From the NCBI RefSeq assembly GCF_003334765.1, contig NZ_QOWT01000001.1: a DNA stretch of 64,000 nt, one strand, 5' to 3'. The position numbers and the translations under genes were made by a program. Shown one piece after another: positions 1 to 64,000 of this stretch (its first letter is position 1; the number at the start of each line of letters is the position of its first letter). The DNA is from Escherichia coli (GTDB taxonomy: Bacteria > Pseudomonadota > Gammaproteobacteria > Enterobacterales > Enterobacteriaceae). The notes beneath the pieces were generated by a model that was not told the DNA's origin, ran no database searches, and saw only the letters and a list, made by a program, of their open reading frames with translations.

Positions 1-646
1 GTTTGTCTGCGGCGTCTGGGAATGCGCAAATGGAATAACCATTCAGTGGGTTATCGCCGTGGCGAAGCGCCAGAAAAGCCGCCGGGCCGTGGCAAAGGGA
101 GATAACAAAACGGTCATTTTTGATTGCCCACTGTAAAGCGGCAGCTACGTCCTGGCTTTCAGGTAAACCAATAAGTGCGCCATGACCACCAGGAACAAAG
201 ATTGCTGCATATTCGCTATCAGCGTTGAGGCTGGCGACAACATCCGCGAGTTTCTTCGGATTGCGGAACAACGATTTATGCTGCTCAAAGAATGGCATTA
301 CTTTTTCATCTTTGTGCGGCATAGCCCAGTATTCAAACTTGGTCATCAGACCGGAAATGGTCGCCACTTCGAATTCGAAACCTGCAGCATGGAGATGATA
401 CAACGGCAGCAACGTTTCAATCGGATGGTTACCGGTCGAGAACAGTTTTCCGTTATCGGTCGGCAAATAACGTTCGTCCGCGGCGATCACCAGAATTTTA
501 TGTTTACCGCGATAAGGTTTTGGATAGTCCACGCCATCAAGATCAGAGACAGGACTGGTATATTGGCTAAGCGAATATTCTGAAGGAAAGAATGCATTAT
601 CTTCAGCAATATCGACCTGCGGATTTTTACTTGTTTGAACAGTCAT
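1..646 (-). CDS. hchA: Hsp31 glyoxalase/chaperone HchA, N-terminal portion (gene runs off the window start)
   Basis: Minus-strand translation from ATG at 644-646 reads MTVQTSKNPQVDIAEDNAFFPSEY...; absent from ORF track because no stop lies inside the window. Confidence 0.85.
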   Translation of the reverse strand, partial: MTVQTSKNPQVDIAEDNAFFPSEYSLSQYTSPVSDLDGVDYPKPYRGKHKILVIAADERYLPTDNGKLFSTGNHPIETLLPLYHLHAAGFEFEVATISGLMTKFEYWAMPHKDEKVMPFFEQHKSLFRNPKKLADVVASLNADSEYAAIFVPGGHGALIGLPESQDVAAALQWAIKNDRFVISLCHGPAAFLALRHGDNPLNGYSICAFPDAADK

Positions 647-1156
647 AGTGTATTCCTTATTATTGCTTAGTTAGGGTAGTCACTATATTTGCGACTGAGC
701 TGGTCGCTATTTTTAACCAGGCTGGAAAATTGAGTCAATATATCGAAAGCGGTAGTCGGCGGGTGTAAGTATGTAATGATGATGCTGCACTGGTGTTGAA
801 TATTATTCACGCCAAATTTTCCTTATTGAGCAACGTCGTCGCAAGTGGCCTCAATGATTTTAGACCATTATCAGAGGTACGGGGCGGCGGGGAGAGATTT
901 AGTGATGTGGAATATTGTGGTGCTGATGAATATTTATATCCCGGATTGGTGGAGAAAAAGCTTTTTCCATGCACTTTTTTTGCAAAAATTTCTATATGGG
1001 AGGCGTGTTTGTTGCGGATTAATTCATAAAGAAATGTATTTGGAGTGTTGGCTGGAAGAGTAGCTGGTAGAAGATATTGTGCCAGGAGGGGCAGGGTAAG
1101 GTGGTGTATCGATATGCTTTGGCAATTGCGTGTGCCGCAGATGGAGATGAAATGCC

Positions 1157-1196
1157 AATAAAAAAGCCTGAGTTCGATGAGGGACGAACTCAGGCT
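1157..1196 (-). terminator. Rho-independent terminator downstream of yedS
   Basis: Inverted repeat agcctgagttcg / cgaactcaggct with adjacent A-run on plus strand (T-run on minus strand). Confidence 0.5.
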
Positions 1197-1238
1197 AGTG
1201 TTAAGTTTTACAGTAACACGCCGCGGCGCGTCGGCTGA

Positions 1239-2354
1239 TTAGAACTGGTAGACGATACCAACTGCAAACTGGTCATCAGCTGCTGCGCCAGTAATGGCGG
1301 CGTCATCTTTATCCAGCATGTTGAATTTGTATGCAGTATAAACGTTCATGTTCTTATTAAAGTAGTACCAGGTACCAACTTCAATGTAGTTCACACGGTC
1401 AGCGTCAACATATCTATGTCCAGGTACCCCTTTGATATCTTTACCTTTAGAGTACACATAACCTAAGGACGGACGCAGACCAAAGTCGAATTGATACTGA
1501 ACAACCGCTTCAAAGTTCTGGGTTTCATTGATAAGTTGATCACGCATTATTGTATTGCCTTCTCGATCGGCAACACCTGTATCAATAGAACCCGGAGTCA
1601 TATTACGAGTTTCGCCGTACATTACAGCTGCGTAGACATTGTTCGCGTCATACTTTGCAGCCAACGACCACAGTTCAGCATTTGAACCGTTTCCATCGGC
1701 AACTTGATCGTTGGTGCGATCAGATTTGCTATATGCACCAACGATACCAAAACCATTGATGTTATAGTCTACAGACAACGCATAGCCGTCACCATTTTGT
1801 TTCTTAGTGCTACGGTTGCTGTTTTTGCCTTGGTACTGAATCGCAAAATCAAGACCATCAACCAGGCCAAAGAAATCATAGTTACGGTAGGTTGCAACAC
1901 CGTTGGTACGACCATTCATGAAGTTGTCAGCGGAAGCCCAGGAATCGCCACCCCATTCAACTAACATATCGGTATAAGCTGCGGCATCATAAGCAACACC
2001 GTAGTTACGGCCATAGTCAAATGATCCTAACTCGTTATATTTCAAACCGGCGAAGGTTAAACGGGTTTTTTCCTGGTTTTCACCTTCGGGCTTGCTGGCG
2101 TCGAGGTTGTATTCAAACTGACCAAAACCAGTCAGTTCGCTGGTGATTTGGGTTTCACCTTTAACACCGAAACGAGCATAGGAGGTATCTTCGTTTTCGC
2201 TGTTATTATCATCAGTATTTGACCAGATGCGTTCGCCAACCATCTTGCCGTAGAAATCAACTTTATTGCCATCTTTATTATAAATTTCAGCCGCATTTGC
2301 TGCGCCAGCAACTAATAACGCCGGGACCAGCATTGCCAGAACTTTTCTTTTCAT
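1239..2354 (-). CDS. yedS: OmpC-family outer membrane porin YedS, apparently intact
   Basis: ORF track 1239..2384; porin-like signal peptide [21 protein letters not shown] and C-terminal ...VGIVYQF; start placed at internal ATG 2352-2354. Confidence 0.8.
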
Positions 2355-2920
2355 TATGTATTCCCTTGTGATTATAATCTTCATGAATATATCAATAAGT
2401 GCCGTTATCCAAAAAAAAGCACATTTGGATACTATTCTATGAAGTTCATTTTATTTTAAGGATTACATGTAACAAATGTATTTAAAAGATTTCAAAATGT
2501 TTCTAATCTATTTAATATAATTCAGAATTATGAATTCTAAATATAAATATTCATGAAAATTATAAATGTATATCAATATGTTATGAGTTGGGTGGAAACA
2601 TAGGGGGTGTCAATGATTGTTGCGCTAAACGGCTGGTGTGATCACGCGCACATTAATGAAGGCATAAAAAAAAGCCGGCATCATGCCGGCCCAAAAAATA
2701 TAAACAAGACGATAAAAGGCTAATAACGGAGGCATCATGACACAGAATAATAAAAAGGTATAATTGTAATCAGTGCTAATATATTGATTGAATGAATTAA
2801 TAAAGCCGATCTCAAAGATAAATAAAATCGCTCAAAACGATTTTTCCTGTATTCACTGCCGTTGCGCAAAAATTATCTATTTGTTCAAAAAATGAGTGAG
2901 TCTTGACTGGCTCATCCAAT

Positions 2921-3286
2921 GTGGAAAAATGTGACTTTTATCACATAATAGTACTAAGTCTGAATTTTCCGGGTTATCTCAAAATGGAATACGGTTCGAC
3001 AAAGATGGAAGAGAGACTCTCTCGCAGCCCTAGTGGCAAACTGGCTTTGTGGGCTTTCTATACATGGTGTGGCTATTTCGTCTGGGCAATGGCGCGTTAC
3101 ATCTGGGTGATGAGCCGGATCCCCGATGCCCTCGTGTCGGGATTTGAAAGCGATTTAGGCTCTACCGCGGGAAAGTGGTTAGGGGCACTGGTCGGATTTT
3201 TATTTATGGCTCTGGTCGGGGCATTGTTAGGCAGCATTGCCTGGTACACCCGACCTCGTCCCGCACGTAGCAGACGCTATGAATAA
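2921..3286 (+). CDS. yedR: small inner membrane protein YedR
   Basis: ORF track 2903..3286; hydrophobic segments; start uncertain (TTG 2903, GTG 2921 or ATG 2984). Confidence 0.6.
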   Translation: MEKCDFYHIIVLSLNFPGYLKMEYGSTKMEERLSRSPSGKLALWAFYTWCGYFVWAMARYIWVMSRIPDALVSGFESDLGSTAGKWLGALVGFLFMALVGALLGSIAWYTRPRPARSRRYE

Positions 3287-3325
3287 AAACTGCTAAGGTG
3301 GCGACTCTTTGGCAACGGAGCGCGT

Positions 3326-4021
3326 ATGGACTTACAACACTGGCAGGCACAGTTCGAAAACTGGTTGAAAAACCATCATCAGCACCAGGACGCGGCCCAT
3401 GACGTGTGTCATTTTCGCCGCGTCTGGGCTACGGCACAGAAGCTGGCGGCAGATGATGACGTCGATATGCTGGTGATTTTAACAGCCTGTTATTTTCACG
3501 ATATTGTGAGCCTGGCGAAAAATTATCCGCAAAGGCAGCGTTCTTCAATCCTGGCGGCAGAAGAGACGCGTCGCCTGCTCCGTGAAGAGTTCGTGCAATT
3601 TCCGGCGGAGAAAATCGAGGCCGTTTGTCATGCCATTGCCGCTCACAGTTTCAGCGCGCAAATCGCCCCCTTAACCACGGAAGCTAAAATCGTCCAGGAT
3701 GCGGATCGGCTGGAAGCCCTGGGGGCGATTGGCCTGGCGCGCGTGTTTGCCGTTTCAGGGGCATTGGGCGTGGCGCTGTTTGATGGCGAAGATCCGTTCG
3801 CACAGTATCGCCCGCTTGATGATAAACGCTACGCGCTGGATCATTTCCAGACTAAGTTGTTGAAGCTACCGCAAACCATGCAAACCGTAAGAGGCAAGCA
3901 GCTGGCGCAGCACAACGCGCAATTTTTAGTCGAGTTTATGGCGAAGCTCAGTGCCGAACTGGCGGGGGAGAATGAAGGTGTCGATCACAAGGTGATAGAT
4001 GCGTTTTCACCCGCGGGCTGA
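3326..4021 (+). CDS. yedJ: HD-domain phosphohydrolase YedJ
   Basis: 231 aa ORF with HD motif (CYFHDIV...DADRLEALG). Confidence 0.85.
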
Positions 4022-4087
4022 GCGCGTGGCCCTAAATGGCTGTAATTATGTTAACCTGTCGACCATCTCAGATGGCCGGTTAAATCT

Positions 4088-5506
4088 ATGCAGGAAAATA
4101 TATCAGTAACCGATTCATACAGCACCGGGAATGCCGCACAGGCAATGCTGGAGAAACTGCTGCAAATTTATGATGTTAAAACGCTGGTGGCTCAGCTTAA
4201 TGGTGTGGGTGAGAATCACTGGAGCGCGGCAATTTTAAAACGTGCGCTGGCGAATGACTCGGCATGGCACCGTTTAAGTGAGAAAGAGTTCGCCCATCTG
4301 CAAACGTTGTTACCCAAACCACCGGCACATCATCCGCATTATGCGTTTCGCTTTATCGATCTATTTGCCGGAATTGGCGGCATCCGTCGCGGTTTTGAAT
4401 CGATTGGCGGACAGTGCGTGTTTACCAGCGAATGGAACAAACATGCGGTACGCACTTATAAAGCCAATCATTATTGCGACCCGGCGACGCATCATTTTAA
4501 TGAAGATATCCGCGACATCACCCTCAGCCATAAAGAAGGCGTGAGTGATGAGGCGGCGGCGGAACATATTCGTCAACACATTCCTGAACACGATGTTTTA
4601 CTGGCCGGTTTCCCTTGTCAGCCATTTTCGCTGGCTGGCGTATCGAAAAAGAACTCGCTCGGGCGGGCGCACGGTTTTGCCTGCGATACTCAGGGCACGC
4701 TGTTCTTTGATGTGGTGCGCATTATCGACGCGCGTCGTCCGGCGATGTTTGTGCTCGAAAACGTCAAAAACCTGAAAAGCCACGACCAGGGTAAAACGTT
4801 CCGCATCATCATGCAGACGCTGGACGAACTGGGCTATGACGTGGCTGATGCAGAAGATAACGGGCCGGACGATCCGAAAATCATCGATGGTAAACATTTT
4901 CTGCCGCAGCACCGTGAACGCATCGTGCTGGTGGGTTTTCGTCGCGATCTTAACCTGAAAGCCGATTTTACTCTGCGTGATATCAGCGGATGTTTCCCTG
5001 CGCAGCGAGTGACGCTGGCGCAGCTGCTGGACCCGATGGTCGAGGCGAAATATATCCTGACGCCGGTACTGTGGAAGTACCTCTATCGATATGCGAAAAA
5101 ACATCAGGCGCGCGGTAACGGCTTCGGTTATGGAATGGTTTATCCGAACAATCCGCAAAGCGTCACCCGTACGCTGTCTGCGCGTTATTACAAAGATGGC
5201 GCGGAAATTTTAATCGATCGCGGATGGGATATGGCCACGGGTGAAAAAGACTTTGACGATCCGCTGAATCAGCAACATCGTCCACGTCGGTTAACGCCTC
5301 GGGAATGCGCGCGCTTAATGGGTTTTGAAGCGCCGGGAGAAGCGAAATTCCGCATTCCGGTTTCGGACACTCAGGCCTATCGCCAGTTCGGTAACTCGGT
5401 GGTCGTGCCGGTCTTTGCCGCGGTGGCAAAACTGCTTGAGCCAAAAATCAAACAGGCGGTGGCGTTGCGTCAGCAAGAGGCACAACATGGCCGATGTTCA
5501 CGATAA
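4088..5506 (+). CDS. dcm: DNA-cytosine C5 methyltransferase Dcm
   Basis: 472 aa ORF with C5-MTase motifs ([17 protein letters not shown]). Confidence 0.93.
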
Positions 5507-5957
5507 GGCCACACGCAGCAAAAATATGCGCGCGATTGCCACGCGTGATACGGCGATTGAGAAGCGCCTCGCCAGTTTGTTAACCGGGCAGGGACTGGCG
5601 TTTCGCGTTCAGGACGCCAGTCTGCCCGGACGCCCGGATTTTGTCGTTGATGAATATCGCTGCGTGATATTTACCCATGGCTGCTTCTGGCATCATCATC
5701 ACTGCTATCTGTTTAAAGTGCCTGCGACTCGAACCGAGTTCTGGCTGGAGAAGATAGGTAAAAATGTTGAGCGCGATCGCCGCGATATCAGTCGCTTGCA
5801 GGAACTCGGCTGGCGCGTATTGATTGTCTGGGAGTGCGCGTTACGTGGGCGCGAGAAGCTGACGGATGAAGCGCTTAGCGAGCGTCTGGAAGAGTGGATC
5901 TGCGGCGAAGGTGCCAGCGCGCAGATCGACACGCAGGGGATTCATTTACTCGCTTGA
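5487..5957 (+). CDS. vsr: very short patch repair endonuclease Vsr
   Basis: ATG at 5487 inside the 3' end of dcm in another frame; product [22 protein letters not shown]..., 156 aa. Confidence 0.9.
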
Positions 5958-6866
5958 TGCGTCCTGAATAACTGGCGCAACTACGGGTTTTGCCGGAAAG
6001 AGATATTTTCCCAACGTGACCAGCACCACCGCGAAGACAATTACGCCGAGCGCCAGCCATTCAATCTTCGAAAGCGTCTCTCCACCCAGTCCCGTACCCA
6101 GCAAGACCGCGACCACCGGGTTAACGTAGGCGTAGCTGGTGGCGAGAGCCGGACTGACGTTGCGGATTAAATACATATAAGCGTTGATGGCGATAATCGA
6201 ACCAAACAGCGCCAGATAGCCGACCGCAAGGAAGCCTGAAAGGGAAGGGAGCGCCGTCAGTTTTTCACCCGCAATCATCGACGCGATCATTAACACCACG
6301 CCTGCCGCCAGCATCTCAATCGCACCCGCCATCATCCCTACAGGTAAGGTAATGTGCGAGCCATAAACTGAGCCAAACGCCCAGCTAATCGAGCCGATTA
6401 AAATCAGAATCGCGCCCCACGGATTGCCGCTTAAATTTCCACCGCTATTGAGCATGATGATTCCGGCAAGCCCAATGGCAATACCCACCCATTCCAGTTT
6501 GCGCGTTTTAATGCCAAACAGGCGGCTGAAGCACAGGGTAAAGAGGGGCACGGTTGCAACCACTACGGCGGCGATGCCGGAAGGAACATTTTGATGTTCG
6601 GCAACCGTCACCATGCCATTACCGACAGCCAGCAATAACAGGCCAATCAGCGCGGCATTGAGCAGCGGACGTAGCGGGGGGAGCTTGTGTCCGCGCAGTA
6701 GCAAAAATGCCAGCAATAAAATACCGGCTGCCAGGAATCGAACGCCCGCCATCATTAATGGAGGCCAGCTTTCCACGCCAATCCGAATGACAAAATAGGT
6801 TGAGCCCCAAATGATATACAACGCAAACAGCGCGCCAAAAAGCGGTAATAACTGGCGGAAACGCAT
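5946..6866 (-). CDS. yedA: EamA/DMT-family inner membrane transporter YedA
   Basis: 306 aa polytopic membrane ORF. Confidence 0.85.
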   Translation of the reverse strand: MRFRQLLPLFGALFALYIIWGSTYFVIRIGVESWPPLMMAGVRFLAAGILLLAFLLLRGHKLPPLRPLLNAALIGLLLLAVGNGMVTVAEHQNVPSGIAAVVVATVPLFTLCFSRLFGIKTRKLEWVGIAIGLAGIIMLNSGGNLSGNPWGAILILIGSISWAFGSVYGSHITLPVGMMAGAIEMLAAGVVLMIASMIAGEKLTALPSLSGFLAVGYLALFGSIIAINAYMYLIRNVSPALATSYAYVNPVVAVLLGTGLGGETLSKIEWLALGVIVFAVVLVTLGKYLFPAKPVVAPVIQDASSE

Positions 6867-7038
6867 AATCCCTCACGGTGGAAATAAAAAGGTGGTTCAT
6901 AGTAAACGTGAAAATCATTCTGCTGGCGAGAGATATAATTGCACTTGATTGTTAAAAAAATGTTGACCTGTGAAGCAAGTATCAGAGCTGCCGTTTTTGC
7001 TTCATACTTACACCCTTCAACAATAAAAATGAGAGGGA

Positions 7039-7956
7039 ATGCTTTTGGCCGGGAGTAGTTTACTGACGTTGCTCGATGATATCGCCACACTGCTGGACGA
7101 TATCTCCGTGATGGGCAAACTGGCGGCGAAGAAAACCGCCGGTGTATTAGGGGATGACTTATCGCTCAATGCGCAACAAGTTTCAGGTGTGCGGGCCAAC
7201 CGGGAACTTCCCGTGGTCTGGGGCGTGGCGAAAGGATCGCTGATCAATAAAGTGATTCTGGTGCCACTGGCGCTGATTATCAGTGCGTTTATCCCGTGGG
7301 CGATTACGCCATTGTTGATGATCGGTGGCGCGTTTCTCTGCTTTGAAGGGGTAGAGAAAGTGCTGCATATGCTGGAGGCGCGTAAACATAAAGAAGATCC
7401 GGCGCAGAGTCAGCAGCGTCTGGAGAAGCTGGCGGCGCAGGATCCGCTGAAGTTTGAAAAGGACAAAATAAAAGGGGCGATTCGTACCGATTTTATATTG
7501 TCTGCGGAAATCGTCGCCATCACGCTGGGGATTGTGGCCGAAGCGCCGTTGCTTAATCAGGTGCTGGTGCTTTCAGGCATCGCGCTGGTAGTGACCGTGG
7601 GCGTCTACGGTCTGGTAGGGGTTATCGTTAAGATTGATGACCTGGGGTATTGGCTGGCGGAAAAATCCAGCGCGCTGATGCAGGCATTAGGTAAAGGATT
7701 ATTGATTATCGCGCCCTGGCTGATGAAAGCGTTTTCGATTGTCGGCACGCTGGCGATGTTCCTCGTCGGCGGCGGGATTGTGGTACATGGTATTGCGCCG
7801 CTGCATCACGCCATTGAACATTTCGCCGGGCAGCAAAGTGCAGTGGTGGCGATGATATTACCGACTGTTTTAAATCTGATTCTTGGATTTATCATCGGCG
7901 GCATCGTGGTGCTGGGAGTGAAAGCCGTAGCAAAAATGCGCGGTCAGGCACATTAA
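7039..7956 (+). CDS. yedI: inner membrane protein YedI (DUF808)
   Basis: 305 aa membrane ORF. Confidence 0.85.
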
Positions 7957-8034
7957 TACTCGCACAAGCTATTATGCAAAATTCGCCATCTTCAACTAAG
8001 GTGAACAAGTTTCACTCGAAAAAAGGAGGCGAGT

Positions 8035-8217
8035 ATGAGCTTTATGGTTAGTGAGGAAGTTACGGTTAAAGAGGGCGGCCCGCGGATGATTGTCACTGGA
8101 TACTCCAGCGGTATGGTTGAGTGTCGTTGGTATGACGGTTACGGGGTCAAGCGGGAAGCTTTTCATGAAACCGAGCTTGTTCCAGGGGAGGGGAGTCGTT
8201 CTGCGGAAGAAGTTTGA
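8035..8217 (+). CDS. yodC: small protein YodC
   Basis: 60 aa ORF MSFMVSEEVTVKEGGPRMIVTGYSSG... Confidence 0.8.
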   Translation: MSFMVSEEVTVKEGGPRMIVTGYSSGMVECRWYDGYGVKREAFHETELVPGEGSRSAEEV

Positions 8218-8387
8218 AAGGGTATCATTAAGACCAGGCCGGATCACATCCGGCCTGGTGTGCCAATGCCTGCAATGAATGATAGTCGCGTCTTATCATG
8301 CCACCATTATAAAATTATCGCTGTTTTGCGGTACGCTATCGCCAGGTTATGCCAGAATCATAAAAAAGCAGGTGGGGAGTCGTCAGG

Positions 8388-10912
<2,525 letters not shown>

Positions 10913-11092
10913 TTACCAGGATGATTCTCAAAACAGCACAAATTATCAAAGATGATTTTGTTCGGGAGCGATCCCGCTGACGCCAGAGCCACCAAGGGGT
11001 GACGTGCGTCACATTTCTATTCATAAGTAGCGTTAATCATTCATATAGCGAATATTTTCTTGTCAGCGAAAAAAATTGCGGATAAGGTGATG

Positions 11093-11179
11093 AACACATC
11101 AGATTTCCTGGTGTAACGAATTTTTTAAGTGCTTCTTGCTTAAGCAAGTTTCATCCCGACCCCCTCAGGGTCGGGATTT
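11093..11179 (+). ncRNA. dsrA: DsrA small regulatory RNA
   Basis: Sequence aacacatcagatttcctggtgtaacgaattttttaagtgcttcttgcttaagcaagtttcatcccgaccccctcagggtcgggattt matches remembered DsrA, including its terminator hairpin. Confidence 0.85.
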
Positions 11180-11192
11180 TTTTATTGTGCAT

Positions 11193-11420
11193 TCAACGAT
11201 TCACTTCAGAGACGCTGAAGTCATGAATATCCAGTTCGAAGGCATCCGCCAATTCACGCCATGTATGATATTCACGTCCATCGACGCTAACGTGTTCAGA
11301 ATCGTTCTGGCTGCGATGAACTTCGCTTTCGCTAATTTCATTGATCGCCGCCAGCAGGGCATCGACATCGACGCTGACCTCACGTTTTGCGGTATCGCTG
11401 TACTCTTTTGCGGTTTTCAT
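11193..11420 (-). CDS. yodD: stress-induced protein YodD
   Basis: ORF track 11193..11435; product MKTAKEYSDTAKREVSVDVDALL... from ATG at 11420. Confidence 0.8.
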   Translation of the reverse strand: MKTAKEYSDTAKREVSVDVDALLAAINEISESEVHRSQNDSEHVSVDGREYHTWRELADAFELDIHDFSVSEVNR

Positions 11421-11492
11421 CATCTTTCCTCGCAACCGTTACTCTGTTGTTGCCGCCAGTCGTTAAGTCCGCCTGGCATCACTTAAGTATAG

Positions 11493-11771
<279 letters not shown>

Positions 11772-11814
11772 TCTTATTCAGCCTGACTGGTGGGAAACCA
11801 CCAGTCAGAATGTG

Positions 11815-12438
11815 TTAGCGCATGTTGACAAAAATACCATTAGTCACATTATCCGTCAGTCGGACGACATGGTAGATAACCTGTTTATTATGCGTTTTGA
11901 TCTTACGTTTAATATTACCTTTATGCGATGAAACGGTCTTGGCTTTGATATTCATTTGGTCAGAGATTTGAATGGTTCCCTGACCTGCCATCCACATTCG
12001 CAACATACTCGATTCGGTTCGGCTCAATGATAACGTCGGCATATTTAAAAACGAGGTTATCGTTGTCTCTTTTTTCAGAATATCGCCAAGGATATCGTCG
12101 AGAGATTCCGGTTTAATCGATTTAGAACTTATCAATAAATTTTTTCTGACCAATAGATATTCATCAAAATGAACATTGGCAATTGCCATAAAAACGATAA
12201 ATAACGTATTGGGATGTTGATTAATGATGTGCTTGATGTGCTGACTGTTAGAAGCATCATGGATGAAACAGTCCTCATTAATAAACACCACTGAAGGGCG
12301 CTGTGAATCACAAGCTATGGCAAGGTCATCAACGGTTTCAATGTCGTTGATTTCTCTTTTTTTAACCCCTCTACTCAACAGATACCCGGTTAAACCTAGT
12401 CGGGTGTAACTACATAAATCCATAATAATCGTTGACAT
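11815..12438 (-). CDS. rcsA: LuxR-family capsule (colanic acid) regulator RcsA
   Basis: 207 aa ORF with C-terminal LuxR HTH; AT-rich gene. Confidence 0.9.
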
Positions 12439-12688
12439 GGCATACCCTCACTCAATGCGTAACGATAATTCCCCTTACCTGAATATTTCATCATGACTAA
12501 ACGGAACAACATGGGTCACCTAATGCGCCACTCTCGCGATTTTTCAGGCGGACTTACTATCCCGTAAAGTGTTGTATAATTTGCCTGGAATTGTCTTAAA
12601 GTAAAGTAAATGTTGCGATATGTGAGTGAGCTTAAAACAAATATTTCGCTGCAGGAGTATCTTGGAAGATGTTCGTAGGTATTATTTT

Positions 12689-12702
12689 TCGGATAATCCT
12701 TA
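12689..12702 (-). promoter_or_regulatory. putative RcsAB box upstream of rcsA
   Basis: Minus-strand TAAGGATTATCCGA resembles the RcsAB box consensus TaAGaatatTCctA. Confidence 0.4.
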
Positions 12703-12727
12703 GGATAACATGATAAACGTTACGGAA

Positions 12728-13513
12728 TTATATTAATGGCAATTCACTAATAATATCAGCCAGCAAATTAAAAATTTCACTGAATAAATGTTCGCAAAAA
12801 GGCGCAATTAACGGCATTAATGCCGCCATTAAAGAGATACCGACAGTCAGAGTTAATGGAAATCCAATAACAAAAATGGATAATTGCGGGGCCATACGAT
12901 TCAGTAAACCTAATGCCAGATTCAGGGTCAGCAGCAGAGTAATGAGCGGTAACGCCAGCATCAGCCCGTTAAGGAAAATCAAACTCCCTGCTTTGGTGAG
13001 TGCCAGAAACGCATTGCTGTTCAACGGTTCGCCACCAATAGGCAGGGTGTGAAAGGTATCGACCAGCAGTGAAATCAACCATAAATGACCGTTAAATGTC
13101 AGGAACAGCAGTAACGCCAGCATATCCATGATACGCGCTAAAACGGGCATATTGAGATGGCTGGCCGGATCGACAAACGTCGCAAATGACAGCCCCATTT
13201 GCAGACCGATAATTTCGCCAGCGGTTCGCACAGCGGCAAAGGCAAATTGCATGGTAAAACCAAGCGCAATGCCGATCAGGATCTGCTGCACGGCCAGCCA
13301 CAGAGCAAAGAACGAAAAAACAGGAACATCGTTGGCAGGTAATGATGGGGCAATGGCGAACGTGATCATCATTGCCAGCCCCAGTTTTACCCGTTTCGGC
13401 ACGCTGCGTTCGCTCAGAATTGGTGCGGTAGAAATGAGCGCCAGCACGCGCAGTAACGGCCAGAAGTACAGGCTTAACCAGGAAAGCCATTGATCGCTTG
13501 TCACCTGCATCAT
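12728..13513 (-). CDS. fliR: flagellar export apparatus protein FliR
   Basis: 261 aa membrane ORF, last gene of the fliL-R operon. Confidence 0.9.
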
Positions 13514-13521
13514 TGTACGGC

Positions 13522-13791
13522 CTACCCGATGATATACGGCAGGTTAGTGAACAAGGTGCGGACGTAATCCAGCAACAGATTGAGCATCCACGGTCCGGCA
13601 ATAATAATGGCGATAAATACGGCGATGATTTTCGGAATAAACGACAGCGTCATTTCGTTAATCTGGGTGGCGGCCTGCAAAATACTGATGATAAGACCCG
13701 TGACCAGCGCCACCAGCAACAGCGGGGCAGCCAGTGCCAGCGCGACTTTCATCGCTTCAGTCCCCATCATCATGACCGATTCAGGTGTCAT
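13522..13791 (-). CDS. fliQ: flagellar export apparatus protein FliQ
   Basis: 89 aa membrane ORF. Confidence 0.9.
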
Positions 13792-13800
13792 TTTGCCTCT

Positions 13801-14538
13801 CTAGCTGTAAAAGCTCTGCGCCAGCGAACCGACCAGCAATTGCCAACCATCCACCAGTACAAACAGCATCAGTTTAAAGGGCAGAGCAATGGTGGCTGGG
13901 GGAACCATCATCATCCCCAATGCCATCAACACGCTGGCAATCACCAGGTCGATAATCAAAAAAGGAATGAAAATCGTGAAGCCTATCTGAAATGCGGTTT
14001 TCAACTCGCTGGTCACGTAGGCCGGGAGCAAAATGCGCATCGGCACGGCTTCAGGTCCCTGCAACGGGCCGGTATTCGCCAGTCTGGCAAACAACCCTAA
14101 ATCCGCCTCGCGGGTCTGACGCAGCATAAACTCACGCAGCGGCTGCGCCCCTTTTTCCAGCGCCTCCTGCATTGAGATTTTCTCTTCGCTAAATGGCTGG
14201 TACGCATCGACATAAATTTTGTCGATCACCGGTGACATAATAAAAAAGGTCAAAAACAGTGCCAGCCCCAGCAATACCTGGTTAGGTGGCGCGGAGGGTG
14301 TTCCCAGCGCGTTACGCAATAAACCAAAAACAATGATGATGCGGGTGAAACTGGTCATCATCAGTAAAATTGCCGGAATAAACGTCAACGAGGTGATGAA
14401 CACCAGCGTCTGCACCGGGAGCGACCAGCTTTGTCCACCGCCAGGCAGCGGCTGGCTGGTGATACCCGGCAGTTGCGCGAAGGCGAGGGGCGTAATCAGC
14501 CAGAGAAGGACAGGTGCGACAGACAATAAACGACGCAT
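13801..14538 (-). CDS. fliP: flagellar export apparatus protein FliP
   Basis: 245 aa ORF with signal peptide and TM segments. Confidence 0.9.
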
Positions 14539-14903
14539 CAGGATCTCCCGCTACGCTTAAGCAAATTTTTCATGACCGACTGAAAATCGGTCTGCGGTAT
14601 CTCTTCTGTTGGTGCTGAAGGGGGAAGTTTATGCAGCAGATTGATTTGCCCTGCGGTAACGCCGAGCACCAGCCGTGCATCTTCCACATCGACCACCACA
14701 ACCCGTTCACGCGCGCCCAGCGAAGCACTGGCGCTAATTTTCAGACCGTTAACGCCAGTGCGTTTAGGGGCAAATCCCAGCCGTTTTATCAGCCAGGCAG
14801 CAGCGAGGATCAGGGCAATAATGGTGATGAGTGCGCCGCTCACCTGCAGCAGTGGCGCAGCAGAAACCGGCGCGGAAGATTGCACAGTAGCGTGGTTATT
14901 CAT
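14538..14903 (-). CDS. fliO: flagellar protein FliO
   Basis: ORF track 14538..14906; single-TM protein [19 protein letters not shown]... Confidence 0.85.
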
Positions 14904-14905
14904 CA

Positions 14906-15319
14906 CTAACGGCTCAGGCGACGCATTCGCTCAGACGGAGTAATGATATCGGTGATCCGCACGCCATATTTATCGGCAACGACCACCACTTCGCCCTGGG
15001 CGATTAAATAACCGTTGATCAGAATATCCAGTGGTTCGCCCGCCAGACCGTCCAGCGCCACGACGGACCCTTGCGTCAGACGCAACAGCTCTTTGATGGT
15101 CATCCGCGTACGGCCCAGTTCGACGGTCAGCTTGACCGGAATATCCATAATCAGGTCGATATCCTGCAACGTTCCGCTGACATCACCACCGCCAAATTGC
15201 TGGAACACCGCGTCGGCAGCGCTTTTGCTACTGGTTGATTTTTGTTCGCTCAACGCTTCAGCCCACAGATCGTCCATTGCGCCGTTGTTGTCATCGGCCG
15301 GATTATTCATGTCACTCAT
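14906..15319 (-). CDS. fliN: flagellar motor switch protein FliN
   Basis: 137 aa ORF. Confidence 0.9.
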   Translation of the reverse strand: MSDMNNPADDNNGAMDDLWAEALSEQKSTSSKSAADAVFQQFGGGDVSGTLQDIDLIMDIPVKLTVELGRTRMTIKELLRLTQGSVVALDGLAGEPLDILINGYLIAQGEVVVVADKYGVRITDIITPSERMRRLSR

Positions 15320-16320
15320 TTGGGCTGTTCCTCGTTCAGAGAATTTAAAATCGGGTTAATCAAATGTTCTATCCGTAACGCATACTGACCGTTGAGAGTG
15401 CCGTACTGACTGGTCAGCACCGGGACGCCGTCAACATGGGCGATGATGCGGTCGGGTTTTTCTATCGGCAGGACGTCGCCGGGTTTCAGTTTTAAAATCT
15501 GCGACAGGCGTAGCGAGATATCGGCAAAGTTGGCGACCAACTCCAGCTGTGAATGCTGCACCTGGCGCACCAGGTTATCGCGCCAGTTCTGATCTTCATT
15601 ACGCGAGTTTTCCAGCGGCGGGTTAACCAACAATTCCCGTAGCGGCTCGATCATGCTGAATGGCAGGCAGATATTAAATTCGCCGGTCAGGTTGCCAATC
15701 TCCACATGGAACGGCGTGTTAACCACAATGTCGTTCGGCGAGGTGGTGATATTGGTAAATTTCACCTGCATTTCCGAACGCACGTACTCAACTTCCAGCG
15801 GATTAATCGCCTTCCAGGCGTCGCTATAGCCTTCAAGCGCCAGCTTTAACATGCGGTTGATGACGCGCTGTTCGGTATGGGTAAACTCGCGACCTTCCAC
15901 TTTGGTCGGGAAGCGTCCATCGCCGCCAAACAGGTTATCCACGGCGATAAACACCAGACTCGGTGAAAACACCACCAGCCCTGTGCCGCGCAGCGGTTTC
16001 AGATGGATAAGGTTCAGGTTGGTCGGCACCGGCAGGTTGCGGGCAAATTCATGGTACGGCTGAATGCGGATGGCCCCGACGGTTATATCCGGGCTACGAC
16101 GCAGCAGGTTGAACAGCCCCATACGAAAATGGCGGGCAAAGCGCTCATTAATGATTTCCAGCGCCTGCAAACGTTCGCGCACAACCCGTCGTTGGGTATT
16201 CGGATCGTACGGACGAATGTCACTTTCGCCGCTAACACTGGCTGTCGGTTCGTCTTTGACTTCGCTGTCACCATTCAACAGCGCATCAATTTCAGCTTGA
16301 GAAAGAATACTATCGCCCAT
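15316..16320 (-). CDS. fliM: flagellar motor switch protein FliM
   Basis: ORF track 15316..16422; start at ATG 16318-16320 giving MGDSILSQAEIDALL... Confidence 0.9.
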   Translation of the reverse strand: MGDSILSQAEIDALLNGDSEVKDEPTASVSGESDIRPYDPNTQRRVVRERLQALEIINERFARHFRMGLFNLLRRSPDITVGAIRIQPYHEFARNLPVPTNLNLIHLKPLRGTGLVVFSPSLVFIAVDNLFGGDGRFPTKVEGREFTHTEQRVINRMLKLALEGYSDAWKAINPLEVEYVRSEMQVKFTNITTSPNDIVVNTPFHVEIGNLTGEFNICLPFSMIEPLRELLVNPPLENSRNEDQNWRDNLVRQVQHSQLELVANFADISLRLSQILKLKPGDVLPIEKPDRIIAHVDGVPVLTSQYGTLNGQYALRIEHLINPILNSLNEEQPK

Positions 16321-16324
16321 GTCG

Positions 16325-16789
16325 TTATCGCAGAATAAAAGCGGTATACAGCACGTCGGTGACATCCTGTTTCGGTTGCCCGGCAACAAGCGGGGTGGAA
16401 AGCGTGGTTTTAATCTCGGCAATCAGGTTTTTCTTGCCTTCTTCTGTCGCCAGTACGGCAGCATCCTGACGCGAAAACAGTAACAGCAAACGGCTACGGA
16501 CTTCCGGCAAATACTCACTCAGCCGCGAGCGGGTAGCTTCATCTTTCAGGCGCAGGGTTATGCCGATATAAAGTACGCGATCTGCATCGCCCAGATTGAC
16601 CGTAAAGGTATCCAGCGCATAGAAGACCGGGGAGGGCACGACGCGTTGCTGCGCTTTGTCGTCAGCGGCAACCTGATGCGAATGCCAGTAGCTGTAACCT
16701 GCGCTGGCACAGGCCGCGAGGGTAATGAATACCAGAATCGGGATCCAAAGCGATCGCTTGCTTTTCTTGCTTATCGCGTAATCAGTCAT
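16325..16789 (-). CDS. fliL: flagellar basal body-associated protein FliL
   Basis: 154 aa ORF with one TM segment. Confidence 0.9.
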
Positions 16790-16893
16790 GTGTTGCGGTC
16801 TTCCTGTGTCGCTACTGCTTATCGGCTAATTATCCTGCGTCTTGAGCGCAACAAAGCGGGGAAAAGACGCGGATTACGGTGCTACCTCTGACG

Positions 16894-18021
16894 TTAGGCG
16901 AAAATATCAACGCCGCTGTTGCCTGTTACACGTACTTGTAAAGAGACGGGAACCGGAAGCGTATCGTCGTCTTCCCCCGCCAGAGGTTCATGGTTTGCTG
17001 TGCGTTGGCTTTGCTGTTGCTGGGAAGCGGCCTGCTGCTGACCACTAAAGCTTTCGCCACTGATGTTGCTTTGCCCTAACTGAATGCCACTTTCGGCCAG
17101 CTGCGTTCGCAGTACCGGAAGCGCTGCTTCCAGGGCGGCGCGTACGTGTTGATGCGGTGAAACCATCTGGATTTGCGCCTGGTTATCATCCACTTTGAGG
17201 GAGATTTGCACTTCACCTAAATCCTGCGGGTGCAGACGCAACTCTGCACTTTGTTGCCCCTGGCGGGTGAACAGCGAAATATGCTGGCTTAATGATTGTT
17301 GCCATTCGTGAGAACCCAGCGGTGCACTCAACACAGGCGCGGCGACGGTGGGCAGTGGCTGTGTCTGGTGTGGAGTGATTAGCGGGCTGGCGGCAGCGGT
17401 CACCGGTGAAGGTGTGCTGATGACTTCCGCTTTACTCTGGGCTTCTGCTACCAGCGGTGTTAATGGCTGAGCTGGCGTGCCGGGGGCATCATCAGGCTGT
17501 GCTGTTGTGAGTTGCGCAGAAGTCAGTTTTGTGAAGAGCGTTGGTTTCTCTGCCGGTAACACGGTTGACGGCACATCAGTCACTTTGGGCGTATTGTCAA
17601 AACCCGGCAACATCGCAAAAAGGGCGCTCAGGCTTGCGGTGACGTCTTCATTCAGATCATCCGCTTTTTCGTCTTTTGCCGTATTGTTGCCAGCCACCGC
17701 AGCCAACGTCATCGTTTGAGCGGTGGTTAATGGTGTTGATGTGGATTGTTCGTCGTTGATGACAGGCGGTGTTTCATCCACAGGGATCAGTAAATCCGCT
17801 TGTTGCGCATCGGCAAGAATCTCGCTGACCAGCGGCTCGCCTTTTGTCGTGGGCTTATCTGTTGCCACCAGCAACTGGGGGGCCGCTTTGTCGGTAGTTG
17901 TCTCGCCTGCTAATGCTTCGCTCAACAACGCGAGAAAATCTTGTGCAGCATCGCTGGCTTTGCCGCCAGGCAATGTGGTGGTGTCAACGTCGGCGGTAAT
18001 CAAGGGCGCTAAGCGAATCAT
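16894..18021 (-). CDS. fliK: flagellar hook-length control protein FliK
   Basis: 375 aa Pro/Thr/Ala-rich ORF. Confidence 0.9.
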
Positions 18022-18461
18022 TCAGGTTTCCTCATGGCGGCGCGCTGGGCGAACTCATCCATCTTTTTCTGATCGAGGCGGTTTTCTGCAAGCAGTGCCG
18101 CCGTGGATTGCCGTTCCTGCAGTGTCTGCCAGGCCTGCAAACGTTGTTTCTTTTCTCGCCAGCTGTTCAGGGCAATGTCAACTTTCTGCGTCCACTGATT
18201 AAGTTGCTGGCGATGCTGAGTAATGGCTTTTTCCAACGTCTGGATAAACTGCTGATAGTTGATCCAGCGGTTGCTGGTCATCCCGGCACTCATATCGCTA
18301 TTGAGGTTATTGCGATATTCATTCTGATAATCGATCAGCATTTTGAGCTGTTCTTCCGCCTGCTGACATCCGCGACGCATTTCACCCAGCAGGCGCGCGG
18401 CATCCTCTACCTCTTTTTCTGCCAGATCTTTCAGGGTCGCCAGCGCACCATGTTCTGCCAT
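18018..18461 (-). CDS. fliJ: flagellar export chaperone FliJ
   Basis: 147 aa coiled-coil ORF. Confidence 0.9.
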
Positions 18462-18479
18462 CTGCCGTTATCTCCTGGG

Positions 18480-19852
18480 TTATGACACTGTCGGGAAAAT
18501 ACGCTCCAGCCCCTGGAGAGACGCTTCCCAGTCCGCGCGTTCAAAAATGCCTTGTTGCAAATAGCCCTCCAGCTGCGGCCACAGGGCGATGGCTTTATCG
18601 AGCATCGGATCGCTGCCTTTGGCATACGCGCCGACGCTAACCAGATCTCGGTTACGCTGAAAACTCGACAACAGCTGTTTGAAGGTGCGCACTCGCGCGT
18701 AATGTTGCTCGCTGATCAACGCCGTCATTGCGCGGCTGATCGACGCTTCAATATCGATAGCCGGATAGTGCCCGGCTTCCGCCAGTCGGCGAGACAGCAC
18801 AATGTGACCGTCGAGGATTGCCCGCGCGGAGTCGGCAATGGGGTCCTGCTGGTCATCGCCCTCGGTGAGCACGGTATAAAACGCGGTAATCGATCCGCCG
18901 CCGCTAATGCCATTTCCGGCACGCTCGACCAGTGCCGGTAATTTGGCAAACACCGACGGGGGATAACCTTTGGTGGCGGGTGGTTCGCCAATCGCCAGCG
19001 CAATTTCACGCTGGGCCATCGCGTAGCGGGTGAGGGAGTCCATAATCAGCAACACATGCTGACCACGATCGCGAAAATCTTCGGCAATGCGCGTGGCATA
19101 GGCGGCACCTTGCATTCGCAGAAGCGGAGAGACATCCGCCGGAGCGGCAATCACCACGGAGCGTGCACGCCCTTCGGCACCGAGGATATTCTCAATAAAA
19201 TCTTTTACTTCGCGCCCACGTTCACCAATCAAACCCACGACAATGACATCGGCGCGGGTGTAACGTGCCATCATCCCCAGCAGCACACTTTTACCAACGC
19301 CGGACCCGGCAAACAGCCCCATACGCTGCCCGCGCCCAACGGTAAGCAGGGCATTGATTGGGCGCACGCCGGTGTCCAGCACATGTTCAATCGGTGTACG
19401 TTGCAACGGGTTAAATGGCGGGGTAATCAGCGCACCGGTTTCCGTCGTATCGGGGGAGGGCAGGCCATCGAGCGGCTTACCGCTGCCGTCCAGAACGCGA
19501 CCTAATAACGCCGGACCGAGCGGCAACTGCTTGCCGCTTTGCAGTCCTTCAGCCGAAATGTTTTTGGCATAAACCCGCGCGCCGGGCAGGACACCTTCCA
19601 CTTCCTCCAGCGGCATTAAAAACAGCCGTTGACCGTTAAAGCCAACGACTTCGCTTTCTACTTCGTGCGTTTCGCTGCCGTTCTGGCGTTCAATGACACA
19701 GGTTGCGCCGAGCGGCAATTGTAATCCGGTGGCTTCCAGCACCAGCCCGGTAGCGCGGGTTAATCGCCCATAGCGACGTACCGCAGGCAACTGCGCCATT
19801 TTGGCTTCAAAGTTATCCAGCGTGGTTAGCCAGCGAGTCAGGCGCGTGGTCA

Positions 19853-19853
<1 letters not shown>
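18480..19853 (-). CDS. fliI: flagellum-specific ATPase FliI
   Basis: 457 aa ORF with Walker A GSGVGKS. Confidence 0.93.
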
Positions 19854-23178
<3,325 letters not shown>

Positions 23179-23392
23179 CGCGCACCTCGTGGCTGATTAT
23201 GGACGGCGTTATTGGCAAAGTGGAACAAGACTCACTCCCGGGTCAGCAAACTCGAAAAATTGACGCTCCCATTATTTGTGCTTTCGTTTTTTTCTATCCG
23301 CCAATAAACCCGTTTTTTTGTTGCTATTTAGCGCCTTTGTCTTATTGACTTACTGGTAGGCTTTGCTACCAGAAATTATCCGGGAGATGAAA

Positions 23393-23707
23393 ATGTCAGC
23401 GATACAGGGGATTGAAGGGGTTATCAGCCAGTTACAGACCACGGCGATGAGTGCGCGTGCGCAGGAATCACTGCCGCAACCGACAATTAGTTTTGCCGGG
23501 CAGCTGCACGCCGCGCTCGATCGCATAAGCGATACACAAACAGCCGCCCGCACGCAGGCAGAAAAATTCACCCTCGGTGAGCCCGGCGTGGCGCTAAACG
23601 ATGTGATGACCGATATGCAAAAAGCCTCAGTTTCTATGCAAATGGGGATTCAGGTGCGTAATAAGCTGGTGGCGGCGTATCAGGAAGTGATGTCCATGCA
23701 GGTGTAG
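23393..23707 (+). CDS. fliE: flagellar hook-basal body protein FliE
   Basis: ORF track 23363..23707; start at ATG 23393 giving [15 protein letters not shown]...; divergent from fliF. Confidence 0.9.
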
Positions 23708-24050
23708 GTTTTGTAACCTGTTGACTATGCTTGTTTATTATATCCGATCCCACAGCGTGGGGCATGGATGGGGCAAACTCACTCAATTTCTGGTTTAAAA
23801 TGGATACCTGATCCTGAAAGTTTTCTGCCATCCACGATCCGTAAACGCGATAACATGTTTTGTCTTCGCTTTGCTCCCAGGAAGAGTGAACTCATTCGTT
23901 AGCCTGGGGTTCCTTCTGATCATTATTGTTCCTGCCTTTATCTCTTGCCACGCCAGAGCCCCCTGGATACACATACACCAGGATGAAAACGGTGAGTTGT
24001 GTTCAAACTGTAGTACAATTCTCTCCAGTATGAACAGGAAAGAATATGCT

Positions 24051-24383
24051 ATGAACCCTTATATTTATCTTGGTGGCGCAATACTTGCAGAGGTCATTGG
24101 TACAACCTTAATGAAGTTTTCAGAGGGGTTTACACGGTTATGGCCCTCTGTTGGCACAATTATTTGCTATTGTGCATCATTCTGGTTATTAGCTCAGACG
24201 CTGGCTTATATACCTACAGGGATTGCTTATGCTATCTGGTCAGGCGTCGGTATCGTTCTGATTAGTTTGCTTTCCTGGGGATTTTTTGGTCAACGACTGG
24301 ACCTGCCAGCTATCATAGGCATGATGTTGATTTGTGCCGGTGTGTTAGTCATTAACTTGTTGTCACGAAGTGCACCGCATTAA
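24051..24383 (+). CDS. emrE: SMR-family multidrug efflux transporter EmrE
   Basis: ORF track 23871..24383; internal ATG 24051 gives 110 aa MNPYIYLGGAILAEVIGTTLMKFSEGFTRLWPSVG... with four TM segments. Confidence 0.85.
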   Translation: MNPYIYLGGAILAEVIGTTLMKFSEGFTRLWPSVGTIICYCASFWLLAQTLAYIPTGIAYAIWSGVGIVLISLLSWGFFGQRLDLPAIIGMMLICAGVLVINLLSRSAPH

Positions 24384-24551
24384 AAAATAATTATCCTTGA
24401 GATAACAGGAATCTGATTTGTGCATATTATGGCTAATGTTCGGGGCACCTTTATAATTATGATTGCATTTGCGCGATCATTGCGCCTTTATGCATAATGA
24501 GATCAAGGCACATCAAATAAAATAACGATAGGTCACAACAATGAGGTTTTT

Positions 24552-25103
24552 ATGAAAAAACTTATCGTTTCAAGTGTATTGGCATTCATAACATTTTCTG
24601 CGCAGGCCGCAGCATTTCAGGTCACTAGTAATGAAATAAAAACAGGAGAGCAACTTACAACGTCTCATGTATTTTCTGGATTTGGGTGTGAAGGTGGTAA
24701 TACATCGCCCTCATTAACCTGGTCTGGTGCTCCTGAAGGCACCAAAAGCTTTGCCGTAACTGTGTATGATCCAGATGCTCCTACAGGCAGTGGATGGTGG
24801 CACTGGACTGTTGCTAATATTCCAGCAACTGTAACATATTTGCCCGCTGATGCAGGAAGACGTGATGGTACAAAACTTCCGACTGGTGCTGTTCAAGGCC
24901 GAAATGATTTTGGTTATGCAGGATTTGGTGGAGCATGTCCTCCCAAAGGAGATAAACCCCATCATTACCAGTTTAAAGTATGGGCTCTAAAAACTGATAA
25001 AATTCCTGTGGATTCTAATTCCAGCGGAGCGTTAGTTGGTTATATGCTTAATGCCAATAAAATTGCAACCGCTGAGATAACACCAGTTTATGAGATAAAG
25101 TAG
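24552..25103 (+). CDS. ybcL: periplasmic PEBP/RKIP-family protein YbcL
   Basis: 183 aa ORF with signal peptide and PEBP-like motifs (VYDPDAP..., GDKPHHYQFKVWAL). Confidence 0.8.
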   Translation: MKKLIVSSVLAFITFSAQAAAFQVTSNEIKTGEQLTTSHVFSGFGCEGGNTSPSLTWSGAPEGTKSFAVTVYDPDAPTGSGWWHWTVANIPATVTYLPADAGRRDGTKLPTGAVQGRNDFGYAGFGGACPPKGDKPHHYQFKVWALKTDKIPVDSNSSGALVGYMLNANKIATAEITPVYEIK

Positions 25104-25112
25104 GGTAAGAGT

Positions 25113-25910
25113 ATGCTGGCAAAAGATAAGACTAACCTAAAGATTGAAGAAATACGGATGCATAAACATCATGAGATTCACAGGGTTAAGCCTCTTATGC
25201 CAGCTTTATGTCGTATCCGTCAGGGAAAAAAAGTTATCAATTGGGAGACGCATAGTCTAACTGTTGATAATAATCAGATAATATTATTTCCCTGTGGATA
25301 TGAATTTTATATTGCGAATTATCCAGAAGCAGGTCTTTATCTTGCAGAAATGCTTTATTATCCCATTGATCTAATTGAAAAGTTTCAAAAATTTTATGCG
25401 ATAACTGATCAAATTCGTAACACGACAGGTTTCTGCTTACCTCAGAACCCCGAGTTAATATATTGTTGGGAGCAACTAAAAACATCTATTTCCCGAGGCT
25501 TCTCAACGCAAATTCAGGAACACTTAGCAATGGGCGTTCTACTTTCATTAGGAGCACATCATGTTAATTGTTTACTTTTATCAGATAGTAAACAATCATT
25601 AATAAGTCGTTGTTATAACCTAATGCTATCCGAACCTGGAACAAAATGGACAGCAAACAAGGTAGCGAGATATCTCTACATTTCTGTTTCCACATTGCAT
25701 CGCCGTCTGGCAAGCGAGGGAGTAAGTTTTCAAAGTATATTGGACGACGTGAGGTTAAATAATGCGTTGTCTGCTATACAAACGACAGTAAAACCCATCA
25801 GCGAGATTGCCAGGGAAAATGGTTACAAGTGTCCTTCTCGTTTTACTGAAAGGTTCCATAATCGTTTTAAGATAACACCAAGAGAGCTAAGAAAAGCGTC
25901 CAGAGAGTAA
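25113..25910 (+). CDS. ybcM: AraC-family transcriptional regulator YbcM-like
   Basis: 265 aa ORF with C-terminal AraC-type HTH; very AT-rich. Confidence 0.75.
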
Positions 25911-26066
25911 AAGTATTTTATGAAGGAGCAACAGCATCGATTTTTATTTTGGAAAATAAATACGGCATACTCAACCTATTGGAGTCTGAACAATCCGGTG
26001 ACTTCTGCGCTAATCGGGGACGTTTCTAAGCACATATAATTGATACTATCTTCCTCCATCACAATT

Positions 26067-26591
26067 TCAGAAATGCACGTGTGATTTTTTTGCATCCGGC
26101 GTTTGGACTATGTGGAGCTCAAGAGTGGGAAAGTTACAAGAGGTTGAGGGGATAATTAAAGGGATGCTTATGACATTAGATATCCGGTTAGGTGCGGATA
26201 TCGTTGTTATTAAATCTAGTTGATACGTTAAGATGCAGCTACTGACAAAATAGCCAGGACTCCACAAAACGCCTTTGTCGTAATACCTGACTGCAATATC
26301 TGGTCGATCTCGTCGCAGTAACCTACTCGATACGCCTTTGAGGCTGTTTACCAGACTGGATATCGCCAGTTTGGGAGGATAGTTAATTAACAAATGGACG
26401 TGATCTGGTCCGCCATCCATTTCAACCCGTTCAGCTTCAAAATCAGCACATACATTTGAAAAGTAAGTGCGTAGTTTTTCTGTCGCGTCATGGTCAAAAA
26501 TCTGACGTCGGTATTTAGTAACGAAGACTAGGTGAACATGCTTCAGGAAAACACAATGCCTTCCGCGTCGGATATCGGTTTCTTTTTTCAT
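26067..26591 (-). CDS. tnpA: IS200/IS605-family transposase TnpA (HuH Y1), possibly 3'-altered
   Basis: ORF track 26067..26636; MKKETDIRRGRHCVFLKHVHLVFVTKYRR... with HuH motif HVHLL; C-terminal tail is low-complexity and longer than typical TnpA. Confidence 0.7.
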   Translation of the reverse strand: MKKETDIRRGRHCVFLKHVHLVFVTKYRRQIFDHDATEKLRTYFSNVCADFEAERVEMDGGPDHVHLLINYPPKLAISSLVNSLKGVSSRLLRRDRPDIAVRYYDKGVLWSPGYFVSSCILTYQLDLITTISAPNRISNVISIPLIIPSTSCNFPTLELHIVQTPDAKKSHVHF

Positions 26592-26905
26592 AGGCCAAAG
26601 TATGATTTGGCCCATGAAACGACTACAGGCATTCAAATTCCGGTTAAGACCAGGTGGTCAACAGGAGCGTGAAATGAGGCGCTTCGCAGGCGCATGTCGT
26701 TTCGTTTTCAATCGTGCTCTGGCGCTTCAGAATGAGAATCATGAGGCCGGTAATAAATACATCCCTTACGGGAAAATGGCTTCCTGGTTGGTTGAGTGGA
26801 AAAATGCCACTGAAACGCAATGGCTTAAAGATTCGCCCTCACAGCCATTGCAACAGTCACTGAAAGACCCTGAGCGGGCTTACAAAAACTTCTTCCGGCT
26901 TCGTC
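26067..26905. mobile_element. degenerate IS200/IS605-family insertion sequence (tnpA plus 5' fragment of tnpB)
   Basis: Divergent tnpA / tnpB start codons about 25 bp apart; tnpB homology ends after about 95 codons; exact ends not determined. Confidence 0.6.
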
Positions 26906-26943
26906 ACCACGCTCAAACGGTGTGCTACCTATCGCGGCTATAA
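26614..26943 (+). pseudogene. tnpB: TnpB (OrfB) N-terminal fragment
   Basis: ORF track 26602..26943; MKRLQAFKFRLRPGGQQEREMRRFAGACRFVFNRAL... matches TnpB N-termini for about 95 aa, then an unrelated tail and stop. Confidence 0.7.
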
Positions 26944-27322
26944 AAACAGCTTGTCCATCAGCACGATAGATAAAATAAGGCTGCTTTTTGTCGCCTTCTT
27001 TTTTCCACTCAAACCAGCCATCGGCAAAACAGATTGCCCGACCATGTTGCCAGAGCGGTTTAAACATGTGACTGGTTGCGGCAGTTTCTACGCGGGCGTT
27101 AATCAGCGGCGGTTTATCCCACCATCCGGGAGCATATCCCCAGAAAACCGGATCCAGATGAAGGTGTTCATCACGTTCACTGAGCAGAAGGACTTTGGTT
27201 CCCGGCGCGACGTTGTATCTGCCAATAGGTTCGGGATCGTAGGGAATATCGCGTTCAATATCTTCCGCGAGAAGCGCAAGGTAATCTTCACGCGTTTGGG
27301 ATTGGGCAAAGCGTCCACACAT
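26825..27322 (-). pseudogene. yedK: SOS-response associated peptidase YedK, 3'-truncated and fused to IS sequence
   Basis: 165 aa ORF MCGRFAQSQTREDYLALLAEDIERDIPYDPEP... is shorter than the 222 aa I recall for full-length YedK; its 3' part overlaps the tnpB fragment on the opposite strand. Confidence 0.7.
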
Positions 27323-27430
27323 AGAAACCTCCTGAGGTCACACTGAAAAGAATAGGAGAGGGGGCGGGTTAAATCTATGTGATAGAGAGGCAACGATATT
27401 CCCGCTGTGGGCCACAGCGGGAATGAGGGA

Positions 27431-27664
27431 TTACTTCTGAATTAAATAACGAATGGTCGGCCCGTCTTGCTGAATATCCAGCACCGTATAGCCGTGATTA
27501 CGCGCATCCAGTGGAATATTATTGATCGACTGCGGACAGTCGCTCACCACTTCCAGGATCTCCCCTTTTTTTAACTGCGGCATCGCCTCAAGGGTTGCGA
27601 CTGCCGGATAAGGGCAGGGTTCACCCACCATATCAAGACGGTAATCAGGAACGATATTTTTCAT
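27431..27664 (-). CDS. yedF: TusA-like sulfurtransferase YedF
   Basis: 77 aa ORF with CPxP motif (GEPCPYP). Confidence 0.88.
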   Translation of the reverse strand: MKNIVPDYRLDMVGEPCPYPAVATLEAMPQLKKGEILEVVSDCPQSINNIPLDARNHGYTVLDIQQDGPTIRYLIQK

Positions 27665-28866
27665 GCGATCTCCTTAGCAGTCTGCGGTGCCGCACGGCGG
27701 AAGAAGCGTTTTTCCCAGCCAATAATCAACATTAGAGCAGCAAACAACAGCAAATATGTCACCAGCAGGCCGCCCATCGGGCCAAAGGTTTTCAGCAGGT
27801 TGATTTTGTCCCAGTCGGTGGCCAGCGCCGGAGCGAAATCATCCCAGTAGTACGCCAGAATCGTTGAGCCGATCACGTTGCCCAGACCGACCCACCAGTA
27901 GTGCACCTGGCCTTCTACCGCGCGGTACATCCAGCCGGTTTCGCAGCCGCCTGCCAGCACGATGCCAAAACCAAACAGTAAACCACCAATTACCGCGTTT
28001 GGTCCCGCCCACATGATTTTGGGTTCAACGCCTAACTGTACGTAACTGAAGATCCCGATGGCACTTACCGCCATACCGATAATGATTGCTTTCGCCATAT
28101 GGGTACGTCCGGTGATCCACATATCGCGGAACGCCGAAGTAAAGCAGATTTGCGCACGTTCAATCAGTAAACCAAAGCCGACGCCAAACAGCATTGCCAG
28201 CCCCAGTTTGGGCTGGTTCATCGCCGTCAGCAGCGCCCAGCCCAGCAGGCCGAAAAAGACCAGCATCCCGAGACGAAAACGACGCCGCGCCTGATCCGGT
28301 TTTTGCGTCAACGGTGAGGCAGCAGAAACTTTCTGCATTTTCACGGGAATACGGAAGATGGGCAGAAGGGTAAAGCGCGCGCCAAACCATGAACCAATGG
28401 CAGTGGCGATGGCAAAGAACCAGGCGTGCAGCGAGAACTGTGGAATTCCGGTAAAGAACGCCGCCAGGTTACAGCCCATTGCCAGACGTGCGCCAAAACC
28501 GGCGATAATACCGCCAATGATGGCCTGCATAATGCGGATACGGCTGCGCGGCATGCGCAGTTTGACATTGTTGGCCCACAGCGCTGCGGCAAAACAGCCG
28601 CCAAACATACCGAGGATCATCATTCCGTCGATGCGGGTTAATGGCGATCCTTCCAGATGGATAATTTTAAAATAACCCCACTCTTCAGCATGGACGCCGA
28701 ACAACTGCAGGAGCTGACCGCCCCAACGGGTAAATTCACCTGTGACAGCCCAAAAGGTGCCAGTGATGCCAAAATAGTAAGTGGAGAGAATACCCGCCGC
28801 GATGACCGCGGGGATGGGCGCCCAGAATTTAATCAACCAGGCGTGTTTGAATTGCTGCCATGACAT
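27661..28866 (-). CDS. yedE: inner membrane transporter YedE (selenium/sulfur-compound transport family)
   Basis: 401 aa polytopic membrane ORF overlapping yedF start. Confidence 0.88.
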   Translation of the reverse strand: MSWQQFKHAWLIKFWAPIPAVIAAGILSTYYFGITGTFWAVTGEFTRWGGQLLQLFGVHAEEWGYFKIIHLEGSPLTRIDGMMILGMFGGCFAAALWANNVKLRMPRSRIRIMQAIIGGIIAGFGARLAMGCNLAAFFTGIPQFSLHAWFFAIATAIGSWFGARFTLLPIFRIPVKMQKVSAASPLTQKPDQARRRFRLGMLVFFGLLGWALLTAMNQPKLGLAMLFGVGFGLLIERAQICFTSAFRDMWITGRTHMAKAIIIGMAVSAIGIFSYVQLGVEPKIMWAGPNAVIGGLLFGFGIVLAGGCETGWMYRAVEGQVHYWWVGLGNVIGSTILAYYWDDFAPALATDWDKINLLKTFGPMGGLLVTYLLLFAALMLIIGWEKRFFRRAAPQTAKEIA

Positions 28867-29049
28867 GAATGTAGCCTCTGAACTCAGAAGGTTTGAAACA
28901 AGAGTCGCGAATCATACACCATGCAAATTTATTTTCGGGGTAATAATTCACAAAAATAATGGTTAGATCAAATTTCTCTCTGAACCTGGAAAGGCTGGCG
29001 ACATCAGGGCTTTAATGCCACAATCCTCTTTTCTTCTCATGCAGGACGA

Positions 29050-29466
29050 ATGATGAAAAAACTCGCAATTGCAGGTGCGCTCATGTTGCTGGCGGGCTGT
29101 GCCGAAGTCGAAAACTATAACAATGTCGTGAAAACCCCCGCGCCGGACTGGCTGGCGGGCTACTGGCAGACCAAAGGGCCGCAACGTGCGTTGGTCAGTC
29201 CGGAAGCGATAGGCAGCCTCATTGTCACTAAAGAGGGCGATACCCTGGATTGCCGTCAGTGGCAGCGGGTGATTGCCGTGCCGGGTAAGTTGACATTGAT
29301 GTCTGATGATCTCACTAACGTTACCGTAAAACGTGAGCTGTACGAGGTTGAGCGTGACGGTAACACCATTGAGTACGATGGTATGACGATGGAGCGTGTG
29401 GATCGCCCGACGGCAGAGTGTGCCGCCGCGCTGGATAAAGCGCCGTTACCGACGCCACTGCCGTAA
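29050..29466 (+). CDS. yedD: lipoprotein YedD
   Basis: 138 aa ORF with lipobox LLAGC. Confidence 0.85.
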   Translation: MMKKLAIAGALMLLAGCAEVENYNNVVKTPAPDWLAGYWQTKGPQRALVSPEAIGSLIVTKEGDTLDCRQWQRVIAVPGKLTLMSDDLTNVTVKRELYEVERDGNTIEYDGMTMERVDRPTAECAAALDKAPLPTPLP

Positions 29467-29499
29467 TGAAATCTCCCCGGCTTGCCGCCGGGGATGGAT

Positions 29500-30987
29500 T
29501 TAAATCACCTCTTCGATAACCCACACGCTGACGCTGCCGCCGTTGCAAAAGAAGGTCGCTTCGCCGTTTTCGTCTGTCACTACGCTCTCTTGCCGGTTCC
29601 CCAGAAAATCACGCCAGGTTTTATTGCCGTAATTCTCTCCCAGATGAATGGTTTTTTCGCCATCATCTCCGTTCGACATGACCACCACGCAGCCGGGATA
29701 TTCGTCGGTGCCACTGCGGCTAAAGGCAATGCAGTTCGGATGGTCGAAAAATAACGTCTGTACACCGTGGGCGAAACGCTGACGGGCGAGAATTAACTCA
29801 TCAAGCTGTTCGATTATTGGCATATCTATCGGATAGGTTTGCCCGTCACCACCGACATCTTCGTAATGTGCACCGTAGAGGTCCGGATAGAACACCGAAG
29901 GAACGCCATTTTCCCGCAACAAAATTAAGGCATACGCCAGCGGTTTAAACCACGGTTCGACGGGGGCTTCGAGGGCTTGCAACGGTTGGGTGTCGTGGTT
30001 GGCAACGAGGGTTACGGCGTGAAAAGGATCGGCTTCCACCAGCGTCCCAGTGAAGATCTGCGTCATGTCGTAGTCGCGACCCATGCGCGATGCTTCATGG
30101 AATTTCATCTGCAGCGGCGCATCAAACAGCATGGTTTTGCCTTCCACCTGATCAATATACGTTTGCAGTTTATCGACTTCATGCGACCAGTATTCAGCCA
30201 CAATAAACAACGGCTTTGGCGCAACTTCCTGTACGTGTTCGATCCACTCTTTATAAAACCATGCCGGAATATGTTTGACCGCATCAAGACGAAAGCCGTC
30301 GCATTGCGTTTGTTCCATCACCCAGCGCGCCCAGTATTTAATCTCTTCCGTCACGGCATGATTGCGAAAATCGATATTCTCCCCCATCAGATAATCGAAA
30401 TTACCGAGTTCATCATCAACCTGATCGTTCCAGCCTTCTCCGGTATAGTCGTTAACAATTTTAAAAATGCCATCTTCATCAGGGTTTTCGATATGGTCGA
30501 TACCGCTAAAACATTTGAAATCCCAGATAAACTGCGAGTATTGCCCGGCACGAGCGGGGAAGGTGTAACGCGTCCAGCCTTCACACTCAATGATTTCTTC
30601 GTCAATTTGCGTACGGTCATCAGCATTTACACGCTGCACGCGAATAGCTTCTTTTTCATCCGCGCCCATTTTGTGGTTGACTACCACGTCCAGCAGCACC
30701 GCAATGTCATTACGTTTCAGGGCGTCAATGGCGGCCAGCAGTTGTGCTTTATCACCATATTTAGTAGGGATGCTGCCTTTCTGATCAAACTCACCTAGAT
30801 CAAATAAATCATAGGAGTCGTAGCCGACCGAATAGCCGCCCGATGCGCCTTTATAGGCGGGCGGCAACCAGACCATATTGATACCAATATCATTAAAACC
30901 GTCTGCGCGCTCGGCCAGTTCAGGCCAGAGCTTACCGCCTTCCGGGTAATACCAGTGAAAACATTGTAACAGCGTGGGATTACGCAT
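29500..30987 (-). CDS. amyA: cytoplasmic alpha-amylase AmyA
   Basis: 495 aa GH13 [24 protein letters not shown]... Confidence 0.9.
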
Positions 30988-31064
30988 TCTTCGACTCCAT
31001 TCAAGGGGAATATTAGAAGCGTAGCCGTAATCGGATTATTCGCGAGCCATCGGCTCATTAAGAT

Positions 31065-31430
31065 TCAAAAGAGGTTATCCTGCGGAGCCAGCACAAAGCC
31101 GCCCTGATCGCCATAGGCACTTAACACCGATTTTTGCACCGATGACTGACCGACCAGTTTCGCCAGTTCATCCATCCGAATCTGTAATAACTGTTTTACC
31201 TTGCTTTCGTTGTCGAGAATCAGGCGCAGCATCGGGCGGAGCTGCTCCTGCATCGTAGTGGACGGGGCAACCTCTTCAGTCAGGTGTGCGATCTCCTGCA
31301 CCGCATTCACATACGCCATTTCGCTGGCGATGAGTTCGTCCCATTGTTCTTCCGTTGCCAGGCGTAACATGAGCTGGCTTTTTTCGACGAGTTGTTGCCA
31401 GGCGAAATACAAATGCGGTGCATTGTTCAT
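31065..31430 (-). CDS. fliT: flagellar export chaperone / anti-FlhDC factor FliT
   Basis: 121 aa ORF. Confidence 0.88.
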
Positions 31431-31840
31431 CAGACTGGGTCCTGAATCAAAGAAGGGGAGAGTAAAGACTCTTTCCAGGCATCGGCAATATTGCGCATTA
31501 ATGCTTCCACTTCTTCGACTGCGGAGACATCGTTACGTAAATTGGCTTGCAGCAAGCGCCTGACCATATAGCTATAAAGAGCAATCAAGTTTTGGGTTAA
31601 TTCGTCTTTGCTATCTTCATCAAGACTCACCCGCAGTCCGTTCTCAATGATGTTGATCGCTTTTGACAAAGAGACGCCTTTGCCTTGCTGATTGTTGTCC
31701 TGCATAAACAGGCGCGCTCTAACCAGTGCGCTCAGCACTCCATCAAATAGCATGGTGACCAGCTGCTGCTGGCTGGCGCTCATTACGGCGCTTTCGACGC
31801 CAATTTGTGCATAGGCTTTTGAGCCGCTCGCGGTATACAT
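31430..31840 (-). CDS. fliS: flagellin-specific chaperone FliS
   Basis: 136 aa ORF. Confidence 0.9.
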
Positions 31841-31854
31841 GCTGACCTCCGTGA

Positions 31855-33267
31855 TCAGGAATTACTCATTGCAGTAAATTGTTGGCTGAGATAGGTACTG
31901 GTGTTATTCAGTTTGCTCATCATGGTATCTAATTGCGTAAACTGTGCAGTGTAACGCGCCACGGTGTCATCAATGCTGGCACTGACGGATAGATACTGTT
32001 TGGTCAGTTTTTTCAGTGTGGCGTTAATACTGTCCTGTGCGCTATCAATAATGCCATCATCGGCAAGGTAACCTTTTACCTCGGTGGTAATTTTGGTGGT
32101 AATTCCTGTTTCTTTACCATCGCCTACCAGCAATTCACGTACGGATGCTGTATTTTCATTCAGGACTTTTTTGAGTTTATCATCATCAATTTTCAGCTTA
32201 CCCGTCGTGCCGTCCTGCTTAATCCCGATCTCGTTTAATGTTTTGAAGGCACCGTCGCTGGCACCGTTTGCAAATTGTGCGCGGATGCCGCTTTGAATTG
32301 TACGTACAACGCTGTCTCCGAGAAGTGCACCATTATTTTTATCTTGTGCTTCAGCACCTGGGTCTACTTCTTTATATTTTGTCAGGGTGTTAAAGGTGTC
32401 AATGAGGGAGTTATATGAATCCACCCAGCCTTTAATTGCTTCGGTTGCTTTATCGTTGCTTTTTGTCACCGTGACCCGGACGTCAGTGACTTTTTTGGTC
32501 AAATCGAGAGTCACTCCCTGAGGAGCATCGGTAATTTTGTTACTTGAACGTTCAATATCGATACCGTTAACGTTTAGCTGTGCATTTTGCGCGTTAACCA
32601 GTTCCTTCATATTCCCGGTGTTGGTCTTGCTGTCATAAGCCAGCAGATCATTTAATTTACTGTCACCCTCAACAGATATGGTCATTTTATTGGCCAGACC
32701 TTCACTGGCGGTCAATACCAATTGATAGTCACCATCTTTGACTTTAACGATACTAGCGGAAATTCCACTATCGGCATCGTTAATGGCTTTGCTGATCTCA
32801 CCCAATGACGTCTGATCTTTATTGAGCTTGATTTCCAGCGGCTCTTTACGGCCGTCTTGGGTAATTTTTATTGTGCGTGTATCTGATGACTCATCACCCA
32901 GTGCATCTTTTGTTGATGCAATGATTGTCGGGGAATCAGTTCGTAAAGATTGCGCCTGCGCCAGTTGGGTTACGCTGATGGTATAGATACCGGGGGCAGC
33001 ACCTGCTTCGGTGGAAACTTTAAGGTCTTCATTGCTACTGGTAACGGTAGTGCTTTTGAACAGATCGGCTTTATTTAACGCAGTATTTGCAGTCTGGAAT
33101 TTTTCTAATGCACTTTTTAATGTGCCATAGGCTGTCAGACGTGCGGTATTGTCACTCTGTTGCTGAGTAATTGGGTTTAAGCGTTTTTTTTCAGCGATGG
33201 TCAGGTTGTTTAGCAATGTATCCAGCGGCAGATTCGAACCAACGCCAAGAGATGTAAATGAAGCCAT
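31855..33267 (-). CDS. fliD: flagellar filament cap protein FliD (divergent allele)
   Basis: ORF track 31855..33345; start at ATG 33265-33267 giving MASFTSLGVGSNLPLDTLL...; 470 aa. Confidence 0.88.
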   Translation of the reverse strand: MASFTSLGVGSNLPLDTLLNNLTIAEKKRLNPITQQQSDNTARLTAYGTLKSALEKFQTANTALNKADLFKSTTVTSSNEDLKVSTEAGAAPGIYTISVTQLAQAQSLRTDSPTIIASTKDALGDESSDTRTIKITQDGRKEPLEIKLNKDQTSLGEISKAINDADSGISASIVKVKDGDYQLVLTASEGLANKMTISVEGDSKLNDLLAYDSKTNTGNMKELVNAQNAQLNVNGIDIERSSNKITDAPQGVTLDLTKKVTDVRVTVTKSNDKATEAIKGWVDSYNSLIDTFNTLTKYKEVDPGAEAQDKNNGALLGDSVVRTIQSGIRAQFANGASDGAFKTLNEIGIKQDGTTGKLKIDDDKLKKVLNENTASVRELLVGDGKETGITTKITTEVKGYLADDGIIDSAQDSINATLKKLTKQYLSVSASIDDTVARYTAQFTQLDTMMSKLNNTSTYLSQQFTAMSNS

Positions 33268-33305
33268 ACCTAATTCCTTTTGATTGCAAACAGTAGATAA
33301 GCGGG

Positions 33306-33332
33306 TTATCGGCAATTTGTGCGCAAAGTTTA
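33306..33332 (-). promoter_or_regulatory. sigma-28 (FliA) promoter of fliDST
   Basis: Minus strand reads TAAACTTT-N11-GCCGATAA about 35 bp upstream of the fliD start. Confidence 0.7.
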
Positions 33333-33425
33333 ATAGTTGATTCACGAAGATGATGCGCAGAGTAGAGTTGTATATTACGGATATTTCAGCCGTTAAGAAA
33401 AAACAGGAGAGAAACTAAAATTTTC

Positions 33426-33452
33426 TAAAGTTCGAAATTCAGGTGCCGATAC
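33426..33452 (+). promoter_or_regulatory. sigma-28 (FliA) promoter of fliC
   Basis: TAAAGTTC-N11-GCCGATAC about 70 bp upstream of the fliC ATG. Confidence 0.7.
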
Positions 33453-33521
33453 AAGGGGTACGGTGAGAAACCGTGGGCAACAGCCCAATAACATCAAGTT
33501 GTAATTGATAAGGAAAAGATC

Positions 33522-35015
33522 ATGGCACAAGTCATTAATACAAACAGCCTGTCGCTGTTGACCCAGAATAACCTGAATAAATCTCAGTCTTCTCTGAGCT
33601 CCGCCATTGAACGTCTCTCTTCTAGCCTGCGTATTAACAGTGCTAAAGATGACGCAGCAGGTCAGGCGATTGCTAACCGTTTTACGGCAAATATTAAAGG
33701 TCTGACTCAGGCTTCCCGTAACGCGAATGATGGTATTTCTGTTGCGCAGACCACTGAAGGTGCGCTGAATGAAATTAACAACAACCTGCAGCGTATTCGT
33801 GAACTTTCTGTTCAGGCAACTAACGGTACTAACTCTGACAGTGACCTGACCTCCATCCAGTCCGAAATCCAGCAACGTCTGAGTGAAATTGACCGTGTTT
33901 CTGGTCAGACTCAGTTTAACGGCGTTAAAGTGCTGGCTTCTGATCAGGATATGACTATTCAGGTTGGTGCAAACGACGGCGAAACAATTACTATTAAACT
34001 GCAGGAAATTAATTCCGACACACTGGGATTATCTGGTTTTGGTATTAAAGATCCTACTAAATTAAAAGCCGCAACAGCTGAAACAACCTATTTTGGATCG
34101 ACAGTTAAGCTTGCTGACGCTAATACACTTGATGCAGATATTACAGCTACAGTTAAAGGCACTACGACTCCGGGCAAACGTGACGGTAATATTATGTCTG
34201 ATGCTAACGGTAAGTTGTACGTTAAAGTTGCCGGTTCAGATAAATCCCCTGAAAATGGTTATTATGAAGTTACTGTGGAGGATGATCCGACATCTCCTGA
34301 TGCAGGTAAGCTGAAGCTGGGGGCTCTAGCGGGTACCCAGCCTCAAGCAGGTAATTTAAAGGAAGTCACAACGGTGAAAGGGAAGGGGGCTATTGATGTT
34401 CAGTTGGGTACTGATACCGCAACCGCTTCTATCACAGGTGCAAAACTCTTTAAGTTAGAAGACGCTAATGGCAAAGATACTGGTTCATTTGCGTTGATTG
34501 GTGATGACGGTAAACAGTATGCAGCGAATGTTGATCAGAAAACAGGTGCAGTTTCCGTTAAAACAATGTCTTACACTGATGCTGACGGTGTCAAACACGA
34601 CAATGTTAAAGTTGAACTGGGTGGAAGCGATGGCAAAACCGAAGTTGTAACTGCAACCGATGGCAAAACTTACAGTGTTAGTGATTTACAAGGTAAGAGC
34701 CTGAAAACTGATTCTATTGCAGCAATTTCTACGCAGAAAACAGAAGATCCTTTGGCTGCTATCGATAAAGCACTGTCTCAGGTTGACTCGTTGCGTTCTA
34801 ACCTAGGTGCAATTCAAAACCGTTTCGACTCTGCCATCACCAACCTTGGCAACACCGTAAACAACCTGTCTTCTGCCCGTAGCCGTATCGAAGATGCTGA
34901 CTACGCGACCGAAGTGTCTAACATGTCTCGTGCGCAGATCCTGCAACAAGCAGGTACTTCTGTTCTGGCACAGGCTAACCAGACCACGCAGAACGTACTG
35001 TCTCTGCTGCGTTAA
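33522..35015 (+). CDS. fliC: flagellin FliC (H-antigen; variable central domain)
   Basis: 497 aa ORF MAQVINTNSLSLLTQNNLNKSQSSLSSAIERL... ...AQANQTTQNVLSLLR. Confidence 0.93.
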   Translation: MAQVINTNSLSLLTQNNLNKSQSSLSSAIERLSSSLRINSAKDDAAGQAIANRFTANIKGLTQASRNANDGISVAQTTEGALNEINNNLQRIRELSVQATNGTNSDSDLTSIQSEIQQRLSEIDRVSGQTQFNGVKVLASDQDMTIQVGANDGETITIKLQEINSDTLGLSGFGIKDPTKLKAATAETTYFGSTVKLADANTLDADITATVKGTTTPGKRDGNIMSDANGKLYVKVAGSDKSPENGYYEVTVEDDPTSPDAGKLKLGALAGTQPQAGNLKEVTTVKGKGAIDVQLGTDTATASITGAKLFKLEDANGKDTGSFALIGDDGKQYAANVDQKTGAVSVKTMSYTDADGVKHDNVKVELGGSDGKTEVVTATDGKTYSVSDLQGKSLKTDSIAAISTQKTEDPLAAIDKALSQVDSLRSNLGAIQNRFDSAITNLGNTVNNLSSARSRIEDADYATEVSNMSRAQILQQAGTSVLAQANQTTQNVLSLLR

Positions 35016-35026
35016 TCGCCGCTATA

Positions 35027-35048
35027 TTCTGCCAAACCCCGCTCCGGC
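35027..35048 (+). terminator. Rho-independent terminator of fliC
   Basis: ccccgctccggcgggg hairpin followed by tttttt. Confidence 0.75.
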
Positions 35049-35180
35049 GGGGTTTTTTCTACCCGGCAAATAGCCGTAACCCCCAAATAACCCCTCATTT
35101 CACCCACTAATCGTCCGATTAAAAACCCTGCAGAAACGGATAATCATGCCGATAACTCATATAACGCAGGGCTGTTTATC

Positions 35181-35900
35181 GTGAATTCACTCTATACCGC
35201 TGAAGGTGTAATGGATAAACACTCGCTGTGGCAGCGTTATGTCCCGCTGGTGCGTCACGAAGCATTGCGCCTGCAGGTTCGACTGCCCGCGAGCGTGGAA
35301 CTTGACGATCTGCTACAGGCGGGCGGCATTGGGTTACTTAATGCCGTCGAACGCTATGACGCTCTACAAGGAACGGCATTTACAACTTACGCAGTGCAGC
35401 GTATTCGTGGCGCTATGCTGGATGAACTTCGCAGCCGTGACTGGGTGCCGCGCAGCGTGCGTCGCAACGCGCGTGAAGTGGCACAGGCAATAGGGCAACT
35501 GGAGCAGGAACTTGGCCGCAACGCCACGGAAACTGAGGTTGCGGAACGTTTAGGGATCGATATTGCCGATTATCGCCAAATGTTGCTCGACACCAATAAC
35601 AGCCAGCTCTTCTCCTACGATGAGTGGCGCGAAGAGCACGGCGATAGCATCGAACTGGTTACTGATGATCATCAGCGAGAAAACCCGCTACAACAACTGC
35701 TGGACAGTAATCTGCGCCAGCGGGTGATGGAAGCCATCGAAACGTTGCCGGAGCGCGAAAAACTGGTATTAACCCTCTATTATCAGGAAGAGCTGAATCT
35801 CAAAGAGATTGGTGCGGTGCTGGAGGTCGGGGAATCGCGGGTCAGTCAGTTACACAGCCAGGCTATTAAACGGTTACGCACTAAACTGGGTAAGTTATAA
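35181..35900 (+). CDS. fliA: flagellar sigma factor sigma-28 FliA
   Basis: 239 aa sigma-70-family ORF. Confidence 0.93.
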   Translation: MNSLYTAEGVMDKHSLWQRYVPLVRHEALRLQVRLPASVELDDLLQAGGIGLLNAVERYDALQGTAFTTYAVQRIRGAMLDELRSRDWVPRSVRRNAREVAQAIGQLEQELGRNATETEVAERLGIDIADYRQMLLDTNNSQLFSYDEWREEHGDSIELVTDDHQRENPLQQLLDSNLRQRVMEAIETLPEREKLVLTLYYQEELNLKEIGAVLEVGESRVSQLHSQAIKRLRTKLGKL

Positions 35901-35945
35901 CGTCAGTAAATGCCGCACTTTAATTTTGACTACCAGGAGTTCTTA

Positions 35946-36497
35946 ATGATGGTGCAGCACCTGAAAAGACGGCCATTAAGCCGCTATCTTAAAGACTTTA
36001 AACACAGCCAGACCCATTGCGCGCATTGCCGTAAATTACTCGATCGCATTACCTTAGTTCGCGACGGCAAAATAGTGAATAAAATCGAGATTTCCCGCCT
36101 GGACACGCTGCTTGATGAAAATGGCTGGCAAGTGGAACAACAATCATGGGCGGCATTGTGCCGATTTTGCGGTGATTTACATTGCAAAACGCAGAGTAAT
36201 TTTTTCGATATTATCGGCTTTAAGCAATTTCTTTTTGAGCAAACTGAAATGAGCCCTGGTACGGTGCGTGAATATGTCGTTCGTCTGCGCCGTTTGGGGA
36301 ATCATCTACACGAGCAAAATATTTCCCTCGCTCAGCTGCAGGACGGTTTCCTTGATGAAATCCTCGCCCCGTGGCTGCCCACCACCAGCACCAACAATTA
36401 CCGCATCGCGTTACGGAAGTATCAACACTATCAGCGTCAAACGTGTACCGGACTTGTGCAGAAATCCTCCAGCCAACCTGCTTCTGATATATATTAA
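35946..36497 (+). CDS. fliZ: regulator FliZ
   Basis: ORF track 35910..36497; start at ATG 35946 giving MMVQHLKRRPLSRYLKDF... Confidence 0.88.
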   Translation: MMVQHLKRRPLSRYLKDFKHSQTHCAHCRKLLDRITLVRDGKIVNKIEISRLDTLLDENGWQVEQQSWAALCRFCGDLHCKTQSNFFDIIGFKQFLFEQTEMSPGTVREYVVRLRRLGNHLHEQNISLAQLQDGFLDEILAPWLPTTSTNNYRIALRKYQHYQRQTCTGLVQKSSSQPASDIY

Positions 36498-36584
36498 ATA
36501 AGAATAAGATGTAGCGGAGTTGTTTTTGTGTTTACAAACAATGGCTCTACACTGCAAACAGACATAACAACATTCGGGGTAAAT

Positions 36585-38476
<1,892 letters not shown>

Positions 38477-38490
38477 CTCCGGGAACGCTC

Positions 38491-39159
38491 ATGCAAGAAA
38501 GTATACAACTGGTTATTGATTCCTTGCCGTTCCTGTTGAAAGGGGCTGGGTATACTCTGCAACTCAGTATCGGCGGCATGTTTTTTGGCTTACTACTCGG
38601 ATTTATTCTCGCGCTGATGCGCCTGTCGCCAATCTGGCCCGTGCGCTGGCTGGCGCGTTTTTATATCTCTATTTTTCGTGGTACGCCGCTCATCGCACAA
38701 CTGTTTATGATCTATTACGGCCTGCCGCAGTTTGGTATCGAATTAGATCCCATTCCGTCAGCAATGATTGGTCTGTCGCTGAACACTGCCGCCTATGCCG
38801 CCGAAACGCTGCGCGCCGCCATTTCTTCTATTGATAAAGGTCAGTGGGAAGCCGCTGCCAGTATTGGTATGACGCCGTGGCAGACCATGCGTCGCGCGAT
38901 TTTGCCACAGGCGGCGCGGGTGGCGTTGCCGCCGCTGTCGAACAGCTTTATCAGTCTGGTAAAAGATACGTCGCTGGCCGCGACAATCCAGGTGCCGGAG
39001 CTGTTCCGTCAGGCGCAGTTGATTACCTCGCGCACGCTGGAGGTGTTCACCATGTACCTGGCGGCTTCGCTCATCTACTGGATCATGGCGACTGTGTTAT
39101 CGACGTTGCAGAACCATTTTGAGAATCAACTTAATCGCCAGGAGAGAGAACCAAAATGA
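38491..39159 (+). CDS. tcyL: cystine ABC transporter permease TcyL (YecS)
   Basis: 222 aa membrane permease ORF. Confidence 0.9.
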   Translation: MQESIQLVIDSLPFLLKGAGYTLQLSIGGMFFGLLLGFILALMRLSPIWPVRWLARFYISIFRGTPLIAQLFMIYYGLPQFGIELDPIPSAMIGLSLNTAAYAAETLRAAISSIDKGQWEAAASIGMTPWQTMRRAILPQAARVALPPLSNSFISLVKDTSLAATIQVPELFRQAQLITSRTLEVFTMYLAASLIYWIMATVLSTLQNHFENQLNRQEREPK

Positions 39160-39908
39160 GTGCCATTGAAGTTAAGAACCTGGTGAAAAAATTTCACGGT
39201 CAGACGGTGCTGCACGGTATCGACCTCGAGGTAAAGCCTGGCGAAGTGGTGGCAATTATCGGTCCGAGTGGTTCCGGCAAAACCACGTTGCTACGCAGCA
39301 TAAATCTGCTGGAACAACCGGAAGCGGGAACGATCACCGTTGGCGATATCACTATTGATACTGCACGTTCATTAAGTCAGCAAAAATCGCTGATTCGCCA
39401 GTTGCGTCAGCACGTCGGGTTTGTCTTCCAGAACTTTAATTTGTTTCCGCATCGTACGGTGCTGGAAAACATTATTGAAGGGCCGGTGATCGTCAAAGGC
39501 GAACCGAAAGAAGAGGCCACGGCGCGCGCTCGCGAGCTGCTGGCGAAAGTTGGGCTGGCCGGTAAAGAAACCAGCTATCCACGTCGTTTGTCTGGCGGTC
39601 AACAGCAGCGTGTAGCGATTGCGCGTGCGCTGGCAATGCGTCCTGAGGTGATTTTGTTTGACGAGCCAACGTCAGCGCTGGATCCAGAGCTGGTGGGCGA
39701 AGTCCTGAACACAATCCGCCAGCTGGCGCAGGAAAAGCGCACGATGGTGATTGTGACGCACGAAATGAGCTTTGCCCGGGATGTTGCGGACCGGGCGATT
39801 TTTATGGACCAGGGGCGGATAGTCGAGCAGGGGGCAGCAAAAGCGTTATTTGCTGATCCCCAGCAGCCTCGCACCCGCCAGTTCCTCGAGAAGTTTCTGC
39901 TGCAATAA
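39156..39908 (+). CDS. tcyN: cystine ABC transporter ATP-binding protein TcyN (YecC)
   Basis: 250 aa ORF with Walker A GPSGSGKTT and ABC signature LSGGQQQR. Confidence 0.9.
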   Translation: MSAIEVKNLVKKFHGQTVLHGIDLEVKPGEVVAIIGPSGSGKTTLLRSINLLEQPEAGTITVGDITIDTARSLSQQKSLIRQLRQHVGFVFQNFNLFPHRTVLENIIEGPVIVKGEPKEEATARARELLAKVGLAGKETSYPRRLSGGQQQRVAIARALAMRPEVILFDEPTSALDPELVGEVLNTIRQLAQEKRTMVIVTHEMSFARDVADRAIFMDQGRIVEQGAAKALFADPQQPRTRQFLEKFLLQ

Positions 39909-40137
39909 TAAGAAAAAATCAGCCCCGACGATTCACCTGTCGGGGCGGGACGCCATTTCAAGCCTGATAAAACTGCTTAACAAATCAGCATAACTCATTA
40001 ATAACATAAGAGAATGCTATGGCTTGCAAAAGTAATTCATTGCCTGAATAATATAAATTATATATAAATCTTATTTATGTGATAGTTTGAATTATCATTA
40101 TAAATGATACTCACTCTCAGGGGCGTTGCGGTTTACT

Positions 40138-40860
40138 ATGCAGGATACGGATTTTTTCAGCTGGCGTCGCACGATGCTGTTGCGTTTTCAGAGGATGGAG
40201 ACCGCAGAAGAGGTCTACCATGAAATTGAGCTTCAGGCTCAGCAGCTGGAGTACGATTACTATTCGTTATGTGTCCGCCACCCGGTACCATTCACTCGAC
40301 CTAAAGTGGCTTTCTACACCAATTACCCTGAGGCGTGGGTTAGTTATTATCAGGCAAAAAACTTTCTCGCAATTGATCCGGTGCTGAACCCTGAAAACTT
40401 TAGTCAGGGCCATCTAATGTGGAATGATGACTTATTCAACGAAGCACAGCCGTTATGGGAAGCCGCGCGCGCACATGGTTTACGCCGCGGTGTCACTCAG
40501 TATTTAATGCTGCCAAACCGGGCGCTGGGCTTTTTGTCCTTTTCCCGTTGCAGCGCGCGCGAAATACCCATTCTTAGTGATGAACTGCAATTAAAAATGC
40601 AGTTACTGGTGCGCGAAAGTCTGATGGCTCTGATGCGTTTAAATGATGAAATAGTGATGACGCCAGAGATGAATTTCAGCAAGCGCGAAAAAGAAATTTT
40701 GAAATGGACGGCGGAAGGGAAGACATCAGCAGAGATAGCGATGATTTTGTCAATCTCTGAGAATACGGTCAATTTCCATCAGAAAAACATGCAGAAAAAA
40801 ATCAATGCACCAAATAAGACCCAGGTGGCCTGTTACGCGGCCGCTACTGGCTTAATTTGA
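40138..40860 (+). CDS. sdiA: LuxR-family quorum-sensing regulator SdiA
   Basis: ORF track 40126..40860; start at ATG 40138 giving MQDTDFFSWRRTMLLRFQ... Confidence 0.9.
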   Translation: MQDTDFFSWRRTMLLRFQRMETAEEVYHEIELQAQQLEYDYYSLCVRHPVPFTRPKVAFYTNYPEAWVSYYQAKNFLAIDPVLNPENFSQGHLMWNDDLFNEAQPLWEAARAHGLRRGVTQYLMLPNRALGFLSFSRCSAREIPILSDELQLKMQLLVRESLMALMRLNDEIVMTPEMNFSKREKEILKWTAEGKTSAEIAMILSISENTVNFHQKNMQKKINAPNKTQVACYAAATGLI

Positions 40861-40889
40861 TCTCTTTTCTGTTCTGCGTGCCAGATGCA

Positions 40890-40925
40890 AAAACCGGCTG
40901 AAAGGCACGCTCTCAGCCGGTTTTA
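40890..40925. terminator. bidirectional terminator between sdiA and yecF
   Basis: aaaaccggctga...tcagccggtttt inverted repeat flanked by A/T runs on both sides. Confidence 0.6.
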
Positions 40926-40927
40926 TA

Positions 40928-41152
40928 TTACTGACGGTAGGCTTGTTTAATTTGCTTAACCGTTTTGGAAAATACTGCAGCCTGGGTTTCGTCTTCGATC
41001 AGCGCAAGCTGTTTTTCCATCTTTAACATCACGCGGCCCGCGTCAGCTTGTCCCATCGCCTGCAGCATCAGCGTCAGCATCGCTTTCAGGCAGGAGACTT
41101 CATTTGCCAGTTCTTGATTATTCTCGGCAGTAGAAAAATCAGGCGTACTCAT
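40928..41152 (-). CDS. yecF: small protein YecF
   Basis: 74 aa [22 protein letters not shown]... Confidence 0.8.
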
Positions 41153-41610
41153 TTATTTTCCTCGTCATGTTGCAATGAAAATTTGCGGTGAAAAATGTTA
41201 AGGCGGCGGAGTATACCATAAGCTTTGCTAAAAATAGCAGTGGTTGTTTTTTGAGCGTGATATCGGCAGTGCTATAAAATACGTTAATATAATGACCAAT
41301 AAATATTTTTATCATGAATGTTTTTTGCCCGTATTGTTCGGGTTAATTAATGTTACATATTCAGCGGGCTGATTTTCATTTTTGCTGAATAAAGGTAATT
41401 TTTGTCACATTTCGTCGCAGGGCTTACTGTGAAACGATCCGGTAAGCCGTTGGTGACGGGCGTGACCATAACTGTGGACAATCGAATTGACAAAAACGAG
41501 AGAAAAATCGAATACCCACCATTTTTAACGTTTCAAAGTTGCAATAAAAACCGCTAATATACGAATGACTAACTATCAGTAGCGTTATCCCTATTTCTGG
41601 AGATATTCCT

Positions 41611-42267
41611 TTGATCAACGTTCTACTTGTTGATGACCACGAACTGGTGCGCGCAGGGATACGACGCATTCTGGAAGATATAAAGGGTATTAAAGTCGTC
41701 GGTGAGGCATCGTGCGGTGAAGACGCCGTTAAGTGGTGCCGGACAAATGCCGTTGACGTGGTGCTAATGGACATGAGTATGCCGGGCATTGGCGGTCTTG
41801 AGGCGACGCGTAAAATCGCGCGTTCCACAGCTGATGTCAAAATCATCATGCTTACCGTCCATACAGAAAACCCTTTACCAGCTAAAGTCATGCAGGCCGG
41901 TGCTGCGGGCTACCTCAGCAAAGGCGCGGCTCCGCAGGAAGTCGTGAGTGCGATTCGTTCTGTCTATTCAGGGCAGCGTTACATTGCTTCTGACATCGCT
42001 CAACAAATGGCGTTAAGCCAGATCGAACCAGAAAAAACAGAAAGCCCATTTGCCAGTTTGTCTGAACGTGAATTGCAGATTATGCTGATGATCACCAAGG
42101 GCCAGAAGGTCAATGAGATCTCAGAACAGCTCAATCTCAGTCCGAAAACGGTGAACAGCTACCGCTATCGTATGTTCAGTAAACTAAACATTCATGGCGA
42201 TGTTGAGCTGACTCACCTGGCAATTCGCCATGGTCTGTGTAATGCGGAGACATTATCAAGTCAGTGA
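41611..42267 (+). CDS. uvrY: response regulator UvrY (BarA/UvrY two-component system)
   Basis: 218 aa ORF with receiver domain and LuxR HTH; TTG start. Confidence 0.9.
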
Positions 42268-44096
42268 GTGATCAGTTTGACGCAAAAGCGTTTTTAAAAA
42301 CCGTAACCAGCCAGCCAGGCGTTTATCGCATGTACGATGCTGGTGGTACGGTTATCTATGTCGGCAAAGCGAAAGACCTGAAAAAACGGCTTTCCAGCTA
42401 TTTCCGTAGCAACCTCGCTTCGCGCAAAACCGAAGCGCTGGTCGCCCAGATTCAGCAAATTGATGTAACGGTTACTCATACAGAAACCGAAGCGCTGTTG
42501 CTGGAACACAACTACATCAAACTCTATCAGCCGCGTTACAACGTTTTGCTACGCGATGATAAATCTTATCCTTTTATCTTCCTGAGTGGCGATACCCACC
42601 CGCGTCTGGCGATGCATCGTGGTGCGAAGCATGCCAAAGGTGAATATTTCGGCCCGTTCCCGAATGGCTATGCCGTACGTGAAACTCTGGCGCTACTGCA
42701 AAAGATTTTCCCCATTCGCCAGTGCGAAAATAGTGTTTATCGCAATCGCTCGCGTCCGTGTCTGCAATATCAGATAGGGCGCTGTCTGGGACCGTGCGTT
42801 GAAGGACTGGTGAGTGAAGAAGAATACGCTCAGCAGGTCGAGTATGTGCGCCTGTTTTTGTCTGGCAAAGATGATCAGGTGCTTACGCAACTCATTAGCC
42901 GTATGGAAACTGCCAGTCAGAATCTGGAGTTTGAAGAAGCGGCACGTATTCGCGACCAAATTCAGGCGGTGCGACGCGTCACCGAAAAACAATTCGTTTC
43001 CAATACCGGCGACGACCTTGACGTTATTGGTGTGGCGTTCGATGCGGGCATGGCTTGTGTCCACGTATTGTTCATTCGTCAGGGCAAAGTGCTCGGCAGC
43101 CGCAGCTATTTCCCGAAAGTGCCTGGCGGTACGGAACTGAGCGAGGTGGTAGAAACCTTCGTAGGTCAGTTCTATTTACAAGGCAGCCAGATGCGCACCT
43201 TACCGGGTGAGATCCTGCTCGATTTTAATCTTAGCGATAAAACGCTGCTCGCCGATTCCCTTTCAGAACTGGCGGGACGCAAGATTAATGTTCAAACCAA
43301 ACCTCGCGGCGATAGGGCGCGTTATCTGAAACTCGCGCGCACCAATGCGGCGACGGCCTTAACCAGCAAACTTTCGCAGCAATCTACCGTTCACCAGCGG
43401 CTGACCGCGCTTGCCAGCGTGTTGAAATTGCCGGAAGTGAAGCGGATGGAGTGCTTTGACATCAGCCATACCATGGGCGAACAAACCGTCGCTTCCTGTG
43501 TGGTGTTTGATGCTAACGGCCCGCTGCGTGCGGAGTATCGGCGCTATAACATTACAGGCATCACGCCGGGCGATGATTATGCGGCGATGAATCAGGTGCT
43601 GCGTCGGCGTTATGGTAAAGCCATTGACGACAGTAAGATCCCGGATGTGATCCTTATCGACGGCGGCAAAGGCCAGCTTGCGCAGGCGAAAAATGTCTTC
43701 GCCGAACTGGATGTCTCATGGGATAAAAATCATCCGCTGCTACTTGGCGTTGCCAAAGGTGCAGATCGTAAGGCTGGACTGGAAACGCTGTTCTTTGAGC
43801 CGGAAGGTGAGGGATTTAGTTTGCCGCCAGATTCACCCGCGCTGCATGTTATCCAGCATATTCGCGATGAATCACATGATCACGCGATTGGCGGGCACCG
43901 TAAAAAACGGGCGAAAGTCAAAAATACCAGTTCCCTGGAAACCATTGAAGGCGTCGGGCCAAAACGTCGGCAAATGTTGTTGAAATATATGGGCGGTTTG
44001 CAAGGTTTACGTAACGCCAGCGTCGAGGAAATTGCAAAAGTGCCGGGTATTTCGCAAGGTCTGGCAGAAAAGATCTTCTGGTCGTTGAAACATTGA
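42264..44096 (+). CDS. uvrC: excinuclease ABC subunit C UvrC
   Basis: 610 aa ORF overlapping the uvrY stop; GIY-YIG N-terminus. Confidence 0.93.
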
Positions 44097-44152
44097 TGTC
44101 TCTGTAGCAACATAGGGGTAATCTTACTGACAACAGATAGTTACCCGTCATT

Positions 44153-44701
44153 ATGCAATTTAATATCCCTACGTTGCTTACACTGTTCCGTGTCATCCTT
44201 ATCCCATTCTTTGTATTGGTCTTTTATCTGCCTGTCACCTGGTCGCCGTTTGCCGCCGCGCTCATTTTCTGCGTCGCGGCGGTGACTGACTGGTTCGATG
44301 GTTTTCTGGCACGCCGCTGGAACCAGAGTACCCGGTTTGGTGCTTTCCTTGACCCTGTAGCAGATAAAGTTCTCGTGGCTATCGCCATGGTGCTGGTAAC
44401 CGAGCATTATCACAGCTGGTGGGTGACCCTACCGGCGGCAACGATGATCGCCCGTGAAATTATTATTTCTGCGCTACGCGAATGGATGGCGGAGTTGGGT
44501 AAACGCAGTAGCGTGGCTGTCTCCTGGATTGGGAAAGTGAAAACCACTGCCCAGATGGTGGCGTTGGCCTGGCTGCTGTGGCGTCCGAACATTTGGGTTG
44601 AGTACGCCGGTATTGCACTTTTCTTTGTGGCTGCGGTACTGACTCTGTGGTCAATGTTGCAATATTTGAGCGCTGCGCGTGCAGATTTGCTTGATCAGTG
44701 A
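44153..44701 (+). CDS. pgsA: CDP-diacylglycerol--glycerol-3-phosphate 3-phosphatidyltransferase PgsA
   Basis: 182 aa membrane ORF. Confidence 0.9.
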
Positions 44702-44852
44702 TCGTTTCGGCGCAATTTTCAGCAAACGATCAAAAGTGGTGAAAAATATCGTTGACTCATCGCGCCAGGTAAGTAGAATGCAACGCATCGAACGGCGGCA
44801 CTGATTGCCAGACGATAATAAAATCAAGTGATTAACTGATTGCTTGATGAAT

Positions 44853-44928
<76 letters not shown>

Positions 44929-44982
44929 GTTTAAAAGACATCGGCCTCAAGCGGATGTCTGGCTGAAAGGCCTGAAGAATTT

Positions 44983-45056
44983 GGCGCGTTAACAAAGCGG
45001 TTATGTAGCGGATTGCAAATCCGTCTAGTCCGGTTCGACTCCGGAACGCGCCTCCA
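44983..45056 (+). tRNA. cysT: tRNA-Cys (anticodon GCA)
   Basis: ggcgcgttaacaaagcggttatgtagcggattgcaaatccg...cgcgcctcca. Confidence 0.9.
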
Positions 45057-45068
45057 CTTTCTTCCCGA

Positions 45069-45155
45069 GCCCGGATGGTGGAATCGGTAGACACAAGGGA
45101 TTTAAAATCCCTCGGCGTTCGCGCTGTGCGGGTTCAAGTCCCGCTCCGGGTACCA
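45069..45155 (+). tRNA. leuZ: tRNA-Leu (anticodon TAA, long variable arm)
   Basis: gcccggatggtggaatcggtagacacaagggatttaaaatccc...gggttcaagtcccgctccgggtacca. Confidence 0.9.
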
Positions 45156-45198
45156 TGGGAAAGATAAGAATAAAATCAAAGCAATAAGCAGTGTCGTG

Positions 45199-45222
45199 AA
45201 ACCACCTTCGGGTGGTTTTTTT
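45199..45222 (+). terminator. terminator downstream of the tRNA cluster
   Basis: aaaccaccttcgggtggttttttt hairpin plus T-run. Confidence 0.7.
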
Positions 45223-45350
45223 GTGCCTGCAACTTGTCGTTACACCCTCCTTAATTTTTAATCACCGGCAAAGCCACTCAAAAAGTATCTCTGATACGGA
45301 CCGGCATGTAAGATAGGTGCTGGCGAGTTGAGATCCACAAGGAAAAGCGT

Positions 45351-46016
45351 ATGAAAACGGGACCGTTAAACGAAAGTGAGTTGGAATGGCTGGACGATAT
45401 TCTGACCAAATACAACACTGACCACGCCATCCTTGATGTGGCGGAGCTGGACGGTTTATTGACGGCGGTGTTGAGTTCTCCGCAAGAGATTGAACCGGAA
45501 CAGTGGCTGGTTGCCGTGTGGGGTGGGGCTGACTATGTGCCGCGCTGGGCGTCAGAGAAAGAGATGACGCGCTTTATGAATCTGGCTTTTCAACATATGG
45601 CCGATACCGCAGAGCGTCTTAACGAATTCCCGGAGCAGTTTGAGCCGTTATTCGGCTTGCGAGAAGTTGATGGCAGCGAGCTGACGATTGTTGAGGAGTG
45701 GTGCTTTGGCTATATGCGGGGCGTGGCACTTTCTGACTGGTCAACGTTGCCCGATTCGTTAAAACCAGCGCTGGAGGCGATTGCGCTGCACGGTACTGAG
45801 GAAAACTTCGAGCGGGTAGAGAAAATGTCGCCAGAAGCGTTTGAAGAGAGCGTAGATGCCATTCGACTGGCGGCGCTTGATCTACATGCGTACTGGATGG
45901 CGCATCCGCAGGAAAAAGCTGTTCAGCAACCGATCAAAGCAGAAGAGAAACCGGGGCGTAACGATCCTTGCCCGTGCGGTAGTGGTAAGAAATTTAAGCA
46001 GTGCTGCCTGCATTAA
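45351..46016 (+). CDS. yecA: UPF0149-family protein YecA with C-terminal SEC-C metal-binding motif
   Basis: 221 aa ORF ending ...[15 protein letters not shown]. Confidence 0.85.
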
Positions 46017-46077
46017 GAGGTCAAATTGGGTGTCAGCGTTAATTCTGGCACCCAATAAGGAATTTGAGGCTATCTGA

Positions 46078-47289
46078 TCACCCCACTTCTGGTAACAACC
46101 CTGCCGCAATCAAAAATTGCACGCCAATCACAGCAATACCACAGAGAAACACCACCACCAGCGCCGGACGACCACCTTTCACCCGGTAACCCGCCTGAGG
46201 ATTGTGCTTTCTGCTTTGCCAGGTCAACAGCGAAGGGATAATCAATGCCAGTACCGCCAGCGCCACACCGGCGTAACCCAGCGCCATCACAAATCCTCGT
46301 GGATAAAACAGTGCAAACGCCAACGGCGGCAGAAAGGTAATTGCACCAGTTTGCAACCGTCCACCAACGGTATTTGAACGCTGAAATAAATCAGCCAGAT
46401 AATCAAATAAGCCTAACGCAACGCCGAGAAATGACGTGGCGAGGGCTAAATCAGCAAATAAATGCACTGCCAGCTCAACATGCGGAGAGGCCACCATTTC
46501 GCGTAACGCCTGTAACAGCCCGTTTAATCCAGCATGATTAGCCAGCAATCCCATAAAGGTTGTTGAATCAATGCTGCCAAGCGTTGCCACCTGCCAGAAA
46601 ATATATGCCACCAGGGGGATCGCACTACCGGTTATAAACACCCAGCGTAGCTTACGAACGTTGCCATCCATATAGCTGACAATACTCGGCACGCTACCGT
46701 GAAAACCAAATGAGGTAAAAATCACCGGGATTGCTGACAGAGCCAGCCCCTGTTGCAACGGCAGGGTTAAAAGATTCACTTTGTGAATATGCGGTAGCAG
46801 CAATACCAGCATCACCACCAGAAAAATAATTTTGGCGCTGAACAGAAAACGGTTAAATAAATCGACCAGCGATGTCCCGACACAAACCACGCCACCGGCA
46901 ACAAAAGTGAACAACAGCACGCCAGCGGTTGCCGACATTGAAATACCTGTCCAGTCGCTGATGCTGGAGGCCAACAATTCACCGGCACCGCTGATGTATG
47001 CCGCAGTCAGAGCATACATTAAGAACATCATACTGAAGCCCGTCAGCCATTGACCGTAGCGTCCCAGATAGCGTTTTGCCAGCGTGCCCAGACCGGTATC
47101 TGCCGGAACATGCTGGTACACCTCCAGCAGTAATAGCGCCGTGTAGCACATCAACGCCCAAAGCCCAATCAACAAGATTAACGTAACGCTAAAACCAACA
47201 CCGGCCGCAGCCAGCGGCATTGCCAGCATGCCTGCGCCAATTGTGGTTCCCGCCACGATAAAAACACTTCCCAGGGTTCTGTTTTTCAC
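46078..47289 (-). CDS. tyrP: tyrosine-specific permease TyrP
   Basis: 403 aa polytopic membrane ORF. Confidence 0.9.
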
Positions 47290-47380
47290 GCTTTCTTCTG
47301 TCCTGACGATCTTTATGAGTGATATCTGCGGCGCAGGTTAAGGCATAACGGCTGCTTCGTCAAACCGACGTTACATATGG

Positions 47381-47398
47381 TGTAAATATAAATGTACA
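47381..47398. promoter_or_regulatory. TyrR box upstream of tyrP
   Basis: tgtaaatataaatgtaca matches TGTAAA-N6-TTTACA, about 90-110 bp upstream of the tyrP start. Confidence 0.55.
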
Positions 47399-47479
47399 AT
47401 AAAAAGCATTCAGTCCTGCGCTGGCGCAAAGTCTTCATAAGCGGCAATCGCTACGCTAGGCTTTTTTTGAGGAGGGACG

Positions 47480-47719
47480 ATGGACTCTATTCACGGTCAT
47501 GAAGTGTTAAATATGATGATTGAATCAGGCGAGCAATATACGCATGCCAGTCTGGAAGCTGCGATTAAAGCGCGTTTTGGTGAACAGGCACGTTTTCACA
47601 CCTGCTCGGCAGAAGGGATGACAGCGGGAGAGCTGGTAGCGTTTCTGGCAGCAAAAGGCAAATTTATACCTTCGAAAGACGGTTTTTCGACCGATCAGAG
47701 TAAGATTTGCCGTCACTGA
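47480..47719 (+). CDS. yecH: small protein YecH
   Basis: 79 aa ORF MDSIHGHEVLNMMIESGEQYTHASLEAAIKARFGE... Confidence 0.8.
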   Translation: MDSIHGHEVLNMMIESGEQYTHASLEAAIKARFGEQARFHTCSAEGMTAGELVAFLAAKGKFIPSKDGFSTDQSKICRH

Positions 47720-47756
47720 TTTGAAACGGCGGCAGTAAACCTGCCGCCGGAGAGCA

Positions 47757-48254
47757 TTAGTTTTGTGTGTCGAGGGTAGAGAGTTCTTTGTCGATAAAAT
47801 ACAGACCTTCGCCGCTTTTGCCTGCCAGGCTTAATTTATCAATAATCGATTTGAACAGTTTCTCTTCTTCATGCTGCTCAGAAACATACCATTGCAGGAA
47901 ATTAAATGTTGGGTAGTCCTGATTGGTCATTGCAGCATGAGCCAGTTCGTTAATTTTCTGGGTGATTAATTGTTCGTGTTTATAGGTTTCCTGGAATAAT
48001 TCATCAAGTGAGGAATATTCAGCAAACGGAGATTCAACGGTATTAATACGCGGTAAATTGCCGGTATCAGTCAGGTAATCAAACAGACGCTGCATATGCG
48101 TCATCTCTTCCTGGGCGTGACGGCGCAGGAACGCGGCAGCACCTTCGAAGGTATGATAGCTGCACCAGGCGCTCATTTGCTGATAAAGCAGTGAAGAGTA
48201 CAGTTCCAGGTTCATCTGCTCATTAAGTTTTTCAATCATTTCTGGTTTCAGCAT
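47757..48254 (-). CDS. ftnA: ferritin FtnA
   Basis: ORF track 47757..48269; start at ATG 48252-48254 giving [21 protein letters not shown]... Confidence 0.9.
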
Positions 48255-48424
48255 GATAGTGCTCCACAAAGGTTATATTTGTTGCTGTGGCGTCACTATA
48301 ATTTGTTATTTTATTATTTGCAAAAGGTAAAATATAAACTTCAATTATTAAAAATACGAATGGGAATAAAACGCATTACCGCTATTTATTTAATCAGCGA
48401 AGATCCCCTCGCTGATTAAAATAT

Positions 48425-48748
48425 TTAGAGAAAGACAGGGAAGGCGGAATGATGGCACTGATATGACAAAGTGAATTCCGTATTCAAACATAAGGAACCC
48501 GCAAAAAGGCTACAGTTGCCTACTGGCTGACCAAAGGGGATCGCGTGGGTATAGCCTTCCTGCTGGCATGCGCGATCGGCGATCCCGCGACTGACATAAC
48601 GATCGGTATGGGCATGCTGCAAAAAAGCCTGGTCATAAACCAACCGTACAATACCTGTTGCCGCGTCAACTTCGCTCACATGGGCTTGGCGAGTAACCGT
48701 ACACCCCGCCAGCGTTATTAATGAAAGAGTCAGAATCAGAAGTCTCAT
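48425..48748 (-). CDS. yecR: lipoprotein YecR
   Basis: 107 aa ORF with lipobox LAGC. Confidence 0.85.
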   Translation of the reverse strand: MRLLILTLSLITLAGCTVTRQAHVSEVDAATGIVRLVYDQAFLQHAHTDRYVSRGIADRACQQEGYTHAIPFGQPVGNCSLFAGSLCLNTEFTLSYQCHHSAFPVFL

Positions 48749-49010
48749 GGTCCAGCCAGAAGAGTAAGAGAAAGCACTATTTTACGCGTTACAGCGCTGC
48801 GACAATGGCCGGAAAAGACGCCTGGCAGGCGCTATTTCTTGCCATCTGTAGGTGTCAGAAATAGGGGGGCTGTTTTTTGATTATCATTTTTATAACATTA
48901 AAGGGGGATTTATGTGATTTGTATCACATAAAGATTGATTTTTGTGATGGTTGTCATATTATAAGCGCAAAGACAATAACACCTGTATAACAAATGGTCG
49001 GAGTGCCGCG

Positions 49011-49097
49011 ATGAAACTGCGCAAAATCCTGAAAAGTATGTTCAATAACTATTGCAAGACGTTCAAAGACGTACCGCCAGGCAATATGTTCCGATAA
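49011..49097 (+). CDS. azuC: small membrane protein AzuC (28 aa)
   Basis: ATG 49011 to TAA 49095-49097 encodes MKLRKILKSMFNNYCKTFKDVPPGNMFR; followed by terminator hairpin; too small for the ORF track. Confidence 0.75.
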   Translation: MKLRKILKSMFNNYCKTFKDVPPGNMFR

Positions 49098-49102
49098 CAA
49101 AA

Positions 49103-49126
49103 AACCTGCTCCGGCAGGTTTTTTTG
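49103..49126 (+). terminator. terminator after azuC
   Basis: aacctgctccggcaggttttttt. Confidence 0.7.
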
Positions 49127-49211
49127 TGTCCTGATGACGGTGGATGTGACTATCGCTGAAGATGTGAAGCCGCTACTATAACGGCTTTCAAAATGCTATC
49201 AGGAGTTTACG

Positions 49212-49463
49212 ATGTCCCAGCCGCTGAATGCCGATCAGGAACTGGTTTCTGATGTGGTTGCTTGCCAGTTGGTTATCAAACAAATTCTGGATGTTCTCGA
49301 TGTAATCGCGCCCGTTGAAGTTCGTGAAAAAATGTCCAGTCAGCTGAAGAATATCGACTTTACTAACCATCCCGCCGCCGCAGACCCGGTCACCATGCGG
49401 GCAATCCAAAAAGCCATCGCGCTTATTGAACTCAAGTTTACCCCACAGGGTGAATCCCATTAA
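49212..49463 (+). CDS. yecJ: DUF2766 protein YecJ
   Basis: 83 aa [27 protein letters not shown]... Confidence 0.8.
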
Positions 49464-49500
49464 AAAAACCGCTGCTTCAAACAGATGAGGCAGCGGTTTC
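49462..49500. terminator. bidirectional terminator between yecJ and ftnB
   Basis: aaaaaaaccgctgc...gcagcggtttc inverted repeat with A-run upstream and T-run downstream. Confidence 0.6.
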
Positions 49501-49541
49501 TCAAAACCTTCATCGGCGCAATGCATTAGCGCCGATGATGA

Positions 49542-50045
49542 TCAATGCAGCTGGTGTGACACGACATTCAGAACATGTTGGTCGGTCTGCACAGGGCACA
49601 TACCCGCAAGTTTCGCACTGCGCACTTCATCAAGAATGGTTTGCAGCAACAGACCATCATGCTGCTGTTCTTTTTCCAGATCGCGCAGGAAATTGACGGT
49701 TGAATCATCATTCAGTTCTTTCGCTTCATCGGCTAACTGTGCCAACGTACTAGAACGTTGCTCGTATTCTTCCATCGTTTTTTGGAACAGTTCTTCCAGA
49801 GAGTTCAGTTTTTCACCGGGAACATCAATGGCTTTAACGATGGGGGTAGCGCCGACACTCTTCATAAAGTTAAACATGCGCATCATTTGGGTCACATTAC
49901 TCTGTGCCTGGGCGCGAAGGAAAGTGGCGGTGCCGTTCAGACTCTGTTCAGAACACCAGTTACTCAGGTGAAGGTAGAGATTGGATGCGTAAAACTCGCG
50001 GTTCATTTGAGAGTTGAGTTTGAGAAGCATTCCAGCGGTTGCCAT
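49542..50045 (-). CDS. ftnB: ferritin-like protein FtnB
   Basis: 167 aa [33 protein letters not shown]... Confidence 0.88.
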
Positions 50046-50841
50046 ACCTAATATCCTTATATCCAGAAGTGGAGAGGTGCAAGATAAATCAAAACACCAT
50101 AATTACTGTTTGCAGAATAATTCCTTTCTGTCGGTCCGAAATGTGATCGTGGAGTCAATTCTGACGATGATCAGAAATAAGAATAACGTCTGAACGGGTA
50201 TAAGAAAATGCTTAAATCATCAAGTTTATATATTTTTACATTTCATTGATGAAATCAATGTAACTGCAATGAATTTTAATGATAGTGCTTTTTGTATCTT
50301 GTTGATATTAATCAATGAATTTGAATTCATGATGAAGTGATGATTTTATAAAACGTTTTTTCATTTTTGCGAGATGGCTCTCATTATACGTGTTCTGTTA
50401 ATTAATGAGCACAGTGATAATTAATGGCGAAATGAATGACGTGCATTTTCCACATCTTTGAGTTGCGGTTATTACACCATTTCAAAAACTCAACGCCAGG
50501 TAATGCGGCCTATTGACTGGTTAAAAAGAAGACATCCCGCATGGGTACCAAAGACAACAAGGATTTCCAGGCTAATCTTATGGATTAATCTGCTGTGCAT
50601 TCGACAATTTGTCTGACAAATTGGCTTTCCCTTATGTCTTTTCCCGCTAAATTTATGCACGTTCTCACTGTAATTCTGCGATGTGATATTGCTCTCCTAT
50701 GGAGAATTAATTTCTCGCTAAAACTATGTCAACACGGTCACTTATCTTTTAGATAAAAGGTAATGCTTTGTTTTCCGATTAATTTAACGAAAGTCATTCG
50801 TTTTTGCCCTACACAAAACGACACTAAAGCTGGAGAGAACC

Positions 50842-51831
50842 ATGCACAAATTTACTAAAGCCCTGGCAGCCATTGGTCTGGCAGCCGTTATGTCACAATC
50901 CGCTATGGCGGAGAACCTGAAGCTCGGTTTTCTGGTGAAGCAACCGGAAGAGCCGTGGTTCCAGACCGAATGGAAGTTTGCCGATAAAGCCGGGAAGGAT
51001 TTAGGGTTTGAGGTTATTAAGATTGCCGTGCCGGATGGCGAAAAAACATTGAACGCGATCGACAGCCTGGCTGCCAGTGGCGCAAAAGGTTTCGTTATTT
51101 GTACTCCGGACCCCAAACTCGGCTCTGCCATCGTCGCGAAAGCGCGTGGCTACGATATGAAAGTCATTGCCGTGGATGACCAGTTTGTTAACGCCAAAGG
51201 TAAGCCAATGGATACCGTTCCGCTGGTGATGATGGCGGCGACTAAAATTGGCGAACGTCAGGGTCAGGAACTGTATAAAGAGATGCAGAAACGTGGCTGG
51301 GATGTCAAAGAAAGCGCGGTGATGGCGATTACCGCCAACGAACTGGATACGGCACGTCGCCGTACAACGGGTTCTATGGATGCGCTGAAAGCGGCCGGAT
51401 TCCCGGAAAAACAAATTTATCAGGTACCTACCAAATCTAACGACATCCCGGGGGCATTTGACGCTGCCAACTCAATGCTGGTTCAACATCCGGAAGTTAA
51501 ACATTGGCTGATCGTCGGTATGAACGACAGCACCGTGCTGGGCGGCGTACGCGCGACGGAAGGTCAGGGCTTTAAAGCTGCCGATATCATCGGCATTGGC
51601 ATTAACGGTGTGGATGCGGTGAGCGAACTGTCTAAAGCACAGGCAACCGGCTTCTACGGTTCCCTGCTGCCAAGCCCGGACGTACATGGCTATAAATCCA
51701 GCGAAATGCTTTACAACTGGGTAGCAAAAGACGTTGAACCGCCAAAATTTACCGAAGTTACCGACGTGGTGCTGATCACGCGTGACAACTTTAAAGAAGA
51801 ACTGGAGAAAAAAGGTTTAGGCGGTAAGTAA
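50842..51831 (+). CDS. araF: periplasmic L-arabinose-binding protein AraF
   Basis: 329 aa ORF with signal peptide. Confidence 0.92.
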   Translation: MHKFTKALAAIGLAAVMSQSAMAENLKLGFLVKQPEEPWFQTEWKFADKAGKDLGFEVIKIAVPDGEKTLNAIDSLAASGAKGFVICTPDPKLGSAIVAKARGYDMKVIAVDDQFVNAKGKPMDTVPLVMMAATKIGERQGQELYKEMQKRGWDVKESAVMAITANELDTARRRTTGSMDALKAAGFPEKQIYQVPTKSNDIPGAFDAANSMLVQHPEVKHWLIVGMNDSTVLGGVRATEGQGFKAADIIGIGINGVDAVSELSKAQATGFYGSLLPSPDVHGYKSSEMLYNWVAKDVEPPKFTEVTDVVLITRDNFKEELEKKGLGGK

Positions 51832-51900
51832 TTTGCCGGAAAAATTCCCCTCTGCATGATGCAGAGGGGGTGTGAACGACCAGTGATTCACGGAGACGTT

Positions 51901-53415
51901 ATGCAACAGTCTACCCCGTATCTCTCATTTCGCGGCATCGGTAAAACGTTTCCCGGCGTTAAGGCGCTGACGGATATTAGTTTTGACTGCTATGCCGGTC
52001 AGGTTCATGCGTTGATGGGTGAAAATGGCGCAGGAAAATCAACTCTCTTAAAAATCCTCAGCGGCAACTATGCGCCAACCACGGGTTCTGTAGTGATTAA
52101 TGGGCAGGAAATGTCCTTTTCCGACACGACCGCAGCACTTAACGCGGGTGTGGCGATTATTTACCAGGAACTGCATCTCGTGCCGGAAATGACCGTCGCG
52201 GAAAACATCTATCTCGGCCAGCTGCCGCATAAAGGCGGCATTGTGAATCGCTCATTGCTGAATTATGAGGCGGGTTTACAACTTAAACATCTTGGTATGG
52301 ATATTGACCCGGACACGCCGCTGAAATATCTCTCCATTGGTCAGTGGCAGATGGTTGAAATCGCCAAGGCGCTGGCGCGTAACGCTAAAATTATCGCCTT
52401 TGATGAGCCAACCAGCTCCCTTTCTGCCCGCGAAATCGACAATCTTTTCCGCGTTATTCGTGAACTGCGAAAAGAGGGGCGGGTGATCTTATACGTTTCT
52501 CACCGTATGGAAGAAATATTTGCCCTCAGCGATGCCATCACTGTCTTTAAAGATGGACGTTATGTCAAAACCTTTACCGATATGCAGCAGGTTGACCACG
52601 ACGCGCTGGTGCAGGCGATGGTCGGGCGCGACATTGGCGATATCTACGGCTGGCAACCTCGTAGTTATGGCGAGGAGCGCCTGCGTCTTGATGCTGTGAA
52701 AGCACCAGGCGTGCGTACGCCAATAAGTCTGGCGGTTCGCAGTGGTGAAATTGTTGGGCTGTTTGGTCTGGTAGGGGCGGGGCGTAGCGAATTAATGAAA
52801 GGCTTGTTTGGCGGGACGCAAATCACCGCCGGTCAGGTTTATATCGACCAACAGCCGATCGATATTCGTAAACCGAGCCACGCCATTGCCGCAGGCATGA
52901 TGCTCTGCCCGGAAGATCGCAAAGCGGAAGGCATTATTCCCGTGCACTCCGTTCGCGACAATATCAACATCAGTGCCAGACGTAAACATGTGCTCGGCGG
53001 TTGTGTAATCAACAACGGTTGGGAAGAAAACAATGCCGATCACCACATTCGTTCGCTCAACATCAAAACGCCGGGCGCTGAGCAACTGATCATGAATCTC
53101 TCAGGCGGAAATCAGCAAAAAGCCATTCTGGGCCGCTGGTTATCGGAAGAGATGAAGGTCATTTTGCTGGATGAACCTACGCGCGGCATTGATGTTGGTG
53201 CTAAGCATGAAATTTACAACGTGATTTATGCGCTGGCGGCGCAGGGTGTGGCGGTGCTGTTTGCCTCCAGCGACTTACCTGAAGTCCTCGGCGTTGCCGA
53301 CCGGATTGTGGTGATGCGGGAAGGTGAAATCGCCGGTGAATTGTTACACGAGCAGGCAGATGAGCGTCAGGCACTGAGCCTTGCGATGCCTAAAGTCAGC
53401 CAGGCAGTTGCCTGA
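51901..53415 (+). CDS. araG: arabinose ABC transporter ATP-binding protein AraG
   Basis: ORF track 51856..53415; start at ATG 51901 giving [23 protein letters not shown]...; duplicated ABC domains. Confidence 0.92.
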
Positions 53416-53426
53416 GTAAGGAGAGT

Positions 53427-56782
<3,356 letters not shown>

Positions 56783-56788
56783 GAGCGG

Positions 56789-57217
56789 TTAATCTCCCGT
56801 AAGTGGAACTAACAGCACATCGACCTCACTTGAGGCAATCACTCTTTTCGCCGAGCAGGATGCTCGCGAAAAGAAACTGTGATTGTGATTACCGCAAATC
56901 ACCAAATCGAAATGATGTTTGTGACATACTTCCAGAATATGTTCGCTTAACTCACCGTAGGCAATAAACGTCTTGTCAACGGGATACCCCGCATCCTGAA
57001 TTAACTTATCAAGAAAGCTTTGCGTTTCTTCCTGCATCACGCTGCGTAAATCTTCAAGCATCGGCGCAGCTAATTGATTGTACATTTCCGGGTCGGAAGC
57101 GAGAGTAATTAAACTGATGTGTCCCTTTACTGGCCTGGCGATAGATACCGCTTTTGCCAGCAGTTGCTGACTTTCCGGTGTAACCGCAACAGCGACAAGA
57201 ATATTGCTATAGCTCAT
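56789..57217 (-). CDS. uspC: universal stress protein UspC
   Basis: 142 aa ORF MSYSNILVAVAVTPESQQLL... Confidence 0.88.
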   Translation of the reverse strand: MSYSNILVAVAVTPESQQLLAKAVSIARPVKGHISLITLASDPEMYNQLAAPMLEDLRSVMQEETQSFLDKLIQDAGYPVDKTFIAYGELSEHILEVCHKHHFDLVICGNHNHSFFSRASCSAKRVIASSEVDVLLVPLTGD

Positions 57218-57987
57218 AACCTGTTCCTTATTCTGTGAACTTCAGGTGACATTAAAGCTTTACTCCTAATGGAGAAACGACGCAATCCCAACTCAGTCAA
57301 ACAGGTAAATATTAGTCTGATTATTAGTAAATACAATTAATCAATCACTCCCGGTGATCATATGATTTCAACTGTAATTATAAGAAAATAATGTACTGAT
57401 TCCCCGTATTAAACAAGTGGTTAATATATGCAAAACATTTTATTAACATTAAGTTGATTGTTGCCTTTCTTTGTATCTAATTAGTTTGTTGTGCGGTAAG
57501 TGTCTGTTTAAAAATAGCTTATCTGGTATTGCATGAAAGTGATTATTTATAGCAGATGATTATTTACGGTGAGTTATTTTAACTGTGCGCAACATCCCAT
57601 TTCGATTATTCCTGTTTCATTTTTGCTTGCTAGCGTAGCGAAAAACTTTTTAACAGATTGAAATACACCCAAAACAAAAGTATGGCTTATACATTTATGT
57701 TAAGTAATTGAGTGTTTTGTGTGATCTGCATCACACATTATTGAAAATCGCAGCCCTCCTCCGTAGTATGTGCGTGTAGTGACGAGTACAGTTGCGTCGA
57801 TTTAGGAAAAATCTTAGATAAGTGTAAAGACCCCCTTCTATTTGTAAGGACTTATTAAACCAAAAAGGTGGCTCTGCTTATTGCAGCTTATCGCAACTAT
57901 TCTAATGCTAATTATTTTTTGCCGGGTCTTCCCGGCGACATCACGGGGTGCGGTGAAACCGCATAAAAATAAAGTTGGTTATTCTGG
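57218..57987. promoter_or_regulatory. flhDC upstream regulatory region (AT-rich, no insertion element visible)
   Basis: About 770 bp AT-rich intergenic region between divergent uspC and flhD with no transposase ORF. Confidence 0.6.
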
Positions 57988-58347
57988 GTGGGAATAATGC
58001 ATACCTCCGAGTTGCTGAAACACATTTATGACATCAACTTGTCATATTTACTACTTGCACAGCGTTTGATTGTTCAGGACAAAGCGTCCGCTATGTTTCG
58101 TCTCGGCATAAATGAAGAAATGGCGACAACGTTAGCGGCACTGACTCTTCCGCAAATGGTTAAGCTGGCAGAAACCAATCAACTGGTTTGTCACTTCCGT
58201 TTTGACAGCCACCAGACGATTACTCAGTTGACGCAAGATTCCCGCGTTGACGATCTCCAGCAAATTCATACCGGCATCATGCTCTCAACACGCTTGCTGA
58301 ATGATGTTAATCAGCCTGAAGAAGCGCTGCGCAAGAAAAGGGCCTGA
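57988..58347 (+). CDS. flhD: flagellar master regulator FlhD
   Basis: 119 aa [30 protein letters not shown]... (true start may be a few codons downstream). Confidence 0.9.
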
Positions 58348-58349
58348 TC

Positions 58350-58928
58350 ATGAGTGAAAAAAGCATTGTTCAGGAAGCGCGGGATATTCAGCTGGCAATG
58401 GAATTGATCACCCTGGGCGCTCGTTTGCAGATGCTGGAAAGCGAAACACAGTTAAGTCGCGGACGCCTGATAAAACTTTATAAAGAACTGCGCGGAAGCC
58501 CACCGCCGAAAGGCATGCTGCCATTCTCAACCGACTGGTTTATGACCTGGGAACAAAACGTTCATGCTTCGATGTTCTGTAATGCATGGCAGTTTTTACT
58601 GAAAACCGGTTTGTGTAATGGCGTCGATGCGGTGATCAAAGCCTACCGTTTATACCTTGAACAGTGCCCACAAGCAGAAGAAGGACCACTGCTGGCATTA
58701 ACCCGTGCCTGGACATTGGTGCGGTTTGTTGAAAGTGGATTACTGCAACTTTCCAGCTGCAACTGCTGCGGCGGCAATTTTATTACCCACGCTCACCAGC
58801 CTGTTGGCAGCTTTGCCTGCAGCTTATGTCAACCGCCATCCCGGGCAGTAAAAAGACGTAAACTTTCCCAGAATCCTGCCGATATTATCCCACAACTGCT
58901 GGATGAACAGAGAGTACAGGCTGTTTAA
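58350..58928 (+). CDS. flhC: flagellar master regulator FlhC
   Basis: 192 aa ORF with zinc-binding Cys cluster. Confidence 0.92.
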
Positions 58929-58952
58929 CTGATACGGTGTGGCGCAACATTC

Positions 58953-58986
58953 CAGCAGCGGTAACGACGTACCGCTGCTTTTTTTT
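58953..58986 (+). terminator. Rho-independent terminator after flhC
   Basis: cagcagcggtaacgacgtaccgctgc hairpin followed by tttttttt. Confidence 0.7.
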
Positions 58987-59054
58987 GCCCCAATCGCGCG
59001 TTAACGCCTGACGACTGAACATCCTGTCATGGTCAACAGTGGAAGGATGATGTC

Positions 59055-59938
59055 GTGCTTATCTTATTAGGTTACCTGGTTGTTCTCGGTACAGTTTTCG
59101 GCGGTTATTTGATGACCGGTGGAAGCCTTGGAGCACTCTATCAACCCGCTGAACTGGTGATTATTGCCGGTGCAGGGATTGGGTCGTTTATCGTCGGCAA
59201 TAATGGCAAAGCGATTAAAGGCACGCTGAAAGCGCTGCCGTTGCTGTTTCGTCGCTCCAAATACACCAAAGCAATGTATATGGATCTGCTGGCTCTGCTT
59301 TATCGGTTGATGGCGAAATCGCGGCAGATGGGGATGTTTTCGCTGGAACGTGATATTGAAAATCCCCGTGAGAGCGAGATCTTCGCCAGCTACCCACGCA
59401 TCCTCGCGGATAGCGTCATGCTTGATTTTATCGTCGATTATCTGCGCCTGATTATCAGCGGTCACATGAACACCTTCGAAATCGAAGCCCTGATGGATGA
59501 AGAGATTGAGACGCACGAAAGCGAGGCAGAAGTCCCGGCGAACAGTCTGGCGCTGGTCGGGGACTCACTTCCGGCGTTTGGTATTGTCGCGGCTGTAATG
59601 GGGGTCGTTCACGCGTTAGGTTCAGCCGATCGTCCTGCCGCCGAGCTGGGGGCGCTTATCGCACATGCGATGGTGGGGACTTTCCTCGGTATTTTATTGG
59701 CTTACGGATTTATTTCCCCACTAGCGAGTGTTTTACGTCAGAAAAGCGCCGAAACCAGCAAAATGATGCAGTGCGTCAAAGTCACTCTGCTTTCTAATCT
59801 GAACGGTTACGCACCGCCTATCGCCGTTGAGTTTGGTCGCAAAACGCTCTATTCCAGCGAACGTCCGTCGTTTATTGAACTGGAAGAGCATGTGCGTGCG
59901 GTGAAAAATCCGCAACAACAGACGACAACCGAGGAAGC

Positions 59939-59942
<4 letters not shown>
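59055..59942 (+). CDS. motA: flagellar stator protein MotA
   Basis: 295 aa membrane ORF; GTG start. Confidence 0.92.
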
Positions 59943-62834
<2,892 letters not shown>

Positions 62835-62854
62835 ATGAGTAAAAAGGTAACAAT

Positions 62855-63358
62855 ATGACCGGTATGACGAATGTAACAAAGCTGGCCAGCGAGCCGTCAG
62901 GCCAGGAATTTCTGGTATTTACCCTTGGTGATGAAGAGTACGGTATTGATATCCTGAAAGTGCAGGAGATCCGTGGCTACGATCAGGTAACACGGATTGC
63001 GAACACGCCAGCGTTTATCAAAGGCGTCACGAATCTGCGCGGCGTTATTGTGCCGATTGTTGACTTACGAATTAAGTTCAGCCAGGTGGATGTGGACTAT
63101 AACGACAACACGGTAGTTATCGTCCTGAATCTCGGACAGCGGGTGGTCGGCATCGTGGTTGACGGCGTCTCAGACGTGCTTTCATTGACGGCGGAGCAAA
63201 TTCGTCCGGCACCGGAATTTGCCGTGACGCTTTCAACAGAATATCTCACTGGACTGGGCGCACTGGGCGACCGGATGTTGATTCTGGTGAACATCGAAAA
63301 ACTGCTGAACAGCGAAGAGATGGCGCTGTTAGATAGCGCGGCGTCAGAAGTGGCGTAA
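62855..63358 (+). CDS. cheW: chemotaxis coupling protein CheW
   Basis: 167 aa ORF. Confidence 0.92.
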
Positions 63359-63386
63359 TTCTCCCGATTTCCTCAATTGAAATGAA

Positions 63387-63414
63387 CCCGATGATCTGCG
63401 CATCGGGTTTTTTA
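63387..63414 (+). terminator. Rho-independent terminator after cheW
   Basis: cccgatgatctgcgcatcggg hairpin followed by tttttta. Confidence 0.7.
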
Positions 63415-63444
63415 TTTCAATTTCGCGGCGGGTGGCATCAGCAA

Positions 63445-63471
63445 TAAAGTTTCCCCCCTCCTTGCCGATAA
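63445..63471 (+). promoter_or_regulatory. sigma-28 (FliA) promoter of tar
   Basis: Perfect TAAAGTTT-N11-GCCGATAA about 30 bp upstream of the tar ATG. Confidence 0.8.
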
Positions 63472-63502
63472 CGAGATCAACTTGTTTTCAGGAAGGTGCC
63501 TT

Positions 63503-64000
63503 ATGATTAACCGTATCCGCGTAGTCACGCTGTTGGTAATGGTGCTGGGGGTATTCGCACTGTTACAGCTTATTTCCGGCAGTCTGTTTTTTTCTTCCCT
63601 TCACCATAGCCAGAAGAGCTTTGTGGTTTCCAATCAATTACGGGAACAGCAGGGCGAGCTGACGTCAACCTGGGATTTAATGCTGCAAACGCGCATTAAC
63701 CTGAGTCGTTCAGCGGTACGGATGATGATGGATTCCTCCAATCAACAAAGTAACGCCAAAGTTGAATTGCTCGATAGCGCCAGGAAAACATTGGCGCAGG
63801 CAGCGACGCATTATAAAAAATTCAAAAGCATGGCACCGTTACCTGAAATGGTCGCTACCAGTCGTAATATTGATGAAAAATATAAAAACTATTACACAGC
63901 GTTAACTGAACTGATTGATTATCTAGATTATGGCAATACTGGAGCTTATTTCGCTCAGCCAACCCAGGGAATGCAAAATGCAATGGGCGAAGCGTTTGCT
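63503..64000 (+). CDS. tar: methyl-accepting chemotaxis protein Tar (aspartate receptor), N-terminal portion, runs off window end
   Basis: ATG at 63503; MINRIRVVTLLVMVLGVFALLQLISGSLFF... TM1 plus periplasmic sensor domain. Confidence 0.85.
   Translation, partial: MINRIRVVTLLVMVLGVFALLQLISGSLFFSSLHHSQKSFVVSNQLREQQGELTSTWDLMLQTRINLSRSAVRMMMDSSNQQSNAKVELLDSARKTLAQAATHYKKFKSMAPLPEMVATSRNIDEKYKNYYTALTELIDYLDYGNTGAYFAQPTQGMQNAMGEAFA

Follow-up and report, generated by a model that had tools for sequence, protein, structure and literature searches.

An uninterrupted uspC-flhD regulatory region of the flagellar master operon flhDC in Escherichia coli, with rare substitutions in the core promoter

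Does the regulatory region of the flagellar master operon flhDC carry an insertion sequence (IS) in the stretch of Escherichia coli DNA analysed here (64 kb, referred to below as the window), and what can the presence or absence of such an element tell us about motility? The spacer between uspC and flhD was called a hot spot for IS insertion in laboratory strains in the preliminary description of this DNA, and published work bears this out: IS1, IS5 and IS3 insertions at approximately -96 to -476 activate flhDC in K-12 stocks (PMC5100188, PMC5493358, PMC11237407), and in MG1655 Fnr- and BW25113 IS5 occupies a TTAA that lies 96-99 bp before the flhD start site (PMC5100188). The same hot spot is visible in complete genomes, in which the IS1 junction of MG1655 was found in 50 genomes and the IS5 junction of W3110/MC4100 in 62; among the matches listed, all of these are laboratory K-12 lines, judged by strain name or genome size. 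Based on the results presented below, the segment at 57218-57996 of the window is very probably the ordinary, uninterrupted regulatory region of flhDC, located between the divergent genes uspC and flhD. Its coordinates and those of its elements are collected in Table 1.

Table 1. Features of the uspC-flhDC locus in the 64-kb window (positions are those of the window; +1 is the inferred flhDC transcription start)
Feature	Position	Strand	Basis or remark
uspC (universal stress protein C), divergent from flhDC	56789..57217	-	142-aa ORF, 99.3% identical to full-length K-12 UspC
uspC-flhD intergenic regulatory region, 779 bp, without IS	57218..57996	.	aligns colinearly with 8 diverse E. coli alleles and with K-12 minus its IS
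Empty target of MG1655 IS1H, CATTTATG, single copy	57692..57699	.	in MG1655 the 8-mer flanks the 768-bp IS1H on both sides
TTAA target of IS5 at the hot spot, empty and single-copy, -99 to -96 relative to +1	57700..57703	.	W3110 IS5 is flanked by TTAA exactly there
Predicted CRP site TGTGATCTGCATCACA, perfect consensus half-sites, centred at -71.5 with +1 = 57799	57720..57735	+	read from sequence
TTGAAA, -35-like, pairs with the new TAGTAT	57741..57746	+	promoter scan; in all sampled E. coli alleles; Salmonella TCTAAA
Canonical PflhD -35 hexamer, TAGTAT here, TTGTAT elsewhere	57764..57769	+	T>A at 57765 (-34)
Canonical PflhD -10 hexamer TACAGT	57787..57792	+	7 nt upstream of the inferred start; same as K-12
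flhDC transcription start, inferred; 5' UTR 198 nt	57799	+	two independent mappings
RcsAB-box-like TAGGAAAAATCTTA, just downstream of the start site	57803..57816	+	identical to K-12 and Salmonella
Antisense RNA AsflhD, mapped	57799..58018	-	K-12 feature 1978176-1978395 carried over by colinear coordinates
flhD, intact	57997..58347	+	116 aa, 100% identical to K-12, 0 nucleotide differences
flhC, intact	58350..58928	+	192 aa, 100% identical to K-12, 0 nucleotide differences
MotR, mapped	58892-58986		mapped by K-12 coordinates only

The locus was identified from its ORFs and from tblastn searches with K-12 proteins, which gave the gene order otsB, otsA, uspC (minus strand), spacer, flhD (plus strand), flhC, motA, motB. 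Full-length matches to the K-12 proteins, at 99-100% identity, were obtained along the whole series otsB-otsA-uspC-flhD-flhC-motA-motB. The synteny of otsBA-uspC on one side and flhDC-motAB-cheAW on the other is the same as in K-12, the encoded proteins are near-identical to those of K-12, and an identical locus in strain 1428 is annotated with the same genes, including uspC. The segment shows several of the features by which an E. coli flhDC regulatory region is recognized: it is positioned between the divergent uspC and flhD, flhC-motAB-cheAW follows downstream, and it is colinear with the K-12 spacer.

The first base of the spacer, 57218, is the one next to the start codon of uspC on the minus strand. 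The other border depends on the start codon of flhD. With the ATG at 57997, which is the RefSeq start and yields the 116-aa FlhD, the spacer ends at 57996 and is 779 bp long; with an upstream in-frame GTG, it ends at 57987 and is 770 bp long. The latter value agrees with the earlier description of about 770 bp of AT-rich DNA lacking a transposase ORF, and the composition and coding content of the spacer agree with it as well. The GC content is 35.2%, compared with 49.5% over the entire window; of 6,323 sliding windows of 770 bp, no more than 46 fall below the value of the spacer. The longest stop-free stretch in the six frames is 49 aa, and the sole ORF of at least 40 aa that is essentially contained in the spacer is a 40-aa ORF starting with TTG.

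By superposing the spacer on K-12 sequences from which the IS elements had been removed, the absence of an insertion becomes apparent. After removal of IS1H (768 bp) from MG1655, with one copy of the 8-bp duplication CATTTATG retained, the two spacers align over 779 versus 779 bp, with 22 substitutions and 0 indels. Similarly, the W3110 spacer without IS5 (1,195 bp) and with one TTAA retained is identical to the IS-less MG1655 sequence. With their elements in place, the spacers of MG1655 and W3110 measure 1,555 bp and 1,978 bp, versus 779 bp in the window. In addition, no indel longer than 1 bp occurs in the alignment with 8 diverse E. coli alleles. The target sites of IS1H and IS5 are adjacent in the window, and both are empty. 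Terminal-repeat patterns of IS1 and IS5, searched with up to three mismatches, are absent from the spacer. Short-word blastn of the spacer against IS1, IS3, IS5, IS30, IS911 and ISX, taken from MG1655, gave no similarity above noise, the best score being 26 bits versus up to 34 bits in shuffled controls, and the whole 64-kb window has no match to these six elements. An IS between the genes, a duplicated target site and a transposase ORF, which mark an IS-activated flhDC allele, are all missing from the spacer. The alignment to MG1655, W3110 and IS1/IS5 that had been proposed as a check in the preliminary description thus upholds its statement that the region is free of IS elements, as neither IS terminal repeats nor an IS fragment came to light.

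A broader search points in the same direction. When the spacer was compared by sensitive blastn with 72,556 plasmids, which served as a broad IS detector, only 13 records were returned and no multi-copy signal of the IS type was seen; an IS fragment would match very many plasmids, so the small number argues against such a fragment in the spacer. Most of the 13 records are chromosome-like flhDC loci of E. coli or Salmonella, and one is an odd Bacillus record. In E. coli genomes, the spacer occurs at a median of 1 place per genome. It is extremely improbable that the spacer hides a decayed piece of an IS or a scar left by excision; this reading could appeal only to short direct repeats such as TGATTATTTA, present twice, at 57540 and 57557, whereas these repeats are identical in K-12, each base of the spacer has its counterpart in the uninterrupted alleles of 10 further strains, and, at the sensitivity reached, the searches brought up neither IS ends nor IS similarity over that of shuffled sequences nor multi-copy matches in genomes or plasmids. 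An excision scar at the 10-bp repeat 57540/57557 was considered and rejected because the repeat is also found in K-12; the other repeats are short and at chance level. In general, nothing was found that contradicts the identity of the region or its lack of an IS.

The Bacillus record deserves a separate remark. In HM037272.1, a Bacillus thuringiensis CT-43 plasmid record, the segment 68388-68877 (490 bp) matches the uspC-flhD spacer of E. coli at 97% identity, and the match stops exactly at the IS hot spot. This segment is most likely E. coli K-12 DNA that contaminates the Bacillus thuringiensis assembly.

The uninterrupted state is common in the species. The spacer was found in 5,422 of 5,426 complete E. 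coli genomes, in 5,272 of them 80% or more of its length lies at a single place, and approximately 94% of the 5,422 genomes that carry the region have it uninterrupted. When 60 genomes were sampled evenly, 56 spacers proved to be uninterrupted single pieces, 2 contained an IS1-family transposase and 2 were truncated. These values and the other allele frequencies given here are estimates from exact-match counts of short queries and from the 60-row even sample. The IS-free spacer is in fact the common state of this well-known region, and the observation, true as it is, is ordinary.

IS elements do enter this spacer in nature. Two non-K-12 natural isolates, NZ_CP182182.1 (pig) and NZ_CP051661.1 (human), have an IS1-family element inside the uspC-flhD spacer, which implies that insertion at this site is not confined to laboratory strains. 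In wastewater-adapted E. coli, which are also natural strains, the same intergenic region harbors IS30 or ISEc33, and the uspC-IS30-flhDC insertion was found only in the wastewater clade and in 0 of 845 human and animal isolates (PMC5007776). The latter count agrees with the IS-free state as the norm. In contrast to this wastewater marker, the spacer of the window has no similarity to IS30.

Compared with the individual K-12 types, the window differs first of all in its empty target sites. In the sequenced stock of MG1655 (NC_000913.3, 1978198-1979752), the flanking genes are the same and the spacer is 97.2% identical to that of the window, but IS1H and its 8-bp duplication occupy the site matching 57692-57699. 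The W3110/MC4100 type (NC_007779.1) has the same spacer, with IS5 and a 4-bp duplication at the equivalent of 57700-57703, whereas the window is without IS5. In the IS-free, poorly motile K-12 stocks (for example BW25113 and some MG1655 stocks), the spacer is uninterrupted, as it is in the window, and the IS-free K-12 promoter is associated with low, conditional flhDC expression (PMC5493358, PMC11237407). However, the 22 differences between the IS-free K-12 promoter and the window include the CRP half-site, which is consensus in the window, as well as positions -42 and -34; consequently, K-12 phenotypes are not simply transferable to the window allele.

The positions of these differences within the promoter follow from the start site, whose predicted position, 57799, comes from two independent mappings. 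On the one hand, the RefSeq AsflhD feature ends at K-12 position 1978395, 198 nt upstream of the ATG (PMC9600491); on the other hand, the published IS5 TTAA at -99 to -96 (PMC5100188) lands on a TTAA only if +1 is 57799. The start-site region is identical to that of K-12, and in the alignment the -10 hexamer TACAGT is homologous to the -10 of Salmonella P1flhDC (TATAGT), which was validated by mutagenesis and of which a TACAGT variant remains active (PMC3946378).

In the predicted CRP site, the substitution G>A at -64 (window position 57735) turns the half-site TCACG of K-12, MG1655 included, into TCACA. The 43-mer containing TCACA is exact in 3,183 genomes and is thus the majority allele; TCACG is the minority allele, which implies that the K-12 reference promoter is atypical of the species. 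The position of the predicted site is the one from which CRP reportedly acts at flhDC, as Soutourina et al. described in 1999. Downstream of the start, TAGGAAAAATCTTA is presumably an RcsAB box, a candidate assignment that we make after Francez-Charlot et al. (2003). The AsflhD segment inside flhD is 100% identical to the K-12 nucleotides, its 5' UTR segment carries 6 substitutions, and the function of this antisense RNA has been described (PMC9600491). An Rfam scan of 56500-59300 at E<=1 returned no match, so no curated RNA family was recognized in that interval.

The known regulators of flhDC include H-NS, LrhA, OmpR, RcsAB and other binding proteins, as well as CsrA and small RNAs, which control the leader. 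From the anatomy above, we infer the promoter function, regulator binding and motility phenotype of the window allele as follows. Transcription would start near 57799 from a sigma-70 promoter with its -10 at 57787-57792, activated by cAMP-CRP centred at -71.5. Binding sites of the known repressors and of nucleoid proteins would be situated in the AT-rich upstream DNA and in the start-proximal region, and further, post-transcriptional control may come from the 198-nt leader and from the antisense RNA AsflhD. As there is no IS upstream of approximately -96, derepression of the MG1655 (IS1) or W3110/MC4100 (IS5) type would not be expected, and flhDC expression should then depend on the normal environmental inputs.

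The spacer and the coding sequence differ markedly in their relationship to K-12. Over approximately 930 bp, flhD and flhC show 0 nucleotide differences from K-12, whereas the adjoining 779-bp spacer differs at 22 sites, and 6 of the substitutions are found in the 198-nt leader. This contrast suggests that recombination has made the regulatory region a mosaic or that the two parts are under very unequal constraint.

Most of the 22 substitutions relative to K-12 are shared haplotype differences, as the alignment with the 8 diverse E. coli alleles shows. The exceptions of interest are C>T at 57757 (-42) and T>A at 57765 (-34), which none of the other sequences in the alignment of 11 alleles shares with the window; even the nearest allele, which is 99.2% identical, has neither of them. 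The 40-mer 57758-57797, which includes the A at -34, is exact in 90 of 5,426 genomes and occurs with one or two mismatches in 4,510 genomes, with just one in nearly all of the rows sampled. In agreement with the count of 90, a spacer at least 99% identical over its whole length was found in 95 genomes. Position -34 is the second in the conserved -35 hexamer TTGTAT, located 17 bp upstream of the -10, and its T is present in 10 of 10 other E. coli alleles and in Salmonella; in the window, the hexamer reads TAGTAT. The rare -34/-42 double change is the sole unusual feature of the region.

The homologous promoter of Salmonella enterica, P1flhDC, has a CRP site, the -35 TTGTAT, the -10, the start-site region and an RcsB-box-like sequence in common with the window, although the identity is approximately 70% and extends only over the proximal ~280 bp. 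Unlike the window, Salmonella has additional promoters (P5) and is without the TTGAAA hexamer.

The T>A change at -34 also has a second consequence at the level of motifs, as it creates TTGAAA-N17-TAGTAT, found by the promoter scan with 9 of 12 matches, 22 bp upstream of the canonical promoter. Read as a -10 element, TAGTAT gains the critical A at position 2 and has a T at position 6. Promoter-like matches are, however, not enriched in the spacer, with 2 found versus 3.1 expected from shuffled sequence. The core promoter of the window allele may be unlike the characterised one of K-12, and the -42 and -34 changes may weaken the canonical promoter, shift the start upstream or be neutral. Neutrality of the -34/-42 change takes the share of likelihood that the two functional readings leave.

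A weakening of the canonical promoter can be proposed tentatively. The T>A change at -34 would lead to poorer recognition of the -35, less flhDC transcription, a greater dependence on CRP than in typical E. coli, and poor motility despite intact genes, with C>T at -42 perhaps making up for part of the loss. Within the -35 consensus, TTG is the best-conserved part, and the invariance of the T in the other E. coli alleles and in Salmonella, together with the rarity of the A, is consistent with such an effect. So is the drop of the canonical promoter from 8.6 bits in K-12 to 4.7 bits in the window, in a crude sigma-70 weight matrix that was built on approximate textbook consensus frequencies and is indicative only. 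On the other hand, all flagellar genes of the window are intact, and the allele persists in approximately 90 genomes from many hosts and countries, both of which argue against a loss of function; moreover, poor -35 elements are tolerated by activator-dependent promoters.

A shift of the promoter is a rather unlikely reading. It holds that the lineage of approximately 90 of 5,426 genomes rewired flhDC by point mutation, so that transcription would start ~22 nt further upstream, near 57776, CRP would lie at approximately -49, a non-activating position, catabolite control would be reduced, and the 5' end of the leader would be altered. In the same crude, indicative matrix, the upstream TTGAAA/TAGTAT rises from 6.0 bits in K-12 to 11.8 bits, which is above both the canonical K-12 promoter (8.6) and lac P1 (9.9). 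In addition to being flagged by the scan, this 29-bp element contains both window-unique changes in a core that is otherwise nearly invariant. Fahrner and Berg (2015) reportedly described single-base changes in the flhDC promoter, spacer and CRP region that stimulate flhDC in K-12. Nevertheless, consensus matches are no proof of function and are equally common in shuffled sequence, the matrix frequencies are approximate textbook values, and CRP bound beside the new -35 could occlude it.

With respect to the genes that flhDC controls and their neighbors, the fli, mot and che genes had been described as intact, and this holds for all of them that lie fully inside the window: fliE-R, fliAZ, fliST, flhDC, motAB and cheAW are full-length ORFs of K-12 length. 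The gene tar is cut by the window end, and flg, flhBAE, cheRBYZ and trans regulators such as lrhA are located outside the window. The filament genes are of another antigenic type than those of K-12: fliC (33522-35015) is a full-length ORF 58% identical to the K-12 H48 flagellin, and fliD (31858-33267) is a full-length ORF 50% identical to its K-12 counterpart. The variable region of fliC shares 98.9% identity with its counterpart in O103:H2 and O45:H2 strains, which makes the gene H2-like by sequence; it is 100% identical in many of the genomes listed, for example NCTC9100, and at least 99% identical in 46 genomes. Another difference concerns dgcQ (yedQ, diguanylate cyclase; 8388-10082, plus strand), in which CAG>TAG at 9321-9323 introduces a premature stop at codon 312 of 564, before the catalytic domain is reached. 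An exact copy of the 41-mer carrying this stop was found in 208 genomes, O104:H4 strains among them.

Elsewhere, the window does contain a transposon remnant, approximately 31 kb away from flhDC. The segment 26067-26943 comprises an IS200/IS605-family tnpA (NF033573, E=5e-36) and the N-terminal ~100 aa of a TnpB; it is adjoined by a truncated yedK (142 of 222 aa aligned), and yedL is absent. In the interval between fliE and yedK, 23871-25910 encodes an EmrE-type SMR efflux gene, a YbhB/YbcL-type kinase-inhibitor-like gene and an AraC-family regulator, whereas K-12 has the pseudogenes yedN and intG instead. Similarly, an intact 381-aa OmpF/OmpC/PhoE-like porin ORF (1239-2384, minus strand), which scores under the curated cut-offs of all three models, is located where K-12 has the yedS pseudogene; this ORF is the lowest-GC stretch of the window.

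Taken as a whole, the preliminary interpretation stands as far as the IS-free spacer and the intact genes are concerned. Its further step, from the lack of an IS to a tightly regulated operon and conditional motility, is not supported as stated, because the promoter differs from that of K-12 (TCACA in the CRP site, -42 and -34), because dgcQ carries a premature stop, and because flg, flhBAE, cheRBYZ and lrhA lie outside the window. From the lack of an IS alone, the motility of a non-K-12 strain cannot be predicted. The IS-free spacer matters little in its own right, as it only confirms that the background of the window is not laboratory K-12. The rule derived from K-12, in which strains with an IS are motile and strains without one are poorly motile, should not be extended to natural strains, because natural alleles differ at functional promoter positions: in most natural E. 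coli the CRP site is consensus, unlike that of K-12, and the lineage of the window has a rare -35 change. If the promoter were indeed shifted, point mutation would have achieved what IS insertion brings about in K-12. More generally, if the -34 change shifts or weakens the promoter, it would represent a natural tuning of the flagellar master switch by point mutation, and such tuning would bear on the trade-offs between motility and fitness in acid survival, biofilm formation and gut colonisation.

Follow-up and report, generated by a model that had tools for sequence, protein, structure and literature searches.

The question raised by this locus is whether the sigma-28-like elements ahead of tar, fliC and fliD are promoters read by FliA, and what they reveal about gene starts, transcription units and the state of the flagellar regulon in the strain that carries them. 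The window, i.e. the whole stretch of 64,000 nucleotides of Escherichia coli DNA that was analysed (contig NZ_QOWT01000001.1), runs in the opposite orientation to MG1655, of which it spans ~2.036 Mb to 1.972 Mb. Its gene order is fliR…fliE, fliDST, fliC, fliAZ, housekeeping genes, flhDC, motAB-cheAW and the 5′ end of tar, which is cut at the window end with its first 166 codons present. The window is colinear with strain 1428 (99.998% identity over 12500-55500), and gene names were transferred from the annotations of strain 1428, strain 504211 and MG1655. The IS1H of MG1655 is not present in the window, its empty site lying at ~57692-57699, about 300 bp upstream of the flhD ATG at 57997, where two window/MG1655 alignment blocks share an 8-bp overlap. 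In the fliE-yedF interval (~23854-26883) the window carries emrE, ybcL, an HTH regulator, an IS200/IS605 tnpA and two gene fragments, where K-12 instead has yedK, yedL, yedN and intG.

A first-pass annotation of the window had reported sigma-28 elements upstream of the three genes, and took them to support the gene starts and operon structure and to show that the class 3 flagellar regulon is intact. Direct reading and pattern search recover all three elements where they had been placed (Table 1), and the consensus that was used, TAAAGTTT-N11-GCCGATAA, is the published one for FliA (PMC2859248). That the elements are true promoters, used by RNA polymerase with FliA (sigma-28) as its sigma factor, is highly probable. 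This reading is based, as what follows demonstrates, on where the elements lie, on their sequence and its statistics, on their conservation, and on identity to sites bound in experiments; their activity and start sites in this strain we infer from the sequence. As FliA-dependent promoters should, the sites have both octamers at an 11-nt spacing, the right orientation and a unique position, an intact fliA in the same window, and octamers under selection next to a free spacer.

As FliA promoters, those of tar, fliC and fliDST are well known and belong to textbook biology, and, being among the best-characterised alternative-sigma promoters, they bring nothing new for biology. Their value is for annotation: for tar, fliC and fliD, both transcription unit and start codon are confirmed, and the strain possesses the sigma factor and cis-elements that late flagellar and chemotaxis expression requires. 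FliA, FlhD and FlhC of the window are each 100% identical to their K-12 counterparts, and 27 of the 27 complete flagellar and chemotaxis CDSs in the window are full-length. To call the class 3 regulon intact on these grounds was nevertheless an overstatement, and we do not conclude it, because the window breaks off within tar and leaves out most class 3 operons. Located outside the window are tap-cheRBYZ, flgKL, flgMN (which includes the anti-sigma factor gene, flgM), tsr, trg, aer, ycgR and pdeH.

Table 1. Promoter elements, start codons and neighbouring features of the window
Feature	Position	Strand	Details
tar (tar-tap-cheRBYZ) FliA/sigma-28 promoter	63445-63472	+	16/16 consensus; top PWM match (26.6 bits)
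tar -35 TAAAGTTT	63445-63452	+	11-nt spacer
tar -10 GCCGATAA	63464-63471	+	
tar predicted transcription start	63477-63480	+	motif-centre-to-TSS rule
tar ATG	63503	+	sequence/ORF reading
cheW end	63358		
Intrinsic terminator of motAB-cheAW	63384-63416	+	terminator scan; 10-bp stem 63384-63410, then T-run
fliC FliA/sigma-28 promoter	33426-33453	+	14/16 consensus; PWM 15.8 bits
fliC -35 TAAAGTTC	33426-33433	+	
fliC -10 GCCGATAC	33445-33452	+	
Two tandem fliC leader hairpins (predicted)	33460-33486	+	ACGGT/ACCGT 33460-33474; GGGC/GCCC 33475-33486
fliC ATG	33522	+	sequence/ORF reading
fliDST FliA/sigma-28 promoter	33305-33332	-	15/16 consensus; PWM 21.5 bits
fliD -35 TAAACTTT	33332-33325	-	
fliD -10 GCCGATAA	33313-33306	-	
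fliD ATG	33267	-	sequence/ORF reading
fliA (sigma-28 gene)	35181-35900	+	intact 239-aa ORF; RefSeq annotation
fliAZ FliA-dependent (autoregulatory) promoter	35129-35156	+	K-12 FAT 91; PWM 15.8 bits
motAB-cheAW FliA promoter	58859-58886	+	K-12 FAT 101; PWM 22.4 bits
fliLMNOPQR FliA site, in dual class 2/3 promoter region	16818-16845	-	K-12 FAT 18; PWM 12.5 bits
Weak intragenic FliA site antisense to otsA	55626-55653	-	K-12 FAT 2; PWM 15.4 bits

Motif matches, chance expectation and other FliA sites

FliA recognises a TAAAGTTT-like -35 octamer together with a composite GCCGATAA-like -10 octamer 11 nt downstream, and transcription starts ~7-8 nt past the -10. The anti-sigma factor FlgM keeps FliA inactive until the hook-basal body is complete, and is then exported. 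A stringent match is needed in both octamers because sigma-28 melts DNA poorly (10.1101/188474), and single substitutions in either octamer have been published to abolish sigma-28 activity at the E. coli aer promoter. Bacillus subtilis sigma-D belongs to the same sigma family and has a similar bipartite recognition, and can complement an E. coli fliA deletion (preprint 10.1101/188474), although it acts in a different organism and differs in regulon membership. A follow-up study using dRNA-seq placed the transcription start sites of well-characterised flagellar FliA promoters 18-22 bp downstream of the motif centre, and the predicted starts and leaders of tar, fliC and fliD were computed with this rule.

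The tar element (63445-63471, +) reads TAAAGTTTCCCCCCTCCTTGCCGATAA and has no mismatches to the consensus, the fliD element (33306-33332, -) reads TAAACTTTGCGCACAAATTGCCGATAA with one mismatch, and the fliC element (33426-33452, +) reads TAAAGTTCGAAATTCAGGTGCCGATAC with two; the spacer is 11 nt long in all three. Under uniform base composition, the numbers of matches expected per window are 3e-5 with no mismatches, 1.4e-3 with one and 0.032 with two. When up to three mismatches are allowed, the window contains 8 matches against 0.67 expected (sd 0.73), and none of 100 dinucleotide shuffles reaches 8.

The first-pass annotation had proposed a position weight matrix (PWM) scan for FliA sites as the check on its claim. 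Since circularity had to be avoided, the matrix was built only from sites outside this chromosomal region, namely 43 published FliA ChIP-seq motifs (PMC4183435, Table 2). The scan ranks tar first, motA second and fliD third, and these are the top three matches in the 128 kb searched, while the fliA, fliC, otsA-antisense and fliL sites score lower (Table 1). The maximum per shuffled window was 14.8 +/- 1.9 bits, the largest being 21.7. Judged by these null maxima, tar and fliD stand out window-wide, whereas fliC alone does not, its score falling within their range. Locally the picture is simpler: none of the three intergenic regions holds a strong candidate besides the claimed site (next best at most 5.4 bits), and in its region of 254 nt the fliC site is the only candidate (next best 5.4 bits). 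All three sites are correctly oriented and precede the start codons of flagellar or chemotaxis genes by 30-70 nt.

It could be argued that the three matches are chance occurrences, in intergenic DNA, of a 16-base AT-rich/GC-mixed pattern that has no promoter function. The fliC score taken alone would permit this, lying as it does inside the null maxima, and a lookalike that scores as well or better, at 41259-41286 (-), corresponds to no reported K-12 FliA peak. However, the expected counts are minute and the observed count is matched by no shuffle; the sites have the right orientation and distance from their start codons; at tar, the same sequence has been shown by experiment to be bound and FliA-dependent; and the positions of the fliD and fliC sites are kept in 74-81 of 81 species (fliD/fliC) with their spacers left free. 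Chance is thus effectively refuted already, and we give it next to no credence compared with the reading of the elements as FliA promoters.

The lookalike itself, TAACGTATTTTATAGCACTGCCGATATC, is the fourth best match in the window at 17.7 bits. It is located within the small ORF yecU, ~107 nt upstream of the yecF ATG, and is identical in MG1655 (1995684-1995711), where it is absent from the 52 published FliA ChIP-seq peaks, so that either it is a lookalike without function or it falls under the detection threshold. Because a match of this strength is no reported K-12 peak, a motif match alone is not proof of binding; conversely, the strongly bound fliC site reaches only 15.8 bits, and consensus or PWM scores are insufficient by themselves. 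Sigma-70-like matches near the sites (63420-63391, -; 33393-33421, +) occur at chance frequency and were dismissed.

At least seven FliA sites in the window are documented in K-12. The three that had been listed were correct, but four others, at motA, fliA, fliL and antisense to otsA, had been missed; the 28-mers of all four are identical to K-12 ChIP-seq sites (PMC4183435). The motA promoter lies inside the 3′ end of the flhC CDS (58350-58928) and is a published “duon”, constraining FlhC Ala177-Asp178 and serving as the source of the sigma-28-dependent sRNA MotR. The annotated 5′ end of MotR (MG1655 1977302) corresponds to window position 58892, 7 nt past the -10 octamer of motA, which agrees with the dRNA-seq spacing rule. 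For the otsA-antisense site, no expression change or regulated RNA was detected in K-12 (PMC4183435).

The tar promoter and the transcription unit it heads

The tar 28-mer of the window, TAAAGTTTCCCCCCTCCTTGCCGATAAC, is identical to the K-12 FliA site found by ChIP-seq, which has a FAT of 57 and whose gene loses its RNA (251 to 0) in a fliA deletion (Fitzgerald et al. 2014, PMC4183435). In K-12 this is the class 3 promoter of tar-tap-cheRBYZ (“meche”, PMC4183435), with which the window shares the 28-mer, the position after the cheW terminator and the distance to the ATG, there being no difference in the element itself. The predicted tar leader is ~23-26 nt long and contains a Shine-Dalgarno sequence, AGGAAGG, at 63490-63496. 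The predicted fliC and fliD leaders likewise end at ATGs with Shine-Dalgarno sequences, which bears out the gene starts given for all three genes.

The intrinsic terminator after cheW is found 35 nt before the tar -35. As this terminator is followed by the tar promoter, tar-tap-cheRBYZ forms a unit separate from motAB-cheAW, and the operon structure proposed earlier is upheld; the tar promoter would drive the genes from tar to cheZ as their own unit past the terminator.

Of 5426 complete E. coli genomes, 5381 have the 221-bp region upstream of tar and 3059 the exact 36-mer around the tar motif, so that ~43% of complete genomes differ from the window inside the 36-mer. In six sampled E. coli variants the changes are confined to the C-rich spacer, the T-run of the terminator, and the flank or base after the -10, and both octamers and their 11-nt spacing are constant. 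E. coli MB50 (NZ_CP073949.1, 1901285-1904352) has a uspC-IS1-tar junction, at which an IS1-associated deletion has removed flhDC through cheW, motAB-cheAW included, together with the tar promoter, leaving tar promoterless.

On the minus strand, 63378-63455 matches Rfam C0465 (RF00116), a candidate sRNA, with 111.6 bits. The conservation of the cheW-tar intergenic region, including the tar -35, might accordingly be ascribed to an antisense sRNA and not to the tar promoter, and the match does overlap the -35 octamer, by 11 nt. However, the structure modelled for C0465 is the cheW terminator hairpin read in reverse complement, MG1655 as currently annotated has no C0465, and overexpressing it gave no motility or biofilm phenotype (PMC4606813). 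The -10 element, which is equally invariant, lies beyond C0465, and no convincing minus-strand sigma-28 promoter is found ahead of it. The FliA ChIP and the RNA-seq of the fliA deletion account directly for the tar site. On these points C0465 was rejected as a rival account of the sequence upstream of tar: that the conservation is owed to it is extremely improbable, and the match does not compete with the reading of this element as a FliA promoter.

Allele lineage and conservation of the fliD-fliC region

The fliD-fliC module of the window (31816-35037) is an allele divergent from that of K-12, and for this reason the fliC and fliD motifs also differ from those of K-12. The K-12 data for these two promoters therefore transfer to the window through position and conservation, not through identity. 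The two strains share the back-to-back divergent layout of the fliC and fliDST promoters, the 11-nt spacers and the distances to the start codons, whereas the K-12 intergenic region, of a different allele lineage, can not be aligned to that of the window outside conserved islands. At least three deeply diverged classes of the fliD-fliC intergenic region occur in E. coli, and in an alignment of three of them the islands of conservation are each sigma-28 motif pair, the start codons, and a portion of the fliC leader. The window-type allele is found in ~860 of 5426 complete E. coli genomes (about 16%), among them O111:H8, O100:H21, O26 strain RM8426 and ETEC H10407.

FliD of the window is ~49% identical to FliD of K-12, E. 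coli E69 and E. whittamii, against 85.5% identity to Salmonella enterica subsp. arizonae and ~81% to two Citrobacter genomes among those compared. Over its 254 nt, the intergenic region has 82-84% identity to those of Citrobacter and Salmonella arizonae and diarizonae, and the fliC 28-mer, TAAAGTTCGAAATTCAGGTGCCGATACA, placed 69 nt from the ATG, is the same in S. enterica subsp. arizonae and diarizonae, Citrobacter sedlakii and C. amalonaticus. These systems differ from the window, whose host is E. coli, in the central part of flagellin, FliC being ~48-59% identical overall. Such a pattern suggests that the whole fliD-fliC module, promoters included, may reflect inter-genus exchange or an ancient polymorphism.

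For comparison across species, one genome per species was taken and loci were anchored on the conserved start of the flagellin CDS rather than on the promoter, yielding 86 Enterobacterales loci; promoter counts cover the 81 loci, one per species, that have 300 nt or more of upstream sequence. In 81 of the 81 species a fliC-directed site scores 12 bits or higher, 66-102 nt before the ATG, while for null chunks of 400 nt cut from these loci the median is 4.9 bits, the 95th percentile 10.7 and the 99th percentile 15.0. The divergent fliD-type site reaches at least 16 bits in 74 of 81 species, and TAAACTTT-N11-GCCGATAA is invariant among the 57 unique fliD-type sequences that these provide. Column by column, the unique sequences hold ~2 bits at the -35 and -10 (essentially invariant) and 0.1-0.7 bits in the spacer, the cross-species patterns being TAAAG.T. 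/ G.CGATA for fliC and TAAACTTT / GCCGATAA for fliD. Conserved octamers with free spacers are, in these alignments, the signature expected of selection on sigma-28 recognition elements.

At the fliC promoter the full sigma-28 consensus occurs in none of 85 Enterobacterales loci. The lineage-typical forms present in these 85 loci include TAAAGGTT/GACGATAAC in 43, TAAAGTTC/GCCGATACA, which is the window type, in 15, and TAAAGGTT/GCCGATACC in 12. Two short contigs in a “Collinsella sp.” MAG (JAIJJM010000281.1 and JAIJJM010000335.1) also carry E. coli-type fliD-fliC regions, one K-12-type and the other 100% identical to the intergenic allele of the window; their presence in this MAG is almost certainly due to binning contamination.

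Regulation of fliC and fliDST

In K-12 the fliC site has a FAT of 110, and fliC RNA falls from 2319 to 11 in the fliA deletion (PMC4183435). Flagellin would be driven from this promoter in the window as well, with a predicted start at ~33458-33461 (+) and a leader of ~61-64 nt. The K-12 promoter has the form TAAAGGTT…GACGATAA, and that of the window TAAAGTTC…GCCGATAC. We found no paper that prints the window-type fliC promoter, and a search for “GCCGATAC” with fliC returned only unrelated primer matches.

The difference in the -10 touches on a second kind of regulator. TldR proteins, RNA-guided repressors of host fliC encoded by prophages, use a GTTAT TAM and bind across the fliC -10 (PMC10705468). 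The K-12/Enterobacter-type GACGATAAC contains ATAAC, i.e. the GTTAT TAM on the opposite strand, and among the fliC forms it is the only type to do so, the window-type GCCGATACA (33445-33453) being devoid of it. One might then see in the module a cassette of Salmonella/Citrobacter lineage with its own sigma-28 pair, in which the two departures of the fliC promoter from the consensus are a lineage-fixed variant that, lacking the TAM, is resistant to TldR. We regard this as unlikely, and any functional meaning of the missing TAM as speculation; if true, intrinsic resistance to phage-driven flagellin replacement could help to maintain the allele in E. coli.

The fliD element has a predicted start at ~33297-33300 (-) and a predicted leader of ~30-33 nt, and its -10 differs from that of K-12 (…ACCGATAA in K-12, …GCCGATAA in the window). 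In K-12, FliA occupies the fliD site (ChIP-seq FAT 43), and fliD RNA changes from 633 to 356 in the fliA deletion, which is not significant (PMC4183435). Published K-12 data also show that fliDST RNA drops to 3 in flhD or flhC deletions, that the operon is bound by FlhDC in ChIP-qPCR, and that it is nearly independent of FliA in exponential phase. A published fliD-lacZ fusion had no FliA-dependent activity, owing to the adjacent FlhDC/sigma-70 promoter, and overexpression of fliA in an flhD deletion increases the RNA of all dual targets. From these K-12 results, fliDST is best classed as dual, belonging to both class 2 and class 3 rather than to class 3 alone; the fliD promoter would add late FliA-dependent transcription to that from the FlhDC-activated sigma-70 class 2 promoter. 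No class 2 promoter was located in the sequence of the window. The contribution of FliA to fliD is probably small under laboratory conditions. Since fliDST is dually regulated, the “class 3” label should be applied operon by operon: the earlier use of it for all three promoters is appropriate for tar and fliC, whose RNA is lost in the K-12 fliA deletion, but not for fliDST.

A stronger version of the same data would hold the fliD element to be vestigial or minor, with fliDST essentially class 2 (FlhDC and sigma-70) and the sigma-28 motif negligible. The collapse of fliDST RNA in the flhD and flhC deletions, set against its insignificant change in the fliA deletion and the silence of the lacZ fusion towards FliA, would fit this. 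However, FliA does occupy the K-12 site, overexpressed fliA raises dual-target RNA even in an flhD deletion, and the two fliD octamers are invariant across genera while the spacer between them drifts, which argues for purifying selection on the sigma-28 site itself. A vestigial element is therefore very unlikely, and the fliD element is retained as a FliA promoter of a dually regulated operon.

Downstream of the fliC promoter, two tandem hairpins are predicted at the start of the leader (Table 1). When 30 fliC leaders were aligned with MAFFT, RNAalifold gave no structure, because variable loop lengths put the 3′ arms out of register. In single-sequence folds, which are weaker evidence than a proper structural alignment, two 5′-proximal hairpins are predicted in 53 of 60 unique fliC leaders from other species, with stems that vary by lineage (e.g. 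CGGC/GCCG and GGGT/ACCC), and this is consistent with a conserved predicted structure at the 5′ end of the fliC leader.
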